This document shows, one piece after another, positions 1 to 64,000 of a stretch of 64,000 bases of DNA. The notes below the pieces were generated by a model. That model made no database searches and had not been told where the DNA came from. It saw only the letters and a program-made list of their open reading frames with translations. The stretch is taken from NCBI GenBank assembly GCA_039586555.1, contig JBDHKE010000013.1, positions 3,781 to 67,780 on the forward strand, read 5' to 3'. The position numbers and the translations under genes were made by a program. Within the stretch, counting starts at the first letter, position 1. Each line of letters begins with the position of its first letter. Source of the DNA: Gemmatimonadota bacterium. GTDB lineage: Bacteria > Gemmatimonadota > Gemmatimonadetes > Longimicrobiales > Gaopeijiaceae.

Positions 1-893
1 CCTGAACGATGTTCACGGGAATGGTGACGTGAATGTCAAGGCCGTCCCGCTGGAAGAAATGGTGGGGAAGAACTTTGAACGTGATGACCAGATCCCCCGG
101 TCTTCCGCCTTGATTCCCTCTCTCTCCCTGACCGGATATCCGGACTTTGGCGCCGTCTTCAACCCCCCTTGGCACAGCCACCTGAAGCTTGCGGCGCTGC
201 TTGACCGTCCCCGTCCCCTCGCAGGCCACACAGGGCTTTTCCGGAATGCTACCCCGCCCAACACAGGCCGGACAGGGGCGCTTCACCGCGAAACCACCCT
301 GGCCGAAGGATACGGTCCCCGTGCCGCTGCATTCCTTGCAGCGACGCATGGACGTTCCAGGATGGGCCCCGCTCCCGGCACATGCGGCGCATTCCTCCGA
401 GATGGGCACGGTGACCGACACCTTTCCGCCGCGCACCGCCGTCAGGAAGGGGATCTCCACCACATACTCTACGTTGCGACCCTTCTGGGGGCCCTGCGGC
501 CGCTCGGTCTCGGTTCGCCGGCCCCGGTCGAAGATCGAGGAGAAGAGGTCACCCAGTCCACCCAGGCCGGAGAGGTCCTCGAAGCTGAATCCTCCCCCGC
601 CAGGGGTCTCGAATGGGCTTCGAGGCCGATCCCCACCGGTCCGGGCCCCCCGTCCGAAGCCGAACGCCCCCAGCTTCCGCATCTGATCGTACTGCTTACG
701 CTTCTTTGCGTTCGAGAGCACGGAGTATGCCTCCCCAATCTCCTTGAAGCGCTCGGCGGCCCGGGGATTGTTCGGGCTGGCGTCTGGATGATACTGCTTG
801 GCCAGCTTCCGGTACGCCTTCTTGATCTCTTCCTTACCGGCGGACTCGGAGACGCCCAGGATTTCGTAGAAGTCCTTTGTCGCGGTGGCCATT
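1..893 (-). CDS. dnaJ: Molecular chaperone DnaJ (C-terminally truncated by window edge)
   Basis: Minus-strand reading frame from an ATG at 893 runs off the window start and is therefore absent from the ORF track. My translation gives a J domain ([14 protein letters not shown]...YHPD), a Gly/Phe-rich linker and four CxxCxGxG zinc-finger repeats ([32 protein letters not shown]). Confidence 0.88.
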
Positions 894-898
894 GGCTG

Positions 899-1726
899 CT
901 ATTCGTACTGCCGGACAATCACCCGGGCGGGGCGAACCAGTTGGCCCTTGAAAACGTACCCCTTCTGGAACACCTCACTGACCTTGTCGTCGTCATCTTC
1001 CGATTCTGCGGGGACCGTTGCCATCGCCTCCATCACCGCGGGATCAAAGACCTCACCTGCGGGATCCACCACCTCCGCACCCATCTCCGTGATGGCCTTG
1101 AAGATCTTTCTCTCCACGAGAGCAACACCCTCGTGCAGGGCTTCGACCGTGGAGGTCGCCGGGTCGTAATCTCCGACTCGCTGAAGGTCGTCGAGCGCAT
1201 CCAGGAGCTGCCCCAGAAACTCCGCCTGGGCCAAGATCCAGGACTCGCGACGTTGCCGATCCGCCCGTCTTCGGTAGTTATCGAAGTCGGCGGCGAGTCG
1301 GAGGTGCCGGTCGCGAGTGGATTCGAGCTCCTCCCGGAGGCTTGTCAACTCCTCCTCCGGAGGCTCCTCGAGACCCAGCTCTTCGTCCAGCTCAGCCAGG
1401 ATCTCCCGCAACTCCTGCTCGGATGGGGGCGCCACGGTCGTGTCCGTTGAGGTTCCCGAGCGATCCGGCTCGCCAGACTCCTCTCCAGAAGGAGCCTCGT
1501 CTTCCCGGTCCTCGACAGCGGGTTGCTCGGCCATCTCGGCAGCAGAAGACGGACCGGCCGGACTCCCCCTCGTGTCGGCGGAGGGATCGGCGGCCTCTTC
1601 GCCTCGCATGGTCCCCGGATCCACTCCCGCATCTGGCGGACGCTCTCCTGGGATGTGTCTCCATTCATCCGAGGGACTGCCGGCGTCCTCCGGCTTCCCG
1701 TTCTCCGATGAGATCTTGTCAGTCAT
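899..1726 (-). CDS. grpE: Nucleotide exchange factor GrpE
   Basis: 275-aa ORF with an acidic N-terminus and the GrpE core (LRLAADFDNYRRRADRQRRE...); lies 5 nt upstream of dnaJ on the same strand. Confidence 0.88.
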   Translation of the reverse strand: MTDKISSENGKPEDAGSPSDEWRHIPGERPPDAGVDPGTMRGEEAADPSADTRGSPAGPSSAAEMAEQPAVEDREDEAPSGEESGEPDRSGTSTDTTVAPPSEQELREILAELDEELGLEEPPEEELTSLREELESTRDRHLRLAADFDNYRRRADRQRRESWILAQAEFLGQLLDALDDLQRVGDYDPATSTVEALHEGVALVERKIFKAITEMGAEVVDPAGEVFDPAVMEAMATVPAESEDDDDKVSEVFQKGYVFKGQLVRPARVIVRQYE

Positions 1727-1761
1727 GGTCCCGTGTCATTCGAGGGATAGAGGAATACACT

Positions 1762-2625
1762 CTACACCGCTTGTCGTTCTCCGTCGAGACGTCCCTCCAG
1801 CCATGTCGTCACGGTGCGGATCACCCGATCCTTCTCGGGATCCCGGAAGGGCTCGTGACGACACTTGGGACACTGGCGGACCTGGACGGGCGCCGCCACC
1901 CGACTTCCTGCGTACCGCAGGGTCACCCCGGCTTCCACCAGGGGGTCATCCTGCGGTACGAGAAACAGGGCCGGCACCTTCAGGTCCGACGGACCCTGGA
2001 GGACCTGCAGCTGGGCCTTCCCCACTTCCGCATTCAACCGAGCCGAGATTCGGTCATGCACGAGAGGGTCTCCCGCATAGGCGCGCGCCTCCTCCGGGTC
2101 TCTCGATATCATCTCGGGCCGGACGCCGCTCGAGAGCGTCAGGGGCGGGACGACCCGAGCGGCCACACGCCCCAGACCACGCTTCCAGGCTGGAACCCGC
2201 AGGGCCGTGGCAAGCCAGGGTGCCGCGAGCACCAGCCCCCGGAGGCCCGTCTCCCTTTCGAGGGCGAAGCGAAGGGCAACGAGTCCCCCCATGGACTGCC
2301 CAACCAGAAACACGGGCAGGTCCTTTCCCATGTCAGCCTCCTCGAGCCGAGTGAGCACCCGGCTCACGTCCTCGAGAAAGCGCTGGAAGCGCACCACGTG
2401 CCCGCGCCTTCCGGTGGACCGTCCATGGCCCACCTGATCGTGCGCAGCGGCCAGAAATCCCTCTTCCGCAAGTGCTTCCGCCACATGGGCGTACCGACTA
2501 CCGTGGTCTCCCAGGCCGTGTATGACAAGGACGATGCCCCGGGGATCTGGATTGTCCCAAGTCCGTAGAAGAAGGCGCTCTCCTTCCCCGGTCGCGATCC
2601 AGCTCTCCCGGGGTCTTGGGGACAC
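1762..2625 (-). CDS. Alpha/beta hydrolase (lysophospholipase / monoacylglycerol lipase-like)
   Basis: HGLGDHGSRY and a GQSMGG nucleophile elbow. The ORF-track start (2763) overlaps cinA; a GTG at 2625 just after the cinA stop is the more likely start. Confidence 0.7.
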   Translation of the reverse strand: MSPRPRESWIATGEGERLLLRTWDNPDPRGIVLVIHGLGDHGSRYAHVAEALAEEGFLAAAHDQVGHGRSTGRRGHVVRFQRFLEDVSRVLTRLEEADMGKDLPVFLVGQSMGGLVALRFALERETGLRGLVLAAPWLATALRVPAWKRGLGRVAARVVPPLTLSSGVRPEMISRDPEEARAYAGDPLVHDRISARLNAEVGKAQLQVLQGPSDLKVPALFLVPQDDPLVEAGVTLRYAGSRVAAPVQVRQCPKCRHEPFRDPEKDRVIRTVTTWLEGRLDGERQAV

Positions 2626-2627
2626 GC

Positions 2628-3935
2628 TCAGGGCCCCTTCTGCAGGACCCGGAGGACGAGAGCGAGCGCCGCCTGTGCGGCCCGCTCCCTCACGGCCTCC
2701 CTCTCCCCCGGAAAGCAGGAGACTCGGGCGTCGCATCCGTCCCGCGTGCTCACCGCGTACCACACCGTGCCCACGGGTTTGTCTTCCGACCCCCCTTCGG
2801 GCCCCGCGATGCCCGTCACAGCGACTCCCAGGTCGGATCCGAAGCGGCCTCGTACGCCGATAGCCATGGCTTCGGCCACTTCCCTCGACACGGCACCTCG
2901 AAGCTCGAGATCGCGAGCGGGGACTCCAAGATCCCTGAGCTTTGATTCATTGGTGTAGGCCACGAGCCCACCGAGGAAGTATCGCGACGAGCCCGGAATG
3001 TCCGTGATCCGCTTCGCCATGAGCCCGCCGGTGCAACTCTCCGCTGTCGCGAGGGTCTGCGAGCGCTGGGCCAGCTCGGCGCCGATCGCCTCGCTCAGGT
3101 CACCGCTGCGTGACCGAAACCCGTGCCGATCCAGGATCGGTGACAGGGAAGTCTCAATCCGGTGGAACCAAGCCTCGGCCTCTTCTGCAGGCAACGCGTT
3201 ACGGATCGTCAACCGGAGGTCCACGCCCCGGAGGTCGGGCAGGAACGCCAGAGAGACGGGACCGAGATCATCCGGAAGAAGGTCTCCAACCCTCTCGGAG
3301 AGCGTCGATTCCGGTATTCCGGTGGTGTGAAGCACCCGCTGAAAGACGGGCCGCATACGGCCCTCGTAAACTTCCCTGAGGCGCGGGGCCAGTGCGCTCA
3401 GGTAGAGTTCTCGCATCTCTCTCGGAATGCCCGGCAGAAGGGCGACCACTCGCGCACCGACCTCCAGAGCTAGCCCGGGGGCGGTGCCGACCGGATTGGG
3501 TAGGATCCACGCGCCCTCCGGAACGAGCGCCTGACGTCGATTCGAAGGCGGGAGCTCTCCATAGCCCCGTTTCTCGAAACGGTCGATGAGTCCCGCGAGC
3601 AGCGCGTCATCGAGCCGCAGGGGAAGGTCGAGCGCGGCAGCGACGGCATCCCGGGTCACGTCGTCCGGAGTCGGCCCGAGGCCACCAGTGACCAGGACCA
3701 GATCTCCCTCCATCAGGGCTCTCGCCAGAGCGGTCCCGATGTCTACCTTCCGGTCCGCCACGACGTAGCGGCCGCATACCGTGATGCCGAGGGCCGCCAA
3801 CTCTCGGCTCAACCAGGCACCGTTGGTGTCGACCGTCTCTCCGAGAAGCAGTTCGTCACCCACCGTGATGATGACGGCCGTCGCCGGGGGCTGTTCCGCG
3901 ATGGGTGTGGCGGAAGGATTCAGGGCCTCGCCCCC
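2628..3935 (-). CDS. cinA: Competence/damage-inducible protein CinA (MoaB/MogA-like N-domain + CinA C-domain)
   Basis: Core begins ...AVIITVGDELLLGETVDTNGAWLSREL and the C-terminal CinA domain contains ...LATAESCTGGLMAKRITDIPGSS. The track ORF extends to 4208 over pgsA. The true start near 3920-3940 has no canonical in-frame start codon that I can see, so the start is uncertain. Confidence 0.8.
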   Translation of the reverse strand, partial: GGEALNPSATPIAEQPPATAVIITVGDELLLGETVDTNGAWLSRELAALGITVCGRYVVADRKVDIGTALARALMEGDLVLVTGGLGPTPDDVTRDAVAAALDLPLRLDDALLAGLIDRFEKRGYGELPPSNRRQALVPEGAWILPNPVGTAPGLALEVGARVVALLPGIPREMRELYLSALAPRLREVYEGRMRPVFQRVLHTTGIPESTLSERVGDLLPDDLGPVSLAFLPDLRGVDLRLTIRNALPAEEAEAWFHRIETSLSPILDRHGFRSRSGDLSEAIGAELAQRSQTLATAESCTGGLMAKRITDIPGSSRYFLGGLVAYTNESKLRDLGVPARDLELRGAVSREVAEAMAIGVRGRFGSDLGVAVTGIAGPEGGSEDKPVGTVWYAVSTRDGCDARVSCFPGEREAVRERAAQAALALVLRVLQKGP

Positions 3936-4507
3936 ACCAGCGACCGGTAGCTCCAAAAGTAGTCCAGCATCGAGTAGACCGTGAGAATGATGGCCACCGT
4001 GAGCGTCACGCCGATCCAGCTTCCGTGGATGTACCCCCACGCCGTCCAGAACCAGCCACTCCAACCCCGGGTCATCGCCGCCATCTTGAGGGGGTACCAG
4101 AGAAGAAGACCCACCGCGTAGCTCCGAAATGCCGTGACGGCGACTTCGCGTCCGAAGATCACAATCATCACCCAGACCGGAAGGGGTCCCCACCACGGAA
4201 GATGCCACATCTCCCCCGGCTGGTGCGAGAGGATGAAGAAGGGGATGAACGTCGCGACCAAGAGAAACTTGTCGGCCAGCGGATCCAGCAACTTTCCAAA
4301 GTCAGTGATCAGGCCGTGCTTCCGCGCCAGATATCCGTCCCAGAGATCACTCAAACTGGCAGCAAGGAACAACACGAAGGCAGCGAACCGCCCCACGGTG
4401 GAAGGGCTCAGCGCCAGGACGAAGATGACCGGGCAGGCCGCGATTCGCGCGACAGTAATGATATTGGGGAGGTTCATGCGGCTGGGAGCCATCATCCCAT
4501 CCATCAC
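3920..4507 (-). CDS. pgsA: CDP-diacylglycerol--glycerol-3-phosphate 3-phosphatidyltransferase
   Basis: CDP-alcohol phosphatidyltransferase motifs: NLPNIITVARI..., DLWDGYLARK..., and multiple transmembrane segments. Confidence 0.82.
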   Translation of the reverse strand: MMDGMMAPSRMNLPNIITVARIAACPVIFVLALSPSTVGRFAAFVLFLAASLSDLWDGYLARKHGLITDFGKLLDPLADKFLLVATFIPFFILSHQPGEMWHLPWWGPLPVWVMIVIFGREVAVTAFRSYAVGLLLWYPLKMAAMTRGWSGWFWTAWGYIHGSWIGVTLTVAIILTVYSMLDYFWSYRSLVGARP

Positions 4508-4510
4508 CCG

Positions 4511-5089
4511 TCAGCTCAGTGATTTCACCACCATCTTGCTGACCGCCCGCAGTGTATCGAAAACGCCTTGCCCTTCGGTAGCGACTGCCTCGAAGTCCGG
4601 GACGCCATCCGGGTTCAGTTGCGATCGGAGCACCTCCACTGGCTGGATGACCTCCAGATCTCGCTTGTTGTACTGAACCGCCAATGGAATCTCCTCGATG
4701 TCGTACCCGTACGATTCGAGATTCTCGTACAGGTTGTGCATCGACTCGATGTTCGCCTCCGTGCGGCTCGTTTGAGAGTCGGCGACGAAGACGATCCCGT
4801 CAACTCCCCGGAGGATGAGCTTGCGACTGTGGTTGTAGTAGGTCTGCCCGGGAACCGTGTAGAGGTGCATTCGGGTCTTGAAACCTCGAACGTCTCCCAG
4901 ATCGATGGGAAGGAAATCGAAGAACAGAGTTCGTTCCGTCTCCGTAGCGAGGGAGATCATCTTGCCCCGGGTTTCGGGGTTCACGCGGGAGTACACATAC
5001 TCCAGGTTTGTGGTCTTTCCACCCAGACCGGGACCGTAGTACACGATCTTGCAGTTGATCTCCCGGTTGGCGTAGTTGATCATCGACAT
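4511..5089 (-). CDS. mglA: MglA-family Ras-like small GTPase
   Basis: 192 aa. The N-terminus [29 protein letters not shown] and the core [15 protein letters not shown]...YNKRD closely match Myxococcus MglA ([29 protein letters not shown]...). Confidence 0.88.
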
Positions 5090-5340
5090 GGTCGAGACCT
5101 AGTCTCCTTCCCTTGACACCGGTGCGTCTGTCGCTCCGCCAGCGCCGCCACATCTCTGCGTACCGTGCCGAGCCCCGTCTGTCGCTCCGTCAGCGAGCCA
5201 CATCGCCACCTCTTGCACCAAACCCCCGTAGCATACGCTGGAAGCGCTACCCGTCGAATGAGATCTGGATCCAGGTGGAACGCCACCAGCCCGTTCACGA
5301 CGCGGCTGATCACGGAGGACAGCAAAGGAGAAGCCCACGT

Positions 5341-5664
5341 TCACGCACTCGGCGCGTCACTCCCATCCGAACCAGACTGGGCGGCGCGGACCTCCTCCTG
5401 CATGCGCTGAATGATGGAGCGCGCCCGCTTTCGCAGAAGACTTCTCGGTTCCCAGGCGATGAAGTCTCGAAGGAGATTGATGTTGTCGACGCTCGCCTCA
5501 GCCTGCGAGACATGCCGCAGGGCCCCCAATCTTCGAACGGTCCGAGAGCTGAACAGATCCCGTCGGTACCGGGAGATACGATTCCTGACGAAAAGCGCAG
5601 CCAGAGCGCTCGCCGTCCCCACCAGGGCGACCGCGATTCCGGTGTTTCGAAGGGTCTTGTTCAT
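5341..5664 (-). CDS. Hypothetical small membrane-anchored protein
   Basis: 107 aa with an N-terminal hydrophobic segment (IAVALVGTASALAALFV) and a charged C-terminal region. No recognisable family; it is not an MglB/roadblock protein. Confidence 0.35.
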   Translation of the reverse strand: MNKTLRNTGIAVALVGTASALAALFVRNRISRYRRDLFSSRTVRRLGALRHVSQAEASVDNINLLRDFIAWEPRSLLRKRARSIIQRMQEEVRAAQSGSDGSDAPSA

Positions 5665-5691
5665 CCGTCCATAGGATGCTCCGGGCTCCCG

Positions 5692-6285
5692 CTACATCTC
5701 GCGGCGACCCGACAACGCTTCAGCAAGAGTCGTACCGTCAACGTACTCCAGTTCGCTCCCTACCGGAATGCCCCGCGCTATGCGCGTGACCCTCGGTCCC
5801 AGCGGCCGTATCACGCTCTCCAGATAGACCGCGGTGGCCTCGCCCTCCACGCTCGGGTTGGTGGCGATGATCACTTCGCGCACGGAAGGGTAGGCCTCCC
5901 GAACCCGCTCATTCAGGCGCCGGATATTCAGGTCCTCCGGGCCAATCCCGTCCAGGGGCGAGAGATGTCCACCCAGGACGTGATACACCCCCTGGAACTG
6001 ACCGCTGCGCTCGACGGCCCCCACATCGAAAGCCTCCTCGACGACGCACAGAAGGGCCACGTCCCGACGAGGATTCGAGCAGATTTCGCAGAGAGCTTCC
6101 TCGCTGAAGTTGCCACACCGCTCGCAGGGTCGAATTCGATCCGCCAGGTCCGTGATCGCCCGTGCGAGGCGTCGCGACTCCTCGTGGGGCATCTTCATGA
6201 GGTGGTAGACGAGCCGGAGAGCGGTCTTGGGACCGATCCCCGGGAGCCGAGCAAGCTCCCTGGAGAGGCGGTCGATCACAGACAC
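5692..6285 (-). CDS. recR: Recombination protein RecR
   Basis: HhH motif (LPGIGPKTALRL), a C4 zinc finger (CERCGNFSEEALCEIC) and a Toprim region. Confidence 0.9.
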   Translation of the reverse strand: MSVIDRLSRELARLPGIGPKTALRLVYHLMKMPHEESRRLARAITDLADRIRPCERCGNFSEEALCEICSNPRRDVALLCVVEEAFDVGAVERSGQFQGVYHVLGGHLSPLDGIGPEDLNIRRLNERVREAYPSVREVIIATNPSVEGEATAVYLESVIRPLGPRVTRIARGIPVGSELEYVDGTTLAEALSGRREM

Positions 6286-6297
6286 GTCAGGGGGGAA

Positions 6298-6621
6298 TCA
6301 GAGGAGACCGGGAAGCTGCACGGGTAACGGAAGACCCCCGGCCACCTTGCGCATCTCCTCTTCGTAGAGGGCACGTGCCTTGTTCTGCGCCTCTGCGACC
6401 GCTGCAAGAACCAGGTCCTCCAACATCTCGACGTCCTCTGAATCCACCACGACCGGATCGATCTCAATCTTCTTCAGACTGCCCTTGCCGTCCACGGTCG
6501 CCGTCACCATGCCGCCGCCAGCGGAGGCCGACAACGATTGCAACTCCAGGTTCTCTTGGAGTTCGGACATGCGGGACTGCAACTGCTGCCCCATCTGAAT
6601 GAGGTCTTGAAGATTCTTCAT
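6298..6621 (-). CDS. ybaB: Nucleoid-associated protein YbaB/EbfC
   Basis: 107-aa YbaB-like sequence sitting between dnaX and recR, which is the conserved dnaX-ybaB-recR order. Confidence 0.88.
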   Translation of the reverse strand: MKNLQDLIQMGQQLQSRMSELQENLELQSLSASAGGGMVTATVDGKGSLKKIEIDPVVVDSEDVEMLEDLVLAAVAEAQNKARALYEEEMRKVAGGLPLPVQLPGLL

Positions 6622-6653
6622 CGGCTCCGGCTCGTGCCGCCGTAAACGGTCCG

Positions 6654-8285
6654 TTACTCCAGGAGTTCCAGGTCGAGTTCTTCTACCGCGCGCTCCAGGA
6701 GGGGTTCCCGGGAATAGAGCTCCTTCAGCCGGTCCTTCCGAACGGCTTCTTGGGTGATCCGATGGGCATCGTCCGGTGTTCCCTCGCCGCCATCGTCCAC
6801 CCTGACCTCTACGCTTCGGCCGAGCTCCGCTCCCAAACGATCCGCCAGGCCACGTCGGACGGAAGAATGTTCGAGACGCTCTCTTCCGGGTCCAGGCGGG
6901 ATGTGGATCTGGATGGTGCCCGGAGGCGCTTCCCGAACGTTTGCTCCGAGGAGGAACGAGCGAAGACCAGAAGGAAGTCCCGTTCCCGAGTCGAGCACCT
7001 TTCGCCAGGCTTCGGTTACCGGATCGGATGCGCGCGACTCTTCGCCGGCCCCTCTCTCCCCGGCAGCAATCGGGAGGCTTACCGCAGCGGTAGAGGGGAT
7101 CTCGCCCTCGTGGTCGCGACCCTCCGGCCGTTCGGATGCTCCCCCGAGAGCACGGATGAGCTCCTCGAGCTCGATCGTCCGGTCGATGTAGCTGAACCGG
7201 AGAAGTAGCAGCTCCAGGAGCATGCGGGGCTGCCCGCTCCTGCGCAGGCTCCCCGTGGTTTCCAGCTCCGCCGCCATCGCCAGCATGCGCACGAGGTCAC
7301 CCGGCTCGAAGGCATCGGCCCGCTTGCGAAACTCCTCGATCAGGTCATCTCGGAGGTCGGGGGCTCCACCTCCCTCCATGCGAAGCTGGAGGAGACTTCG
7401 CAGGGTCTCCACCAACCCGACATAGAACTCGGCCAGATCGTAACCCTCGTCGAGAAGACGATCGATGAAGCTGAAGATCTCCCCCCGTCTGGACTCCAGA
7501 AGGAGGTCGAACAGCGCCAGGTACCGCTCCTCCTCCACGAGCCCGAGAACCTGGCGGACTGAATCCGCGTCCACCCTTCCCTCGCTCAGCGCCAGAACCT
7601 GGTCGAGCAAGGAGAGGGCGTCTCTCATCCCTCCGTCCGCCTTGCGCGCGATGATCCTGAGTGCGTCGGTGGATCCGGTGGCCTTCTCCGTCTCCAGGAC
7701 GTCCTCCAAGCGACTGACGATATCCGTGGAGCCGATTCTCCGGAAATCGAAGCGCTGACATCGGGAGAGGATCGGAGAGGCCGTCTGCTGGATCTTGTTG
7801 GGCTCGGTGGTGGCGAAGACGAAGATCACCCGGGGAGGAGGCTCTTCGATGATCTTCAGAAGCGCGTTCCACGCCTCACGGGTGAGCATGTGGGCTTCGT
7901 CCAGGATGTAGACCTTGTAGCGGTCAGCCTCTGAAGGCGCGTACATGGCCCGCTCCCGGAGATCACGCGCGTCATCGACGCCGCGATTCGACGCCGCGTC
8001 GATCTCGACCACGTCCAGAGAGGTGTGTCCTCCCCAGATTCGGGCGCAACTGTCGCAGCGTCCGCAGGGCTCACCGTCGTCGCTGCGGTCCGGGCAGTTG
8101 AGGGCCATAGCCAGGACCCGCGCCACCGTGGTCTTGCCAACGCCTCGGGGACCACAGAAGAGATAGGCATGCCCGACCCGGTCGTTCGCCACAGCTCGCC
8201 GAAGGGTATCGGAGACGTGCGCCTGCGTGGCGACCTCAGCAAATCGCCGGGGCCGGTACTTACGAGCTAGCGCCGTATGGGACAA
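6654..8285 (-). CDS. dnaX: DNA polymerase III subunits gamma/tau
   Basis: Walker A CGPRGVGKTTVARVLAMALNC, a Zn-binding Cys cluster and an AAA+ clamp-loader core. The track ORF (to 8387) is an in-frame 5' extension. The TTG at 8285-8283 gives an N-terminus (L)SHTALARKYRPRRFAEV that matches the canonical DnaX start (MSYQVLARKWRP...). Confidence 0.85.
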   Translation of the reverse strand: MSHTALARKYRPRRFAEVATQAHVSDTLRRAVANDRVGHAYLFCGPRGVGKTTVARVLAMALNCPDRSDDGEPCGRCDSCARIWGGHTSLDVVEIDAASNRGVDDARDLRERAMYAPSEADRYKVYILDEAHMLTREAWNALLKIIEEPPPRVIFVFATTEPNKIQQTASPILSRCQRFDFRRIGSTDIVSRLEDVLETEKATGSTDALRIIARKADGGMRDALSLLDQVLALSEGRVDADSVRQVLGLVEEERYLALFDLLLESRRGEIFSFIDRLLDEGYDLAEFYVGLVETLRSLLQLRMEGGGAPDLRDDLIEEFRKRADAFEPGDLVRMLAMAAELETTGSLRRSGQPRMLLELLLLRFSYIDRTIELEELIRALGGASERPEGRDHEGEIPSTAAVSLPIAAGERGAGEESRASDPVTEAWRKVLDSGTGLPSGLRSFLLGANVREAPPGTIQIHIPPGPGRERLEHSSVRRGLADRLGAELGRSVEVRVDDGGEGTPDDAHRITQEAVRKDRLKELYSREPLLERAVEELDLELLE

Positions 8286-8349
8286 CGGACGTTCCGGCGA
8301 AGGTGACTCAGTCAGTGGCCGATGCGGACGGGTGTGGGAGACCGCCCAA

Positions 8350-8458
8350 GAAAGGTGCCCCAGGCTACCCGCAACAACGATCACCACACTTACCGCTGCT
8401 ACCTGCGGGGTCCTGACGGGTTTCGCGGGCTCTCGCTCTGCGGACCTGGGGCACGTTG
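8350..8458 (-). ncRNA. ffs: Signal recognition particle RNA (small 4.5S-type SRP RNA, ffs)
   Basis: Long imperfect hairpin closed by a 10-bp helix (minus strand GUGCCCCAGG, plus coordinates 8445-8454, paired with CCUGGGGCAC, plus 8355-8364). The apical domain-IV motif reads GUCAGG-ACC-CCGCA-GGU-AGCAGC against the consensus GUCAGG-UCC-GGAA-GGA-AGCAGC. It lies immediately upstream of dnaX on the same strand, the classic ffs-dnaX arrangement. Confidence 0.6.
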
Positions 8459-8484
8459 GAAGCTAGAAATGCGGCCGAGAGGCG

Positions 8485-8856
8485 TCAAGCGGGATCGGCC
8501 CGTCTCCAGGCGTCTTCAACATGCTCCACCAGGGGTGGGTGCTGCGGACGAACCATCACTCCCACGGCGTCGAACCGGATGATGTGATACGCTCGAGGAT
8601 GTCGCTCCAACCAGGCCGCGGCGACAGCCGCGATCTCGCGTCGCTTCCTTCGGGTGATCGCCTCCAGCGGGTGCCCGAAGCCAGACCCCGTCCGTGTCTT
8701 CACCTCCACGAACGCCAGCACGCTTCCCCTGGCCACAACCAAGTCGATCTCCTTTCGCCCGAACCGGTAGTTCCGGTCCAGAATCGTCCACCCGTTCTCC
8801 TCCAGGTGGCGTGCGGCCAGATCTTCGCCGCATCTTCCGATGGCGAGGTGGGACAT
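8485..8856 (-). CDS. yraN: YraN-family endonuclease (UPF0102)
   Basis: 123 aa; GEDLAARHLE...EIDLV...FVEVKTR...LEAIT matches the YraN/UPF0102 signature. Confidence 0.75.
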   Translation of the reverse strand: MSHLAIGRCGEDLAARHLEENGWTILDRNYRFGRKEIDLVVARGSVLAFVEVKTRTGSGFGHPLEAITRRKRREIAAVAAAWLERHPRAYHIIRFDAVGVMVRPQHPPLVEHVEDAWRRADPA

Positions 8857-9164
8857 TGCGTAAAAGCGAAAGAGTTCGGTGCCCCAGCAAAGGATCCGGT
8901 TCTGGGGTCCCTGGAGACTAGCTCAGGGGGTCAGACGCTGGAATGGATGGATGCGGCAAAGAGAGAACCAGACACCAGCCTGCTCCATCCTTCAGATGCC
9001 CGGATGGTTCCTCAGGGGGGTGTGCCTCACTGCCGGAGCGCACGCTCCCTCCCGCTCGCAAAGAGGCGTCGAATCCCCTATCCTTAGCGTCCTGCTCAAG
9101 CGTTGTCCCGAGGTCCCGTCGGAGGTGGGCGGTGACCCGCACCCTTTGACGACTCCCGGAAGAG

Positions 9165-10793
9165 ATGCGACGCTCACGCCGCCGACTGCTCTGGCTGCTT
9201 GCCGCCGTCCCCCTCGTACTCGTGGGGGCCGCCCTGCTGTACATGCTGGGCATGGCCCACCTGGAGGGCGACCCACGAACGTTCGGGTCCAGCCTCGAGT
9301 GGGCGGCGGAGACGATGACGACCACGGGCTATGGCAAGGACGCGAGCTGGAGCCACCCCGTCATGCAGGCCTTCGTTATCGTCGTCCAATTCGCGGGCGT
9401 GTTCCTGACGTTCATGCTCTTCCCCGTCTTCGTCATCCCGTTCTTCGAGGAGCGATTCGAGGGGCGGCTTCCCACTCAGATCCCGAAGCTGAAGGACTAC
9501 ATCGTCATCTACCGGTGGGGGCCCGCCGTGAGCTCGCTGGTGGAGGAGCTCGACCACAAGCGTGTTCCGGTCGTAATCCTCGAGGAGGACCTCAGCCTCG
9601 CGCGCCTCCTCCACGACCGGGGGCGTCACGTATTACACGTGAATCTCGACGAGGATGATGCCCTCCTGGGACAGCTATCAGGAGCGCGGGGATTGGTGGC
9701 CAACGGCACCGACCAGAAGAACGCAGTCATCACCGTGAGCGCGCGACAGAGGGGCTTCCAGGGCCCCATCGTGGCGCTCGTGGCGAATCCGAGCCGCCGC
9801 CCGCCCCTACAGCGCGCGGGAGCGACGGCCGTGTTCACCCCGCGGCATGCACTCGCCCTGGCGGTCGCCGCGAAGGCGAGTGACAAGATCAGCCCGCGCG
9901 TCTCCGGGGTCCAGAGCCTGGGGCGGCACCTGGAGATCGCTGAGATGCGGGTCCATCGAGAGAGCGATCTCGTGGGCAAGACGCTCCAGGAAGCCCACGT
10001 TCGGCGCCGTACCGGCGCGACGATCATCGGGCGCTGGGTCGGGGGCGAGCTACTGGCCCAGCCCGCGCTGCGCCAGCCCATCGAGCAGGGTTCGATCCTG
10101 GTGGCGGTGGGGAGCCAGGGCGCGATTCGAAAACTCCGGGACCTGATCGCGCCGGCCGAGACGGGCGGCCACTTCGTGATCGTCGGCTACGAGGAGACTG
10201 GCATCAAGATCGCGCAATTCCTCCGGGATGCGGAGGAGGAAACACGGGTGATTCACACCGCCGCCAAGGAAGGAGTGGACTTGGTTGGCGACGTGCTCGA
10301 CGAGGAACGGCTCCGCGAGGTGGGCGTGGCGGACGCCCGCGCGGTCATCCTCGCGATCGAGGACGATAGCGAGACGCTGTTTGGAGCCGCCGTGGTCCGC
10401 GACGTCGCGCCCGAGACCACCATCATCGCCAGCGTGAAGCGGGCGGAGAACGTGGCCCGCATCCATCGGGCAGGCGCCGACCACGCACTCTCGGTCAGCC
10501 AGGTGGCCGGTCAGCTGCTGGCCTTCCAGCTTCTGGGAGAGGAGTCCTTCTCCGTTCAGCCCCGGATCAAGCTGGTGCGGACGCTGGCCGGAAGTCTGGC
10601 CGGGAGGAAGCTCCTGGCCGCGCGCGTCACCGAGCGCACCGGCTGCTACATCGTCGCCGTTGAGCGCGGCAGTGATGTGATCGTAGAGTTCGATCCCGAC
10701 TTCATGCTGGAGGAGCGAGACGTGGTCTACGTCAGCGGCACTCTCGACATGATCTCCAAGTACTTCGAGACGTACCCCGAGGTCAGACCCTAG
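9165..10793 (+). CDS. Two-TM potassium channel with tandem RCK (TrkA-N/TrkA-C) domains
   Basis: Selectivity filter TMTTTGYGK between two transmembrane helices, followed by two Rossmann-type RCK_N regions (VIYRWGP..., HFVIVGYEETG...) and TrkA-C-like segments. Confidence 0.85.
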   Translation: MRRSRRRLLWLLAAVPLVLVGAALLYMLGMAHLEGDPRTFGSSLEWAAETMTTTGYGKDASWSHPVMQAFVIVVQFAGVFLTFMLFPVFVIPFFEERFEGRLPTQIPKLKDYIVIYRWGPAVSSLVEELDHKRVPVVILEEDLSLARLLHDRGRHVLHVNLDEDDALLGQLSGARGLVANGTDQKNAVITVSARQRGFQGPIVALVANPSRRPPLQRAGATAVFTPRHALALAVAAKASDKISPRVSGVQSLGRHLEIAEMRVHRESDLVGKTLQEAHVRRRTGATIIGRWVGGELLAQPALRQPIEQGSILVAVGSQGAIRKLRDLIAPAETGGHFVIVGYEETGIKIAQFLRDAEEETRVIHTAAKEGVDLVGDVLDEERLREVGVADARAVILAIEDDSETLFGAAVVRDVAPETTIIASVKRAENVARIHRAGADHALSVSQVAGQLLAFQLLGEESFSVQPRIKLVRTLAGSLAGRKLLAARVTERTGCYIVAVERGSDVIVEFDPDFMLEERDVVYVSGTLDMISKYFETYPEVRP

Positions 10794-10836
10794 TTCACCG
10801 GAATCGGACTCCGCCAACGGGCCAGCGACGATTCGC

Positions 10837-12000
10837 TCAGAAATACACCCGTCCCCTGAGGAATCCCCCTGCGTCCCCGGTCCCGAACTCGGTCCCCTCC
10901 GGACCCAGCGGAACTACGCCGTTGAGTGTGAGATCCACATTCTCGGCGAAGGCGTACACCACCGCAGGCACCAGCGCCACGCTCCCGTCACCCATGTTCA
11001 CTAGCCCGGACATTCCAACCGTCCAGATCTGAGCAACCGTCCGATTCACCAGAGCGAGGAGAATGCCCTGGCCCAAAGAGAGACGATGGCCCAGGGCTCG
11101 GGCCAGCCAGGACTTCAATGCGTAGGAGTCCCCCCACTCCCCGCGACCGTTGAAATAGGTCTCCAGAAGGATGAACGTGCCGTTCTCCAGGGTGTAGTTT
11201 CCGCCCACCGTTGCTTCAAGCCACCTCTTCCCATCGTGGCTCGACCAGGCGGCCTCACCCCAGACGCCCAGCCCCAGAACTTCACCCGAGAGGTCTCCCC
11301 CCACGGTGATCCGGCGCTCCAGATCCTCCTCCCCCCCGAGCTCCGACGAGGCGACGGGCTCGTATAGCTCCGCCACCAGAGCCGACACGTCGACCCCCCG
11401 GACGTGATGTCGTGCCCGGAGAACCTTGCCGCTGGTGTCGAGACTACCGTTGGGGACAAGGGCCATCTGGATGTCGCTCAGGGCCCCCAAAGGAATCTTG
11501 GTCGAGATCGCGCCCACACCCTCACGTTCGTACGTGGGCTCGAGCACATCCTTGGGCCGGAAGAACTCCGTTGGGTTGTAGGCCCAGGATGCCCCCCAGG
11601 TCAGGTACTGCTTCCCCGCCGTTACCTCCACCGGCCCGACGTTCAGGCTCAAGTAGGCATGATTGAGAAAGTCCCGATCCTCGATCTCGGTGAAGACGCT
11701 GTCGGCATCGGGCACCAGATCCTCCGGAAGGAAGTCCTCCAGCCTCACCTCGGTCCGTCCCCGGTAGAGTTGCCAGACCACCGCGGCGGACATGCGGGTC
11801 CCCAGGCCGGCGCGCGCATCCAGATCCATCCTGAGCCGATCGTAGTCGAGGATCGTCCAGTCTCCTCCTGCGTAGCGCATCGAGAACTGGTGCTCCAGGT
11901 ATCCATTCACCCGAGCGTTGACAGACTGGCCGTGGACGCCAGCCGCGGTCCACACGAGGAGGAGGATCGGGGCGAGGGCAAGGGTCGGTGATGGGCCCAT
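10837..12000 (-). CDS. Putative outer-membrane beta-barrel protein (last gene of the Lol-like ABC cluster)
   Basis: Signal peptide (PTLALAPILLLVWTAAGVHG), alternating beta-strand pattern and a C-terminal aromatic residue (...RGRVYF). Its start overlaps the end of the LolA-like gene. Confidence 0.55.
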   Translation of the reverse strand: MGPSPTLALAPILLLVWTAAGVHGQSVNARVNGYLEHQFSMRYAGGDWTILDYDRLRMDLDARAGLGTRMSAAVVWQLYRGRTEVRLEDFLPEDLVPDADSVFTEIEDRDFLNHAYLSLNVGPVEVTAGKQYLTWGASWAYNPTEFFRPKDVLEPTYEREGVGAISTKIPLGALSDIQMALVPNGSLDTSGKVLRARHHVRGVDVSALVAELYEPVASSELGGEEDLERRITVGGDLSGEVLGLGVWGEAAWSSHDGKRWLEATVGGNYTLENGTFILLETYFNGRGEWGDSYALKSWLARALGHRLSLGQGILLALVNRTVAQIWTVGMSGLVNMGDGSVALVPAVVYAFAENVDLTLNGVVPLGPEGTEFGTGDAGGFLRGRVYF

Positions 12001-12010
12001 GAAGGCGGTC

Positions 12011-12796
12011 TCACCCTCCACTTTCCAGATAGCGAAGGGTGAAGACCTGTTCTGGGACGTCGATGTCGAACTCCAGCTCCAGGAACTGGAGAACCGTCCT
12101 CGTCTCGGTCTGGAGGGCGCTGTCCATCTCCACCCGGAACGGGTACCAGCGATCCCCTACTCGCCTGACGTCCCCCAAAACGGCCGTCTTGAGCAGCCTT
12201 CCACTCCGGGCGAAGCGCTCCTCCTTGAGAGGGATCCACCGCTCCGAGTCGATCCACACCTTCCTCATGGGATAGGTCAGATCACGCCGCTTCGCGGTCA
12301 GTGCAAGGACCAGCGTGGGACGCCCGTCCAGGATCTCCTCACCCTCGACGACACCGTCGTAGTCCTCCACCATGCTGGGATTCTCGCTGGCGTCCCCGTA
12401 AGAGAAGTCGCTTCCCATGAGGCCCTGCCGCAGCATGTGTCCCTGGATGCGTACGCTCTTCCCCACCCTGGGGAGGAAGATCCACATGTGGTCCTCCATG
12501 CGGAGGAAGCGGCTTCCAGCATCCCGGGCGGGTTCGGTGAACTCCAGGAAGGAGCGTTCCGTTCCCTCCGCCCACGACCCGAACACCAGGTCTCGCACGT
12601 CCCCGTCCCGATACTGGATGCTCATGCGTGCCCGAGACCGGATCGTCTCGATGGTCATGTTCCGATCCACGCGCCTGAGAACATCCTCAGCGCTCTCCTG
12701 GGCCTGGGCCGCCCTGTTGGAGACCAATAGGGCCATCCAGGTCATCAGGGCGGCTGCCAACCACCGCGCCACGGGAGATCCTCGAAGCCCGGTCAC
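12011..12796 (-). CDS. LolA-like outer-membrane lipoprotein-sorting protein family protein
   Basis: 261 aa, signal peptide, ~230-aa mature domain with the pattern seen in LolA-fold 'outer membrane lipoprotein-sorting protein' genes that accompany FtsX/ABC clusters. Overlaps the upstream permease by 4 nt. Confidence 0.65.
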   Translation of the reverse strand: MTGLRGSPVARWLAAALMTWMALLVSNRAAQAQESAEDVLRRVDRNMTIETIRSRARMSIQYRDGDVRDLVFGSWAEGTERSFLEFTEPARDAGSRFLRMEDHMWIFLPRVGKSVRIQGHMLRQGLMGSDFSYGDASENPSMVEDYDGVVEGEEILDGRPTLVLALTAKRRDLTYPMRKVWIDSERWIPLKEERFARSGRLLKTAVLGDVRRVGDRWYPFRVEMDSALQTETRTVLQFLELEFDIDVPEQVFTLRYLESGG

Positions 12797-14055
12797 GATC
12801 TCAACGCCTCCGCCGGTGTCATGCGAATGGCGCGCCAGGCCGGGTAGAGCGCCGCGAGTCCAGCGGCCAGCGTTCCGGCGAAGGCGCTCACGAGGGTGAA
12901 GCTCACCCTCCAGTCGGGGTACACCACGCCCTGTATGGGAAAGTCCACCGAGCTGAACGCATCCCCAACATTGATGCCGATGTGTTCAATGAGGATGGAA
13001 ACACCCGTGCCCAGGGCGCCCCCGGCCACGGCACCCAGCAGACCGATGGTCAGCCCTTCGGCCAGGATCAGCCTGACGATGTCGCTCCTCCTCATTCCCA
13101 GAGCCGCCTGCATGCCAAACTCGTGGGTGCGCTCCATCACGGTCATCAGCATCGTGTTGATGATGATGAGGCCAGCCATGAGGAGGAGCAGGAGGAGGAC
13201 CACGCCGAAGATAGGACGCACCATGTCGAGGGTCTGGATCAACGGGCCCTGGTCCTCCCAGGAGAGAACCTCGAGGTCGTCCTCCGAGAGTCCATCGAGC
13301 TGGGCAGCCAGTTCGTTCGATAGATTCTCGGCGTCATCCGCATCTCGGGCGAACACCACGACCTCCGTCGCTGCATCCTCGAGTGCGGCGAAGTCCTGAG
13401 CCTGGTCCAGGGAAGCCATCAGGAGAACCCGATCCAGGAAGGCCATCCCGGATGCTGCGAGCCCTGTGATCTCCAGGCGTGCGCCGCCCAGGGACCGATA
13501 GGCCGTCTGCCCCAGGATCGTGATGCTGTCCCCGACGCCCACCTCCAGCGTCTCCGCGAAGCGCCGACCCACCAGGACTTCCGGGCGCCCGGCTCCGGGA
13601 ACCCGTCCCTCAACTGTGATGCCCGACGGATTCAGGTACGGCCCCTCCCTCTCCAGATCGACTCCCAGCAGCAGCCCTGGGCGGTTGGAGGACGCCCCGT
13701 CCACCAGAACGGAGGCCCGCACTCGGGGGATGGCTTCTTCCACCGCCGGATGCTGGCGAAGGGGCAGAAGGAGCCGGGAAAGCTCGCTCACGTTCAGGTG
13801 CATGGGCTGGAGACGCTCCCGGGCCGTGTAGCCGTCCCGGGTGATCCTCACGTGACCGGACTGGACCCGGGCGTAGGTCTCGATGGTGTGGTCCAGGAGG
13901 CCCGTGACGTGGGCCATGCCGTAGGTGAGCGCCGCCACCGCCACCGTGACCGCAAGACCGGTGAGCCCGCTACGCCGCGTGTTGCGGCGCGTGTTCCGCC
14001 AGGCCATGCGCCAGAGCGGGATCTTCCGTCGGGCAAGTCGGTCGGGTCTAGACAT
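12793..14055 (-). CDS. ABC transporter permease, FtsX/MacB/LolC-E family
   Basis: N-terminal TM helix, large periplasmic domain, C-terminal FtsX 3-TM bundle (...GMQAALGMRRSDIVRLILAEGLTIG...). Confidence 0.85.
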   Translation of the reverse strand: MSRPDRLARRKIPLWRMAWRNTRRNTRRSGLTGLAVTVAVAALTYGMAHVTGLLDHTIETYARVQSGHVRITRDGYTARERLQPMHLNVSELSRLLLPLRQHPAVEEAIPRVRASVLVDGASSNRPGLLLGVDLEREGPYLNPSGITVEGRVPGAGRPEVLVGRRFAETLEVGVGDSITILGQTAYRSLGGARLEITGLAASGMAFLDRVLLMASLDQAQDFAALEDAATEVVVFARDADDAENLSNELAAQLDGLSEDDLEVLSWEDQGPLIQTLDMVRPIFGVVLLLLLLMAGLIIINTMLMTVMERTHEFGMQAALGMRRSDIVRLILAEGLTIGLLGAVAGGALGTGVSILIEHIGINVGDAFSSVDFPIQGVVYPDWRVSFTLVSAFAGTLAAGLAALYPAWRAIRMTPAEALRS

Positions 14056-15334
14056 GGCGCAGTGCCTCCGCGGGATCCTGCGCGCTCGCCCGGGCCGCAG
14101 GGTAGAGGGATGCCAGGGCCGCCAGGACGCCTGTGGCCAGCCAGCACACGAGTAGGACGATCACGTCTACGGCCGGGTAGACCACACCCCTCACCGGGTA
14201 TCCGATGTCCATGTCACCGTACATAGCCGTCAGATCGATGCCCACCCGGGTGAGCCAGGCGATGATAGCGAAGGCGACGAGCGATCCCACCGCGCCACCC
14301 AGCAGGCCGGCCAAGGCCCCCTCGGTGAGGAACAGCCGACGAATGCCGGCAGCCCGCAGACCCATGGCCATCAGCATTCCGATCTCCCGGGTCCGCTCGA
14401 AGGCCGCCATGAGGATGGTGTTGGTGATCCCGACAACCGCCATGACCAGGAAGAGAGCCAGCATGATCGCCTGCCCCGTACGCTTCATCTGGACCAAGGA
14501 CATGAAGTCGGACTCCATCTCTCTCCAACCCTTCACCTCCGCACCGTCGGTCGCGGCCATCGCCTCCCTCAGCCGCTGTAGCGTCGCGTCCCCACCGGAT
14601 GAAGAGGAGAACCGTACCGCCAGCTCCGTTGCCACCGGACCCATATCCAGCAGGACCCGGGCGGCGTCCAGCGGGAGCAGGAAGCTGTTCTGGTCGATCA
14701 GCGGATTGCCGGTGCCCACGAGGCCAAGTACGGGCAGATCCACCGCCTCGTATGCGCCGGCCTGGGTCTTCGCGAGCACCGTGAGCCAATCGCCCGTGGA
14801 CACCTGGAAGAGCTCCGCCAAGCCACTTCCCAGGAGAATGCCCTCGTCCCCAGGCGCCAGATATCCGCCCCGCACCACGGCCTCCGAGATGCGGAAGACG
14901 TCGCTGTCACTGCCGCTGACATCGATGCCCACCCCCAGGCAGGCCACCTGGTCCGATCCATTGGAGATCTGCGCCGAGAAGACCAGCCGAGGGGTGGCGG
15001 CGGCCACCCCGCTCACACCCCGGACCCGACCCTCCAGCTCGTCCAGGTGCGAGAAGACGTACTCCAGGGGCATTTCGTCGCGCATCTCGAAGTATCCCTC
15101 GGGGAAGAGCTTGGCATGCGCCGTCTGGTAGTTGATCAGGTTGTCGAACGACTGCCTCTCGAGCCCGATCATCAGCGATTGGATCGCCTGCAGCAGCAAC
15201 ACCGCCACGGCCACTGTGCTGGCGGTGATCCAGGTTCGCCGGCGGTTTCGCTGCAGGTTTCGCCAGGCAATGCGCAGAGTGGCTCCCACGGATAGACGGC
15301 CCGGGATGATCTCAGGCTTCAAGGCCGCCTCCAT
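14048..15334 (-). CDS. ABC transporter permease, FtsX/MacB/LolC-E family (second copy)
   Basis: Same architecture as the first permease (...REIGMLMAMGLRAAGIRRLFLTEGALAG...). The track start (15412) overlaps the ATPase; an internal Met at about 15334 is more likely. Confidence 0.85.
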   Translation of the reverse strand: MEAALKPEIIPGRLSVGATLRIAWRNLQRNRRRTWITASTVAVAVLLLQAIQSLMIGLERQSFDNLINYQTAHAKLFPEGYFEMRDEMPLEYVFSHLDELEGRVRGVSGVAAATPRLVFSAQISNGSDQVACLGVGIDVSGSDSDVFRISEAVVRGGYLAPGDEGILLGSGLAELFQVSTGDWLTVLAKTQAGAYEAVDLPVLGLVGTGNPLIDQNSFLLPLDAARVLLDMGPVATELAVRFSSSSGGDATLQRLREAMAATDGAEVKGWREMESDFMSLVQMKRTGQAIMLALFLVMAVVGITNTILMAAFERTREIGMLMAMGLRAAGIRRLFLTEGALAGLLGGAVGSLVAFAIIAWLTRVGIDLTAMYGDMDIGYPVRGVVYPAVDVIVLLVCWLATGVLAALASLYPAARASAQDPAEALRHV

Positions 15335-16022
15335 TCCGCCGTTCGTCCGACTCCACTTGACCGTCTCGTAGGCGGACGAGCCGCGTGGCATGCCGCATGA
15401 CGAGAGGATCATGCGTGGAGAACACGAACGTCGTTCCGAACTTCTCGTTCATGGACTGCATGAGCTGGACGATCTCCAGGGCAGTGCCGCTGTCCAGGTT
15501 CGCGGTGGGCTCGTCGGCCAGCACCACCGTGGGGTCCTTTACCAACGCCCGGGCGATGGCCACGCGCTGCTGCTGTCCGCCGCTCAGGTGGGCGGGCCGA
15601 CGGTCGCCCAGCGATCCCAGGCCCACCTCCTCCAACATGTTCTGGACCCGGCTCCGGCGTTTCTCTTCGTCCTCGATTCCCAACAGCTGGAGAGGGAGCT
15701 CCACGTTCTCCCGAGCGGTGAGGACCGGAATCAGGTTGAACGTCTGGAAGACGAATCCCAGGTGGGTGTTCCGGAAATCCGCCAGCGTTCTGGAAGACAG
15801 GCCCTCCGTCTTCCGATCGCCGATCCAGACCGTGCCCGACGATGGGGTGTCCAGGGCGCCGAGCAGGTTGAGCAGGGTGGTCTTTCCGGATCCTGAGGGC
15901 CCGGCGAACGAGAGGAATGCCCCCGACTCGACGTGCAGGCTTACCCCTCGCACGGCGGGAACCTTCAGGTCACCCACCCGATAGGTTTTGGTGACGTCCA
16001 CCAGACGAGCCGCGATGCTCAT
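15312..16022 (-). CDS. ABC transporter ATP-binding protein (LolD/MacB-type)
   Basis: Walker A GPSGSGKTTLLN, Q-loop, signature LSGGQQQRVAIARAL, Walker B VVLADEPT, H-loop. Confidence 0.9.
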   Translation of the reverse strand: MSIAARLVDVTKTYRVGDLKVPAVRGVSLHVESGAFLSFAGPSGSGKTTLLNLLGALDTPSSGTVWIGDRKTEGLSSRTLADFRNTHLGFVFQTFNLIPVLTARENVELPLQLLGIEDEEKRRSRVQNMLEEVGLGSLGDRRPAHLSGGQQQRVAIARALVKDPTVVLADEPTANLDSGTALEIVQLMQSMNEKFGTTFVFSTHDPLVMRHATRLVRLRDGQVESDERRNGGGLEA

Positions 16023-16537
16023 GGTCCGCCTCCCCTCTCGGCATCGCCGGGTGCAGCCCCGCGCCGGGCTCCCCAGCCAGTGATCCCCTTCTCCATCAGG
16101 GCACCAAAATAGGTGTACAGGTCCCGCATCTCCTCCAGGCGAGCCCGGGCCTTGGGACGGTCATCCCCCACTGCCTCCACTCCAGCCTGGGCCAGTCTGA
16201 TTCCCTCGGACACCGCCGCCGTCCTCGTGCGAATCGCGTGTTCGAAGGGGTTCAGTGAAATCTCGTAGTAGTCCCTGCGATCCCCCGGCACCCCCACCCG
16301 CTGGACCAGACCCAGTTGCTGACAGAAACGGGCGTTGGTGCTCACCGATGCTTTGCTCACGTGGAGCCGCCGAGCAAGGTCGTCCAGCGAGAGCGGCTCC
16401 TCGGAAACCAGCAAGAGCCCCAGCAGGCGTCCGGCCGTGCGCGACATACCCAGGCGTTCGAGAAAGAGGCCCAGGCGTTCGATGAAGGTTTGGATCTCGG
16501 GCTTCAACTCCGCGCTCCTCCTTGGGGTCACCCGCAA
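16019..16537 (-). CDS. MarR/GbsR-like winged-helix transcriptional regulator
   Basis: 172 aa with an HTH region LSLDDLARRLHVSKASVSTNARFCQQLGLVQR. It is the first gene of the ABC/Lol-like cluster and overlaps the ATPase gene by 4 nt. Confidence 0.55.
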   Translation of the reverse strand: MRVTPRRSAELKPEIQTFIERLGLFLERLGMSRTAGRLLGLLLVSEEPLSLDDLARRLHVSKASVSTNARFCQQLGLVQRVGVPGDRRDYYEISLNPFEHAIRTRTAAVSEGIRLAQAGVEAVGDDRPKARARLEEMRDLYTYFGALMEKGITGWGARRGAAPGDAERGGGP

Positions 16538-16559
16538 ACCGGGAGCTGCTCCCTTCTAG

Positions 16560-16612
16560 GAGCATACTGCGTTAAGTATGTTCAATCAATACTGAATGTA
16601 TCGAAGAAGAGG
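16560..16612. promoter_or_regulatory. AT-rich promoter/operator region with nested palindromes upstream of the regulator-ABC operon
   Basis: AGCATACTgcgttaAGTATGTTCAATCAATACTGAATGTAT contains the inverted repeats CATACT/AGTATG, TTCA/TGAA and ATAC/GTAT. It is an AT-rich island in a GC-rich genome, 25 nt upstream of the MarR-like gene start. Confidence 0.35.
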
Positions 16613-16657
16613 AGCTTCTGTGTTGATCATGCAATCGGCAGACCGGGCCCGTCAGGT

Positions 16658-17704
16658 CTAGAGTGAGGAAGATGCGGGCAGCGGAGGTACCAGGTCCCGG
16701 GATATGGCTCGTGCAATCTCCCGGATCTGCTCCATGAGCTCGCCGAACTGCTCCGGATACAACGATTGAGCTCCGTCGGAAAGCGCCTGCGTCGGATCCG
16801 GATGCACCTCCACCATGAGGCCATCCGCACCCGCGGCCACCGCCGCCCGAGCCATGGGGATCACCTTCGCGCGCACCCCGGTACCATGACTCGGATCCGC
16901 GATGATCGGAAGATGTGAGAGAGACTTGACCACCGGAATCGCCGTCAGGTCCAGGAGGTTGCGGGTGTGGTTGTCGAAGCCCCTCACGCCGCGCTCGCAG
17001 AGGATCACCTGAGGATTGCCCTCGGCCAGGACGTACTCGGCGGCCAGAAGCAGCTCGGTGATCGTGGCTGAAAGCCCCCTCTTCAGTAACACCGGTTTGG
17101 CCTTCCTCCCCACTCTGCGCAGAAGGGGATAGTTCTGCATGTTGCGGGCACCGATCTGGATGATGTCGGCAACCTCGCTCACCAGATCCGCCCCCTCCGG
17201 ATCGAGTGCTTCCGTCGCGATCGCCATGCCACTGGCTTCCCTGGCCAGGGCCAGCAGCTCCAAGCCCCGCACTCCCAGGCCCTGGAAGGAGTACGGCGAG
17301 GTACGAGGCTTGAACGCTCCCCCCCTGAGCACCGTCGCTCCCATGGCCCTGAGCTCCTGGGCCATGTCCAGGATCTGCTCCTTGCCCTCCACGGCGCAGG
17401 GACCCGCGATGATGGCAATCTCCCGACCTCCGATACGGGTCCCGTTGTCCAACGTGATGACCGTGTCCTCGTCGCGCCATTCCCGAGAGACCTGCTTGTA
17501 CGGATGGGTAACCTCGATGAGATCCAACACCCCTGGAAGCCCCTCGAGGCGATTCGAGTCCACGCGGCCGTCGTTTCCGATGATCCCGATGGCCGTGCGC
17601 TGCTGGCCGGGAATGGGGCGTGCTTCGTACCCCATCTCCCGGATTCGAGCTTCCACCCGCTCGACGTCCTCGGCGGACGCGTTGTGCTTCATCACGACAA
17701 GCAT
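16658..17704 (-). CDS. aroF: 3-deoxy-7-phosphoheptulonate (DAHP) synthase, type I-beta with N-terminal regulatory domain
   Basis: The C-terminal TIM barrel matches the KDO8P/DAHP synthase family (IIAGPCAVE..., GARNMQNYPLL, ...ADPSHGTG...). An N-terminal ~70-aa ferredoxin-like extension is present. Confidence 0.82.
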   Translation of the reverse strand: MLVVMKHNASAEDVERVEARIREMGYEARPIPGQQRTAIGIIGNDGRVDSNRLEGLPGVLDLIEVTHPYKQVSREWRDEDTVITLDNGTRIGGREIAIIAGPCAVEGKEQILDMAQELRAMGATVLRGGAFKPRTSPYSFQGLGVRGLELLALAREASGMAIATEALDPEGADLVSEVADIIQIGARNMQNYPLLRRVGRKAKPVLLKRGLSATITELLLAAEYVLAEGNPQVILCERGVRGFDNHTRNLLDLTAIPVVKSLSHLPIIADPSHGTGVRAKVIPMARAAVAAGADGLMVEVHPDPTQALSDGAQSLYPEQFGELMEQIREIARAISRDLVPPLPASSSL

Positions 17705-17768
17705 AGCTGCACTCTGGTCTGACCTTCAGGTCATAGCCGGAAGGAATGGGCCGTGTGCGGCGCCCATC

Positions 17769-18575
17769 CTACCCGGAACGATTTGATATCCGGGTCCGCC
17801 CGTCCTCCACCTCGACCCGGAGGCCGTCCCAGCCAGCCAGGACCGTGCCCTCATACCCCGCTCCTCGAATGAGGTCCGGGACCCGTTCCGGGACCAGGTC
17901 CGGATACATGTGCGTGGCAATGGTCACGCCGGGGCGAGCGAGCCGCGCGAGCCGCGCCACTCCAGACGGTGTCAGATGATTGTCGTACCGAGGGGGATCC
18001 GGATGGCTGCACTCCACCAGGAGAACGTCCGGTCTGTCCAGAAACCTCGCCAGCTCGGGGTCCGGTCCGGTGTCCCCGGTGTATGCGATGACACCCCAAT
18101 CCGATTCCCAACGATACGCGACGGAGTGTTCGGTGTGGCGGGTGGGACAGGTTCGCAGGCGGAAGCGCTCCTCGGTGTCTCTCCATTCGCCTTCTCGAGC
18201 GACCTCGACAACCCTCACCGGAAACCCCGGATCCAGCACGCACCCAGCGAAGGCAGTGGACAGAGCATCCAGAAGCGTCTTCAGGCCCGGTGGGCCGATG
18301 ATCGTGAGCGGCGCCTCGCGGGGCGGATGCACGCCGTGCTTCAGAGCGAAAATGAACGGACCCAGATCACCCAGGTGATCGACGTGGAAATGGGTCAACC
18401 CGATGTGGCTCACTCCGTTCCAGCCGATTCCGCAGCGATCCATCCCGTGGAGTGCCCCCGAGCCGCAGTCCAGGAGCATCCGCACCCCTGGCGCCTCCAC
18501 GACATGACACGGCGAACGCCGGTCGTCGTCCGGAATCAGGGTCCCCGATCCCACCACCGTGACGCTCAAGGCCAA
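17769..18575 (-). CDS. MBL-fold metallo-hydrolase
   Basis: THFHVDHLGD metal-binding motif and a beta-lactamase-fold pattern. Overlaps the upstream subtilase-like gene by 10 nt. Confidence 0.72.
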   Translation of the reverse strand: MALSVTVVGSGTLIPDDDRRSPCHVVEAPGVRMLLDCGSGALHGMDRCGIGWNGVSHIGLTHFHVDHLGDLGPFIFALKHGVHPPREAPLTIIGPPGLKTLLDALSTAFAGCVLDPGFPVRVVEVAREGEWRDTEERFRLRTCPTRHTEHSVAYRWESDWGVIAYTGDTGPDPELARFLDRPDVLLVECSHPDPPRYDNHLTPSGVARLARLARPGVTIATHMYPDLVPERVPDLIRGAGYEGTVLAGWDGLRVEVEDGRTRISNRSG

Positions 18576-20932
18576 TAGACCATCCTCCGGATCTCCTCGA
18601 CATCCCTGGCGCGCAGGCGGAGCAGGTACACACCTCGGGGCACCTCCCTTCCCTGGTCATCCTTCCCATCCCAGTGAAGAAGTGTGCACTCATTGAGATC
18701 GACCTCGTCCCGTCCGTACAGTCCTGACTCCAGGGTGATCGGTGCACACCCGGACGCCGGGATGAGGCGCCGTATTCGCCTTCCCCGCAGATCGAACACC
18801 TCGAGCGTCACCTCCCCTGGTGTGGACAAGTCGAACCAGATGCGCGTGACACTCCTCCCCAGGTCTTCGCGAGGGAACGGGTTCGGGTAGTTCTGGAAGA
18901 GGATGGTCACGGGAGGGCGTGACCGGCTGGTGATGACGAAGGGACCCGCGCTGGTCACCGTGTCCGCTCCCCCCACGGGGGCCGTCGCGATGACGCGCCA
19001 CCGCAAGGGAAGGTTGAACGGCAGCGGATCGGGGATGCGAAACGAAGTCTCCCTGAGATCGGGGAAGGACTGGATCGGCTCCTGGTCCCTGTCCGAGAGC
19101 ACCTGTAGCTCGAACGCCAGCGGTCCCGCCGGAGCCGGAACGTCGAAGGCGTCCCATTCCAGAGTCGGGCGGGTTTCCTCGATGGTGACTCCTGCCGGGT
19201 CGTTGAGAACGAGGAGCGTCACCCACGACGGCACTTCGATGGGTCCCTGAGTCTCCGTCCGGCGACGGACACCCTGTGTCGTCTCCGCTTCCACCCTCCA
19301 GAAGAGCCGCCTCCGTGGCGGAAGCGGGGCAGCCGGACGCCTGGCGAAGGCACCCACCACGCTGTCTCGCACCACGACCTCGCTGAATGCGGAATCCTCG
19401 GCGGCCTGGAGTCGGAAGACCACGGGGAGCGCTCGCAGATCCACCGTCGGCGCGTCCCAGAAGAATCGCGGCACCAGGCTCGTCACCGTTCCCGCCGGAG
19501 TGACTTCCTGGAGGGGCAGCGCCCGAAGACCGTCGGGGAAGAAGATGGCGGAGGCCACGTCCGGGACCCCGGGACCGTTGGACGCCACGCCGTCGGGCCG
19601 GGATCGAGCGGAGGATATCAGGGCCTCCGCGATGGATAAGGGCCCACGTTCCGGATGGGCCTCCGCGAAGAGGGCGGCGATTCCGCCGATGAGTGCCCCG
19701 GCGAATTCCGTCCCGTCCACCGCCACCGTGTCATCCGGAGCCGCCACGCCAGCGGTCACCAGACCCACCCCTGGCGCCAGGATCTCCGGCTTCCGACGCC
19801 CGTCCGAGGTGGGCCCCCGAGCAGAGAACCCGGCCGGCCGGCCGGCTGCGTCGGATGCTCCAACGGAAATCACGCTGTCTCCATCCGCGGGGGCGACCAG
19901 GGTCTGCCCACCCGGACCCCCATTCCCCACCGGCACCACCACAAGGACGCCCCGGCGTGCCGCCTCGTCGGCAGCCAGGGTCGCCGGGATCTGGTCTCCG
20001 TCGAACCACTCCAACCCGTATGCGAAGTCGTCAAACTCGCGGAACCCCACCAGCGAGACGACCACTCGCACTCCCAGGCTTTCCAACCACTCCAAACCCG
20101 CCACCCAGAGATCCTCCTCCACACGCCGAGCCGAGGACACCTCTTCCACCCGGGCCAGGGCATACGAGGATCCAAAGGCTGGACCGCGGTCTCGTTCCGG
20201 AAGGTCTCCTGCAATGATCGCGAGAGCCGCCGTTCCCGGGCCGGCTTCTTCCAATGCCTCCCCCACCTCCGGCGTGACCGCGTCGTCCCCAGCGACGAAG
20301 TCCCGGGTCGCGAGAATCTCCACGTTGCGGAGCGCGCCGTGGTCCAGCCGCACGGCCGTCCCGAGGATTCCGACGCGAATGCCCGTTCCGGTGAGGCCCG
20401 CTTCGCGGGCGAACAGAACTCCAAGCTCGTCCAGCTCCTGGGAGAGCGACAGGCTTCCCGTCGTCTGTGTCCCGGACCTGGGGAGCCGCTGGCCGTCCAC
20501 AAACGTCGGGCGCGCGGGTGGCGCCGCGGCGGTACGCACCGGCCGCACCGCTTCGACACCGGGGAGATGGGCAATGACCTGCACAGTGGAAGAGTCCGCC
20601 TCGACGCTGAGGGCATTGAGCCACCGGCTTTCCGTCCGGATCCTGACCCCCAGACGCTGTAAGGCCGCGCGGGTCTCCTCGGCGCGAACGTGCGTGAGAT
20701 CGTGACGGGAGTGGTCTCGCACCCGGCTGTCTTGAGCAGGGAGTCCTCCCTCGACTCCGCCAGCGGCGTTCCGCCGTTCGGGAGTGAGGAAGACCCAATG
20801 CGCCAGGGAGGGCTCCGACTCGTTCGAGGCCGGGGGCGACACCCTAGGGGACCTCAAACCCGGCCCGGGCGATCCCCCCATGATCACGAGAATGAGGAAC
20901 AGACCCTGGAAGAGATTACGCCGCGGAGCCAC
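18566..20932 (-). CDS. Subtilisin-like (S8) pseudo-protease with T9SS-type C-terminal sorting domain
   Basis: S8 fold is recognisable but the catalytic positions are substituted. The Asp motif VAVIDTG reads VGILGTA, the His motif HGTHVAG reads PGTAALA, the Asn site is retained (PVGNGG) and the Ser motif GTSMA reads GTEFAG. The C-terminus ...WDGKDDQGREVPRGVYLLRLRA... resembles the Por/T9SS sorting tail. N-terminal signal peptide. Confidence 0.7.
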   Translation of the reverse strand: MAPRRNLFQGLFLILVIMGGSPGPGLRSPRVSPPASNESEPSLAHWVFLTPERRNAAGGVEGGLPAQDSRVRDHSRHDLTHVRAEETRAALQRLGVRIRTESRWLNALSVEADSSTVQVIAHLPGVEAVRPVRTAAAPPARPTFVDGQRLPRSGTQTTGSLSLSQELDELGVLFAREAGLTGTGIRVGILGTAVRLDHGALRNVEILATRDFVAGDDAVTPEVGEALEEAGPGTAALAIIAGDLPERDRGPAFGSSYALARVEEVSSARRVEEDLWVAGLEWLESLGVRVVVSLVGFREFDDFAYGLEWFDGDQIPATLAADEAARRGVLVVVPVGNGGPGGQTLVAPADGDSVISVGASDAAGRPAGFSARGPTSDGRRKPEILAPGVGLVTAGVAAPDDTVAVDGTEFAGALIGGIAALFAEAHPERGPLSIAEALISSARSRPDGVASNGPGVPDVASAIFFPDGLRALPLQEVTPAGTVTSLVPRFFWDAPTVDLRALPVVFRLQAAEDSAFSEVVVRDSVVGAFARRPAAPLPPRRRLFWRVEAETTQGVRRRTETQGPIEVPSWVTLLVLNDPAGVTIEETRPTLEWDAFDVPAPAGPLAFELQVLSDRDQEPIQSFPDLRETSFRIPDPLPFNLPLRWRVIATAPVGGADTVTSAGPFVITSRSRPPVTILFQNYPNPFPREDLGRSVTRIWFDLSTPGEVTLEVFDLRGRRIRRLIPASGCAPITLESGLYGRDEVDLNECTLLHWDGKDDQGREVPRGVYLLRLRARDVEEIRRMVYWP

Positions 20933-23900
20933 TGACTTGCAGAGCCTCTTCGAGGCGTACGCCTACGACCGTGCTGATTCCCGGCTCCTCCATGGTCACC
21001 CCGTAGATCCAGTCGGCGGCCTCGATGGTACGGGGGTTGTGAGTGATGACCACAAATTGCGTCTGACCCTTGAATTCCTCCAGAAGCCTTACGAAGCGGC
21101 CGATGTTCGACTCGTCGAGCGGTGCATCCACCTCGTCCAGAACGCAGAAAGGGCTGGGTTTCACGAGATAGATGCCAAACAGAAGGGCCAGGGCCGTGAG
21201 TGCACGTTCCCCGCCGGAAAGCAGGTCGATCCTCTGCGTCCGCTTCCCCCGTGGGGAGGCGTGGATCTCGATGGGGGATTCCAGGGGATCATCCGGGTCA
21301 CTCAGCCAGAGATTGGCCTCCCCCCCCTGGAAGAGCCGGAGGAAGGTTGATTGAAAATTCTCTTGGATCTTCTCGAAGGTCCCGAGGAAAAGGTCCGTGG
21401 CCGTCTGGTTGATCTCCCGTATCGCGGAGCGCAGATCGTCCCGGGCATCCACGAGGTCATCGCGCTGCTCACGGAGGAAGGCCAGCCGGTTGCTCTCCTC
21501 CTCGTGCTCCTCCACCGCCAACATGTTCACTGGGCCGATCCGCTCAAGGGCCGCAACGAGCTCCTGATACTCGGCCCGAAGACCTTCGGGCTCTCCCTCC
21601 GCTTCGTCCGCCTCGTCCAGTAGCACCTCCAGGGGTCGGCCCCACTCGGCCTCGAGGCGCTCACGTATCCTCTCGATTCTGCCCGTGAGCTCTTGCCGCT
21701 CGAGCTCGAGCCGGTGACGGCGGTTCGTCGCCTCCCGTTCCGCCGCTCGCGCGTCCCGGAGTTGACGCTCCGCTTCGAGAAGCCCTTCCGCCACGGATGC
21801 GAGTGCCTCCTCCCTGCTCGACAGTTGGCCCCTTGCCTCGTCCTGCTCGCCAAAAAGTCTCTCCATGGCGACTGCCCCGTCCGCCCTCATCTGCGTGGCA
21901 CGCTCCAGCTCCTGTCCGAGTTGCCCCCGTTCCCGGTTCAGTTCCTCGATCCGGCTCGTCTCCCCGGACTGAGCCCGCATTAGCTCGTCCTGGCGCTCCA
22001 CTACCCGCGCGAGCTCCCCTTCGAGACGCGCCAGGCGGATGGTGGACTGGGATTCTTCGCTCCGGGCGGTCTCCCACTCCTCGAGAGCCCTATCCAACCT
22101 TCCCCGAGTCGCTCCGTGCTCGTCAGCCAAGCTCCGTGCCTCGTCCAGCAGTCCTTCGCGCTCTCGCCGAGTCTCCTCAGCCCGCCGGAGTGCCCGGCGC
22201 CGGGCCGCGCGAGTGCCCTCCAGCTGGCGATCCAGGTCCTCCCGTTGCCTCTCAGTACGCACCTTCCGATCGTCCTGAGCTGCCACTTCCGCTTGTGCGC
22301 CCCGGTAGTCGTCCACGGCAACGCGATAGGCGTCCCAGGTCTTCTCGACGCTGGATTCGGCACTCCGGAACGCCTCTTCGGCCGAGGCGCGAGCCGACGA
22401 CGCGTCTTCCGCCGAGGATTGTGCTGCCCCGACAGCACCACGAAGCTTCCGGGTGCGCTCGCGGCGCTCGATCAATCCGCTCAAGCCGGAGGGCGCGCCG
22501 ATCCGCACGACGCCAAGACGATCGACGGAGGTCCCCGAAGGCGATATGCGGATGCCAGATCCAGGAGGGGAGGACAGCATATCGCCATCCACTAGCTCCA
22601 CCTCTGCAAGGAGTGCTCGGACCCATGGCGCCCCCTCCCCGGATGCCTCCAAGGCCTCGAACAAGCTCCCCACCCCTTCCGGTTTCGGCACCTCGTCCAG
22701 CGGAAGCAAGATCAGGCCACCGCCCTCCGACCACTCCTCCTCGAACCAGCGATTCAATCGGAGGACTGTTGCTCGATCCCGTACCACAAGCCCCTGCAGG
22801 AGAGGACCCAGAAAAGCCTCCACTGCTCTGGCTACGCCTTCGGGAGCCGAGACGAACTCCGACAGAAGGCCCACGATTCCGGAATCGTCGATCTGTTGCG
22901 CACTCCGCACGGCGGGCACCAACCCCTCCCCGTCTCTCTCCAGGGTTTCCAGAGCCGACAGCTGAGCGGCGAGTGCCGAGGCCCGGTCCAGGGCCTCCAC
23001 CTCACTGGCCCGCGCCCGTTCCAGATCCTTTCTTCGTCGAGCCAGCTCCGAGCGTGCTGCCTGGACGCGAGCCTCAGCCTCCGACGCGGCCCGAACCAGA
23101 GACTCCGCCCGGTCGGAGAAGAGATCCCCCTGGGATTCCATGTCCGAGAGCTGGTCGGCCGCTTCATGCCTGTCCCTCTCCAGACGCTCCAGGCGCCGGC
23201 CCAACTCCACGGCCTGAGCCTCGGACGCTTCCGCATCGCCCTGGGTCTGGGCGACCTTCCTGGCGATTTCCCTCTCTCGTCGCTCCACCTCGTCGACATC
23301 CTGCCGAGCATGGACGAGGCGCTCGCGCACCTCCCGTGCTGCCGCCTGACTCGCCTCCATCTCCTGGCTCAGCCGCTGGAAATCCGCCTCCAGCCCCTCC
23401 CGCCTGCCTGCCAGGCCGCCCTCCTCCTCCTTCAACCCCCCGATCCGCCGCTCCCGCTCCGAACGCTCTCCGTCGATCTGCTCGATTCTGCGACGAGCGT
23501 ACATGGCTCGCTCATCCGCCACGGCCAGATCCCGTTCCCACCGAGACAGCCGGGCGCGGACGTCTTCGAGCCTCTCTGCCGCAGAGCTCCGCGCCTTCTC
23601 GGCTTCCACCTGCTGCAGTCGAAGGGACTCGTACCGGGCTTCCGCGGTGCCAAGCTGGGCGGCGATGCCCTCTCCCACCACCTGGTCCTCGGCCAGCTTC
23701 TGCGCGACCTGAGCCAGGCGAGAGCCCAGGACGTCGAGCTCTCGCCGGACCACGGCCACTTCAACGGCCAGACGGCGAGCTCGGAGTCTATGGTATCGCT
23801 GAGCCTTGCCCTTCTGACGAGCCAGGGAGCGTACCTTGCTCTCCACCTCGCCGATGAGATCCTCGAGGCGCTGAAGATCTAGGTCGGCTCGTTCGAGCCT

Positions 23901-24437
23901 CCGCTGAGCGGACTTGCGGCGATCCTTGTACTTGCCGATTCCAGCAGCTTCCTCAAAAAGGGATCGCCGCTCCTCCGCGCGATCGGAGAGGATCGCGTCG
24001 ATCATGCGGCTCTCGATCACCGCGTAGGCGTTCGCGCCCAGACCCGTGTCGCGACAGAGATCATGGATGTCCCGGAGCCGGCAAGGGGCCCGATTGAGTG
24101 AGTAGTCACTGCCCCCGTCTCGATAGACGGTCCTCCCGATCTCCACCTCCTCGAAAGGGACCGGGAGCGTGGCGTCCTCGTTGGACACGACCATGGTTAC
24201 GGATCCCCGATTGACGGGACGGCGGTTCACGGTCCCCTGAAAGATGGCCTCCTCCATCTTCGCGCCACGGATCGCCGACGGCCGCTGCTCCCCGAGGACC
24301 CAGCGTATGGCGTCGCCGATGTTGGACTTACCGCAACCATTCGGACCCACGATGGACGTGATCCCCTCGTGGATCTGAATCTCAGTGCGATCCGCGAAGG
24401 ATTTGAAGCCGTGGAGTCGGATCGATCGGAGCTTCAC
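20916..24437 (-). CDS. smc: Chromosome segregation protein SMC
   Basis: N-terminal Walker A (VKLRSIRLHGFKSF...IVGPNGCGKSNIGDAIRWVLGEQ), long coiled-coils, hinge and a C-terminal signature/Walker B (LSGGERALTALALLFG..., CVLDEVDAPLDE). The start is the GTG at 24437, overlapping the upstream stop as GTGA. Confidence 0.9.
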   Translation of the reverse strand: MKLRSIRLHGFKSFADRTEIQIHEGITSIVGPNGCGKSNIGDAIRWVLGEQRPSAIRGAKMEEAIFQGTVNRRPVNRGSVTMVVSNEDATLPVPFEEVEIGRTVYRDGGSDYSLNRAPCRLRDIHDLCRDTGLGANAYAVIESRMIDAILSDRAEERRSLFEEAAGIGKYKDRRKSAQRRLERADLDLQRLEDLIGEVESKVRSLARQKGKAQRYHRLRARRLAVEVAVVRRELDVLGSRLAQVAQKLAEDQVVGEGIAAQLGTAEARYESLRLQQVEAEKARSSAAERLEDVRARLSRWERDLAVADERAMYARRRIEQIDGERSERERRIGGLKEEEGGLAGRREGLEADFQRLSQEMEASQAAAREVRERLVHARQDVDEVERREREIARKVAQTQGDAEASEAQAVELGRRLERLERDRHEAADQLSDMESQGDLFSDRAESLVRAASEAEARVQAARSELARRRKDLERARASEVEALDRASALAAQLSALETLERDGEGLVPAVRSAQQIDDSGIVGLLSEFVSAPEGVARAVEAFLGPLLQGLVVRDRATVLRLNRWFEEEWSEGGGLILLPLDEVPKPEGVGSLFEALEASGEGAPWVRALLAEVELVDGDMLSSPPGSGIRISPSGTSVDRLGVVRIGAPSGLSGLIERRERTRKLRGAVGAAQSSAEDASSARASAEEAFRSAESSVEKTWDAYRVAVDDYRGAQAEVAAQDDRKVRTERQREDLDRQLEGTRAARRRALRRAEETRREREGLLDEARSLADEHGATRGRLDRALEEWETARSEESQSTIRLARLEGELARVVERQDELMRAQSGETSRIEELNRERGQLGQELERATQMRADGAVAMERLFGEQDEARGQLSSREEALASVAEGLLEAERQLRDARAAEREATNRRHRLELERQELTGRIERIRERLEAEWGRPLEVLLDEADEAEGEPEGLRAEYQELVAALERIGPVNMLAVEEHEEESNRLAFLREQRDDLVDARDDLRSAIREINQTATDLFLGTFEKIQENFQSTFLRLFQGGEANLWLSDPDDPLESPIEIHASPRGKRTQRIDLLSGGERALTALALLFGIYLVKPSPFCVLDEVDAPLDESNIGRFVRLLEEFKGQTQFVVITHNPRTIEAADWIYGVTMEEPGISTVVGVRLEEALQVSGSAA

Positions 24438-25255
24438 TGAGTCAGGCCGGGAATCGGGATGTATCCGGTGACACCACCGACGAGCAAGACAACCATGAGG
24501 ATGATCAGGAGGATAATGGCGATCCAGCGACCCCGGGATCGTCTGGGTGTCACTGCGGGCACTGCTTCCTCGCCCGAACCCACCGCTGTGGCCGGAGCCT
24601 CGTCGCCGACGACGTCCTCGGCCCATTCAGGCCCCAGAACCCCGCCGAGCCGAGCGCTCGCCGCCCCAAGGATCTCTTGCGGCGACTCTTGCGGCCCCGC
24701 GAGGAGGATCACGCTGGAGGCGTGCTGGAGCGCCTTCGAACCCGCAGAGCGTTCCGAGGGAAGGTAGACGACCAGAGCCGCCTTCTCCGCCGCGAACCCC
24801 GCCGCCACTGCTTCCCAGCGCTCGTGATGGAGTACCTGATCCGGATCCGCCACGGGCGTACCCGCTGGAGCGAAGTAGAAGGGTCCGTCCGGTGCCCGGT
24901 GGGCGATGCGGGCCATGGACGCTCCATAGAGAAACCCGTCGGAGATTCCTTCTCCGTTTTCGACACCGACGATTCGGTGGAGGATGGGGTTCTCCAGATC
25001 CAGGTCCACAAGCACGACCCGAGCACCTTCTTCGGCCCACCTTCGAGCCAGGGCTGTGGCCGAGCGTGCAGCCCACTCCTCCTGCCGGGCAACACCGGTG
25101 GCCACGATAGCCACCACCCGGCCTTCCTCACTTCCAAGAACCCTGCTCGAGTGAAGGGTCCCTGGAATGGACTCCGCCTGCGGGTCGAATGGAACCCAGT
25201 CGCCGGTTTCAGCACTCATGCTCTTTGGCCCAGATGTGATGCGATGCTCCGCCAC
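24434..25255 (-). CDS. ParA/MinD-like protein with degenerate Walker A and C-terminal transmembrane anchor
   Basis: The core (VVAIVATGVARQEEW...ARVVLVDLDLENPILHRIVGVENGEGISD...PDGPFYFAPAGTP...) aligns to the MinD/ParA deviant-Walker-A fold, but the GKGGVGKT P-loop is replaced by TGVARQEE. The C-terminus WIAIILLIILMVVLLVGGV is a transmembrane helix. Translationally coupled to smc. Confidence 0.55.
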   Translation of the reverse strand: MAEHRITSGPKSMSAETGDWVPFDPQAESIPGTLHSSRVLGSEEGRVVAIVATGVARQEEWAARSATALARRWAEEGARVVLVDLDLENPILHRIVGVENGEGISDGFLYGASMARIAHRAPDGPFYFAPAGTPVADPDQVLHHERWEAVAAGFAAEKAALVVYLPSERSAGSKALQHASSVILLAGPQESPQEILGAASARLGGVLGPEWAEDVVGDEAPATAVGSGEEAVPAVTPRRSRGRWIAIILLIILMVVLLVGGVTGYIPIPGLTQ

Positions 25256-25412
25256 CCATGACCCGATCGGAACGGGGCGTTCCAGGAAGGTCGCCCGAAG
25301 TTAACCCGCCTCTCCCGGGCACGGCAATCAAGGGTGTACGCACCTCCTATCATCGTCCGATTTCATCAGACAGATCCGGTACACCGAGCGTCACGAGCCT
25401 CGTCTGGATCCG

Positions 25413-25790
25413 CTACTCCTCCAGACTCAAGCTCGGAGCATCGCCCCAGAGAACTTCCAACTGATAGAAAGCGCGGGCGGTATGGTGGAACACGTGCACG
25501 ACGAAGTCAATGTAATCGATCAGCACCCAGTATCCGGCCTCCAGACCCTCCACGTGGTCGGGGCGCACGTCGCTCTTCTTCAGCTCCTCGATCACATGTT
25601 CCGCGATCGCCCTCACCTGTATGTCCGAGTTCCCCGTGCCCAGAACGAAGAAGTCGGTTGCGGAGGAGATTCCCCGAAGGTCCATCGCCATGACTGCCTG
25701 AGCCTTCCGTTCCAGGGTCAGGTTAGCCGCCAGCAGCACCTCGCTCGGGAGATTGTGCGGGCCAAGCTGAGGGCTCGGGGGCGACGGCAT
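25413..25790 (-). CDS. rsfS: Ribosome silencing factor RsfS (Iojap-like)
   Basis: DFFVLGTGNSDIQVRAIAEHV...DYIDFVVHVFHHTARAFYQLEVLWGDAP matches RsfS. Confidence 0.82.
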   Translation of the reverse strand: MPSPPSPQLGPHNLPSEVLLAANLTLERKAQAVMAMDLRGISSATDFFVLGTGNSDIQVRAIAEHVIEELKKSDVRPDHVEGLEAGYWVLIDYIDFVVHVFHHTARAFYQLEVLWGDAPSLSLEE

Positions 25791-25804
25791 GACCGGAGCC
25801 AGGC

Positions 25805-26263
25805 TCAGTTCCCCTCCGCCCGCTCGACGCGGACCTCGATCTCCACCGTTACTTCAGAGTGGAGGCGGATCGGAACCTTGTAGACCCCTATGGCCTTGAG
25901 AGGCTCTTCCATGGCCACCTGTCTCCTATCCAGGGCGAAGTCCAACCCCGTCTCGTTGGCCCGGTCGGCCACGTCTGCGTTGGTGACCGATCCGAACAGC
26001 CTTCCTTCCTCCCCAGCTCGGGCCTTGAACGAGAGCACGGTCCCCTCCAGCTGTGCGGATCGCCGTCGCGCTTCGAGGTAGTCCCGCTTCGCCCGATCCT
26101 CGGCTCGTGCCTGCTCCTCCTCGAGGCGGCGGATGTTGGCGGCCGAAGCTTCGTATGCGAGGTCTTGCGGCAGGAGGTAGTTCCGGGCGTATCCCGGCTT
26201 CACGTTGACCACGTCGCCGGGCTCTCCCAAGCGATCAACGGTCTTTTTCAGGATCACCTTCAT
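25805..26263 (-). CDS. rplI: 50S ribosomal protein L9
   Basis: MKVILKKTVDRLGEPGDVVNVKPGYARNYLLPQ... is the L9 N-domain. The start is at the internal Met of the track ORF. Confidence 0.88.
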   Translation of the reverse strand: MKVILKKTVDRLGEPGDVVNVKPGYARNYLLPQDLAYEASAANIRRLEEEQARAEDRAKRDYLEARRRSAQLEGTVLSFKARAGEEGRLFGSVTNADVADRANETGLDFALDRRQVAMEEPLKAIGVYKVPIRLHSEVTVEIEVRVERAEGN

Positions 26264-26285
26264 GCATTGCTCCTCGATAGAACAG

Positions 26286-27212
26286 TCACCCAAGAATCGC
26301 ACGGGCTCGCTCGCGCAGGTCCAGCCATGTGTCTCCGAGGCCGATGATCAAGGCTCCGGCAACGACCACCGGGGCCAGAAAGAGGAGCCCCAGGAGCACC
26401 AGCACGAAGCCCAGGAGGGACACCCCCCCAGCGAGGAAGGTCACGACTGCGGCACCCCTCACGGCGTACAAGGTGCCCACGAACACCACAGCGTTGGTCC
26501 CCAGTCGGTTCCAGCCTTCGCCCAGGCGAAACACCGCAGCCGCGAGGCCGAGAATCAGAATCCAGATCAGCTGGTCGTTGAAGTGGAAGTCCCTCAACGG
26601 CCCGAGTGCTCGATCGCTGCCGTGCACGAAACGCACATAGAGCCACCACGCGACACCCAGCCCGGCCACTGAGGAAAGACCAAGCAAAGCGGGGAAGATC
26701 ATACCCTGTATCTCCGCGGCTCTGAGCACGGCACCGACCACAGCCGGCGAAAGTGCCGCATCGCCCTGCAGGATCCTCATGGCCTCCAGCGCGGCCCCGA
26801 CCCCGGTTCGTATCCGGTCGTTCATGACCCAGTCCGCCACGGTCCAACTCTCGGGTCGCACGAGGAAGAAGAGGGCACTGGCCGCAAAGGCGCCCCCTAC
26901 CGCTCCAAGCGCTCTCGGAACGAATCCCCACCCTGGCCAGCGCAGCGTCAGCGCAACGAAGCAGCCGCCCACCAGCAAGGCCCAACCTCTCTCCAGGTAC
27001 CAGGATCCGGTCTTGGGGGACCCGACCATCACCAGGGCCAACAACAGCGCCGCCGCCACGAGCCCGAACCCCCTCCGGTCGGGCATCAGCACCGTCATCA
27101 GGGCAAGCGGAAGGATGACGAGGACAAGAGGCTGACCGGAAAGGACGATGGCCGCTCCCAGGAGCGCAGCCGCACGAAGCCACCGTCGCTCCCCCGGATG
27201 GGGCTTATCCAT
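26286..27212 (-). CDS. DUF2232 (YybS-like) polytopic membrane protein
   Basis: 308 aa with about 8 hydrophobic helices, located between rpsF/rpsR and rplI as yybS is in Firmicutes. Confidence 0.55.
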   Translation of the reverse strand: MDKPHPGERRWLRAAALLGAAIVLSGQPLVLVILPLALMTVLMPDRRGFGLVAAALLLALVMVGSPKTGSWYLERGWALLVGGCFVALTLRWPGWGFVPRALGAVGGAFAASALFFLVRPESWTVADWVMNDRIRTGVGAALEAMRILQGDAALSPAVVGAVLRAAEIQGMIFPALLGLSSVAGLGVAWWLYVRFVHGSDRALGPLRDFHFNDQLIWILILGLAAAVFRLGEGWNRLGTNAVVFVGTLYAVRGAAVVTFLAGGVSLLGFVLVLLGLLFLAPVVVAGALIIGLGDTWLDLRERARAILG

Positions 27213-27217
27213 CCAGA

Positions 27218-27853
27218 CTAGATCCCGTGATCGCGCACGTAGGGAAGAAGGGAAAGGTAGCGAGCCCGCTTGATTGCCGTGGTGAGATGACGCTGGAAGC
27301 CCGCGGAGACCTTGGTGGTTCGTCGCGGCAGGATCTTGCCCTGCTCCGTGATGAACCTGGAGAGAGTCGCCACGTCCTTGTAGTTGAGAAGAAGGATCCG
27401 CGGTCCGTCCACGCGGCGACGACGACCGCGGCCGCCGCTGAACTCGGGCGGGCTGGAATCTTCATCCTCTTCTTCCTCGTCCTCCAGCGGATCCTCTTCG
27501 GGCTCTTCGTCGCTCGCGGCAGTCGCCCGACTCTCGGCCAGTATGGACATCCCGGACGTAGGTTCCCCTTCGTTCACAACGATCAGATACCGCCTCACCT
27601 GATCGTCCAGCCTGAGAAGTCGTTCGAAGGCGGGAAGGCTCTCCGGATCGGTCCGGAACTGGGCCACCACGTAGTAACCGCTCTTGAGGCCGCCGATGGG
27701 GTAGGCCAGCTGGCGCGCTCCCCAGTGATCGACGGCAATGATCTCGCCCCCGTCTTTCTCCACCAGAGGGGCGTGGAGCCGTTCGAGCTTCTTTTCGACC
27801 GCCCCCTCGTCCAGGGCCGGATCGAAGATATAGACGACCTCGTAATCGCGCAT
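27218..27853 (-). CDS. rpsF/rpsR: Ribosomal protein S6-S18 fusion (rpsF-rpsR in one reading frame)
   Basis: Residues 1-~110 are S6 ([12 protein letters not shown]...[13 protein letters not shown]...YYVVAQF) with an acidic tail ([20 protein letters not shown]). This continues in frame into a complete S18 ([66 protein letters not shown]). There is no stop codon between them. Confidence 0.78.
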
Positions 27854-27936
27854 GTTCGTTTCCCTCGGTCCGCATCAGAACGGGCTCCGCGATGTCCACG
27901 GAGCGGGGTTAGCCTGATAAGATACTGCCTATAGGT

Positions 27937-27970
27937 CCCTTCTGACTAGATGTTGACCCTTCTGACTAGA
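27937..27970. repeat. Direct repeat cccttctgactaga x2 (spacer tgttga) at the ychF 3' end and the rpsF promoter region
   Basis: Two exact 14-nt copies at 27937-27950 and 27957-27970; the second overlaps the ychF stop codon. Confidence 0.4.
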
Positions 27971-29063
27971 CGCTAAAGCGGAAGAGGAGGATGTCTCCGT
28001 CCTGCACGACGTAGTCCTTGCCCTCCGACCGCACCCGCCCCAGCTCCCTGGCAGACTTCATCGATCCGGCGACCACGAATTCCTCGAACTGAATGGTCTC
28101 GGCCCGGATGAAGCCCCGCTGGAAGTCCGTGTGAATCGCACCGGCGGCCTCCGGAGCGAGTGAGCCTCTCGGTAGGATCCACGCTCGGGCTTCCTTTTCG
28201 TTGAAGGTGAAGAAGGTGATGAGGCCCAGTAGTCCGTAGGCGGCGCGTATCAGTCGGCTCAGCCCCGCTTCGGATACGCCCAGCTCGTCGAGGAACTCCT
28301 TTCGCTCGTCCGGAGCCAGCTCGGCGAGCTCCGCTTCGATTCGAGAACTCACGGCGATCATCGGTCCCGCGGATTCTCGCTCCAGCGCATCGGCGAGCCG
28401 CCGGGTGAACTCGTTCTCGCAATCGGGCAGGTCCGACTCCCCCACGTTCGCGACGAAGAGGACCGGTTTCGCCGTCAGAAGGTTGTACGAACGGACCCGC
28501 TGCCACCGGTCCGGAGGTAGATCGAGGGACCGGACCGGCAGACCCTGATCCAGCGTCTCTCGGCAGGGAAGGAGAGCCTGCTCTTCGGCAAGGGCTTCTC
28601 CTTCGCCTGATCGCGCTCTCTTGCTCACCTTCTCGAGACGACGCTCGACCGCCTCCAGATCGGCGAGAGCCAGCTCCGTATCAACGATCCCGCGGTCCCT
28701 CACCGGATCCACGGTTCCCAGGACATGGGCCACGTCGGGATCTTCGAAGCAACGGAGAACATGGGCAATCGCGTCAACGTCGCGAATGTGCCCCAGGAAT
28801 TGGTTCCCCAGGCCTTCGCCGTGGGAAGCACCCTCCACCAGGCCCGCGACATCCACGAACTGGATGAACGTGGGAACACGTTGGGGTGACCTTACGAGCG
28901 CGTGAAGACGGTCGAGACGCGCCTCCGGGACTTCCACCGTACCCACGTTGGGATCGACCGTGCAGAAAGGGTAGTTGTCCGCCGCCGCCCCCGCCGCCGT
29001 CAAGGCGTTGAAGAGGCAGGATTTGCCGACGTTGGGAAGCCCGACGATTCCGACCTTGAGCAT
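27966..29063 (-). CDS. ychF: Ribosome-binding ATPase YchF (OLA1)
   Basis: MLKVGIVGLPNVGKSCLFNALT (G1), a TGS-like C-terminus and the overall YchF pattern. Confidence 0.9.
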   Translation of the reverse strand: MLKVGIVGLPNVGKSCLFNALTAAGAAADNYPFCTVDPNVGTVEVPEARLDRLHALVRSPQRVPTFIQFVDVAGLVEGASHGEGLGNQFLGHIRDVDAIAHVLRCFEDPDVAHVLGTVDPVRDRGIVDTELALADLEAVERRLEKVSKRARSGEGEALAEEQALLPCRETLDQGLPVRSLDLPPDRWQRVRSYNLLTAKPVLFVANVGESDLPDCENEFTRRLADALERESAGPMIAVSSRIEAELAELAPDERKEFLDELGVSEAGLSRLIRAAYGLLGLITFFTFNEKEARAWILPRGSLAPEAAGAIHTDFQRGFIRAETIQFEEFVVAGSMKSARELGRVRSEGKDYVVQDGDILLFRFSV

Positions 29064-29331
29064 GCTTCGGGACTTGCCTGCCGGCCACAGGCCCTGGGCG
29101 CTGCCGGGTGGGGTGGCCTTCGAACAGGGGTCTAATGAGGCGGCCGGCCCTGCGCGTGAATCTCGGTGAAGCTATTCCGGGGTCGCGTGCGGGTCAATCA
29201 GCACCCCGCCGGTACTTGCATTCACAATGGATTGGGTCGAGCTTCTTGCCCTCGGAAACCACACGAGTACCATGTTCGGTACACTCTGACGGGCGGAGTA
29301 CAGTGAGTCTCGGTAAACGCAGTCCTCGGCA

Positions 29332-30429
29332 TTGACGGACCCCAACGAAATGCGATTCTCTTTCGCCGGCAGTCACGCGGAAAGCCGGTACGAGTGGTTC
29401 GCCAACGGCCTCCGAGAGTCGATGGAGGGTCACGGCCACAGCTTCGTCGATGACCCCCAGCAGGCGTCGCTGGTGGTGAATTTCTTCCCCAAGGGCCATC
29501 CCCGACCATTTCGTCGGAAGTCGCAGGCCGTCTTCGTCGTCTCTGTCTGCGACGCGGACCCCCCCTTCTCGTCACCGATCTCGGAGGGGTATCCGTTGGT
29601 GGTGCGCTCCCTGTCGAACCTGGTCATCGCCCTGGTCGGCGAGGGAGAGGAGCCAGACGCACACTTCCTCACTCCTGAGCAAGGGCATTACGTGGTCGAT
29701 GGCGCCAACGGGCGGTCCGACTACTTCGAGGCGGTCTATTCCCGGATCGAGCCGCTGGCTACCTCACGACTGGTGATCGACAACGTCTTCGAGCGGGACC
29801 TTCCGCAGGACCTGCGGGGCGGGGACGAAGCTGCCCGGTCCATCTCCCGCGCCGGCAAGAAGCTGGGTGCTCTGAACCTTCTTCCCGCGGCCTTTCCGGT
29901 CGAGAAGGTGCTCTCGGCCCGGGAGTTGCGCCACCTGAAGCGGCTCTATGGGATGGGCGGTTTGAGCTACGGGAACGTCAGCGCTCGACACGACGAGACC
30001 CGTTTCTGGATGAGCGCCAGTGGTGTGGACAAGTCGAACCTCCGAGAGGTTGGGCGGGATATCCTTCTCGTGAAGGACTACGACCGCGAGCGGAACGCCA
30101 TGGTTCTGAGCGTCCCGCCCGATGTGGAGCCTCGCAGGGTCTCGGTGGACGCCATCGAGCACTGGATGATCTACCGGGAGCACCCCCGAGTGGGCGCGAT
30201 CCTTCACGTCCATGCATGGATGCAGGGCGTCCCATCCACCGAGGTCAACTACCCATGTGGAACCTACGAGCTCGGGAAGGCGGTGGCAGATCTCGTCCGC
30301 GAGGCCGAGGATCCGTCCCGCGCTGTGATCGGCCTCAAGAACCACGGACTGACCATCACCGGGCACTCGCTCGACGAGATCTTCGACCGGGTCGAAGGGA
30401 AGCTGGTGAGGAACGTCCCCATGTCCTGA
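29332..30429 (+). CDS. Class II aldolase/adducin-domain protein with ~190-aa N-terminal extension of unknown function
   Basis: The C-terminal half carries aldolase-II motifs (GNVSARHDE..., ILHVHAWMQG, KNHGLTITGHSLDE); the N-terminal half has no recognisable family. Confidence 0.65.
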   Translation: MTDPNEMRFSFAGSHAESRYEWFANGLRESMEGHGHSFVDDPQQASLVVNFFPKGHPRPFRRKSQAVFVVSVCDADPPFSSPISEGYPLVVRSLSNLVIALVGEGEEPDAHFLTPEQGHYVVDGANGRSDYFEAVYSRIEPLATSRLVIDNVFERDLPQDLRGGDEAARSISRAGKKLGALNLLPAAFPVEKVLSARELRHLKRLYGMGGLSYGNVSARHDETRFWMSASGVDKSNLREVGRDILLVKDYDRERNAMVLSVPPDVEPRRVSVDAIEHWMIYREHPRVGAILHVHAWMQGVPSTEVNYPCGTYELGKAVADLVREAEDPSRAVIGLKNHGLTITGHSLDEIFDRVEGKLVRNVPMS

Positions 30430-30655
30430 GAACGGCGTGATGGCACTTTCCGAGCCCAGGTTGACCTCGAGCCGGAGCCGGCAAGGGGCCGGCGGGAGAC
30501 GGTTCCTTTGGATGGCCGCCTGTTTCCGCAGGCGGCTTTCTGTTTAGTTGGGAAGACTCGCGCCGCCCGTCGCGTAGTACACAGAGGGGATGGAAGCCGG
30601 AGGTCGGGCGCCCTTCAGCGCTTCACTTTCCCTCCGTCTCGAATGGAGCGTCAAG

Positions 30656-31294
30656 ATGCTCGCTCTCTATGTCTTCAGTCTGATCGTCGGCGGTGCCTTC
30701 CTCGCCATCGCCGTGCTCGGGGACTTCCTCCACGGAGATGTGAGCGACGTGGACGTGGGCGGAATGGATGTGGACGGGGTCGACGTGGATTTCCACCTGG
30801 AGCCGCATACGGATGTGGACCTCGTTCACGGTGAGGTTCACGGCGGAGCTCAAGTCGCCACCAAGATCCTCTCGATTCGAACCATCGTGTATTCGCTATT
30901 CGGGTTCGGAGCTGTGGGAACCGCCCTTTCAACGGTGGGGGGTGGTGCGCGGTCGCCGGTCACCCTGGCGTTCGCGGTGCTGGGGGGAGGTCTTTCCGGT
31001 GCGCTCATCACCACCGTATTCAACTACCTGAGGCGATCCGAAGCGGGGCAGCAGTCCGGGGAGGGCAGCTTCATCGGGCTGACGGGGCGGGTGACCCTGC
31101 CGCTGGGACCGGGAGCCACGGGAAGCATCGTCGTCGAGCACGGGGCGAGGCAGCACGTTCTCCGGGCTCTCCCCCATGCACAAGCCATGGAAGACACTGA
31201 TCCGAGCACGTGGAAGACCGTGGTGATCGTCGAGATGGAGCGTGGGATCGCCCGAGTCGCACCGGTAGAAGAAGACCTGAGACTCGGGCCTTGA
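30656..31294 (+). CDS. NfeD-family membrane protein (stomatin/flotillin-operon partner)
   Basis: Two or three transmembrane helices followed by a C-terminal OB-fold-like domain (GLTGRVTLPLGPGATGSIVVEHGARQHVLRA). SD GGAG sits 6 nt before the ATG at 30656. Immediately precedes a flotillin gene. Confidence 0.68.
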   Translation: MLALYVFSLIVGGAFLAIAVLGDFLHGDVSDVDVGGMDVDGVDVDFHLEPHTDVDLVHGEVHGGAQVATKILSIRTIVYSLFGFGAVGTALSTVGGGARSPVTLAFAVLGGGLSGALITTVFNYLRRSEAGQQSGEGSFIGLTGRVTLPLGPGATGSIVVEHGARQHVLRALPHAQAMEDTDPSTWKTVVIVEMERGIARVAPVEEDLRLGP

Positions 31295-31345
31295 GTGACC
31301 AACCGACACCATGGGTCCCCGGGATCCCAGAACGGAGATGAGGAA

Positions 31346-32656
31346 ATGCCAGACGTCGTCATCGGCGCAGCCGTAATCGCAGTCGTCGTGGTCATCGCGG
31401 CGCTGGTCGCCATCGCGACCATTCAGTCACTCATCGTCATCGTGCCTCCCAACGAGGCGGCCGTCATCACCGGGAGAACCCGAACCCTGTTGGACGGCCA
31501 ACGAGTGGGGTACCGCTCGGTGATCGGGGGCCGGACTCTGCGAATTCCCATCATCGAGACGGTCGATTGGGTCAGCCTCGAGACCATACCCATCGAGATC
31601 TCGGTCGCCAATGCATTCTCGAAGGGAAACATCCCGCTGAACATCGACGCCATCGCGAACGTGAAGATCGCCTCCCAACCAGAAACGGTGTTCAACAACG
31701 CGGTGGAGCGTCTCCTGGAGAAGACCGAAGAAGAGGTTCGAGACCTGGCCCGGGATACCCTCATGGGCAATCTGCGGGGCGTGCTGGCGAAGCTCACCCC
31801 GGAGGAAGTGAACGAGGACCGCCTCGGGTTTGCGGCGGCTTTGTCGGAGGACGCGGGTGAAGACCTGGCGGCTCTCGGCTTCCACCTGGACGTTCTGAAG
31901 ATCCAGAACGTCAGTGATGAGCGGGGCTACCTGGCTGCCATCGGTCGGAAGAAGGCCGCGGAAGCCATCCGGGACGCAGAGATCGCAGAGGCGGATGCCG
32001 AAGCGGATGCCCGGGAGCGACAAGCCCTCGCCGTCCAACGAGCCGAGGTGACCGAGGCGAACGCCCAGATCAAGGTGGCCGAGGCGAAGAACGATCTTCG
32101 CGTCCGGCAGGCCCAGCTGGACCAGGAGGGCGAGACCACCGAGCTCACGGCCAAGGTGCGGGCCAAGGAGGCGGAGGTGGAAGCCCTTCGGGAGCTGGAG
32201 GTCAAGCGCGTGCAGCGGGAACAGGAGCGCCTGCGAGCCGACGTGATCGTGCCGGCCAACGCCCAGAGGGAGGCCGCCAAGGCGCTGGCCGAAGGCGAGG
32301 CCGCCCCGATTCTCGAGCAGGGGAAGGCGCAGGTGCAGGTCCTGAGGATGCTCTACGACGAGATCAAGGCGGGAGGGGAAGAGGCCTACTCGGTCTTCAT
32401 CGCCGAGAAACTGCCGAACCTCCTGGGCATTGCCGTGGACGCCGTGAAGGGGGTCGACATCGACCGGGTCGTCGTCATGGACGGCGGCAGCGGTCAGGGC
32501 GTGAGCAGTGCCGTGAACCAGAGGGTCCAGGGCGCCTTCGGGACACTTGAGGCTCTGGGCTCCGCCCTTGGGATCGACATCCAGGAGGTGGTTCAGGGCG
32601 CTTCGAAACGGGTCGCCCCTCAGGCCTCTCCACCGAGCCAGGCGGAGGCCTACTAG
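31346..32656 (+). CDS. Flotillin-like SPFH/band-7 protein (FloT/YuaG-like)
   Basis: N-terminal TM hairpin, SPFH domain and a long Ala/Glu-rich coiled-coil with EA repeats (RDAEIAEADAEADARERQAL...). Probable start at the internal Met, 31346. Confidence 0.82.
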   Translation: MPDVVIGAAVIAVVVVIAALVAIATIQSLIVIVPPNEAAVITGRTRTLLDGQRVGYRSVIGGRTLRIPIIETVDWVSLETIPIEISVANAFSKGNIPLNIDAIANVKIASQPETVFNNAVERLLEKTEEEVRDLARDTLMGNLRGVLAKLTPEEVNEDRLGFAAALSEDAGEDLAALGFHLDVLKIQNVSDERGYLAAIGRKKAAEAIRDAEIAEADAEADARERQALAVQRAEVTEANAQIKVAEAKNDLRVRQAQLDQEGETTELTAKVRAKEAEVEALRELEVKRVQREQERLRADVIVPANAQREAAKALAEGEAAPILEQGKAQVQVLRMLYDEIKAGGEEAYSVFIAEKLPNLLGIAVDAVKGVDIDRVVVMDGGSGQGVSSAVNQRVQGAFGTLEALGSALGIDIQEVVQGASKRVAPQASPPSQAEAY

Positions 32657-32798
32657 GAAGGTCGCCTGCGGATGCCCGCCCGAGGGCCGTTTTCTGGAGG
32701 AACCGCCAGAGGTCTCAATCAGACGATCGGCCCTCGGGATCCCCTCCGCCAGGGCGCAGGCCCGAGGAACGCTCGTCATCCCGCGCCCATCCAGTGGC

Positions 32799-33998
32799 TC
32801 AGGCCAGAGCCGATTGCATGGCCGAGATGATCCCCGGGTAACGGTCGTAGGCCCAACGGGCCTCTTCCAGATCCAGGCGTTCCCGATTCGTGTGGGCGAA
32901 CCCCTCCTCCCCTGGAGCGAAGCCCACAGTGGGAATCCCGAAGACACCACAACTCCAGCCCCCGTCCGTAGCGAACCTCCAGGGGCGAGCGGTCGCTGGA
33001 CCGGCACCGGTCTTCTTCCCGGCTGCCCTGGCCGCCGCCTGCACGACCGGATGCCCCGTGTCCATGAGGAATCCGGGGGTGATGATGCTGCGGTGCGAAG
33101 CGAGGCCCGTGTAGGTTCGCTGGTGCTCCCGGGCCGCACGGACTTCGATGCGCAGGCCGTCGGGAAGAGGCCCTACGGCAACGGCAATCTCATCTCTCAA
33201 CCGCTCGGTGAGGGTCTCCTCCGTATCGTTCGGAAGAATCCGCCAATCCAACACGAGGACGAGCTCGTCCGGAATGACGTTGCGACTTTCGGGCCGGACT
33301 TCGAGACCGGTTGGAGCAAGACTCGCCCGCCCCAGCACAGGGTCCGCCGCTTGGCGCTCCGCCAGCGACCCCACCGCAGCTAGAAGCGGTGGGAGCAGGT
33401 CGATGGGGTTCCGGGCCCGTTCCGGTGCGCTGGCGTGCCCGGAGACTCCTCGAACCACCACCTCCAGCTCTGCTCGCCCCCGATGCCCGATCGTCACGTC
33501 GCCGTGGGTGGCCTCACCGATCAGAACCGCACCAGGGCTCACCGATCCTTCCTGAAGGAGGTGCTCCATGCCCCAGCCACCTCGCTCTTCCAGGACGGTG
33601 TGGGCCATGATCACCTGACCCGACGCCCTACCCCGAAGACTGGCCGCAGCGTGAGTCATCAGAGCCAGCTGGCCCTTGATATCCATTGACCCCCGTCCGT
33701 GGAGGCACCCCCCCGCGATCTCTCCCGAGAAGGGCGGATATTCCCACTCTTCAGGATCGCCCTCGGCCACTACGTCCAGGTGTGCGTTCACCAGAATCGC
33801 CGGAGCCAGTCCCTCTCCTTCCACTGACCCGATCACGTTCCCCACTTCGTCGACCCGCACGTGCGCGTATCCCAGAGCCTCCATCTCGGCCTTCACCCGC
33901 ACCGCCACCTCGCCTTCGCCGCCCGGCGGCGAAGGTATCCGGATCAGATCCTGTGCGAATGAAATGGCACCTTCGAAGCTTGGCTCTCTCATGCTCAT
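32799..33998 (-). CDS. M20-family metallopeptidase/deacylase (ArgE/DapE-like)
   Basis: NAHLDVV...[10 protein letters not shown]...GEATHGD...GVSGHAS metal-binding pattern of M20 enzymes. Confidence 0.78.
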
Positions 33999-34166
33999 AT
34001 TGCTCTGGGAGAACTCCGGATTACTGGGAGGAGAGCCCTGCGAGCCGGAGTCTCGGAGAAGCCGCCCCTACCGTCAGGGCTCAAGCGACCGGGGAGACGA
34101 GCACGGGTCGGCAGGCTGGGCCCGTCCCGTCTCTTCGTCGCGCCACCGCTGCCGGGCGCCGGGCGC

Positions 34167-36290
<2,124 letters not shown>

Positions 36291-36338
36291 CGGCGAATCA
36301 TTCTCCCGTTTCGATGTGACGTGCGACGATCTCCCACC

Positions 36339-36902
36339 CTACCGGTTGTGTCGGGTCATCGTCAGTTCGATGCCTTCTTCCAGCCAGTCCATGACCGCCC
36401 GTGTCAACCCCGGCAGCAGCCCGATCACGGTGTCTTCCTCGTCATCGCTCATAGGAGAAAGGACCCAGTCGGTCAGATCGATGCTTGGCGGATTACGGCC
36501 GACCCCGATGCGCAGCCGAGCGTAGTGGTCCGTCCCCAGCACACGGCACACGGACTCCAGACCCTTGTGGCCACCCCAGCCTCCAGACGCACGAAAGCGA
36601 ACGCGGCCCACTTCGAGGGCCGCGTCATCCACGACGACCAGAAGGTCCCGGGAGGTGTCAAAATCCTGGAGGGTTGTCAGATGCGCCAGCGCGGCACCGC
36701 TCCGATTCATGTACGTCGTGGGCTTGATCAGGGCCACCCGCTGGGGACCCACCGATCCTTCGCTGGTGAGCGCGAATTGTCCCTTCTCGAACGGTCCGAA
36801 CTCCCAGTCGTACGCGAGTCGGTCCACAACCCACCAGCCGACGTTGTGCCGGGTGTCGTCGTACTCGGACCCGGGGTTCCCGAGCCCGGCGACCACTTTC
36901 AT
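36339..36902 (-). CDS. pth: Peptidyl-tRNA hydrolase
   Basis: MKVVAGLGNPGSEYDDTRHNVGW... is the canonical Pth N-terminus. Confidence 0.9.
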   Translation of the reverse strand: MKVVAGLGNPGSEYDDTRHNVGWWVVDRLAYDWEFGPFEKGQFALTSEGSVGPQRVALIKPTTYMNRSGAALAHLTTLQDFDTSRDLLVVVDDAALEVGRVRFRASGGWGGHKGLESVCRVLGTDHYARLRIGVGRNPPSIDLTDWVLSPMSDDEEDTVIGLLPGLTRAVMDWLEEGIELTMTRHNR

Positions 36903-36913
36903 TCGGAATCTCG

Positions 36914-37597
36914 CTACTCCTCCTCCGTCCCGGCCGCTTCGACCTCGACGCCCTCCTCTTCAGCCTCCTCGCCTGCCACAACTTCCACCTCCTCCACCTC
37001 GACCTCGAACTCCTCGGGCGCAGCGCGCCGAGCCGCCACGGCGCAGACCATCTGCTCGGGGTCCACCAGGATCTCGACGCCCTCGGGGACGACCATGTCG
37101 GAGACATGGAGCGAGTCGCCCACTTCGAGACCGCTTACTTCCAGCTCGATGACCTCGGGGATAGCCGCGGGGACACACTTCACCCGGACGTCGTGCGTGA
37201 CCTGTTCCAGGATTCCCCCGTGGTCCCTCACGCCCACCGCAGATCCCGTCAGATGCACAGGAATGTCGACTTCCACAGCGACGCCGCTTCGGACGCGGAG
37301 GAAGTCCACATGAAGGATGTCGCCTCGCACAGGATGCGCCTGGATCTCGCGGATGAGGATATCCACGGCTCGACGCTGCCCTTCCACCTTCAGCCCCACG
37401 ATCGTGTTATCCACCGAGATCGAACGGAACAGATGCTCAGCCTCGTGGGCATCGATGGTGAGAGGCACCGAGCGCACGTCGTGCCCGTACATCACGGCCG
37501 GAATCCGGCCCTCGGCACGGATCCTCCGCGCGATGCCCTTCCCTGTCTCGTCCCGCTTCTTCGCAGTCAGTGTTGGCTTGCTCGTCATCTCTGGCAC
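36914..37597 (-). CDS. rplY: 50S ribosomal protein L25 / general stress protein Ctc
   Basis: ...AKKRDETGKGIARRIRAEGRIPAVMYG... plus a C-terminal acidic extension typical of Ctc-form L25. Confidence 0.85.
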   Translation of the reverse strand: MPEMTSKPTLTAKKRDETGKGIARRIRAEGRIPAVMYGHDVRSVPLTIDAHEAEHLFRSISVDNTIVGLKVEGQRRAVDILIREIQAHPVRGDILHVDFLRVRSGVAVEVDIPVHLTGSAVGVRDHGGILEQVTHDVRVKCVPAAIPEVIELEVSGLEVGDSLHVSDMVVPEGVEILVDPEQMVCAVAARRAAPEEFEVEVEEVEVVAGEEAEEEGVEVEAAGTEEE

Positions 37598-37605
37598 TCG
37601 CCCCG

Positions 37606-38574
37606 TCAGGTGCTGGTTACACGCAGCTCGAACAGCTGGCTGACGGACTTGTTCAGGTGGATGTAGCGGATCGCCTGGGAGAGCAGGCCCGCCACCGAGA
37701 GGATTCTCAATCGCTCGAAACGGCGCTCCTCCGGAACGTGGATCGTGTTGGTCACCACCAGTTCCTCCAGAGGCGACGCTGACAGCTTCTCCACCGCCCT
37801 GCCCGAGAGAAGGGCGTGCGTGGCGGACGCGTAGACTCTCGTCGCTCCTCGATCCACGAGCGCGTGGACGGCAGACGCCATAGTCCCACCAGTGTCCACC
37901 ATGTCATCTGAAATGAGGCAGGGGCGCCCCTCGACCTCACCCACCACGTTGAGCACTTCCGCCTCGTTCGGGGCAGGTCGGCGCTTGTCGATGATCGCGA
38001 AGGTGGCACCCAGGCGTTTCGCGAACCCGCGCGCCATCTTCGCCGAGCCCACGTCCGGAGCGACCACCACCAGCCCTTCCAGATCCAGGTTTCGGAAGTA
38101 CGCGGTGAGGACCGGCGCAGCGTAGAGATGGTCCACGGGAATGTCGAAGAAGCCCTGGATCTGGTGCTGATGGAAGTCAATTCCGAGAACGCGGTCGGCC
38201 CCGGCAGCCGCAAGGAGGTTCGCAACCAGCTTGGCTCCGATCGCGACCCGGGGCTGATCCTTCCGGTCCTGGCGCCCGTAGCCGTAGTAGGGAATGACGG
38301 CGGTGATGCGGGCGGCCGAGGCTCTGCGGGCCGCGTCGATGAGAAGCAGGAGCTCCATGAGCGCATCCGCTGGAGCCACCGTGGATTGGATGACGAAGAC
38401 GTCACGGCCCCGGGCATTCTCGTCGATGCGCACGAAGATCTCGCCGTCCGCAAAGTTCCGAATCGTCGCGCCGAGAGCGGACTCTCCCAGTCGTTCGCCC
38501 ATCTCCAGCGCCAGCGGGCGGTTGGACCGACCCGAGAGGAGCAGGAGAGGGCCCCTTTGAAACGTGTCATCCAT
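37606..38574 (-). CDS. prs: Ribose-phosphate pyrophosphokinase
   Basis: ...DVFVIQS...VIPYYGYGRQDRK...GADRVLGIDFHQ...DDMVDTGGT... PRPP synthetase motifs. Confidence 0.9.
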   Translation of the reverse strand: MDDTFQRGPLLLLSGRSNRPLALEMGERLGESALGATIRNFADGEIFVRIDENARGRDVFVIQSTVAPADALMELLLLIDAARRASAARITAVIPYYGYGRQDRKDQPRVAIGAKLVANLLAAAGADRVLGIDFHQHQIQGFFDIPVDHLYAAPVLTAYFRNLDLEGLVVVAPDVGSAKMARGFAKRLGATFAIIDKRRPAPNEAEVLNVVGEVEGRPCLISDDMVDTGGTMASAVHALVDRGATRVYASATHALLSGRAVEKLSASPLEELVVTNTIHVPEERRFERLRILSVAGLLSQAIRYIHLNKSVSQLFELRVTST

Positions 38575-38676
38575 AGTCAGAACGAGTAGACGATCCCGTG
38601 AATGCGAGAGCCCGTGAAGGTAGAAAAGAGCGGTACGAGCGTCAACACATTCGCACTGTGAGGAACCGTGGTCGGT

Positions 38677-40449
38677 TTAGCCAGAAACCCGAAAGCCCCG
38701 GGTCGCGATGATTGCCGACCGCCCCGGAAGAGAGAGCTCCAACGTCACCTCGTACTCCCCCGGATCGAGATCAGGGAGATCCAGGTTCAGCGCCCGAAAC
38801 TGAGGCCCGGGCCTTTCGGGTCCCTGCTCCTCCCAGGCAAGGAATAGGGGGGGCTCTCGGTCGAAGAGACGAAGCCACTCCCCGGCTCTTCGGAGGAAGC
38901 TCCGGTCTCGGCGAACGACGGTCAGGCGATACCGAAGGTGCTCCTTGACGGGTCGAAGCCCGTAGACCTCCCACGAGACGCCCAACCGCCCTCGGGCGGG
39001 TACGTGGGCGCGAGCCAGGAGGCGCGGGAGCGTTTCTTCGAGGGAAGAGGGCTCATGCTCCCCCGAGGCAAGCAGTAGGAGATCCGACAGCGCCACGGCG
39101 CCCGGCACGAGAGGCTGCGGGTCTCCGAGCCCATATCGTGTCCGCGCGGCCCACGCCCCTTGACGATCCAGGGCCTCCACGCTCGCCAGGTACCGTCCCA
39201 GGGGAACCAGGAGAGTAAGGACACCTGCCGAATCCCCCGAGGATCGCGCTTCGTAGGCAGGGACCCCGTCCTCCGTGAGCAGGAAGACTCCAGACTCCCA
39301 GCGCTCGCGGTCGCCCGCCCTGGAGGAGGCATCCCTGTCCGGATCCTCGTGAGGCTCGGCGCCGTACACGAAGATCACGAGAAGCGAGTCCCCCCGCCGC
39401 AGCCGGTACGCCGATGCATCGAGCTCTTCTACGCTGGGAGCGTAGGCTGGGGCGTAGCTAGCGTGCGGGACCTCCGCTTCCAGCTTCCACTCCCCGGGCT
39501 GGATATCCCAGGGTTGTCTCAGCATGCGAACAGACGGGATGAACTCCCGGCTGTCTGGGTGATGATGACCGATGATGGTGCCAGGTCCCGTCTGGCCCGG
39601 TCCAGGACGGGCCCGCTCCCATCCCACCTCTCGACCGTACCGAAGAAGGAGCTCCGCCATGTCCTTCCCCCAGGACATGGCATAGGTGGAACGGCCCTGC
39701 GAGCGGATTCGGGCCTCCACCTGCCTCGAGAAGTGCTCTGTGGCACGGTCGTTTCCCGGGACGAGAAAGAGCGGGTCCGCCAGGGCCCACAGGAAGCGGG
39801 TCAATCGAGCCCGTTCCTCCTCCGACGCGCCATCCAGCAGGCTCCATCCATCGAGATCGAGGAGGACCTCGAGATCGGACCACTCCTGGGCCAGCTCGGC
39901 GGGCATGGCAGCCAGCGCCCGCCGGAAGGCCTCCTCCGCAGAGGCGGCGTCGCCCTTCCCGTGCAGCGCGTATCCCAGGACTGCGTGGCACCACCAGGAG
40001 CCAGCGGGCACGCAGCCCCGAGAGAGGCCCAGCGCCTCGTCCCAGAGCCCTGACTCTGCCAGATACCGAAGTCTCTGCCCCAGTATCCACTCGTCGCCGG
40101 GCAGCTTGACCGCCAAAGCTTCCAGCAGGCCGAGGAGCTCCGTCCGGGCCTCTTGGATCTCGGCCGGTTCAGGCGTCGGCTCCCAGCTCCCGTCATCGTG
40201 CGTCAGACACATGCGAATGACGATCTCGTCGCAGGATCCTCCTGAGTCCCCCCAGACCGCCGGGAGGTGGGAGCGCCGGACACGCTCGAACAGCTCCTGA
40301 GCGTCCTGAGCCTCTTCCAGGATCTTCAGGGAGTCGGACCTGGGCGGCTCCGATTGGCCCTGAAGGACGGTTCCCGCTGCAGCGTGGGGGAACGTTGCCA
40401 GGGTCGATCCGGCGACAGCGACACCCCACAGCGGAATAGGGAAGCGCAT
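38677..40449 (-). CDS. Hypothetical secreted protein (590 aa)
   Basis: N-terminal signal peptide. No family recognisable from sequence; rich in Trp/Glu/Leu-Arg. Confidence 0.45.
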   Translation of the reverse strand: MRFPIPLWGVAVAGSTLATFPHAAAGTVLQGQSEPPRSDSLKILEEAQDAQELFERVRRSHLPAVWGDSGGSCDEIVIRMCLTHDDGSWEPTPEPAEIQEARTELLGLLEALAVKLPGDEWILGQRLRYLAESGLWDEALGLSRGCVPAGSWWCHAVLGYALHGKGDAASAEEAFRRALAAMPAELAQEWSDLEVLLDLDGWSLLDGASEEERARLTRFLWALADPLFLVPGNDRATEHFSRQVEARIRSQGRSTYAMSWGKDMAELLLRYGREVGWERARPGPGQTGPGTIIGHHHPDSREFIPSVRMLRQPWDIQPGEWKLEAEVPHASYAPAYAPSVEELDASAYRLRRGDSLLVIFVYGAEPHEDPDRDASSRAGDRERWESGVFLLTEDGVPAYEARSSGDSAGVLTLLVPLGRYLASVEALDRQGAWAARTRYGLGDPQPLVPGAVALSDLLLLASGEHEPSSLEETLPRLLARAHVPARGRLGVSWEVYGLRPVKEHLRYRLTVVRRDRSFLRRAGEWLRLFDREPPLFLAWEEQGPERPGPQFRALNLDLPDLDPGEYEVTLELSLPGRSAIIATRGFRVSG

Positions 40450-40553
40450 TCAGGACATCCCGAGCTGTAGACTCAGCTGCCCTCGACTGCGCTCCGGGTG
40501 GTTTAGGAGCGAAGTCGGGGTCGAGTTCAATACGGATCGAACAGCGGAAGAAG

Positions 40554-40624
40554 TTGGCCCGGGTGGATTCGAACCACCACCGCCGGTTCCAAAGACCGGT
40601 GTCCTGCCATTAGACGACGGGCCA
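40554..40624 (-). tRNA. tRNA-Gln (anticodon UUG)
   Basis: Hand-folded cloverleaf: acceptor UGGCCCG/CGGGCCA, anticodon stem CCGGU/ACCGG with loop CUUUGGA (anticodon UUG), T-arm GGUGG-UUCGAAU-CCACC, discriminator A. The 3' CCA is not encoded. Confidence 0.8.
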
Positions 40625-40646
40625 CCTGCGTGGAAGATCCTGAATC

Positions 40647-41582
40647 CTAGCCTCGGCCATGGCTCCGGTTCAAGCCCACGGGGGGACGCGGAGGTGGGAC
40701 GCATTCCAACGTGCGAGTCGTCACGAACTCCGTATCCGGGTAGGCAGCAGCCAACTCCCGCCCGGCTCTCGCCATCTCCGTCTCCTCCTCGAACAGAGCG
40801 AACAAGGCGCTGCCGCTTCCCGAAAGCAGCGCCCGGGTTGCACCCACCTTCAGGAGCGCCGCCCTGAGCTCCGCGAGCTTCCCGTGTCTCGCGAAGACCA
40901 CCGCCTCGAAATCGTTCTCCATCAGCCCCCACAGGGCGGGCCAACGCTCGAAGCTCGACGGATCATGGAGCACGGAGCCCGCGGCGCCGGCCGTGCTGCC
41001 CCGCAAGTCTGCCACCCACTCATAGGCGGAAACGGTGGACACCGGATGAGGGGGCAGGCAGAGAAGGAGTGGGGCACTGGGCAGCGGGCGCAACGGGAGC
41101 AGGCGATCCCCTCGTCCCCAAGCAAGGGCGAGGGAGGACCCGGACGCGAAGAAAGGCACATCCGCTCCGAGACCTCCTGCCAACACCGTCAACTGCCGGG
41201 GTGTGAGCGGCTCTCCCCAGAGGCGGTTCATCGCCCGAAGGGCAGCACCCGCGTCGGAGGAGCCCCCTCCCAGACCGGAACCGGCTGGGATTCGCTTCTC
41301 CAGTCGAATGCGAATCCCGTCTCCCTCGACCCTTTCCATGAACCGCTGTGCAGCCCGAAAGACGAGGTTCTCCGTCGCCGGACCCACGTCGGCACCGGAG
41401 ACCTCCAGCTCGACCCCCGCGCTACCGGGTTCGAGAATCAGGCTGTCCAACAGGTCCACCGCCTGGAAGAGCGTCTCGATCTGATGGTACCCGGAATCTT
41501 CCCGCACGACGATTCGCAGGAAGAGATTGACCTTCCCTGGAGCTTCAATGGTCACCGGACCGGAGACTGGCCGTTCAGTCAT
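40647..41582 (-). CDS. ispE: 4-diphosphocytidyl-2-C-methyl-D-erythritol kinase
   Basis: GHMP-kinase motifs: APGKVNLFLRI..., PAGSGLGGGSSDAGAAL. Confidence 0.85.
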   Translation of the reverse strand: MTERPVSGPVTIEAPGKVNLFLRIVVREDSGYHQIETLFQAVDLLDSLILEPGSAGVELEVSGADVGPATENLVFRAAQRFMERVEGDGIRIRLEKRIPAGSGLGGGSSDAGAALRAMNRLWGEPLTPRQLTVLAGGLGADVPFFASGSSLALAWGRGDRLLPLRPLPSAPLLLCLPPHPVSTVSAYEWVADLRGSTAGAAGSVLHDPSSFERWPALWGLMENDFEAVVFARHGKLAELRAALLKVGATRALLSGSGSALFALFEEETEMARAGRELAAAYPDTEFVTTRTLECVPPPRPPVGLNRSHGRG

Positions 41583-42708
41583 GCGACGCCTCGGTGACCT
41601 GGACCGTTTCGTCCTCCGCCGCCGCCCCGTCGTCGACGGAGGGCGGGACGACCTCCCCGGGCGTGGTCAGTTCCGGGTGGGCCTCCTCTACCGCTTCTTC
41701 CACAAGCTCCTCGCTCACCCTGACCTCCCCGAGGGAGAGCCCGAGCCTCCAGGCATAGTAGAGGCCGATCAAAGTCACCGGAATGAAACCGGCCAGGTGA
41801 TACCCCACCGCGAATGCCAGCGTCGGCCTTCCCGGAACCCCGTACACTTCGGCCAGCCCCACCATCGCACCTGCGTGAAAGACTCCGAAGAATCCGGGAG
41901 AGGAAGGTATCGCCACTGCCAGAGCGATCACTCCTTGAACGAAGATCGCGGCGGGATATCCCACGTGAATGTCGAAGGCCAGGAACCCTAGCCAGAAGGA
42001 GAAGGAATTCCAGGCCCAGAACCCGAGGCTCCAGGCCAGAGCAAGAACCAGTAAACGGGGACGCTGGAGGACCCCCAGGCCGTCCAGGAAAGCCTCCAGA
42101 ACGTCGATGACGAGCCGCGACAGGTTGTCCGGGAGCAGACGGGCTGCCCGCTCCACGAGACGCACTATCTGACGCGGCCAGATCAGGAGAATCACGATTC
42201 CCACCAGCAGCGCCCCTACGGCCGCGATCACCCCTCTCACCGCCAGTGTGAGAGGCTGCCCCACGACCGTGGCACCCTCCGGAAACCCCGGCGACATCAG
42301 CGCCACGAACAGCAGCAGCAAGAGGGACACCGCGTCGAGGAAGCGTTCCACCACCAGGGACGCGAAGGAGGCCGATACCGATATCGACTCCATCCGACTC
42401 AAGGCGTAGGCCCGGGCAAATTCCCCAACCCGCGCAGGGAGCAGGTTGTTGGCCATGAACCCAATGTTCACCGCGGCGAAACGGGACCGGAGACTGGTGC
42501 CAGGCTGGACGGGATGGAGCAGCACCTTCCAGCGGAGGGCGCGAACGAGGAATCCCGAGGTAGTCACGCCTACGGCCGCCAGGAGCAGCCATGGGTCGGC
42601 GTGCGAGATCTCGATGAAGACCCGCCCGAAGTCTTCGCCTCTGAACACCCACCACAGAAGGAAGACGCTGATACCCAGCCCCAGAGCTGTCCGCCAGCCT
42701 CCCCTCAC
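41575..42708 (-). CDS. Lysylphosphatidylglycerol-synthase-like transmembrane-domain protein (UPF0104/flippase-like)
   Basis: About 8 transmembrane helices with the characteristic ...NLLPARVGEFARAY... motif of the UPF0104 / LPG-synthase TM region. Confidence 0.6.
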   Translation of the reverse strand: MRGGWRTALGLGISVFLLWWVFRGEDFGRVFIEISHADPWLLLAAVGVTTSGFLVRALRWKVLLHPVQPGTSLRSRFAAVNIGFMANNLLPARVGEFARAYALSRMESISVSASFASLVVERFLDAVSLLLLLFVALMSPGFPEGATVVGQPLTLAVRGVIAAVGALLVGIVILLIWPRQIVRLVERAARLLPDNLSRLVIDVLEAFLDGLGVLQRPRLLVLALAWSLGFWAWNSFSFWLGFLAFDIHVGYPAAIFVQGVIALAVAIPSSPGFFGVFHAGAMVGLAEVYGVPGRPTLAFAVGYHLAGFIPVTLIGLYYAWRLGLSLGEVRVSEELVEEAVEEAHPELTTPGEVVPPSVDDGAAAEDETVQVTEASHD

Positions 42709-42760
42709 CTCTCTGCTCCCCGGTCGACCGACGGAGCTCCCGGTCTCTGCAGGACGGGAG

Positions 42761-43525
42761 CTAGAAGCCGATGGGTGGAATCCATCCCTCCTCCCTCATG
42801 AGCCCAGGCGCTCGCTGAACCAGGTCCACCATCTCGCGAACCGCTCGCTCAATGCCTACGAACACCGCGCGAGCGAGGATGGAATGACCGATGTTGAGCT
42901 CCTCGATCTCCCGGATGGCAGCCACCGGCACCACGTTCTCGTAGGTGAGTCCGTGCCCCGCGTGGACGGCGAGTCCCAATCCCCGCGCTCGCCGGGCCGC
43001 CTCAACCAGCCTCTCCATCTGCGTCCAGCGACCCTCACCCTCGGCGTTCGCGTACTCCCCCGTGTGAAGCTCGACGGCCTGGGCGCGAAGCTGTGCGCTG
43101 GCTTCAACCGAACTCGGATCGGGATCAATGAACAGCGAGGTGCGGACACCCGCCGCGCCAAGGCGGTTCAGCGCATCCCCGACGGATCGCCGCGTGCCTT
43201 CCGCCCCGAGATCGAGACCACCTTCGGTGGTGATCTCCTCTCTCCGTTCGGGCACCAGGGTCGCCTGCATCGGCTTCCAGCTGCACGCCAGCTCCAGGAT
43301 CTCCGCCGAGGCGGCCAACTCGAGGTTCACACCCGTCCGAGCGGTCTGCATCAGGAGTCGCACATCCCGGTCCTGGATGTGCCGCCGGTCTTCCCGGAGA
43401 TGGACCGTGATTCCGTGGGCTCCCCCAAGCTCCGCCAGAACGGCAGCGCGAACCGGGTCAGGCTCATCCGTGCCCCGGGCCTCTCGCACCGTGGCAACGT
43501 GGTCGATGTTTACGTAGAGTCTCAT
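42761..43525 (-). CDS. pdxJ: Pyridoxine 5'-phosphate synthase
   Basis: [19 protein letters not shown]...HLREDRRHI...GHGL... The track ORF (to 44113) is a spurious 5' extension; the ATG at 43525 is the start. Confidence 0.88.
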
Positions 43526-43530
43526 GGTCG

Positions 43531-44385
43531 TCAGGACAGAAGCGAAATCAGCTCCTCGGTCGTATCCGCGTCCAGGTTCGTGGCCAGGTCCACCAACTGC
43601 TTCGCGAGAGCCGCGTAGAGCTCCCGGTCCTCCGGCTCCAGTACCCGCAGGTGCAGCCGAATCGTCTCCAGATCCCCTCGCATGACCGGACCGGTAAGGG
43701 CTCGCTCCGGTCCGAACTCCTCCAGGTTGTCCAATGTCCCCCGTGCAAGCGACACGAGGGCCTTCAATGCGTCCTCCGAAGAAACGCCGGTCCGCGCGAG
43801 AGCACGAGCGGCGACGGCGATGAGGGCGAGAAGGTGGTTCGACGCCATTACCGCAGACGCATGATACAGAGGCCGCTGGACGGAGGGAATCGTCAAGGCC
43901 CGGCCCCTGATGAGAGCCATGAGCCGCCGGGCTACGGCTACGGCCTGGGTCTCGCCCGCCACTGCGAAGTAGGACCCCGGCAGGTGCTCCGCGCCCCGGA
44001 TGGGATGAGCGATGGATTGCAGTGGGTGCACCATGCCCACGGCATACCCTTGGTCGTGCAGCGGATGAAGCGGATCGGTGGTCAGAGCACCCGACATATG
44101 GAACGCAGCACATCCTGGCGGAGCTTCTCCCTGTGAGGCTAACGTGCGCGCTAGCTCTCCCACCGAATCGTCCGGAACGGACAGGAAGACCGCCGTGGTG
44201 TGGTCCGCTGGTCGCTTGAGGCCATACACGTAGTCGGCGGCGCCCTGAATGAATAGAGGGTGGGAGGGAGGCTCAGGCCTGCGACCGCAGTACGTCACCG
44301 AAGACACGGCACCCGTCTGCGAGAAGGCGTATCCAAGGGCCAGGCCGGCTCGCCCCGGGCCTACGAAGAAGAGATTCTCGGTCAC
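43531..44385 (-). CDS. Rossmann-fold oxidoreductase, DUF2520-like (prephenate/ketopantoate-reductase-like)
   Basis: N-terminal [15 protein letters not shown] dinucleotide-binding motif and a C-terminal helical domain. Confidence 0.55.
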
Positions 44386-45653
44386 ACGACTCTTGCGGTG
44401 TGAGGAGCGATCTCGACGTCTGCCCGTCCCCGCAGACGGCCGAGGAGGGCATCGGGTACCCGAGCGCGGACCTCGATCCTGCCGTTCTTCTCCCGGCGCC
44501 AGAGCACCTCACCCTCCCGGTAGAGGGCGGCGAGGCTCCGCCCATCCTCGGACGGGATCAGAATGCGGACGACGGGCATGGACGATCGGATCCGGGCTTT
44601 CAGCGACTCTCGAAGGCCCTCCAGCGAGGCGTCATCATGTGCGGACACGAAGACCGAGGCGTGGGGCTCTCGTGCCCGGATCCGGTCCCGGACGACCTCT
44701 TCTTCGAGGTGCGTCATGCGGTCGATCTTGTTGAACACCAGGATCCGGGGCTGCTCGATCAGGTCGAGCTCTTCCAGCACTCCCTCCACGATCGCCTTGC
44801 GCTCCTCCCAACCGGGCTCCGAGGCGTCGATGACGTGAAGCAGGAGATCGGCCTCACGAGCCTCTTCCAGGGTCGAGCGGAACGACGCGATGAGATGGTG
44901 CGGAAGCTTTCGGATGAACCCGACGGTGTCGGTGACGAGCGCGGTGTGTCCCGATCCCACGTCGACGGTGCGAGTGGCAGAGTCAAGGGTGGCGAAGAGG
45001 CGGTCCTCGACGAAGAGATCCGCACCAGACAGGGCCTTGAGAAGCGAGGACTTCCCCGCGTTGGTGTAACCCACCAGCGCGGTCCGGTACGCGCCACGGC
45101 GGGCTCTTCGCTGCACCGCCCTCGCCCGGGCCACGTGCTGGAGCTTCCGCTTGAGGTCCGCGATGCGGGTGCCGATGAGGCGCCGGTCGGTCTCCAGCTG
45201 CGTCTCCCCGGGCCCCCTGAGGCCGATGCCGCCCCGGATGCGTGAAAGATGTCGCCACATCCGCGTGAGGCGCGGCAGAAGGTACTCCAGCTGGGCCAAC
45301 TCCACCTGCATCTTGGCTTCCCGCGTCCTCGCTCTGGACACGAAGATGTCGAGGATGAGCTCGGGTCGATCCATAACGCGCACTTTGAGCGCCGTCTCCA
45401 GGTTCTTCCCCTGTGCAGGTGACAGCTCCTCATCGAAGATGACCAGGTCCGCGCCGGTGCTTCGGACCAGGGATTCGAGCTCTTGTGCTTTCCCTTCACC
45501 GATGTAGAGGCGCGGGTGGGGTGCGTCGATCCTCTGGGTAACGACCCCAACCACCTCGCCCCCAGCGGTGTGGGTCAGGCGGGTAAGCTCCTCCAGGTGC
45601 TCCCGCGTCGTGGTCGGTGCCTCGTCCCTCCTGGGAGCGCCCACCAGCACCAC
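44382..45653 (-). CDS. hflX: GTPase HflX
   Basis: HflX N-domain followed by a G-domain (GYTNAGKSSLLKALSG, DTVGF, NKID). Confidence 0.88.
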   Translation of the reverse strand: MVLVGAPRRDEAPTTTREHLEELTRLTHTAGGEVVGVVTQRIDAPHPRLYIGEGKAQELESLVRSTGADLVIFDEELSPAQGKNLETALKVRVMDRPELILDIFVSRARTREAKMQVELAQLEYLLPRLTRMWRHLSRIRGGIGLRGPGETQLETDRRLIGTRIADLKRKLQHVARARAVQRRARRGAYRTALVGYTNAGKSSLLKALSGADLFVEDRLFATLDSATRTVDVGSGHTALVTDTVGFIRKLPHHLIASFRSTLEEAREADLLLHVIDASEPGWEERKAIVEGVLEELDLIEQPRILVFNKIDRMTHLEEEVVRDRIRAREPHASVFVSAHDDASLEGLRESLKARIRSSMPVVRILIPSEDGRSLAALYREGEVLWRREKNGRIEVRARVPDALLGRLRGRADVEIAPHTARVV

Positions 45654-45731
45654 GCGCTCGACGGGAGTGCGGTTGTCAATGAGTCGGGTGGGAATGAGTG
45701 GCCTCTTCCGATCGCGGGTCGACGTCTCAGG

Positions 45732-46208
45732 CTACGGTTGCAGGCGGTCTCTGGACTCGAAGGGTACCTGGAACGACCCGAGGGGACCGCGCACTTGTAC
45801 GGCTCCTCGAAGACGATACCGGACCTCCCCCTCCTGGAGGAGCGCCACCAGCGCCGTGCCCAGGGCCCGATACTGGAAGGGCACGGTCAGCGAGACCTGG
45901 GCCGAGTCCCGAGCCGCCACCGAGACCCGTTCGCTGGTGGAGTCAGCCGCCAGCTCCGCCCAGGCCTCCTCTTCCACGGACCTCTCGACGTCCAGTCGGT
46001 ACACGAGCTTCTGCACCTGAAGCTGGTAGCGATTGGGGTTGAAAACCTTGAGCCCCACCTCCGCCGTTCCGGCGGTGAGACCCAGGGAGGTGACCCGGAC
46101 CCCGATTACCCGGATCGATGGATTCTCGAAGAACAGGCTGCACGCAGCGGTCAGCAGAATGACCGGAGTGCCCAGGCCCAACCCGGCCCAACGCTGAATC
46201 GAATTCAC
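45732..46208 (-). CDS. LEA_2/WHy-domain lipoprotein
   Basis: Lipobox LLTAAC, then a ~120-aa beta-sandwich pattern typical of LEA14/NDR1-HIN1-like proteins. Confidence 0.55.
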   Translation of the reverse strand: MNSIQRWAGLGLGTPVILLTAACSLFFENPSIRVIGVRVTSLGLTAGTAEVGLKVFNPNRYQLQVQKLVYRLDVERSVEEEAWAELAADSTSERVSVAARDSAQVSLTVPFQYRALGTALVALLQEGEVRYRLRGAVQVRGPLGSFQVPFESRDRLQP

Positions 46209-47680
46209 TCTGAAGCGTCTCCTCTGGATGGCTCTTGTACCCCCCAGCCACTGGATCGTTTTCCACCGACAGGCGTCTCTCCGGAGCGCATTGTGGGCCC
46301 GGGGTCACCGGACTCAGCCCGGGCCCTGGCCTCCTCTCGCCTCTTCTCCCACCACTCCAGCCGCTTGGCGATGGTGCCCTCGTGACCGAACCGCCCTGGA
46401 ATGTAGAAACGCGATGCCACAAGGCGTTCGGGAAGATAGGTTTGGGGTGCGACCCCGTCGACTTCGTCGGGATCGTATCGGTACCCCTCGCCGTATCCCA
46501 GCTCCTTCATGAGATCCGTGGGCGCGTTCCGGATGTGCAGCGGCACCGGCTCGGAGGTCGTGTCCCGGGCGGCCGCATATGCCGAGTGCCAAGCCGCATA
46601 GAGGTGATTCGACTTGGCAGCCGTAGCCAGGTAGACCGCCGCCTCCGCCAGCGCGAGCTCGCCCTCTGGGCTTCCGAGGAAATGGAAGGCGTCTCGAGCA
46701 GCCACAGCGATCTGGAGCGCGGCGGGGTCTGCCAAGCCGATGTCCTCGGACGCCATTCGTACGAGCCGCCGAGCGATGTAGAGCGGATCTTCGCCCCCGA
46801 TCACCATCCTGGCCAGCCAGTAGAGCGCCCCGTCGGGATCACTGCCGCGAACGGCTTTGTGCAGGGCCGAGATGAGGTTGTAGTGTTCCTCCCCCGACTT
46901 GTCGTACACGGCGAAGCGAAGCTGAACCGCCTCGCGCACCACCACCTCGTCGATCCGTCCACCCCGGCCCGCGAGCCGGCTCGCTCCCTCCAGAACCCCG
47001 AGAGCGCGGCGCGCGTCGCCGTCTGCCGAGCGAGCGATGAGCTCGAGCGATCCCGGCTGCGGAACGAGGTTCAGACCCCCTAGTCCGCGTGCCGGATCCT
47101 GGAGGGCCCGAACCAGGATCCGTGAGAGCGCCTGCTCGTCAAGCGGCTCCAGCACAAAGACCGGGGCCCTGGACAGCAGCGGCCGAATGACCTCGAAGCT
47201 GGGGTTCTCGGTCGTCGCGCCGATCAGAACCACCGTGCCCTCCTCCACGTGGGGAAGGAAGGCGTCTTGCTGGGCTTTGTTGAAGCGATGGATCTCGTCG
47301 CAAAAGAGAATGGTCCGGCGGCTTGACGCCCTCAGACGTTCTCGGGCCCCGGAGATGATCTGACGCACCCTCGAAATCCCTTCCGTCACCGCGCTGAAGG
47401 CCACGAGGGCCGCGTCCGTGCGCTCGGCCATGAGCCTGGCGAGGGTAGTCTTCCCGCTCCCGGGCGGACCCCACAGGATCATGCTGGACAGCTCGCCCCG
47501 TTCAATCATGGACCTGAGCGCCTTCTCGGGCCCGAGCAGATGTCCCTGCCCCTCGAACTCCTCCAGAGCACGAGGTCGCATACGGGCCGCCAGAGGAGCC
47601 TCGCTCGAGTGGGTGCGACCCTGGAGCTCCTCGGGAGAGGTAGATCGGCCCTCATCGGGGAACAGCTCGAACTCGGTCAC
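46205..47680 (-). CDS. rarA: Replication-associated recombination protein RarA (MgsA)
   Basis: ...[22 protein letters not shown]...[14 protein letters not shown]... plus the C-terminal MgsA helical domain. Likely start is the GTG at 47680, upstream of the conserved LAARMRP segment. Confidence 0.85.
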
Positions 47681-48911
47681 GGATCGCTCGCTTCCTCGCC
47701 AGGTCCCTGACGGTGAGAGGAGGCCTGCGACGGAGCTCGTCCCGAACGGTGCGGCAGTGGAGAAGCACCTCCACGGGATCCGACGGCGCCCGAGCCGCAT
47801 CCGCCCGGTGCGAGGCGATCCGAAGCCGCAGGATGTCTGGAACCGAGTCCCGGCCCACGCGGCCGAGCCAGCGGCGCAGGGCCGGTCCCCTTGTGATTAC
47901 GCCCGGAGAGTCCACGCTCCAGCGAACGAGGTGAACCACCTCACCAGTGTCCACGTTCGAGAAGCGAAGGCGTTCCATCAGGCGTTTCGCGATCTCGGAT
48001 CCCGCTCTTCCACGACTCTTTGCCTCGCCCTCCGGTGCCCCCCCCGCTCGATCAACCGTCCAGACAAGACCGGCCAGAACCGCGGCCAGCCGGAGCAGCG
48101 GACGAGCGGCGGAAAGGGCATCCGCGGTAAGGAGTCCATGGGTCCAGACGTCACCAGGACCCAGATCGGCCCTGGGCAGGGCCACTGTTGGCTCCAGCTC
48201 CGGATAAAGCACACCCAGAACGCCGGAAATGGCGTAGAGCCCCAGGGTCGCCGACGGGCGCTCCGGGACCGCCAGCGCCTTCATCAACTCCTCTCTCACT
48301 CGTTCCGGAGAGAGCTTTGTCAGACGGTCGTGACCCTCGCAGAGGGCGACCCAGGCGTCGCCATCGATCTCCAGTCCGAACTGGCCGGCAAATCGGAGGG
48401 CCCTGAGGATACGGAGGTAGTCCTCGGCGAACCGGCGGGTCGGGGGCCCCACCGTGCGCAGGACGCCTCGTTGGAGATCCTCCACCCCTCCGAAGGGATC
48501 CCACAGCTCTCCTCGCAGGGGATGCCAGGCGATCGCGTTGATGGTGAAGTCTCTGCGGGAGAGGTCCTCGTCCAGGGTGGACGCGAACTCCACGACGGCG
48601 TGCCGCCCGAACGTCTGCACGTCCTTTCGGAACGTCGTGACCTCGTAGAGCGTCCCGTCTCGCCCCAGAACACCCACGGTTCCGTGGTCAATCCCGATGG
48701 GGACCGTCTTACGGAATAAGCTCCGCACCTGCCTCGGATGGGCCTGAGTGGCCAGGTCCCAATCCCCTGTGGGGTTTCCGAGGATCGCGTCCCGCACCGC
48801 TCCTCCCACCGCCCATGTCTCGTGGCCGGCTTCCTCGAGGGTGCGAGCAATCCAGCGGACTGCGAGCGGAGCCGCCAGCTCCACGGACGATCCCGAATGG
48901 CTTCCGGACAT
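47652..48911 (-). CDS. cca: tRNA nucleotidyltransferase (CCA-adding enzyme / poly(A) polymerase family)
   Basis: Pol-beta nucleotidyltransferase head (GGAVRDAILGNPTGDWDLAT...RDFTINAIAW) and a tRNA-NT C-terminal region. Start is the internal Met at 48911, overlapping the upstream stop as TGATG. Confidence 0.8.
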   Translation of the reverse strand: MSGSHSGSSVELAAPLAVRWIARTLEEAGHETWAVGGAVRDAILGNPTGDWDLATQAHPRQVRSLFRKTVPIGIDHGTVGVLGRDGTLYEVTTFRKDVQTFGRHAVVEFASTLDEDLSRRDFTINAIAWHPLRGELWDPFGGVEDLQRGVLRTVGPPTRRFAEDYLRILRALRFAGQFGLEIDGDAWVALCEGHDRLTKLSPERVREELMKALAVPERPSATLGLYAISGVLGVLYPELEPTVALPRADLGPGDVWTHGLLTADALSAARPLLRLAAVLAGLVWTVDRAGGAPEGEAKSRGRAGSEIAKRLMERLRFSNVDTGEVVHLVRWSVDSPGVITRGPALRRWLGRVGRDSVPDILRLRIASHRADAARAPSDPVEVLLHCRTVRDELRRRPPLTVRDLARKRAIRDRVRAVPR

Positions 48912-49675
48912 CACCCCACCAGCACCGCCCCACCGTTGACGTTGAGGATCTCTCCCGTGATGTGGCGAGCCAGAGGAGAGCACAGGAATACGATGGGCCC
49001 CGCCACGTCCCGGGCACTGGCGATCCGACCCAGAGGAATGCTGGCGACGATGCGCTCCCGACCACCATCCGGAAAGGCGGGCTCTGCCATTTCGGTGTCG
49101 ATCCACCCGGGTGCCACTGCGTTCACGGTGATGCCTCTGGGCGCCAGCTCCACACAGATCCCCTTCACCATAGAGATCAGGGCTCCTTTCGCCGCGGCAT
49201 AGTCGGCGTGGAACGCCTCTCCCCGCTGTCCTGCCGTGGAGCTGACCAGGACGACAGCGCCACCCGGTCGCATGCGCCTCGCGGCAGCGCGGGTCGTGTA
49301 GAAGACGGAATCCAGATTCGTCGCCAGGGTCCGCCTCCAGCGGACCCCTGTCATTTCGGAGATCGGGACGTCCTCCGGCGGCCAGATTCCAGCGTTCCCC
49401 ACAAAGATGTCCAGACTCACGAACTCCGCGTCAGCCCGTTGAAACAAGCGCTCCACGTCCTCCGGACGGGAGAGGTCACCTTGCTCCGACCAGGCGTTGG
49501 CTCCACTGGCTTTCAACTCCGACACCAGACTGTGGGCCTCGGCTTCCCGTGTATGGAATCCGATTCCCACGGACGCCCCGGCCTGTGCCAGCAGGACCGC
49601 CGTGGCGCGGCCGACACCACGGGAGCCCCCCGTGACCACCGCGCTCTTTCCGTGCAGATCGATCAGCCCTGCCAT
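48911..49675 (-). CDS. SDR-family oxidoreductase (FabG-like)
   Basis: TGGSRGVGRA, NAG, and Y-x3-K (YAAAKGA). Confidence 0.85.
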   Translation of the reverse strand: MAGLIDLHGKSAVVTGGSRGVGRATAVLLAQAGASVGIGFHTREAEAHSLVSELKASGANAWSEQGDLSRPEDVERLFQRADAEFVSLDIFVGNAGIWPPEDVPISEMTGVRWRRTLATNLDSVFYTTRAAARRMRPGGAVVLVSSTAGQRGEAFHADYAAAKGALISMVKGICVELAPRGITVNAVAPGWIDTEMAEPAFPDGGRERIVASIPLGRIASARDVAGPIVFLCSPLARHITGEILNVNGGAVLVG

Positions 49676-49709
49676 GAAGATGCCGCTCCCCTCCGCTCCT
49701 CACCTGGGT

Positions 49710-50327
49710 TCAGATCGGTTCCCTTATCTCTTGGAATGGCTCACCCGACCCTCTGTCCGCGAAGGCGCTCTCCACCAGATCGCAGACCACATGGCCAACA
49801 GCCAGGTGGAGCTCCTGGGCCCGTGCCGTGTCGTCCGTGGGTATCACTAGAGCACGGTCTACCTGGTTCTTGAGCCGCCCACCACCCCGTGCAAGCAGAG
49901 CGATCGTGCGGACCCCCGCCCTACGGGCCGCCTCCGCGGCCTCCAACAGGTTCTCTGATTCGCCACTCGTGGAGTGAATGAACAGAAGGTCTCCGCGCCT
50001 GCAGAGTGCCTCGATCTGACGTGCGAAGACCCACTCGAATCCGAGGTCGTTGGCACCAGCCGTGAGGATGGAAGTGTCCGTGGTGAGTGCCACAGCGGGA
50101 AGGGGGCGACGGACTCGGGCGAAGCGGACCACGTACTCGGCTGCCAGATGCTGGGCATCCGCGGCGGACCCACCGTTTCCACAGAAGTAGACCCGGCCAC
50201 CGTCCAGGAATGTCCGCTCGACGACACCAGCGATGCTCTCGACCTCCTCCGCCAACTGGGAGGCCACTCGGTCCACCAGTGAGGCCAGCTCACGGAACTG
50301 GGCCTCGACGCTTCGGTCGTCGCTCAC
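49710..50327 (-). CDS. gmhA: SIS-domain D-sedoheptulose-7-phosphate isomerase (GmhA/DiaA-like)
   Basis: ...RVYFCGNGGSAADAQHLAAE...FIHSTSGES... phosphoheptose isomerase motifs. Confidence 0.78.
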   Translation of the reverse strand: MSDDRSVEAQFRELASLVDRVASQLAEEVESIAGVVERTFLDGGRVYFCGNGGSAADAQHLAAEYVVRFARVRRPLPAVALTTDTSILTAGANDLGFEWVFARQIEALCRRGDLLFIHSTSGESENLLEAAEAARRAGVRTIALLARGGGRLKNQVDRALVIPTDDTARAQELHLAVGHVVCDLVESAFADRGSGEPFQEIREPI

Positions 50328-50349
50328 GGCATTCCTCCAGAGCGTGGCG

Positions 50350-51177
50350 TCAGGGGCTTCCCCGCTGCAGGGCGACCCGAACCTTCTTCCAGAAGCCGGT
50401 TCGCGCAGCCAGAGGAGGAATGGGCAATGGCAGTTCGCCGTCGACGAGGCGCAAGGGGTTCTCCTGGCTCAAAAGCCGCCACTGCTCCTCCCCTCCTGCC
50501 TCGAGCAGGAACATCCTGGCATCTTCGATGAGCAGATCCAGCTGGGCGCGACCGTGGAAGTCGGTGCACAGGTAGTCCGCCCATCCCCTTTCGAGGAGTC
50601 GCAGCGCAGCGTCTCTCGCGGCGGGGCCGAAGCGTCCGACAAGGGATCCGTAGTTGATCTGAAGGAACGCTCCCTCCCGCCGCCAGGACTCTGCCAGCTC
50701 CAGAGCTTTCCCGATTCCTGGGTACCGTTCCGGGTGAGCGACGACCGGATAGAGACCGGCCGACCGAATCCGCGAGATTGTACCTTCACTCCCCGTTGGA
50801 ATGCGCCGAAGCGGCCATTCCACGAGAGCAAACGAACCCTCACCCAGGTGGAGTCGTGGATCCGTCAAGTCCGCGTCAGGGACATCCAAGAGAATCTCGT
50901 GACCCCTCCGGAATTCAACATGGGGATCCGCTTCCTCCACGGCAGCGGACACCCGCGCCCAGGCCTCGTCCATGATCTCCATTCGACCGGCGAATGACGC
51001 AGGATCGCGAATCACCGAGGCCGCGAGGTGCGGAGTCGTGATGATTCTCGAGATCCCGGCGTTCACCATGCGATCGACCGCCCGGAGCGAGTCCTCCAGA
51101 TCACGAGCGCCGTCGTCAACCCCCGGCACCAGATGGCTGTGGAAATCGCCCAGCCCAGGCTTTTCTTCTTCCGTCAC
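50350..51177 (-). CDS. PHP-domain protein-tyrosine phosphatase (CpsB/YwqE-like)
   Basis: DFHSHLVPGVDDGA...TPH...HPERY metal-binding histidines of CpsB-type phosphatases. The probable start is the GTG at about 51177; the track's ATG (51210) overlaps the upstream small ORF. Confidence 0.68.
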   Translation of the reverse strand: MTEEEKPGLGDFHSHLVPGVDDGARDLEDSLRAVDRMVNAGISRIITTPHLAASVIRDPASFAGRMEIMDEAWARVSAAVEEADPHVEFRRGHEILLDVPDADLTDPRLHLGEGSFALVEWPLRRIPTGSEGTISRIRSAGLYPVVAHPERYPGIGKALELAESWRREGAFLQINYGSLVGRFGPAARDAALRLLERGWADYLCTDFHGRAQLDLLIEDARMFLLEAGGEEQWRLLSQENPLRLVDGELPLPIPPLAARTGFWKKVRVALQRGSP

Positions 51178-51467
51178 CCGGTACTCCCGGCTACCCGCTC
51201 CAGGATCCAACTCAAGCGGTTTTCCACGCGCTCGCCGTCCGCAGCCGCCTCGCAGGCGTAGGTGATCAGCGCATCAGCAGCAAGAAGGTGGAAGGCGGCT
51301 TCTCGGTTCCGTCCGGGCAGTCGGACGGCTCGCTGAAGCGCCGCGACCCCCGCAGAAGTCAGCGCCGGGACGAGATCTGGGCTCCCTTCATCGGTGAAGG
51401 AGATCCACCGCCGCAGAACGTCCGGTACGGTAGGAAGTCGCTTGTCAAGCCACTCCCGCGTACTCAC
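51174..51467 (-). CDS. Hypothetical small protein (97 aa) translationally coupled between alaS and the CpsB-like gene
   Basis: Its ATG overlaps the alaS stop (ATGA) and its stop overlaps the downstream start. No recognisable family. Confidence 0.3.
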   Translation of the reverse strand: MSTREWLDKRLPTVPDVLRRWISFTDEGSPDLVPALTSAGVAALQRAVRLPGRNREAAFHLLAADALITYACEAAADGERVENRLSWILERVAGSTG

Positions 51468-54078
51468 GCCCGGGCCCCTCCTTCGGCCAGCGTTCGGACA
51501 ATTTCCTCCCCGTGGGCCAGAGCCGCGTCCAGGCGTTCCGGATCACCGACGCCCGCCTGGGCCATGTGTGCCCGACCTCCCCCTCGGCCGCCTACCAGCG
51601 CAGCGACCTCACGCACCACCGTGTCCGCCCGAATGCCCCGCTGAACCAGGTCGTTCGTGACGAACGCGAAAAGCGTGTGTTTGCCCCCCGGCAGCTCGGC
51701 CCCCACCACTGCCACCCCACTGGGCACCGAGGCGAGGAATCCGTCACCATAGGTCCGCACGTCCTCGGCATCTCGAGCTCGCATTCGCACCGCCCGGTAC
51801 TGGGCTCGCCGGCCGCCGCCCACTTCCACGGAGGCTTCCATTACGATGCTCTCGCCGCCTCCGGTTCCTCTGCGTAGCTCCCCGAGAATCGACTCCAACT
51901 CTTCCTGATGGGAGAGAAGCTGCTCGACCCGTCTCCGCACGTTCTCCACCGGTGTCTTGAGGATCCCCGCCAGCTCCGCCAGCTGGTGTTCCAGCGCCTC
52001 GAACCGGCGGAACGCGGTGGGACCGGTCAACCCCTCGATTCGGCGCACACCAGACGCGACGCTTCCTTCGTGGGCAATCTTGAAGAGGCCGATCTCTCCC
52101 GTGTGACGGACGTGAGTTCCCCCGCATAGCTCCGCACTCACACCAGGGATCTGAACCACCCGCACCACATCCCCGTACTTCTCTCCGAAAAGCGCCATAG
52201 CGCCCATGGAAACGGCTTCATCATAGGGGAGGTAGTCGTAATGCACCGGATGGTCCCGCCAGATCGCCTCATTCACCAGTTTCTCCAACTGACGCCGCTC
52301 GTCCGTCGTGACCGAAGCCGAATGAGCAAAGTCGAACCGCAGCCGATCCGGAGCTACCAGGGATCCCCTTTGCTCCACGTGACTGCCAAGAACCGACCTC
52401 AGGGCCGCATGCAGGAGGTGCGTTGCCGTGTGGTTACGCTCCGTGTCGTGCCGGTCACCATCGCGCACACGTGCGTGCACCTCCAGTGGTCCCCCGTCCG
52501 TGACGGCAGGGAGCTGTCCCGTCACCGCACCCAAGATCGCGACCCGGTCCCCGATTCCTCGTACCTCGTTTACCTGGAGTGACCAACCGTCACCGACGAC
52601 TTCCCCCTGATCCGATACCTGTCCTCCACTCTCCAGATAGAAGGGGTTCGCTTCCAGCTGCAGAGCTACCTGGCCATTCCGCTCACGAATCGCCAGCACC
52701 TGCGTCTCCACGTCTGTAGTCGTGTAGCCGACGAACTCCTGATCTCCCTCGGGACTGAGCTCCACCCAGCCTTCGGCAAGCTCTTCACCGGTCGCGGCCA
52801 GGGCAGCGGCCCGGTCGGCGCGACTCCTCGCCCGCTGGCTTTCAAGCTCCGCCTCGAACCCCTCTACGTCCACCGAGTAGCCCCGCTCCTCGGCCATGAG
52901 CTGGGTCAGGTCAAGAGGGAAGCCAAAGGTGTCGTAGAGCCGGAACGCTTCCCTTCCGGAAATCACACGCTCCGTTTCGTCCCCTGCCCGGGTGGTGATC
53001 TCCTCGAATCGGCCAAGACCGCCCTCGACGGTTCCGAGGAAGCGCTCCTCCTCATTCCGGGTTGTTCGGAGAATATGATCCGACCGCTCCGCGAGCTCGG
53101 GATAGACATCCTCCATGGCCCCGATCACCTCCTCCACCACAGTGACCAGCGTCGGGGCGCGGCGTCCTAGAAGCCAGGCGTGGCGGACGGCCCGGCGGAG
53201 AATGCGACGCAGGACATAGCCACGCCCTTCATTGGAGGGATACACACCATCCGCGAGCAGGAACGCCACGGCGCGAGCATGATCGGCCAGGACCCGGAAG
53301 CTCACCCCCAGAGGCCCGTCGGACTCGTACGAGCGCCCCACTACCTCACCCACACGATGGCCGTCATCCGTTCGAGTCCGAGCCCCGTATCGATGGACGG
53401 CGCGGGAAGCGGGTTAAGCGTCCCGTCCTCGTCTCGGTCGAACTGCATGAAGACCAGATTCCAGAGCTCGATGAACTCCCCCCGGTCGCCGGCCTCCACA
53501 AACGCCTCGAGGGGAAGATCCTGGCCCCTCTCCGTCTTCGGCCGAGCGTCGAAGTGCACCTCCGAGCATGGACCACACGGTCCTGTCTCCGCCATCTGCC
53601 AGAAGTTGTCCTTGTCGCCAAGGCGATAGATGCGGTTGGCCGAGGCACCCGTGACCTCCTCCCAGATTCGGGCTGCCTCGTCGTCGGTGTGATGCACTGT
53701 GAAGTAGAGTCGGTCCGGATCCAACCCCATTTCCCGGGTCAGAAACTCCCAAGCGTACTCGATCGCCGCCTGCTTGAAGTAGTCCCCGAAAGAGAAGTTT
53801 CCCAGCATCTCGAAGAAGGTGTGGTGTCTGGCCGTGCGTCCCACCTCCTCCAGGTCGTTGTGCTTCCCGCCAGCACGAACGCATTTCTGGGCTGTCACCG
53901 CCCTGTCGAACGCGACCTCCTCCTGGCCCAGAAAGACCGATTTGAACTGGACCATCCCTGCGTTCGTGAACAGAAGGGTGGGATCGTCGCCCGGCACGAG
54001 CGGCGAGCTCGGCCGAACGGCGTGGCCCCGTTCACGAAAGTACTCGAGGAACCGCCGCCGGATCTCCGCTGCCTTCAT
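51464..54078 (-). pseudogene. alaS: Alanine--tRNA ligase, apparently disrupted by a frameshift/internal deletion near 53345-53355
   Basis: The N-terminal part is in one frame (53341..54078: [14 protein letters not shown]...[10 protein letters not shown]...[16 protein letters not shown]-stop). The remainder is in another frame (51464..53353: ...SFRVLADH...GYVLRRILRRAVRH...HSATHLLHAAL...GGTHV...). About 15-20 residues conserved in E. coli and Thermus AlaS between GLER(I/M)AAV and RV(I/L)ADH are missing at the junction. Confidence 0.6.
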
Positions 54079-54287
54079 CGGTCTATTCGTCCCGATCCAG
54101 ACTCTCAGAGCGCTGGAAATGCTGTCGTAGCCTGCAAGTATAACATGATCGCGTCGGTACCGCCGGAGGGCCGCACGGTTCCAGAAATGATCGTTCTGGC
54201 CAACGAAAACGGGGCTCGGCCGCGCCGAACCCCGCCCTCCCTCGGACCCACCCGCGGTTTGGCCCCCCAACCTCGGGGAGATTTCTT

Positions 54288-55343
54288 CTAATCGCTTACC
54301 AACGGCCGCGCTTCTACCATGGGCTCGGGATCTGTTGCCCCGATTCCCAGCGCCTGCCGAACTCGTGCTTCGATCTCTTCCGTGATGTCCGAATTCTCCA
54401 TGAGAAACTGGCGGGCGTTCTCCTTGCCCTGCCCCATCCGAAGATCACCGTAGGAGAACCAGGATCCGGATTTCTGGATGATCCCCTGGTCCACGCCGAG
54501 GTCGATGAGCAGGCTGGGGTGGCTGATCCCCTCGTTATACATGATGTCGAACTCCGCCTGCCTGAAGGGGGGTGCACATTTGTTCTTCACGACCTTCACG
54601 CGCGTCCTGTTCCCGACCAGCTCCTGGCCGTCCTTGATCGCGCCGATGCGCCGGATGTCCAGACGCACCGACGCGTAGAACTTCAGTGCGCGACCGCCGG
54701 AAGTGGTCTCGGGATTCCCGAACATCACCCCGACCTTCTCGCGAATCTGATTGGTGAAGATGACCGCGGTATTCGACCGGCTCACAGCTCCAGTCAGCTT
54801 TCTCAGCGCCTGGCTCATCAGACGGGCTTGCAGCCCGACGTGGGCGTCACCCATCTCGCCTTCGATCTCAGCCCTGGGCACGAGAGCCGCCACCGAGTCC
54901 ACCACCACCACGTCTACAGCGTTGCTACGGATCAGGACTTCGGCGATCTCCAGAGCCTGTTCTCCGTTGTCAGGCTGGGAGACCAACAGATTGTCCACGT
55001 CCACGCCGAGTCTGCGCGCGTACGCGACGTCAAGTGCGTGCTCCGCGTCGATGAACGCAGCGATCCCGCCGTCCTTCTGCGCGCTCGCGATAATGTGAAG
55101 GCAGAGTGTCGTTTTCCCACTCGATTCGGGGCCGTAGACTTCGCTAATCCGCCCCTTCGGCATCCCTCCGATTCCAATGGCGGCATCGAGATTGAGGGCC
55201 CCCGTGGAGATGGACTCGATGGCAAGGCGTGCCCCTTCCGACCCCATGCGCATGATGGCACCCTTCCCGTACGATCGCTCGATCTGGCTGATCGCTGTGC
55301 CGAGGGCCTTCTTCTTCTGGTCACTCAACTCAACCGTCCCCAT
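54288..55343 (-). CDS. recA: Recombinase RecA
   Basis: ...[20 protein letters not shown]..., the L1/L2 loops and a GGAG SD 7 nt before the ATG at 55343 ([14 protein letters not shown]...). Confidence 0.92.
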
Positions 55344-55734
55344 CTTTTCTTCTCCACTTGAGCGGGGGTCGTCCGGGAATGCACCCACCACCATGGCCTA
55401 CTGTCAAGGGACTCGCGCTCGCTCGACGGTGCAAAGATACCCAACCCGAAGAGAAAGCGAAAGTAGTGGTTCATGCCTGCACCGAAGATAGGTCAGGGTC
55501 CGGGCTCCCGGAATGCCTGGACAAGACCCCGCCCAGGGGTCCCGAGGAACTCTGCACCGCTCGGAAGCGTTTCAGCGGCCACATCGGCAGATCCTGGATC
55601 CCGTATGCCCGATCCGGCGGTCTGAAGCCTGGAGGCTCGGAACCTGACTGGGCTGAAGCGCCGCCCAGGGGACCTCCGGAGTGTCTCAGTTTCGAGAGGC
55701 CGGACCGGGAACCATCAGACCAATCGAAGATGCA

Positions 55735-57147
55735 ATGAAAGAACTCGAGTATGACTTGGTAGCGATCGGGGGTGGGACCGCGGGTCTAGTCTCGGCGGCG
55801 GGAGCAGCCTACCTCGGCGCTCGAGCAGCGATCATCGAGCGAGAAGCCCTGGGAGGGGACTGCCTGTGGACTGGCTGTGTTCCTTCGAAGGCGCTTATCG
55901 CCTCCGCGCGCACCGCCCACCTCATGGCTCATGCGGACCGTCTCGGGCTCAGGGGCGCCACGCCGAAGCACGCGTTCGGCGAAGTCATGGACCGGATGCG
56001 CCGAGCCCGTGAAACCGTCGCTCACCACGACGACCCGGAGCGCTTCAGGGCTCTGGGGACTGGCGTGCACTTCGGCAGTGCACGGTTTCTCTCCGCGGAT
56101 ACTCTGGAAGTGGAGGGGGTGGGAAAGGTCCGGGCGCCGCGCATCGTCATCGCGACCGGGGCCCACCCCATCGCACCGGCGATCCCGGGACTCGAAGAGG
56201 CGGGCTATCTGACCCACGCCACGGCCTTCGACCAGACACATCTGCCCGGCTCGTTGATCGTTCTAGGAGGTGGTCCCATCGGCCTGGAGCTCGCCCAGGT
56301 CTACTCTCGGCTGGGATGCAGGGTCTCCGTCGTGGAGATGCTTCCCGAGGTCCTCCCCAAAGAGGACCCAGACGTCGCGCGCGCTCTCAGGGAGATCCTG
56401 GAGAGCGAGGGAATCGCCATCAGGAGGGGGGTCCGTGCCATCCGCGTCGAGGTATCCGAGGGTCGCAAGGTCGTGATCGGTGACGACGGGCAGCGGGTGG
56501 AGGGCGAGGAGATCCTCGTGGCGACCGGTCGTCGTCCCACCACGGAAGGTCTGAACCTCGATGCAGCGGGAGTGGAGCGGGAGGGATCGGCCGTTCGGGT
56601 AGATTCCCGGCTCAGGACCACGGGAAAGGGAATCTGGGCCGCCGGGGACGTCACGGGTGGGCTGCAATTCACCCACGTGGCGGATTACATGGCCAGGATC
56701 GTTCTCCAGAATGCCCTGCTTCCCATCAGGCGGAAGGTGGACTACTCCAACGTACCGTGGGTCACCTTCACCGACCCGGAAGTCGCGCATGTCGGCCTCT
56801 CCCAGCAAGACGCGGATGAGAGAGGCGGCAGATCCTACGTGTACGAGCTTTCGGACCTGGACCGGGCGATCGTCGATGGGAGGACTCAGGGCTTCGTGAA
56901 GATCTCCGCCGATCGGAAGGGTCGCATTCTGGGAGCCACGATCCTGGGCAGTCAGGCCGGGGAGATGCTCTTCCCCCTCGTCCTGGCGATGCAGAGCGGG
57001 CTGCGGCTCTCCCAGATCTACAACACGATCTTCCCGTATCCCACGATGATGGAGGGCATCCACCGAACCATCCGGCAATATCAGACGGAGCGGCTGAATG
57101 GCGTCGGAGGAAGGGTGCTCAAGAAGGTGGTTTCATGGATGACGTGA
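55735..57147 (+). CDS. FAD-dependent pyridine nucleotide-disulfide oxidoreductase (class I, LPD/GR/MerA-like)
   Basis: FAD fingerprint DLVAIGGGTAGL, redox-active CxxxxC (GGDCLWTGCVPSK), NAD(P) fingerprint LIVLGGGPIGLE and a dimerisation domain. The C-terminal catalytic-base motif reads YPTMME rather than HPT(L/A)SE. Confidence 0.8.
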   Translation: MKELEYDLVAIGGGTAGLVSAAGAAYLGARAAIIEREALGGDCLWTGCVPSKALIASARTAHLMAHADRLGLRGATPKHAFGEVMDRMRRARETVAHHDDPERFRALGTGVHFGSARFLSADTLEVEGVGKVRAPRIVIATGAHPIAPAIPGLEEAGYLTHATAFDQTHLPGSLIVLGGGPIGLELAQVYSRLGCRVSVVEMLPEVLPKEDPDVARALREILESEGIAIRRGVRAIRVEVSEGRKVVIGDDGQRVEGEEILVATGRRPTTEGLNLDAAGVEREGSAVRVDSRLRTTGKGIWAAGDVTGGLQFTHVADYMARIVLQNALLPIRRKVDYSNVPWVTFTDPEVAHVGLSQQDADERGGRSYVYELSDLDRAIVDGRTQGFVKISADRKGRILGATILGSQAGEMLFPLVLAMQSGLRLSQIYNTIFPYPTMMEGIHRTIRQYQTERLNGVGGRVLKKVVSWMT

Positions 57148-58607
57148 GAGGGGCACGTCCCTTCCTGAAGCTGGCCCTGCTCGCAGCCCTTCTCGCCGGG
57201 GGGTTCGTCATGGCCCGCTTCACGGCCGCTGGGGCCTTCCTGACGCCGGATGGAATCGGCCGGGGCATCGAGTTGCTGCGTGGCTCTCCGTGGGCCCCTG
57301 TCGCGTTCGTCACCATCTACGCCGGAGCGACTGCGCTGGCGGTCCCAGGAACCATCCTTACCCTCGCGGGTGGTGCGCTCTTCGGCCTGTTCTGGGGAAC
57401 GATCCTCAACAGCATCGCGGCGAACATCGGGGCGAACATCGCGTACCTACTGGCTCGCGCCCTGGGTCGGGAAAGCCTGGAGCGACTCTTGGGAAACCGG
57501 CTGGCTAGGTTGGACGAGGCCACGCGCAGTCACGGATTCCGTGGTCTCTTCATGCTTCGCCTGGTCCCGCTGGTACCATTCAATGCCTTGAACTTCGGTT
57601 CCGGCCTCACCGCCATTCCCTGGCCCTCCTACGCTCTCGCTACCGTCATCGGAATCCTGCCTGGCACAATCGTGTATACGTTCTTCGCGGACGCCCTTCT
57701 GCAGGGCTCCCAGGAGGCGTCCCGAGAAGCGCTGACCCGGGTTCTCCTGGCGGGCGCGCTCCTGATCATGCTCAGCGTGCTGCCAATCGTGATCAAGAAG
57801 ATGAAGCTCGCACTCCGTGTGTCGGTGATTCTCCTTGCGGCCACCGGCCCCTCGGTGGCATCCGCACAGGGGATTCCGGACCACGCTGCCTTCAGCGCCC
57901 TCCTCTCATCCGTGGTGCAGCCTCCTCGCGTCCACTACGACCAGCTGAGACGCGAGCGCAGCGCTCTGGATGCCTACATCGACCAACTCTCCGGCACCGA
58001 CCCCCGGGAGCTGGAAGCAGCGTCTCACACGGTTCGGCTGGCGTTCTGGATCAACGCCTACAACGCCTGCATGCTTAAGCGAGTCGTAGATCACTATCCC
58101 ATCGAGCCCAACGCTTCGCTCCTCGGCTCGCTGAGGAACACCCTGGCAGGACGCCCCAGGAACTCCGTGTGGCAAATCGAGGAGGTCTTCACCGATCCGC
58201 ACTGCCCTGTGGCCGGGTCACTCCGATCACAGGACGAGATCGAGCACGAGATCATTCGTCCCATGGGGGATCCGCGCATTCATTTCGTCGTGAACTGCGC
58301 GGCCCGAAGCTGTCCTCCCCTCGCGCCCACGGCCTTCGCGGCGGAGCGTCTCGACGAGATGCTGGATGGGGCAGTCCGGTCATTCGTCAGCGACCCCGCG
58401 CACTTCCTGATCGAGCAGGGCTCGGAGCCGGCGATCCGGGTAAACAGGATCCTGGATTGGTACGGGGAGGACTTCGGGGGAGAGGATGGGATCCGCGAGT
58501 TCCTGGCCAGATACCTCTCGGGCGAGCCGCGCTCGCTCGCGCTTCGCGCAGACACCCGGGTGCACTTCTTCGATTACGACTGGACCCTGAACGACATACA
58601 ACATTGA
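57135..58607 (+). CDS. DedA/TVP38-TMEM64 family membrane protein fused to a C-terminal DUF547 domain
   Basis: The N-terminal ~230 aa are a TVP38/DedA polytopic region (...LAGGALFGLFWGTILNSIAANIGANIAYLLAR...). The C-terminal ~220 aa carry DUF547 motifs (FWINAYNACMLK..., HFVVNCAARSCPPL). GGTGG SD; overlaps the upstream stop by 13 nt. Confidence 0.68.
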   Translation: MDDVRGARPFLKLALLAALLAGGFVMARFTAAGAFLTPDGIGRGIELLRGSPWAPVAFVTIYAGATALAVPGTILTLAGGALFGLFWGTILNSIAANIGANIAYLLARALGRESLERLLGNRLARLDEATRSHGFRGLFMLRLVPLVPFNALNFGSGLTAIPWPSYALATVIGILPGTIVYTFFADALLQGSQEASREALTRVLLAGALLIMLSVLPIVIKKMKLALRVSVILLAATGPSVASAQGIPDHAAFSALLSSVVQPPRVHYDQLRRERSALDAYIDQLSGTDPRELEAASHTVRLAFWINAYNACMLKRVVDHYPIEPNASLLGSLRNTLAGRPRNSVWQIEEVFTDPHCPVAGSLRSQDEIEHEIIRPMGDPRIHFVVNCAARSCPPLAPTAFAAERLDEMLDGAVRSFVSDPAHFLIEQGSEPAIRVNRILDWYGEDFGGEDGIREFLARYLSGEPRSLALRADTRVHFFDYDWTLNDIQH

Positions 58608-59932
58608 CGGCGACAGGCCCCCGGCTAGGCATCGTCATCCCCACTCTCGACGAGCAGCAGCGTCTCCCTGGGCTCCTCGACGATCTCTCCGCGCTCACCA
58701 TATCGCACCGCGTGATCGTATCCGATGGGGGCTCAGTGGACCGTACTGTGGAGGTTGCCCTCCGGTCAGGGGCCGAGGTGGTGCGAACCGAACGGGGCCG
58801 AGCACGGCAGATGAACGCGGGGGCGCGCATGCTGCCCGCCGTAGCGTGGCTCCTCTTCCTCCATGCGGACACTCGAGTCTCGCCGGCCGCAGTTCGCTGC
58901 ATCGAGGAGTGGGTCGGTCGCGACGCGCCCGAGGCCGCGGGGTTTTTCCGGTTTGCACTCGACGGGTCTGGCTGGTTCTGGCGCTTCATCGAGTTCGGTC
59001 AGCGCCTTCGGGAACGGTTCTCGGGGCTCGCCTACGGCGATCAGGGGCTGCTGGTCACCAACGATGCCTTCTGGGCAGTCGGTGGATACCCGGATCAGCC
59101 CCTAATGGAGGATGTAGAGATGATCCGGCGACTCCGAGGCAGCTGCGGTGTGGAGCCCCTGCCGGCAGCGATTCTCACAAGTCCCCGGCGCTACGAAGAG
59201 TATGGCCGATGGAGGGGCTGGCTCAGGAACGCCGCGCTCATCGCGCTCTATCTGGTGGGCTGGCCAACGGAGCGGCTGGCCCGCTGGTACGACCCCGGCG
59301 GAAGCCGGACCGGGGATGACGACCCCGATTCCGAGTCGCGCCGGGTCCTTATCATCTTCGCCAAGGCACCCTTGCGGGGGCACGTCAAGACCCGGCTCGC
59401 CGCCGAGGTGGGTGAAGAGGAGGCCGTCCGGGTCTATCGCACGCTGGGCAGGAGGGTTGTCCACCAGGTCCGGGGGGGCGCCTATGACACCGTGGTCTAC
59501 TACGATCCCCCCGGCTCTCTGGAGGAAGTCCGGAACTGGCTGGGGGAGGAGGGCATGGAGTTCCGCCCCCAGGCCACGGGAGACCTGGGAGCGAGGATGG
59601 AGGCAGCGTTCGAGGAGGTGCTGGAATACGCCCAGGCGGCTTGCGTGATCGGGACGGATGCCCCGGAGGTGGACCGCCGATCGGTGGAAGAGGCCTTCCA
59701 CGCGCTCGCGGCTCGAGACGTGGTCTTCGGACCCACGGAAGATGGGGGATATTACCTTCTAGGGATGACTCGGGCTCGGCCCGAGCTGTTCCGGCGCATT
59801 CCCTGGAGTACGCCGCGAGTCCTGCCGGTCAGCCGGGAGCGAGTCCTGGCTCTCGGGCTAAGACCCGCTCTCCTGAAACCGCTGATCGACGTGGACCGCA
59901 TGGAGGATCTTGAGAGACTTCGCCTGCGGTGA
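58604..59932 (+). CDS. Fused glycosyltransferase family 2 (TIGR04283-like) + DUF2064 (TIGR04282-like) protein
   Basis: The N-terminal half is GT-A-like (GIVIPTLDEQQRLPGLLDDL...VIVSDGGSVDRT...). The C-terminal half matches the DUF2064 nucleotidyltransferase-like pattern (RVLIIFAKAPLRGHVKTRL...VIGTDAPEV...FGPTEDGGYYLLGM). The only usable start is a TTG forming a TTGA overlap with the upstream stop. Confidence 0.62.
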   Translation: MTATGPRLGIVIPTLDEQQRLPGLLDDLSALTISHRVIVSDGGSVDRTVEVALRSGAEVVRTERGRARQMNAGARMLPAVAWLLFLHADTRVSPAAVRCIEEWVGRDAPEAAGFFRFALDGSGWFWRFIEFGQRLRERFSGLAYGDQGLLVTNDAFWAVGGYPDQPLMEDVEMIRRLRGSCGVEPLPAAILTSPRRYEEYGRWRGWLRNAALIALYLVGWPTERLARWYDPGGSRTGDDDPDSESRRVLIIFAKAPLRGHVKTRLAAEVGEEEAVRVYRTLGRRVVHQVRGGAYDTVVYYDPPGSLEEVRNWLGEEGMEFRPQATGDLGARMEAAFEEVLEYAQAACVIGTDAPEVDRRSVEEAFHALAARDVVFGPTEDGGYYLLGMTRARPELFRRIPWSTPRVLPVSRERVLALGLRPALLKPLIDVDRMEDLERLRLR

Positions 59933-59970
59933 AGAGGATCTCGAGGGTCCCGCAAGACACAGGAAAGAAA

Positions 59971-59997
59971 CCCCGCCCCGGATTCCCGGGACGGGGC
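59971..59997. terminator. GC-rich hairpin between convergent genes (candidate bidirectional terminator)
   Basis: CCCCGCCCCGG-attc-CCGGGACGGGG (one mismatch) centred between the 59932 and 60024 gene ends. Confidence 0.35.
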
Positions 59998-60023
59998 TCT
60001 CAGTACTGCCGTGAGGACGCGCT

Positions 60024-61469
60024 CTAGCCTCGCGTTCTCCTCAGGCCGGTCTCGTATGCCTGCCAGACTCCTGGCCCGACCGGCACGTACAGCATGGAGT
60101 AGGGCTGCTCGGCGCTGCGATCCGCGAAGAGCGGAATGCCCATGTGCTCGCCCACCCTCATGATGTTGTCGCAGTCGAGGCTGATCTCGCCACCGGACTT
60201 CGAGTACGTGGCACGCTCGAACTGGATATCCTCATCGGACTCGAACCACTCCTCCCCGGCAGCGTAGGCACCCGCAAAGCCCACACTGGGACCCAGATCA
60301 CGGACCGAGACCCGGTTGGGGCCTACGAGGGTGTCGCCCTGGGCAGTGATCATGATCTCCTGATTCTGACCCGTGGCCAGGCAGATGGTCGACGTCGTGC
60401 CCGTGGGCATCGGCGGAGCCACTTCCCGCTCCACGACGACGGTATCCGGAGGAGGCGGTGGCAGCTGCACGGTGTCGGGGGCTGGCCGATCCATGAGCGA
60501 CGGCTTGCAGAGGCCGCCCGTCTGCGGGCAGAGGGCGACGGACACCAGGCCACCGAGCTTCCAGCTGCGGTATTCGGTCACCCGCTCCAGGTAGTTCGCG
60601 CCCAGGACGAAGGCCCCAACGCGGATGCCTCCAAAGTCGAGACTGGCGCCGGCGTTCACGTCAAAGCTGTTGTAGTCGGCCAGCACGTTGAGGAGGACCG
60701 TCTCGCTCAGCATGAAGTGAAGCGCGCCACCCACGATCCAGCCGTTGCCCTGAGAGGTGCGGTACCAGTCCAGCTCCTGGTCTCCGCCATCTTCGGTCAT
60801 GCCGAAGCTCCAACCCCCGGTCAGAGACACGTCGTAGTCCGGCAGGAAGCCGAAGTCGGGACCCATCAGGTGGACCCCACCCACCACATACGGCGTGAAG
60901 GTGGTGTTCACGTCGTCGGCGTACTCCGGAGTGTAGTTCTCTTTGAACCGCTCGTCCGGGAAGCCAAGACGCGGAGGCTGGAAGGACTCCGTCGAGGGAT
61001 CGAAGCTGGGCTCACCCACGAACCGGGCACCCACCGCCAGGCCGATTCCCTCGGTCTCAGGGCGGAGGATGGCGAGGCGTCCGAAGCCGCCTACCATGGT
61101 GCCGCCCTTCTCGGCGTCACCGAAGTGCTGCAGTGTGGCACCCAGCTCCACCCGGTCGAAGAGCCCGATGGCCACGGAGCCGTCCGAGTAGAACTGCGAC
61201 TTGTCCGTGGCAGCATCGAAGCCGACGAGCCGGCCGGACTGATCGACGATCGGAACCTCTTCCAGACTGACGAAGAAGCCCGAGTACGTCCCCGTGATCG
61301 CCAAGTGGGGCAACACGGTGGCTGAGGGCACGTCGAAGTATCCAGAGCCGTACCGGAGCGTGCTCGGCATCTTCGTATTCTGTGCGGCGAGCTGCGAAAC
61401 CCCGACCAGGCCGATGACGGCCATGACAAGGCTCGCGAGCAAACCGCTTCCAACCCGAGCTCTCTTCAT
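60024..61469 (-). CDS. Hypothetical exported protein (481 aa), possibly beta-rich OMP-like N-domain + C-terminal domain
   Basis: Signal peptide MKRARVGSGLLASLVMAVIGLVGVSQLAAQ. No recognisable family. Confidence 0.45.
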   Translation of the reverse strand: MKRARVGSGLLASLVMAVIGLVGVSQLAAQNTKMPSTLRYGSGYFDVPSATVLPHLAITGTYSGFFVSLEEVPIVDQSGRLVGFDAATDKSQFYSDGSVAIGLFDRVELGATLQHFGDAEKGGTMVGGFGRLAILRPETEGIGLAVGARFVGEPSFDPSTESFQPPRLGFPDERFKENYTPEYADDVNTTFTPYVVGGVHLMGPDFGFLPDYDVSLTGGWSFGMTEDGGDQELDWYRTSQGNGWIVGGALHFMLSETVLLNVLADYNSFDVNAGASLDFGGIRVGAFVLGANYLERVTEYRSWKLGGLVSVALCPQTGGLCKPSLMDRPAPDTVQLPPPPPDTVVVEREVAPPMPTGTTSTICLATGQNQEIMITAQGDTLVGPNRVSVRDLGPSVGFAGAYAAGEEWFESDEDIQFERATYSKSGGEISLDCDNIMRVGEHMGIPLFADRSAEQPYSMLYVPVGPGVWQAYETGLRRTRG

Positions 61470-61520
61470 AGCAAGGACCCTCCGTCCTTTTGTGGGAACA
61501 GGAATTCGAGAACCCGTCTC

Positions 61521-61542
61521 GTAATTCTCAGGTAATTCTCAG
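61521..61542. repeat. Tandem 11-mer gtaattctcag x2 in AT-rich upstream region
   Basis: Exact tandem duplication 52 nt upstream of the 61469 start codon, in a locally AT-rich intergenic region. Confidence 0.4.
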
Positions 61543-61624
61543 GAAGACTCCATCTTCAGTTCTTCGATGCCCACCCCTGAGGGCACGTCAAAAGTAGGCT
61601 TTTGGCGAGAATTATGCCAGCTTG

Positions 61625-62701
61625 TCAGCCCCCTGAAAGCTGCGCCATTCCTTCGGCGAGGGCCTCCAAAGTGCGCATGATACCTTGCCGATTCACATCC
61701 AGGTGAGTGACGGCCCTGAGGCGGCCCGGGGCGAATCTCAGCATCAGAATTCTGCGCATCTCCAGAAAACCCAGCACCTGTTCAGGGCCAACGCCTGGAG
61801 CGGTCACGTCAATGAGGACTACGTTCGTCTCCGGAGGCACGGTCCGCAACCCCGGGATGCCTTCGATTCCCTTCGCCAGATCCCGCGCATTTTCGTGATC
61901 CTCCGTGAGCCGACCGAGGTGCTTCGAGAGTGCGAAGAGCCCCGCGGCCGCCAGGATACCGGACTGCCTCATGGCACCTCCCAGGCGGCGGCGCACCCTC
62001 CAGGCGGACTCCATGGCTACGGCATCGCCGGCCAGCATCGATCCCACAGGTGCACCCAGACCTTTGGAAAGGGCGACCATCACCGTGTCTGCGGTGGAGG
62101 CGTAGTCGGCCGGTGAGATCCCGCTCTCGGCGCACGCGTTCCAGAGACGAGCGCCGTCGAGATGCACGCGAAGGTCACGCGCGTCGGCCAGGTCCCGGAT
62201 TCCCCGGGCCACCTCCAGCGGCATGACCCTGCCCCCGGACGCCAGGTGCGTGTTCTCCACGCAGACCACCGAGCTGACCGGTAGGTACCTGGAGCGCGGG
62301 CGCACCGTTCGCTCGATCATCTCGGGCGTCAGAAGGCCCTCCTGAGCCGCCACGGGCCGCAGCTGGAGACCGCTCAAGGCCGCCGCTGCCGCGTCCTCGA
62401 AGTTGAAGATGTGAGCGCCCGCCTCCAGGAGCACCTCCGTCCCGGGGCGGGCGAGTACCGCCAGGGCCGTCTGATTGGCCATGATACCGCTGGGAAAGAA
62501 CAGCGCCCGCTCCTTGCCCAGGATCTCGGCGACACGTTCCTCCAGGCGCCGCGTCGTAGGGTCGTCTCCGAGCTGGTCGTCTCCCACACGAGCCGAAGCG
62601 ATTGCCTCCCGCATCTCCGGCGTCGGACGGGTGACGGTGTCACTTCGAAGATCGACGATGCTGTCCGTGGTCAGGATCCCCCTCCGGGTCTCGGGTCCCA
62701 G
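61625..62701 (-). CDS. ltaE: Low-specificity L-threonine aldolase
   Basis: PLP-dependent aldolase core. The conserved N-terminus ...IVDLRSDTVTRPTPEMREAIA lies upstream of the track's ATG. The frame is open back to a TAG at about 62713; GGAGAGAG then CTG at 62701 is a possible non-canonical start. Confidence 0.78.
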   Translation of the reverse strand: MGPETRRGILTTDSIVDLRSDTVTRPTPEMREAIASARVGDDQLGDDPTTRRLEERVAEILGKERALFFPSGIMANQTALAVLARPGTEVLLEAGAHIFNFEDAAAAALSGLQLRPVAAQEGLLTPEMIERTVRPRSRYLPVSSVVCVENTHLASGGRVMPLEVARGIRDLADARDLRVHLDGARLWNACAESGISPADYASTADTVMVALSKGLGAPVGSMLAGDAVAMESAWRVRRRLGGAMRQSGILAAAGLFALSKHLGRLTEDHENARDLAKGIEGIPGLRTVPPETNVVLIDVTAPGVGPEQVLGFLEMRRILMLRFAPGRLRAVTHLDVNRQGIMRTLEALAEGMAQLSGG

Positions 62702-62710
62702 CGCTCTCTC

Positions 62711-62935
62711 CTACAGGTCCTGGTCCCGCTCGAGCCGACCCAGGCGACGGGCGATGGACACCACCCAACCCATGACCAGGAGCCATGCCAGCGCATAGGC
62801 AATGAACACGTGCCAATAGGGGCGCAGGGATTGGCGGCTCAGGGCTTGCGCGACCTCCTCGGCCGACTGCGCCGACACCGTCGTGGCCAGGGCCAAGCCG
62901 GCAAGCAGGCCCAGCACGATCAGAGATGTCTTCAC
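62711..62935 (-). CDS. Small membrane protein, candidate CcmD-like heme exporter subunit
   Basis: 74 aa starting at a GTG overlapping the ccmC stop (GTGA), with a C-terminal TM helix (HVFIAYALAWLLVMGWVVSIA) then RRLGRLERDQDL, as in CcmD. Confidence 0.4.
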   Translation of the reverse strand: MKTSLIVLGLLAGLALATTVSAQSAEEVAQALSRQSLRPYWHVFIAYALAWLLVMGWVVSIARRLGRLERDQDL

Positions 62936-63651
62936 GAAGCGACTCCTTGTGGCTGGGGCTCCTGGCCCGCCGGTGTCCGGCCCACCGCCCTCGCATGGGT
63001 CAGGCGCTCCAGTCCATACCGATACATGAACAGAGAGAGGAAGAGAAGAGTGAACGCGCCGAGCCCCGTGAACAAGGTGGTGAGCATACCGGGATCGAGC
63101 GTTGGTCCCTCGGGCTTGAGCACGACGGCCCCCGGGTGCTGGGAGCGGAACCACGCCACGCTCAGGTGAATCAAGGGGATGTCCAAGACACCCACGACGC
63201 CCACCACGGCGGCGAATTTCTTGCCTTTCTGGGGATTCTCCGTGGACCTGCGCACCAGGAAGTATCCGAGATAGATGAACCAGAGCAGCAGGGTGAGTGT
63301 CAGACGGGGCTCCCAGACCCACCAGGCCCCCCACGCGATCTTCCCCCAGAAGGGCCCCGTGACCAGGACGATGGTGGTGAAGAGCATCCCACCTTCCGCA
63401 GCCGAGACCGCCGCCGCGTCCACGCGCTCGTCCTCGAGCCACAGGTAGACCACACTACAGACGGCGACGATTCCGAAGGCGAAGAACGCCACCCAGGCCG
63501 AGGGTACGTGGATGTAGAAGATGCGCTGAACGACGCCCATGGATCGCTCGGTGGAGACCCAGAAGAACACGAGCCAGTGAACCACGAGAACCAGACCGAC
63601 TCCCAGGATACCAGCCGCCAGCGCCGTTCCACGGAGCTTCCCTGTCATCAC
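62932..63651 (-). CDS. ccmC: Heme exporter protein CcmC
   Basis: WWD-domain signature WGAWWVWEPRLT and 6 transmembrane helices. Confidence 0.85.
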   Translation of the reverse strand: MMTGKLRGTALAAGILGVGLVLVVHWLVFFWVSTERSMGVVQRIFYIHVPSAWVAFFAFGIVAVCSVVYLWLEDERVDAAAVSAAEGGMLFTTIVLVTGPFWGKIAWGAWWVWEPRLTLTLLLWFIYLGYFLVRRSTENPQKGKKFAAVVGVVGVLDIPLIHLSVAWFRSQHPGAVVLKPEGPTLDPGMLTTLFTGLGAFTLLFLSLFMYRYGLERLTHARAVGRTPAGQEPQPQGVAS

Positions 63652-64000
63652 TCCTCCACCACGAAACGAAAGAGAATCGCCCCAGCGGCCAGGGCTACGA
63701 GGGCGAAGGCCCCTAACATTCGGATGTTCCCCGCAATCTCCGCAATGGGCCGGCCTGCAAAAATGCGGGCGGTCCCGCTGACCCCGTAGATCACGACCGG
63801 AACCAGAACGGGAAAGACCAGGATCGGCAGGAGCGTCTCTCCCATCGAGGTTCTGCTGGATACCGCGCTGAAGAGGGTCGAGACGGCGACGAAACCGAGC
63901 GTGCCCAACAACACCACCATCACGAGAGGGAGAGGATCGCCGCCAAAATGAAGTCCGAAGAAGAGCCAGAACACGAAGAAGGTCAGGATCACCACCACCA
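63648..64000 (-). CDS. ccmB: Heme exporter protein CcmB (C-terminal part; gene continues beyond window)
   Basis: Hydrophobic CcmB C-terminus ending ...FRFVVEE; 4-nt overlap with the ccmC start. Confidence 0.75.
   Translation of the reverse strand, partial: VVVILTFFVFWLFFGLHFGGDPLPLVMVVLLGTLGFVAVSTLFSAVSSRTSMGETLLPILVFPVLVPVVIYGVSGTARIFAGRPIAEIAGNIRMLGAFALVALAAGAILFRFVVEE

Follow-up and report, generated by a model that had tools for sequence, protein, structure and literature searches.

Two bacterial tyrosine (BY) pseudokinases, EcpK of Myxococcus xanthus and HfsB of Caulobacter crescentus, have been proposed to serve as scaffolds by way of contacts with other proteins (PMC12004946). Each is encoded in a polysaccharide cluster and partners a PCP-2 co-polymerase as a soluble or peripheral protein. 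CpsD, a BY-kinase of Streptococcus pneumoniae, is a ParB-binding protein of the division site that influences chromosome segregation (PMC4574921); it is an active autokinase encoded in a capsule operon, is anchored via a separate protein, CpsC, and its link to ParB is phosphorylation-dependent. The gene described here, which we call X, encodes a product that is like EcpK and HfsB in having the BY-kinase fold with the Walker motifs and the tyrosine tail lost, a likeness to the published description of these two proteins. Unlike them, it has its own C-terminal transmembrane (TM) helix, SPOR domains in its orthologues and a ribosomal-protein/smc context in which it overlaps smc. CpsD comes close to X in that it combines a BY-kinase fold, a place at the membrane and division site and a connection to the machinery of chromosome segregation (PMC4574921); in X the domain is dead and the genetic link is to smc.

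Many X orthologues also resemble a different group of proteins: they are bitopic with a predicted N-in topology, and their single TM helix leads through a disordered periplasmic linker to a SPOR domain at the C-terminus. FtsN, DamX and DedD have this layout of cytoplasmic N-terminus, single TM helix, periplasmic linker and C-terminal SPOR, and the SPOR domains of characterized proteins bind septal peptidoglycan. Unlike X, these proteins have a short or unstructured cytoplasmic part with no 200-residue P-loop-fold domain, and their genes are unlinked to smc. We know of no membrane-anchored partner of bacterial SMC, and found none in the literature searched; apart from a few model organisms, little is understood, to our knowledge, of how condensin activity and the division septum are coordinated. 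Our search of the literature on SMC, SPOR, BY-kinases and pseudokinases, and coupling with smc found neither a dead BY-kinase combined with a TM helix and SPOR, nor any description of the X family or of the X-smc arrangement, in agreement with a preliminary description of the locus that had called the arrangement undescribed.

A conserved gene that overlaps the start of smc

X lies on the minus strand of the window, the 64,000-nucleotide stretch of Gemmatimonadota DNA that was analyzed. The preliminary description read it from a GTG at 25255, and the frame is indeed open without interruption over 24434..25255 (273 aa from that GTG). All homologues in our alignment start at an equivalent methionine, with M-x-x-E-x-P-x-W-x-P-F-D-P, and an identical public gene call, P0001, has 261 aa and begins at the ATG at 25219; X is therefore best placed at 24434..25219. 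Its TGA stop (24434-24436) falls within a GTGA, read from the sequence, that gives a 4-nt overlap (24434..24437, minus strand) with the GTG start of smc (24435-24437), exactly as first described. The smc gene (20916..24437, minus strand) encodes 1173 aa beginning VKLRSIRLHGFKSF, with matches to SMC_N (4e-65) and SMC_hinge (1.2e-8). Other neighbors of X in the window include rplI, rsfS, and genes for an S8 protease, a metallo-beta-lactamase-fold protein and DAHP synthase. A promoter and terminator scan of positions 20500-26500 found none, and the sole Rfam match in the window was one tRNA.

To describe the family we used a 78-member set and a set of 31 genome-derived members. A word-indexed search with the 78-member profile returned 11 proteins; an exhaustive profile search recovered, at E<=1e-30, at least 369 clusters built at 50% identity. 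In 78/78 members, nine residues (W49, D72, E90, G91, D94, G99, S101, G120 and W135) were invariant. The 369 clusters, together with a dN/dS of 0.16-0.55 between orthologues, place X far beyond a chance open reading frame, and confirm it as a real gene conserved across the phylum Gemmatimonadota, among the genomes examined. Neither Pfam nor NCBIfam has a model for the family: Pfam returned only noise on the window copy (CbiA, E=0.16) and had no model for the N-terminal domain in any of the 78 members, and NCBIfam gave only sub-threshold BY-kinase models, in 42/78 members, the best being those for EpsG and the XrtA-associated tyrosine autokinases. The cluster members are annotated only as 'hypothetical protein'.

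The preliminary description had made its proposal depend on linkage to smc in close relatives, and this linkage was kept. X touches or overlaps the start of the next gene at 27/27 readable junctions in related loci, by 4 nt in 25, and the downstream gene, which is 55-74% identical to the smc of the window, was confirmed as smc at 26 of these 27. Among 25 genome loci the overlap is ATGA in 23; the remaining two are an abutting TAG and ATG, and a 1-nt TAATG. L030 and the closest relative, L029, whose downstream SMC is 65% identical, have the same 4-nt overlap, and it is retained whether the protein goes on for 10 or for about 230 residues after the TM helix. All 28 loci from named genomes are from Gemmatimonadota, and the order rplI-rsfS-X-smc was found in 25/25 genome loci where it could be tested, the MAGs being labelled Gemmatimonadales and Longimicrobiales. 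Two features of the locus bear on how this linkage is read. Because the whole block ychF-rpsF/R-DUF2232-rplI-rsfS-X-smc is syntenic across the phylum, the adjacency of X and smc could partly mirror a general conservation of gene order; and because smc starts with ATGA or GTGA, its second codon being AAG or AGG, a TGA is already at hand and the stop/start overlap is cheap to maintain.

A BY-kinase domain without its catalytic motifs

In the X product, a SIMIBI-fold domain that lacks the P-loop is joined by a linker to a single C-terminal TM helix (AF2 mean pLDDT of the window copy, 89.4). Its BY-kinase-like domain (aa 1-198; 24626..25219, minus strand), predicted to be cytoplasmic, is catalytically degenerate and acidic. 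The top 50 Foldseek matches of the model were all BY-kinases (E 3e-11 to 1e-8), as were all PDB matches of the sequence profiles, and Wzc, Etk, CapB, VpsO and BceF were the best matches by both structure and sequence. X shares with BY-kinases the motifs N..G(L/V)S(D/E)..L.G and G....(N/D)P...L...R between Walker A' and Walker B; unlike the five named proteins, it has no catalytic motifs, no tyrosine cluster and no polysaccharide context. The order of domains is also reversed, with the kinase-like domain preceding the TM helix in X, and the TM/periplasmic domain preceding the kinase in Wzc. The N-terminal domain, which has the fold of the Wzc/CapB-type catalytic domain, is thus a catalytically dead copy of a BY-kinase domain, and X is a BY pseudokinase as the term has been defined, by a BY-kinase fold without Walker motifs and tyrosine tail (PMC12004946).

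The preliminary description had assigned the protein to the MinD/ParA type. The landmarks it quoted, RVVAIVATGVARQEEW, RVVLVDLDLENP and YFAPAGTP, are all in the reading frame, and our profile and fold comparisons bore out both the SIMIBI superfamily and the loss of the P-loop; they identified BY-kinases, and not ParA/MinD, as the nearest relatives, and by alignment the landmarks (NGEG..D, AGT..DP) are BY-kinase motifs. We therefore rejected ParA/MinD proper: the structural match to these proteins is clearly weaker than that to BY-kinases, the deviant Walker A KGGxxGK[ST] is absent from X, and X has neither a ParA-type basic DNA-binding surface nor a MinD-type C-terminal amphipathic helix, its membrane attachment being a true TM helix. 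Its SIMIBI P-loop-type fold likewise sets X apart from the kleisin and winged-helix kite folds of ScpA and ScpB. The domain is acidic in 78/78 members (pI 4.96 in the window copy; family median 4.66), so that direct tethering of the nucleoid, one of the roles suggested earlier, is unlikely, and we rejected direct ParA-like DNA binding.

The Walker positions of BY-kinases can be located in X in altered form. At the lost Walker A site (aa 40-52, ATGVARQEEWAAR; 25064..25102, minus strand; register from an HMM alignment to Wzc), the window copy reads TGVARQEEWAAR in place of G-x4-G-K-[ST], with Trp49 at the glycine position of GK[ST] and Ala-Ala replacing Lys and Ser/Thr. W49 is present in 78/78 members and GK[ST] occurs within the first 120 aa of none of them, as the reported absence of the P-loop lysine motif would predict. 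The Walker A' position (aa 68-76, VVLVDLDLE; 24992..25018, minus strand; aligned to Wzc LLIDCDMRKG) departs from hhhhDxDxR: the first Asp, D72, is invariant across the 78 members, the Arg is replaced, and the second Asp is present in the window copy but in only 20/78 members. At the Walker B position (aa 149-156, LVVYLPSE; 24752..24775, minus strand), a hydrophobic residue replaces the catalytic Asp of hhhhDxxP in the window copy; column counts over the 78 members gave Leu in 42 and Val in 26 at this site (position 153), followed by P154 in 65. There is no C-terminal tyrosine cluster, with zero Tyr in aa 190-228 of the window copy.

With Trp-Ala-x in place of GK[ST] in every member, the Walker B Asp lost and no tyrosine tail, canonical ATP binding or hydrolysis by X would be impossible, and the protein therefore most likely serves, like EcpK and HfsB in the published proposal, as a scaffold that binds other proteins. 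A conserved part of the domain is the N-terminal W-x-P-F-D-P segment (aa 8-13; 25181..25198, minus strand), with W8, D12 and P13 invariant throughout alignment A1 of X homologues. It is predicted to form a short strand packed on the domain (E8-10, present in the AF2 models of both the window copy and the orthologue P0009), and may represent an internal mimic of the BY-kinase activator peptide.

The membrane anchor and periplasmic SPOR domains

The domain is followed by an acidic, Pro/Ala-rich disordered linker (aa 199-222; 24554..24625, minus strand; pLDDT 59-64; pI 4.05), whose length in orthologues varies between about 25 and about 250 aa, and then by a basic patch and single TM helix (aa 223-251; 24467..24553, minus strand; from Kyte-Doolittle and AF2). 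In the window copy RRSRGR precedes the helix IAIILLIILMVVLLVGGVT; the Kyte-Doolittle mean is 3.18 over aa 233-251, and AF2 places the helix at 229-251, in keeping with the single C-terminal anchor of the preliminary description. The N-terminus is predicted to be in the cytoplasm, a topology that fits the position of the SPOR domains C-terminal of the TM helix in orthologues. The linker and helix would keep the domain at the membrane. Only ten residues, GYIPIPGLTQ (24437..24466, minus strand; predicted to be extracytoplasmic), follow the helix in the window copy. They include a conserved juxtamembrane [IV]PG[IL] motif that most of the 31 genome-derived members carry behind their TM helix and that appears as 'IPG' in the family consensus.

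Many orthologues continue for about 200 periplasmic residues with SPOR domains, a part of the family that lay outside the view of the preliminary description. PF05036 (SPOR) was detected in 31/78 members and 11/31 genome-derived members, and in the AF2 model of P0009 the TM helix is followed by two beta-alpha-beta-beta-alpha-beta modules (pLDDT about 95). The window copy is the shortest and has no SPOR region, stopping 10 residues past the TM helix. It belongs to a sub-group with tails of <=30 residues past the helix and no SPOR (the window copy, L003, L006, L010, L013, L014, L016, L019, L020, L027 and L028), in which domain and TM helix persist and the gene still overlaps smc. Through SPOR, many orthologues would be directed to septal peptidoglycan; the window copy has no SPOR, so the same targeting should not be taken for granted in its case. 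This copy has lost the SPOR part while keeping its membrane anchor and [IV]PG[IL] motif.

Possible roles of X beside SMC

A dead, membrane-anchored kinase domain whose stop codon overlaps the start of smc may link chromosome organization to the envelope or division site. Our tentative preference, which falls a little short of an even chance, is that X is a membrane or division-site adaptor, based on a dead BY-kinase domain and produced together with SMC. According to this proposal X would be a bitopic inner-membrane protein with a cytoplasmic N-terminal domain descended from a BY kinase. It would be produced from one mRNA with smc, with overlapping stop and start codons, a junction kept throughout Gemmatimonadota, would act with SMC itself or with a partner such as ParB or ScpAB, and would couple chromosome segregation to the envelope or septum. 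It is rather unlikely that X goes further and serves as a dedicated receptor of the SMC complex at the membrane or division site, with a dead tyrosine-kinase domain tethering condensin to the envelope. If it were true, Gemmatimonadota would coordinate chromosome compaction or segregation with septum closure via a component absent from the literature searched, and SPOR domains would supply septal targeting in many lineages.

A possible, if somewhat doubtful, alternative is that X is a divisome/peptidoglycan SPOR protein like FtsN, DamX and DedD, in which the pseudokinase domain contacts division proteins and not SMC, and the linkage to smc reflects co-expression only. The order of cytoplasmic domain, TM helix, periplasmic linker and SPOR matches theirs, SPOR is present in 31/78 members with tandem SPOR-like modules in the P0009 model, and the link of X to SMC is a genetic one. 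Against this, the sub-group that includes the window copy lost SPOR yet kept the domain, the TM helix and the smc overlap, and the stop/start overlap is maintained at 27/27 junctions. We consider it improbable that X is a BY pseudokinase like EcpK and HfsB, associated with a polysaccharide co-polymerase, working in capsule or exopolysaccharide export and adjacent to smc by accident. The fold and the loss of Walker A, A' and B and of the tyrosine tail are as described for EcpK, and the best sub-threshold families are EpsG and XrtA-associated tyrosine autokinases, but no PCP, Wza, Wzx/Wzy or glycosyltransferase genes lie near X, the neighbors within about 10 kb being housekeeping genes in a context common to 25 genomes. 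A gene for a kinase-less PCP-2 protein, the partner in this type of pathway, is missing from the neighborhood, and unlike EcpK and HfsB, X has a TM helix of its own, placed after the domain, and SPOR domains in its orthologues. We rejected a polysaccharide-export role on the basis of this gene context.

The remaining two explanations concern whether the domain is active or X is a functional gene at all. Very little speaks for a still active NTPase or kinase with a non-canonical nucleotide site: D72 and several BY-kinase structural motifs are invariant, but none of the 78 members has the Walker A Gly-Lys-Ser/Thr or the Walker B Asp, an invariant Trp lies at the P-loop position and there is no Tyr cluster. 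It is more improbable still, to the point of being negligible, that X is a decaying partition-ATPase remnant or a chance reading frame. GC-rich DNA yields many long shadow ORFs and the catalytic motifs are gone, yet a dN/dS of 0.16-0.55, nine invariant residues in 78 members, at least 369 clusters and a confident fold all weigh against it. Purifying selection and the invariant residues contradict the 'decayed partitioning ATPase' offered earlier, and conservation together with dN/dS refutes a pseudogene or chance ORF.

X represents a large protein family without a curated model, its stop codon fused to the start of smc across a whole phylum, and the adaptor proposal makes it a concrete candidate for a membrane link of SMC. 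The idea of BY pseudokinases as scaffolds, so far put forward for EcpK and HfsB in polysaccharide export, would then extend to a housekeeping, cell-cycle context. If the link to smc is mere co-expression, the X family would still add to the SPOR-type envelope proteins a new one whose cytoplasmic module is unusual. Lastly, in one paralogue unlinked to smc (L015), an X-type domain is fused to a response-regulator receiver, which indicates that this type of domain is not intrinsically tied to SMC.

Extent of the gene and its junction with smc

Gene X, located directly upstream of smc, occupies a minus-strand ORF that is open without interruption from 24434 to 25255 (273 amino acids counted from a GTG). 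This is the extent given in the preliminary description, and its open frame stands while its start moves: because the ATG at 25219 (MSAETGDWVPFDP...) is the start in the homologues and in an identical public gene call (P0001, 261 amino acids, 'hypothetical protein'), X, a putative BY-pseudokinase membrane protein, is best placed at 24434..25219 (-). The stretches reported earlier, RVVAIVATGVARQEEW, RVVLVDLDLENP and YFAPAGTP, are all present in the translation, as is the terminal hydrophobic helix. On the plus strand, nucleotides 24434-24437 are TCAC, giving GTGA in the coding direction. As first described, its TGA is the stop of X and its GTG is the start of smc, whose 1173-amino acid product (VKLRSIRLHGFKSFADRTEI...) matches SMC_N (4e-65) and SMC_hinge.

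Pattern scanning of one genome for each GTDB species yielded 28 confirmed X loci, every one in a Gemmatimonadota MAG; genomes labelled Gemmatimonadales and Longimicrobiales are among them. The gene order (ychF)-rpsF/rpsR-DUF2232-rplI-rsfS-X-smc, often followed by a metallo-beta-lactamase-fold (MBL) gene, was found in 25/25 loci with enough sequence. The X/smc junction was a 4-nt ATGA overlap in 23 of 25, a TAG abutting the ATG in one and TAATG in one. The 4-nt overlap recurs on contig L029 for P0002, the closest relative of the window protein (49-51% identity), and the downstream product there is 65% identical to the window SMC; for P0004, a homologue on contig L030, the overlap is present and the downstream gene is cut by the contig end. 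A neighbourhood survey had been proposed as a check on the linkage, and the linkage is kept in relatives: the stop of X overlaps or abuts the next start at all 27 readable junctions, with smc confirmed as the next gene in 26.

Adjacency alone is weak evidence, because the whole block is syntenic. The A following the smc ATG or GTG comes from a Lys or Arg second codon and supplies a ready-made TGA. Paralogues, tandem in four loci and unlinked to smc in one genome, also qualify the linkage. Since the overlap is kept whether the protein ends 10 or ~230 residues past its transmembrane (TM) helix, the junction itself appears to be maintained.

Fold, catalytic site and membrane architecture

Searches with the single X sequence were weak, yet pointed to bacterial tyrosine kinases (BY-kinases): Pfam gave nothing significant (CbiA E=0.16), NCBIfam gave sub-threshold BY-kinase models (EpsG 1.8e-6, XrtA-associated tyrosine autokinase 1.7e-5, Wzc 7e-4), and phmmer against PDB sequences matched BY-kinases only (Wzc 1.7e-4, BceF, CapB, Etk). 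For a profile of 78 family members, too, the PDB matches were limited to Wzc, BceF and CapB (best 8.8e-6). The AlphaFold2 model from the 78-member alignment is confident (mean pLDDT 89.4, pTM 0.77): aa 1-198 form a domain of alternating beta and alpha elements, aa 229-251 form the terminal helix, and the linker between them is of low confidence. Its best 50 Foldseek matches in the PDB were all BY-kinase domains (CapA2B2 at 2.8e-11, then Wzc, Etk, VpsO and BceF). Based on these sequence, profile and model matches, the domain is predicted to be specifically of BY-kinase type. The ParA/MinD fold proposed earlier thus holds at the superfamily level but not as the specific type, and the landmarks quoted for it coincide with BY-kinase motifs in an HMM alignment to Wzc, where NGEGvsD..L.G pairs with NVNGLSE..I.G and AGT..DP..L...RW with RGQ..NP..L...RF.

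The same alignment set the motif register for the family. The position of the Wzc Walker A GK[ST] is occupied by W49-A50-A51, W49 being invariant (78/78), and GK[ST] is absent from the first 120 residues of every one of the 78 members, in agreement with the P-loop loss noted originally. In the Walker A' segment (VVLVDLDLE), invariance is limited to the first Asp (D72); 20/78 members keep the second, and the Arg has been lost. The Walker B segment (LVVYLP) has Leu or Val in place of Asp in 68 of 78. No tyrosine was found in aa 190-228 of X, which therefore lacks a phospho-acceptor tail. By this register, the catalytic site is lost throughout the family. Loss of the Walker motifs and Tyr tail are defining criteria for the BY pseudokinases EcpK and HfsB (PMC12004946).

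An exhaustive HMM search of 1.84 billion representatives with the X family recovered 369 clusters at E<=1e-30 and 781 at E<=1e-10. Nine residues were invariant in 78/78 members (W49, D72, E90, G91, D94, G99, S101, G120 and W135), and others were conserved at 90% or more. Full-length pairwise dN/dS was 0.16-0.44 among orthologue pairs from related loci and 0.33-0.55 for the window gene against orthologues (two comparisons, both saturated). The 369 clusters, the nine invariant residues and dN/dS of 0.16-0.55 contradict the suggestion of a decayed partitioning ATPase and leave a pseudogene with almost no probability; the family, on this evidence, is not decaying.

Almost all of the 31 genome-derived members share one layout: N-terminal domain, acidic Pro-rich linker of very variable length, basic patch, one TM helix and [IV]PG[IL]. 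The TM helix first described for X is part of this layout. In most members the motif directly follows the helix on the predicted periplasmic side (IPIPGL in X); it lies at 24437..24466 (-) in the window and at equivalent positions in L001-L028, the loci from named genomes, and is kept in X despite a 10-residue tail, the shortest seen. A short-tail group (<= ~30 residues after the helix) comprises the window, L003, L006, L010, L013, L014, L016, L019, L020, L027 and L028, and about half of the members extend ~200 residues past the motif. SPOR (PF05036) was detected in 31/78 representative and 11/31 genome members. The AlphaFold2 model of P0009, a 496-amino acid orthologue from a complete MAG chromosome (OY970395), displays the complete layout, with the domain at 1-195, a disordered segment at 200-260, the TM helix at 263-283 and two beta-alpha-beta-beta-alpha-beta modules (324-389 and 399-478, pLDDT ~95), which we read as tandem SPOR-like domains. 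Because SPOR lies C-terminal of the helix and basic residues precede it, the N-terminus of X is probably cytoplasmic. The N-terminal domain is acidic in 78/78 members (median pI 4.66, median net charge -11), which argues against ParA-like non-specific DNA binding.

Possible role and alternatives

X is very probably a membrane-anchored BY-pseudokinase scaffold. Overlapping stop and start codons permit translational coupling, and X would be made together with SMC. SPOR domains bind to denuded glycan of the septum and bring proteins to the site of division; the cytoplasmic domain of X may form a protein-binding platform beneath the membrane, which in SPOR-bearing forms would lie at the septum, and so link the SMC-dependent organisation of the chromosome to the envelope or division site. 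Its partner could be SMC, ScpAB or ParB. BY pseudokinases have been proposed to serve as scaffolds (PMC12004946). CpsD, a BY-kinase located at the septum, binds ParB and affects how chromosomes segregate (PMC4574921). That X works in the SMC pathway is a tentative proposal, somewhat short of an even chance, and direct binding to the SMC complex is distinctly doubtful.

The main rival, an FtsN/DamX-like divisome protein merely co-expressed with smc, is rather less likely than not; against it, the domain, the TM helix and the smc coupling are all retained in the SPOR-less sub-group. X differs from FtsN, DamX and DedD by its large folded cytoplasmic domain. X fits the structural definition of BY pseudokinases, whose known examples sit in polysaccharide clusters with a PCP-2 partner; X is without that context, and a polysaccharide role is improbable given that no polysaccharide-export genes lie near X in the window. 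The neighbours there include rsfS, rplI, DUF2232, rpsF/R and ychF upstream and, downstream, an S8 protease, the MBL gene, DAHP synthase, a MarR regulator, a MacB/FtsX-type ABC system and a LolA-like gene. Residual enzymatic activity is very improbable, the catalytic motifs being gone across 78 members and the 190-228 segment being tyrosine-free.

In its fold X matches BY-kinases, and it departs from them at every catalytic feature. Unlike in Wzc, its TM segment comes after the kinase-like domain; compared by description, it differs from EcpK and HfsB in being an integral membrane protein, with SPOR in many members. Since neither Pfam nor NCBIfam has a model for the domain and full-text literature searches found no description of the family, we rate X as a BY pseudokinase whose architecture and genomic partnership are both new.

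Paralogues and neighbouring genes

Four loci carry a tandem paralogue between rsfS and the smc-coupled copy (L007:1865-2575, L009:6331-7842, L012:6342-7853 and L021:6431-7642), three in MAGs labelled Longimicrobiales and L009 in one labelled only Gemmatimonota; at least one has SPOR (L009a, 2.5e-9). A 1053-amino acid paralogue unlinked to smc (L015:8001-11162, same MAG as L004) carries the same degenerate domain at its N-terminus and a response-regulator receiver at its C-terminus (PF00072, 2.1e-18); on this domain evidence, the module has been redeployed for signalling at a site not linked to smc.

In the window, rsfS (ribosomal silencing factor, 1.9e-28) lies at 25413..25790 (-), between rplI and X; related loci have an ORF of ~123-136 amino acids at this position, confirmed as RsfS in L029 and L030. 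A 788-amino acid S8 subtilase ORF (18566..20932, -) overlaps the smc 3' end by 17 nt and separates smc from the MBL gene. It looks like a lineage-specific insertion, because the MBL gene, where detected in related loci, follows smc by ~10-80 nt.

Ribosomal proteins S6 and S18 share a single 211-amino acid ORF at 27218..27853 (-), with S6 at aa 4-92, S18 at aa 156-203 and a strongly acidic linker between them. The rpsF-rpsR fusion looks phylum-wide, since tblastn with the fused protein covered residues 1 to ~210 in 26 Gemmatimonadota loci and an independent gene call on L030 is one 206-amino acid product with both domains. Lastly, alaS (51464..54270, -) apparently consists of two ORFs in different frames with a 13-nt overlap, assigned by domain matches: 53341..54270 (-) covers tRNA-synt_2c positions 1-234, and 51464..53353 (-) covers positions 256-531, tRNA_SAD and DHHA1. 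The split may reflect a frameshift or an assembly error, or the gene may be truly in two parts.

Follow-up and report, generated by a model that had tools for sequence, protein, structure and literature searches.

The window analysed here, a 64-kb stretch (64,000 nucleotides) of a contig from a Gemmatimonadota bacterium, carries on its minus strand a single open reading frame, rpsF::rpsR, in which the coding sequences of ribosomal proteins S6 (bS6) and S18 (bS18) are joined in frame. The ORF occupies positions 27218..27853, starts with ATG, ends with a TAG stop codon at 27218-27220 and encodes a protein of 211 aa with a predicted mass of 23.9 kDa and a pI of 5.1. The Pfam model for Ribosomal_S6 (PF01250) matches aa 4-92 with an E-value of 2.7e-24 and a score of 85.6 bits against a cut-off of 27, covering positions 2-89 of the 90-position profile, and the model for Ribosomal_S18 (PF01084) matches aa 156-203 (E 8.4e-21; 74.3 bits against a cut-off of 21). 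The NCBIfam equivalog models gave the same picture, with TIGR00166 (S6) matching aa 1-95 at a score of 73.5 (cut-off 42.9) and TIGR00165 (S18) matching aa 153-208 at 78.4 (cut-off 38.75; profile positions 15-70 of 70). The S6 and S18 profile scores of this ORF are far beyond chance and, with both domains above the curated Pfam and NCBIfam cut-offs, the in-frame fusion put forward in the original prediction is borne out; the stop-free junction that it quoted, without naming a strand, is reproduced by translation of the ORF. No S6 or S18 homologue other than the fusion was found within the 64-kb window.

The fused chain begins with the bS6 domain at aa 1-95 (27569..27853, minus strand), as delimited by PF01250, TIGR00166, AlphaFold and alignment to PDB chains. 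The S6 fold is followed by an extension at aa 96-107 (27533..27568, minus strand) that is conserved in the clade, with G96, E97, P98 and S103 invariant in 40 fused proteins, and then by an acidic low-complexity spacer at aa 108-133 (27455..27532, minus strand), the former S6 acidic tail, in which 15 of the 26 residues are D or E. The junction at aa 134-151 (27401..27454, minus strand), recognised from its conserved alignment columns, combines a fusion-specific SPPEF with the S18 basic arm GGRGRRRR and leads into the bS18 core at aa 152-211 (27221..27400, minus strand), which is matched by PF01084 and TIGR00165 and contains no Cys. S6 chains in the PDB align to aa 1-95 of the fusion and bS18 chains to aa 140-209, and the PDB holds no single chain that covers both domains. 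An AlphaFold2 model, calculated from an alignment of 40 fused proteins, is confident for the S6 half only and does not define how the two domains are arranged relative to each other: the S6 part (aa 1-95) has pLDDT values of 75-92, and its elements (E2-10, H16-32, E37-53, E56-68, H70-82 and E86-94) follow the beta-alpha-beta-beta-alpha-beta order of a split beta-alpha-beta ferredoxin-like fold, while both the acidic spacer and the S18 part have pLDDT values below 50.

On the minus strand the gene order is ychF, leader, rpsF::rpsR, DUF2232 and rplI, the canonical neighbourhood of the rpsF operon. Such operons place rpsF first and rpsR downstream, often with rplI and optionally with ssb or priB, and this is the gene order found at the fusion locus. 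The gene for rplI (bL9), usually the last of the rpsF operon, lies at 25805..26263 (minus strand) and was identified by the Pfam domains L9_N and L9_C. Between the rpsR portion and rplI sits a gene for a DUF2232 membrane protein (26286..27212, minus strand; Pfam), whose ATG lies 5 nt past the fusion stop codon. The arrangement is kept on a 4.46-Mb contig (L074; contig_25583 of ERZ25039549), where the fusion is followed by DUF2232, rplI and rsfS in the same synteny. At the position equivalent to the DUF2232 gene, the Legionellales-like loci described below carry an unannotated 302-aa ORF. Elsewhere in the window, a tRNA gene at 40554-40624 (minus strand, 65.4 bits) is the sole Rfam match at gathering thresholds.

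The fused architecture is shared by the closest relatives of this gene. Among about 5.8 billion proteins searched, 2072 relatives were found, and all of the 120 best (120/120) contain both Pfam domains, are 206-237 aa long and are 63-72% identical to the protein in the window. These 120 come from independent assemblies (NCBI, JGI, ENA and Logan); few have a name, and in those cases it is that of a Gemmatimonadota, Longimicrobiales or Gemmatimonadales MAG. At the level of loci, we surveyed 73 on contigs taken from one genome per species, detecting the S6 and S18 halves by separate tblastn searches. Both halves lie in one stop-free frame in 10 of the 73 (L001-L010, with L005 on the 3.31-Mb chromosome OZ244873.1), and a stop codon or a change of frame separates them in each of the 58 other loci in which both halves were detected (58/58). 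Together with the 4.46-Mb contig, the ten species representatives amount to 11 further loci from unrelated studies with the fused architecture, at 55-72% identity. The comparison of rpsF and rpsR in related genomes, which the original prediction had proposed as a check, thus comes out in its favour, since the closest relatives are fused and stop-free.

The junction itself is as conserved as the folded domains across 40 aligned fused proteins, in which the core residues of both domains are also kept. P135, P136, F138, G143, R144-R147 and P151 are invariant in this set, and the acidic spacer that precedes them differs in length between fused homologues, being about 20 aa in the shortest and over 100 aa in the longest. 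The 13-residue junction motif is invariant as protein while its codons vary synonymously: over 26 junction codons in 12 fused genes, pairwise comparison gave 676 synonymous and 359 nonsynonymous codon differences, and the Arg, Gly and Pro codons interchange freely beneath invariant amino acids. Such synonymous turnover under unchanging residues indicates that translation continues across the junction in this frame, which purifying selection maintains. The suggestion that the fusion might reflect a lost stop codon holds as an account of its ancient evolutionary origin and fails as an account of a recent lesion, given that the fusion is clade-wide and its junction is under selection.

Alignment of the junction with separate S18 proteins shows that GGRGRRRR corresponds to the N-terminus of Staphylococcus aureus bS18, GGRRRKKVCYF. 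This stretch is therefore the native basic N-terminal arm of S18, so that S18 is essentially complete from about residue 139 and only SPPEF is specific to the fusion. The description of the ORF as a complete S6 and a complete S18 accordingly stands for S6 with its acidic tail and for the basic N-terminal arm of S18, and needs amendment for the S18 core, which has no CX2C…CX2H zinc motif. In structures of bacterial ribosomes this motif binds Zn2+ (PMC11791143). Neither the window protein nor the product of any of the 11 other fused genes contains a Cys, so that the motif of the Zn-binding ('C+') bS18 subtype is absent from all 12 fused proteins, and it is present in the S18 of unfused Gemmatimonadota. 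Judged from these sequences, fusion coincides with the loss of the zinc knuckle, a correlation that comes from one evolutionary event. In the human mitoribosome, bS18m and bS6m are cross-linked through a shared [2Fe-2S] cluster (PMC11791143). Like Zn-binding bS18, this is an evolutionary way to cross-link or rigidify the S6-S18 module, and the peptide tether of the fusion may have an analogous stabilising role; the mitoribosomal cross-link is, however, a metal centre, as opposed to a peptide bond here, and the fused clade is devoid of every ligand residue.

The distribution of the fusion within Gemmatimonadota points to a single origin. In a neighbour-joining tree built from the S6 domain and S18 core together, the 12 fused genes form one clade with 100% bootstrap support, which is nested inside a Gemmatimonadota clade with 92% support. 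From this monophyly it follows that the fusion happened once and was then inherited, and the tree places this single event in the ancestor of a large Gemmatimonadota clade, the members of which are mostly labelled Longimicrobiales or Gemmatimonadota MAGs. One fused gene of the Gemmatimonadota type (L008, JAHEKL010000139.1) carries the title 'Gammaproteobacteria bacterium' MAG and groups with those of the Longimicrobiales L007 and L009; this 7.3-kb contig was probably mis-binned. The unfused sister lineages (L011-L024, including Gemmatimonadaceae) share with the fused ones the locus, a long acidic S6 tail and a related leader. They differ in that the stop codon is retained, and their S18 begins MAFRKVCKFCE… and carries CX2C…CX2H. 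In these genomes the rpsF stop is followed after 3-6 nt by the ATG of rpsR, as in one junction that reads ...DEGKE, stop codon, SMAFRKVCKFCE.... In 6 of 13 unfused Gemmatimonadota loci, rpsF and rpsR lie in the same frame with exactly one intervening stop, which means that a single stop-codon substitution could fuse the genes. The S6 proteins of several unfused loci (L011, L012, L014, L017, L019 and L021) end in exceptionally long acidic low-complexity tails of about 40-100 residues that are mostly D/E, and the interval of 3-6 nt between their stop and rpsR suggests tight translational coupling. It had been suggested that the fusion would explain why ssb is missing between the two genes. We found no support for this, since unfused Gemmatimonadota and other phyla already have rpsF directly before rpsR, the latter including Marinimicrobia, Calditrichota, Desulfohalobiaceae and Bacteroidota. 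This adjacency is therefore ancestral, and is a precondition of the fusion and not its consequence.

Immediately 5' of the fusion lies a leader (27854..27908, minus strand) that we assign to the S6:S18-binding (S6S18CBM or rpsF-leader) type on the basis of its conservation in 12 fused loci (this one, L001-L010 and L074), its predicted folds and its covariation. It comprises CCC as the arm complementary to the Shine-Dalgarno sequence (SD), a GCUCCGUGG…UCGCGGAGC hairpin, a 17-nt loop CCGUUCUGAUGCGGACC and the SD GAGGGA, located 8 nt before the AUG. In the 12 fused loci the 55-nt leader is conserved as (U)CCC, a GCUCC…GGRGC hairpin with a variable tip, CCGU-N5-12-RCGG-ACC and GAGGGA, with the AUG 6-10 nt further on, and individual minimum free energy folds repeatedly return this common plan, in which the P2 hairpin has 9 bp, P1 has 3 bp and GAGGGA pairs with CCC. 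The leaders of unfused relatives and of other phyla follow this plan too, as CUCCU / GCUCC…GGAGC / C(G/A)…AGACC / AGGAG. Across 21 leaders, positions 6-9 of P2 are occupied by 4-6 pair types, which amounts to covariation in the stem, and the 5' arm forms more base pairs with its own SD (3.9 bp) than with SDs from the other group (2.8 bp). Pairs were counted by a script in which the arms are set by maximal pairing, so that mismatches are excluded by construction; a MAFFT alignment of the leaders was not used for these counts, as its fused and unfused rows were out of register by one column in the 3' arm.

The S6S18CBM is defined as a hairpin of 7-25 bp with an 8-23-nt bulge that contains CCR and an SD in the paired 3' strand, directly upstream of the rpsF start (PMC3854524), and the leader of the fusion has this published architecture. 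In common with the known RpsF_leader (Rfam RF02893; Matelska 2013; Fu 2014; Babina 2015), it lies directly upstream of rpsF, combines a hairpin with a 3' bulge that bears CCG and holds the SD in its closing stem. It differs in that the bulge has grown into a small hairpin, CCGU…ACGG, (U)CCC pairs with an SD that reads GAGGGA, the ligand would presumably be a single chain, and the leader of the fused clade falls below every Rfam threshold. RF02893 (gathering threshold 37 bits) gave no match in the whole window at threshold, nor in positions 27750-28050 at E<=10, and the E. coli leader, used as a control, scored 110 bits; the Rfam model appears to be too narrow for Gemmatimonadota. In E. coli the motif mediates repression by the S6:S18 complex and by neither protein alone (PMC4647458). 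The conservation of the leader suggests that the single chain probably still autoregulates its own translation.

A scan for sigma-70 promoters and terminators found no consensus promoter, and terminator-like matches occurred at chance level. About 10-15 nt upstream of the first stem of the leader lies a TAnnTT(T)-like element (TATCTT, TAGCTTT, TACCTTT or TATGTT), which is TATCTT at 27919-27924 on the minus strand of the window and has equivalents in L001-L011, L019, L022-L024 and L074. The element seen here is closer to the Bacteroidota-type -7 promoter element, TAnnTTTG, than to a sigma-70 -10 box. Between ychF and the rpsF leader lies a perfect direct repeat of 13 nt, with copies at 27937-27949 and 27957-27969 spaced by 20 nt (cccttctgactag on the plus strand, CTAGTCAGAAGGG on the minus strand), the second of which overlaps the stop codon of ychF. 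No such repeat was seen in the other leaders; this one is possibly an operator, an UP-like element or a duplication.

S6 and S18 are a textbook pair that dimerise first and bind rRNA cooperatively, joining the 16S central domain at h22-h23a after S15, and it is the dimer, not a single protein, that represses its own mRNA. Against this background, we propose that the fusion polypeptide would go whole into the 30S platform, where its S6 and S18 moieties would dock on 16S rRNA h22-h23a like the normal heterodimer, with the former acidic tail of S6 acting as a flexible tether. Fusion would ensure a 1:1 stoichiometry and make dimer formation intramolecular, and it may also compensate for the lost zinc knuckle. 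Excess free fusion protein would bind the CCG-containing leader, occlude the Shine-Dalgarno sequence and so repress its own translation. Taking the conservation of the junction together with the distribution of the fused gene, we consider it highly likely that rpsF::rpsR is a true gene fusion, fixed long ago, whose product is a single-chain bS6-bS18 ribosomal protein. It is very probably the sole source of S6 and S18 for the ribosome.

The alternative that survives best, though we regard it as improbable, is that the one ORF yields two proteins, S18 being made additionally or exclusively as a separate chain, by internal initiation near codon 148 or by cleavage in the spacer or junction. Eukaryotic ubiquitin-ribosomal-protein fusions offer a polyprotein-like precedent, and the length of the spacer and its presumed disorder (pLDDT below 50) would leave it accessible to proteases. 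Codon 148 is GTG in this gene. Of the 12 fused genes, 6 have ATG or GTG at this codon, but the other 6 have ATC, GTC or CAC (V/M/H/I in the protein set), and no Shine-Dalgarno-like sequence precedes the codon; being unconserved and unaccompanied by an SD, the internal GTG start was rejected. Initiation at this codon would, moreover, drop the GRGRRRR arm, which lies upstream of it and is homologous to the native N-terminus of S18, and the invariance of SPPEF, further upstream still, would be difficult to account for if this motif did not belong to a functional protein. Some annotation pipelines do call a 64-aa S18 from that Met (P0187, P0123), but these short calls sit on short or broken contigs.

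We consider it less probable still that the fusion represents an additional paralogue, perhaps with a role outside the ribosome such as that of a dedicated regulator, and that separate S6 and S18 proteins are encoded elsewhere. Other phyla are known to have zinc-linked paralogues of S18 (C+ and C- forms), and the sequence inspected comprised the 64-kb window of this genome and, for each relative, no more than about 12 kb. Against this stand the canonical rpsF-rpsR-rplI position that the fusion occupies behind an rpsF leader, the lack of a second copy in the 64-kb window and the conserved core residues of both domains. Furthermore, a set of 1.84 billion representatives yielded no credible stand-alone S18 close to the fused one. 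The candidates, short S18-like sequences at 72-79% identity, were rejected as fragments or chimeras of fused genes; several of these short entries still carry ..SPPEF.GxRGRRRR, and others begin at contig breaks in the acidic repeat. In a number of public calls (P0145, P0148, P0150, P0155, P0181, P0187, P0139 and P0146), the acidic GA-rich repeat, at which assemblies break, is likewise the point of truncation or of a chimeric join. That this repeat is hard to assemble and that many database fragments end in it might favour an assembly or sequencing artefact, the alternative raised in the original prediction, or a very recent stop-codon loss or pseudogene in this genome alone, but we reject this as having a negligible chance of being correct, given the same architecture in all of the 120 best homologues from independent assemblies and in the 11 further loci, the protein-level conservation of the junction despite synonymous codon turnover, and the single clade formed by the fused genes.

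Fusions of S6 to S18 are also found outside this clade. An exhaustive HMMER scan of 1.84 billion representatives recovered further full-length two-domain proteins at 32-49% identity, and follow-up searches resolved two more lineages, with about 35 clusters of Legionellales/Gammaproteobacteria-like fusions, with one protein present on at least 23 contigs, and about 40 clusters of Bdellovibrionales-like fusions, some on contigs of 2-2.9 Mb. Where the loci were retrieved (L076 and L077, Legionellales-like; L078, Bdellovibrionales-like, on a 2.9-Mb contig of ERZ21831104), the fusion lies at the canonical locus upstream of rplI and dnaB. Fusions of the gammaproteobacterial type have no priB between their two halves. 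Both groups share with the Gemmatimonadota fusion the S6-then-S18 order, the locus, a basic stretch before the S18 core and the lack of a zinc motif. They differ in that each group carries S6 and S18 moieties typical of its own phylum, and in their short linkers of about 20-50 aa (the shortest, in the Legionellales-like group, about 20-25 aa), which are basic or mixed and contain neither an acidic run nor SPPEF. That each set of moieties is of its own phylum type points to separate origins, and on these sequences the S6-S18 fusion has arisen at least three times. Its occurrence as independent events at the same locus in two other lineages also indicates that the architecture is viable.

Compared with canonical bS6:bS18 in E. 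coli, Thermus thermophilus, Bacillus subtilis and S. aureus, in which rpsF and rpsR are separate, the Gemmatimonadota fusion keeps both domains, the gene order, the acidic S6 tail, the basic N-terminal arm of S18, rplI downstream and an S6:S18-type leader upstream. It differs in being one chain, joined through the acidic tail and the clade-specific SPPEF, with no ssb or priB between the two halves and with no free S6 C-terminus, no S18 start codon and no zinc knuckle. In Bacteroidia, the groove between bS6 and bS18 sequesters the 3' tail of 16S rRNA. A more ambitious possibility, which we offer tentatively and consider doubtful as a whole, is that covalent bS6-bS18 represents an adaptive, repeatedly evolved redesign of the 30S platform in three lineages. 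Under this proposal the Gemmatimonadota tether would replace the S18 zinc knuckle, the invariant 13-residue junction would make a new platform contact near the bS6/bS18 groove, thereby altering how the central domain assembles or how available the anti-Shine-Dalgarno sequence is, and at this site ribosome biogenesis would no longer depend on zinc.

The S6-S18 fusion seems never to have been described or studied before. A full-text search of the literature found no description of a natural bacterial S6-S18 fusion, in a corpus that covers subscription journals thinly and so leaves an earlier mention possible. Databases mostly name the fused proteins 'S6' and less often 'S18', with JGI occasionally using 'ribosomal protein S6/ribosomal protein S18'. 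When the fusion is annotated as 'S6' only, the genomes appear to lack rpsR, and this apparent absence can lower estimates of completeness and break marker-gene phylogenies that use S6 or S18. In E. coli, the C-terminus of S6 is the target of glutamylation by RimK; in the fused lineages a free S6 C-terminus would be dispensable. The fusion also connects covalent tethering with the disappearance of a structural zinc site, and it constitutes a clean 'Rosetta-stone' fusion of known partners. As a natural single-chain S6-S18, it provides a tool to test how much of the cooperativity of this pair is mere dimer formation.
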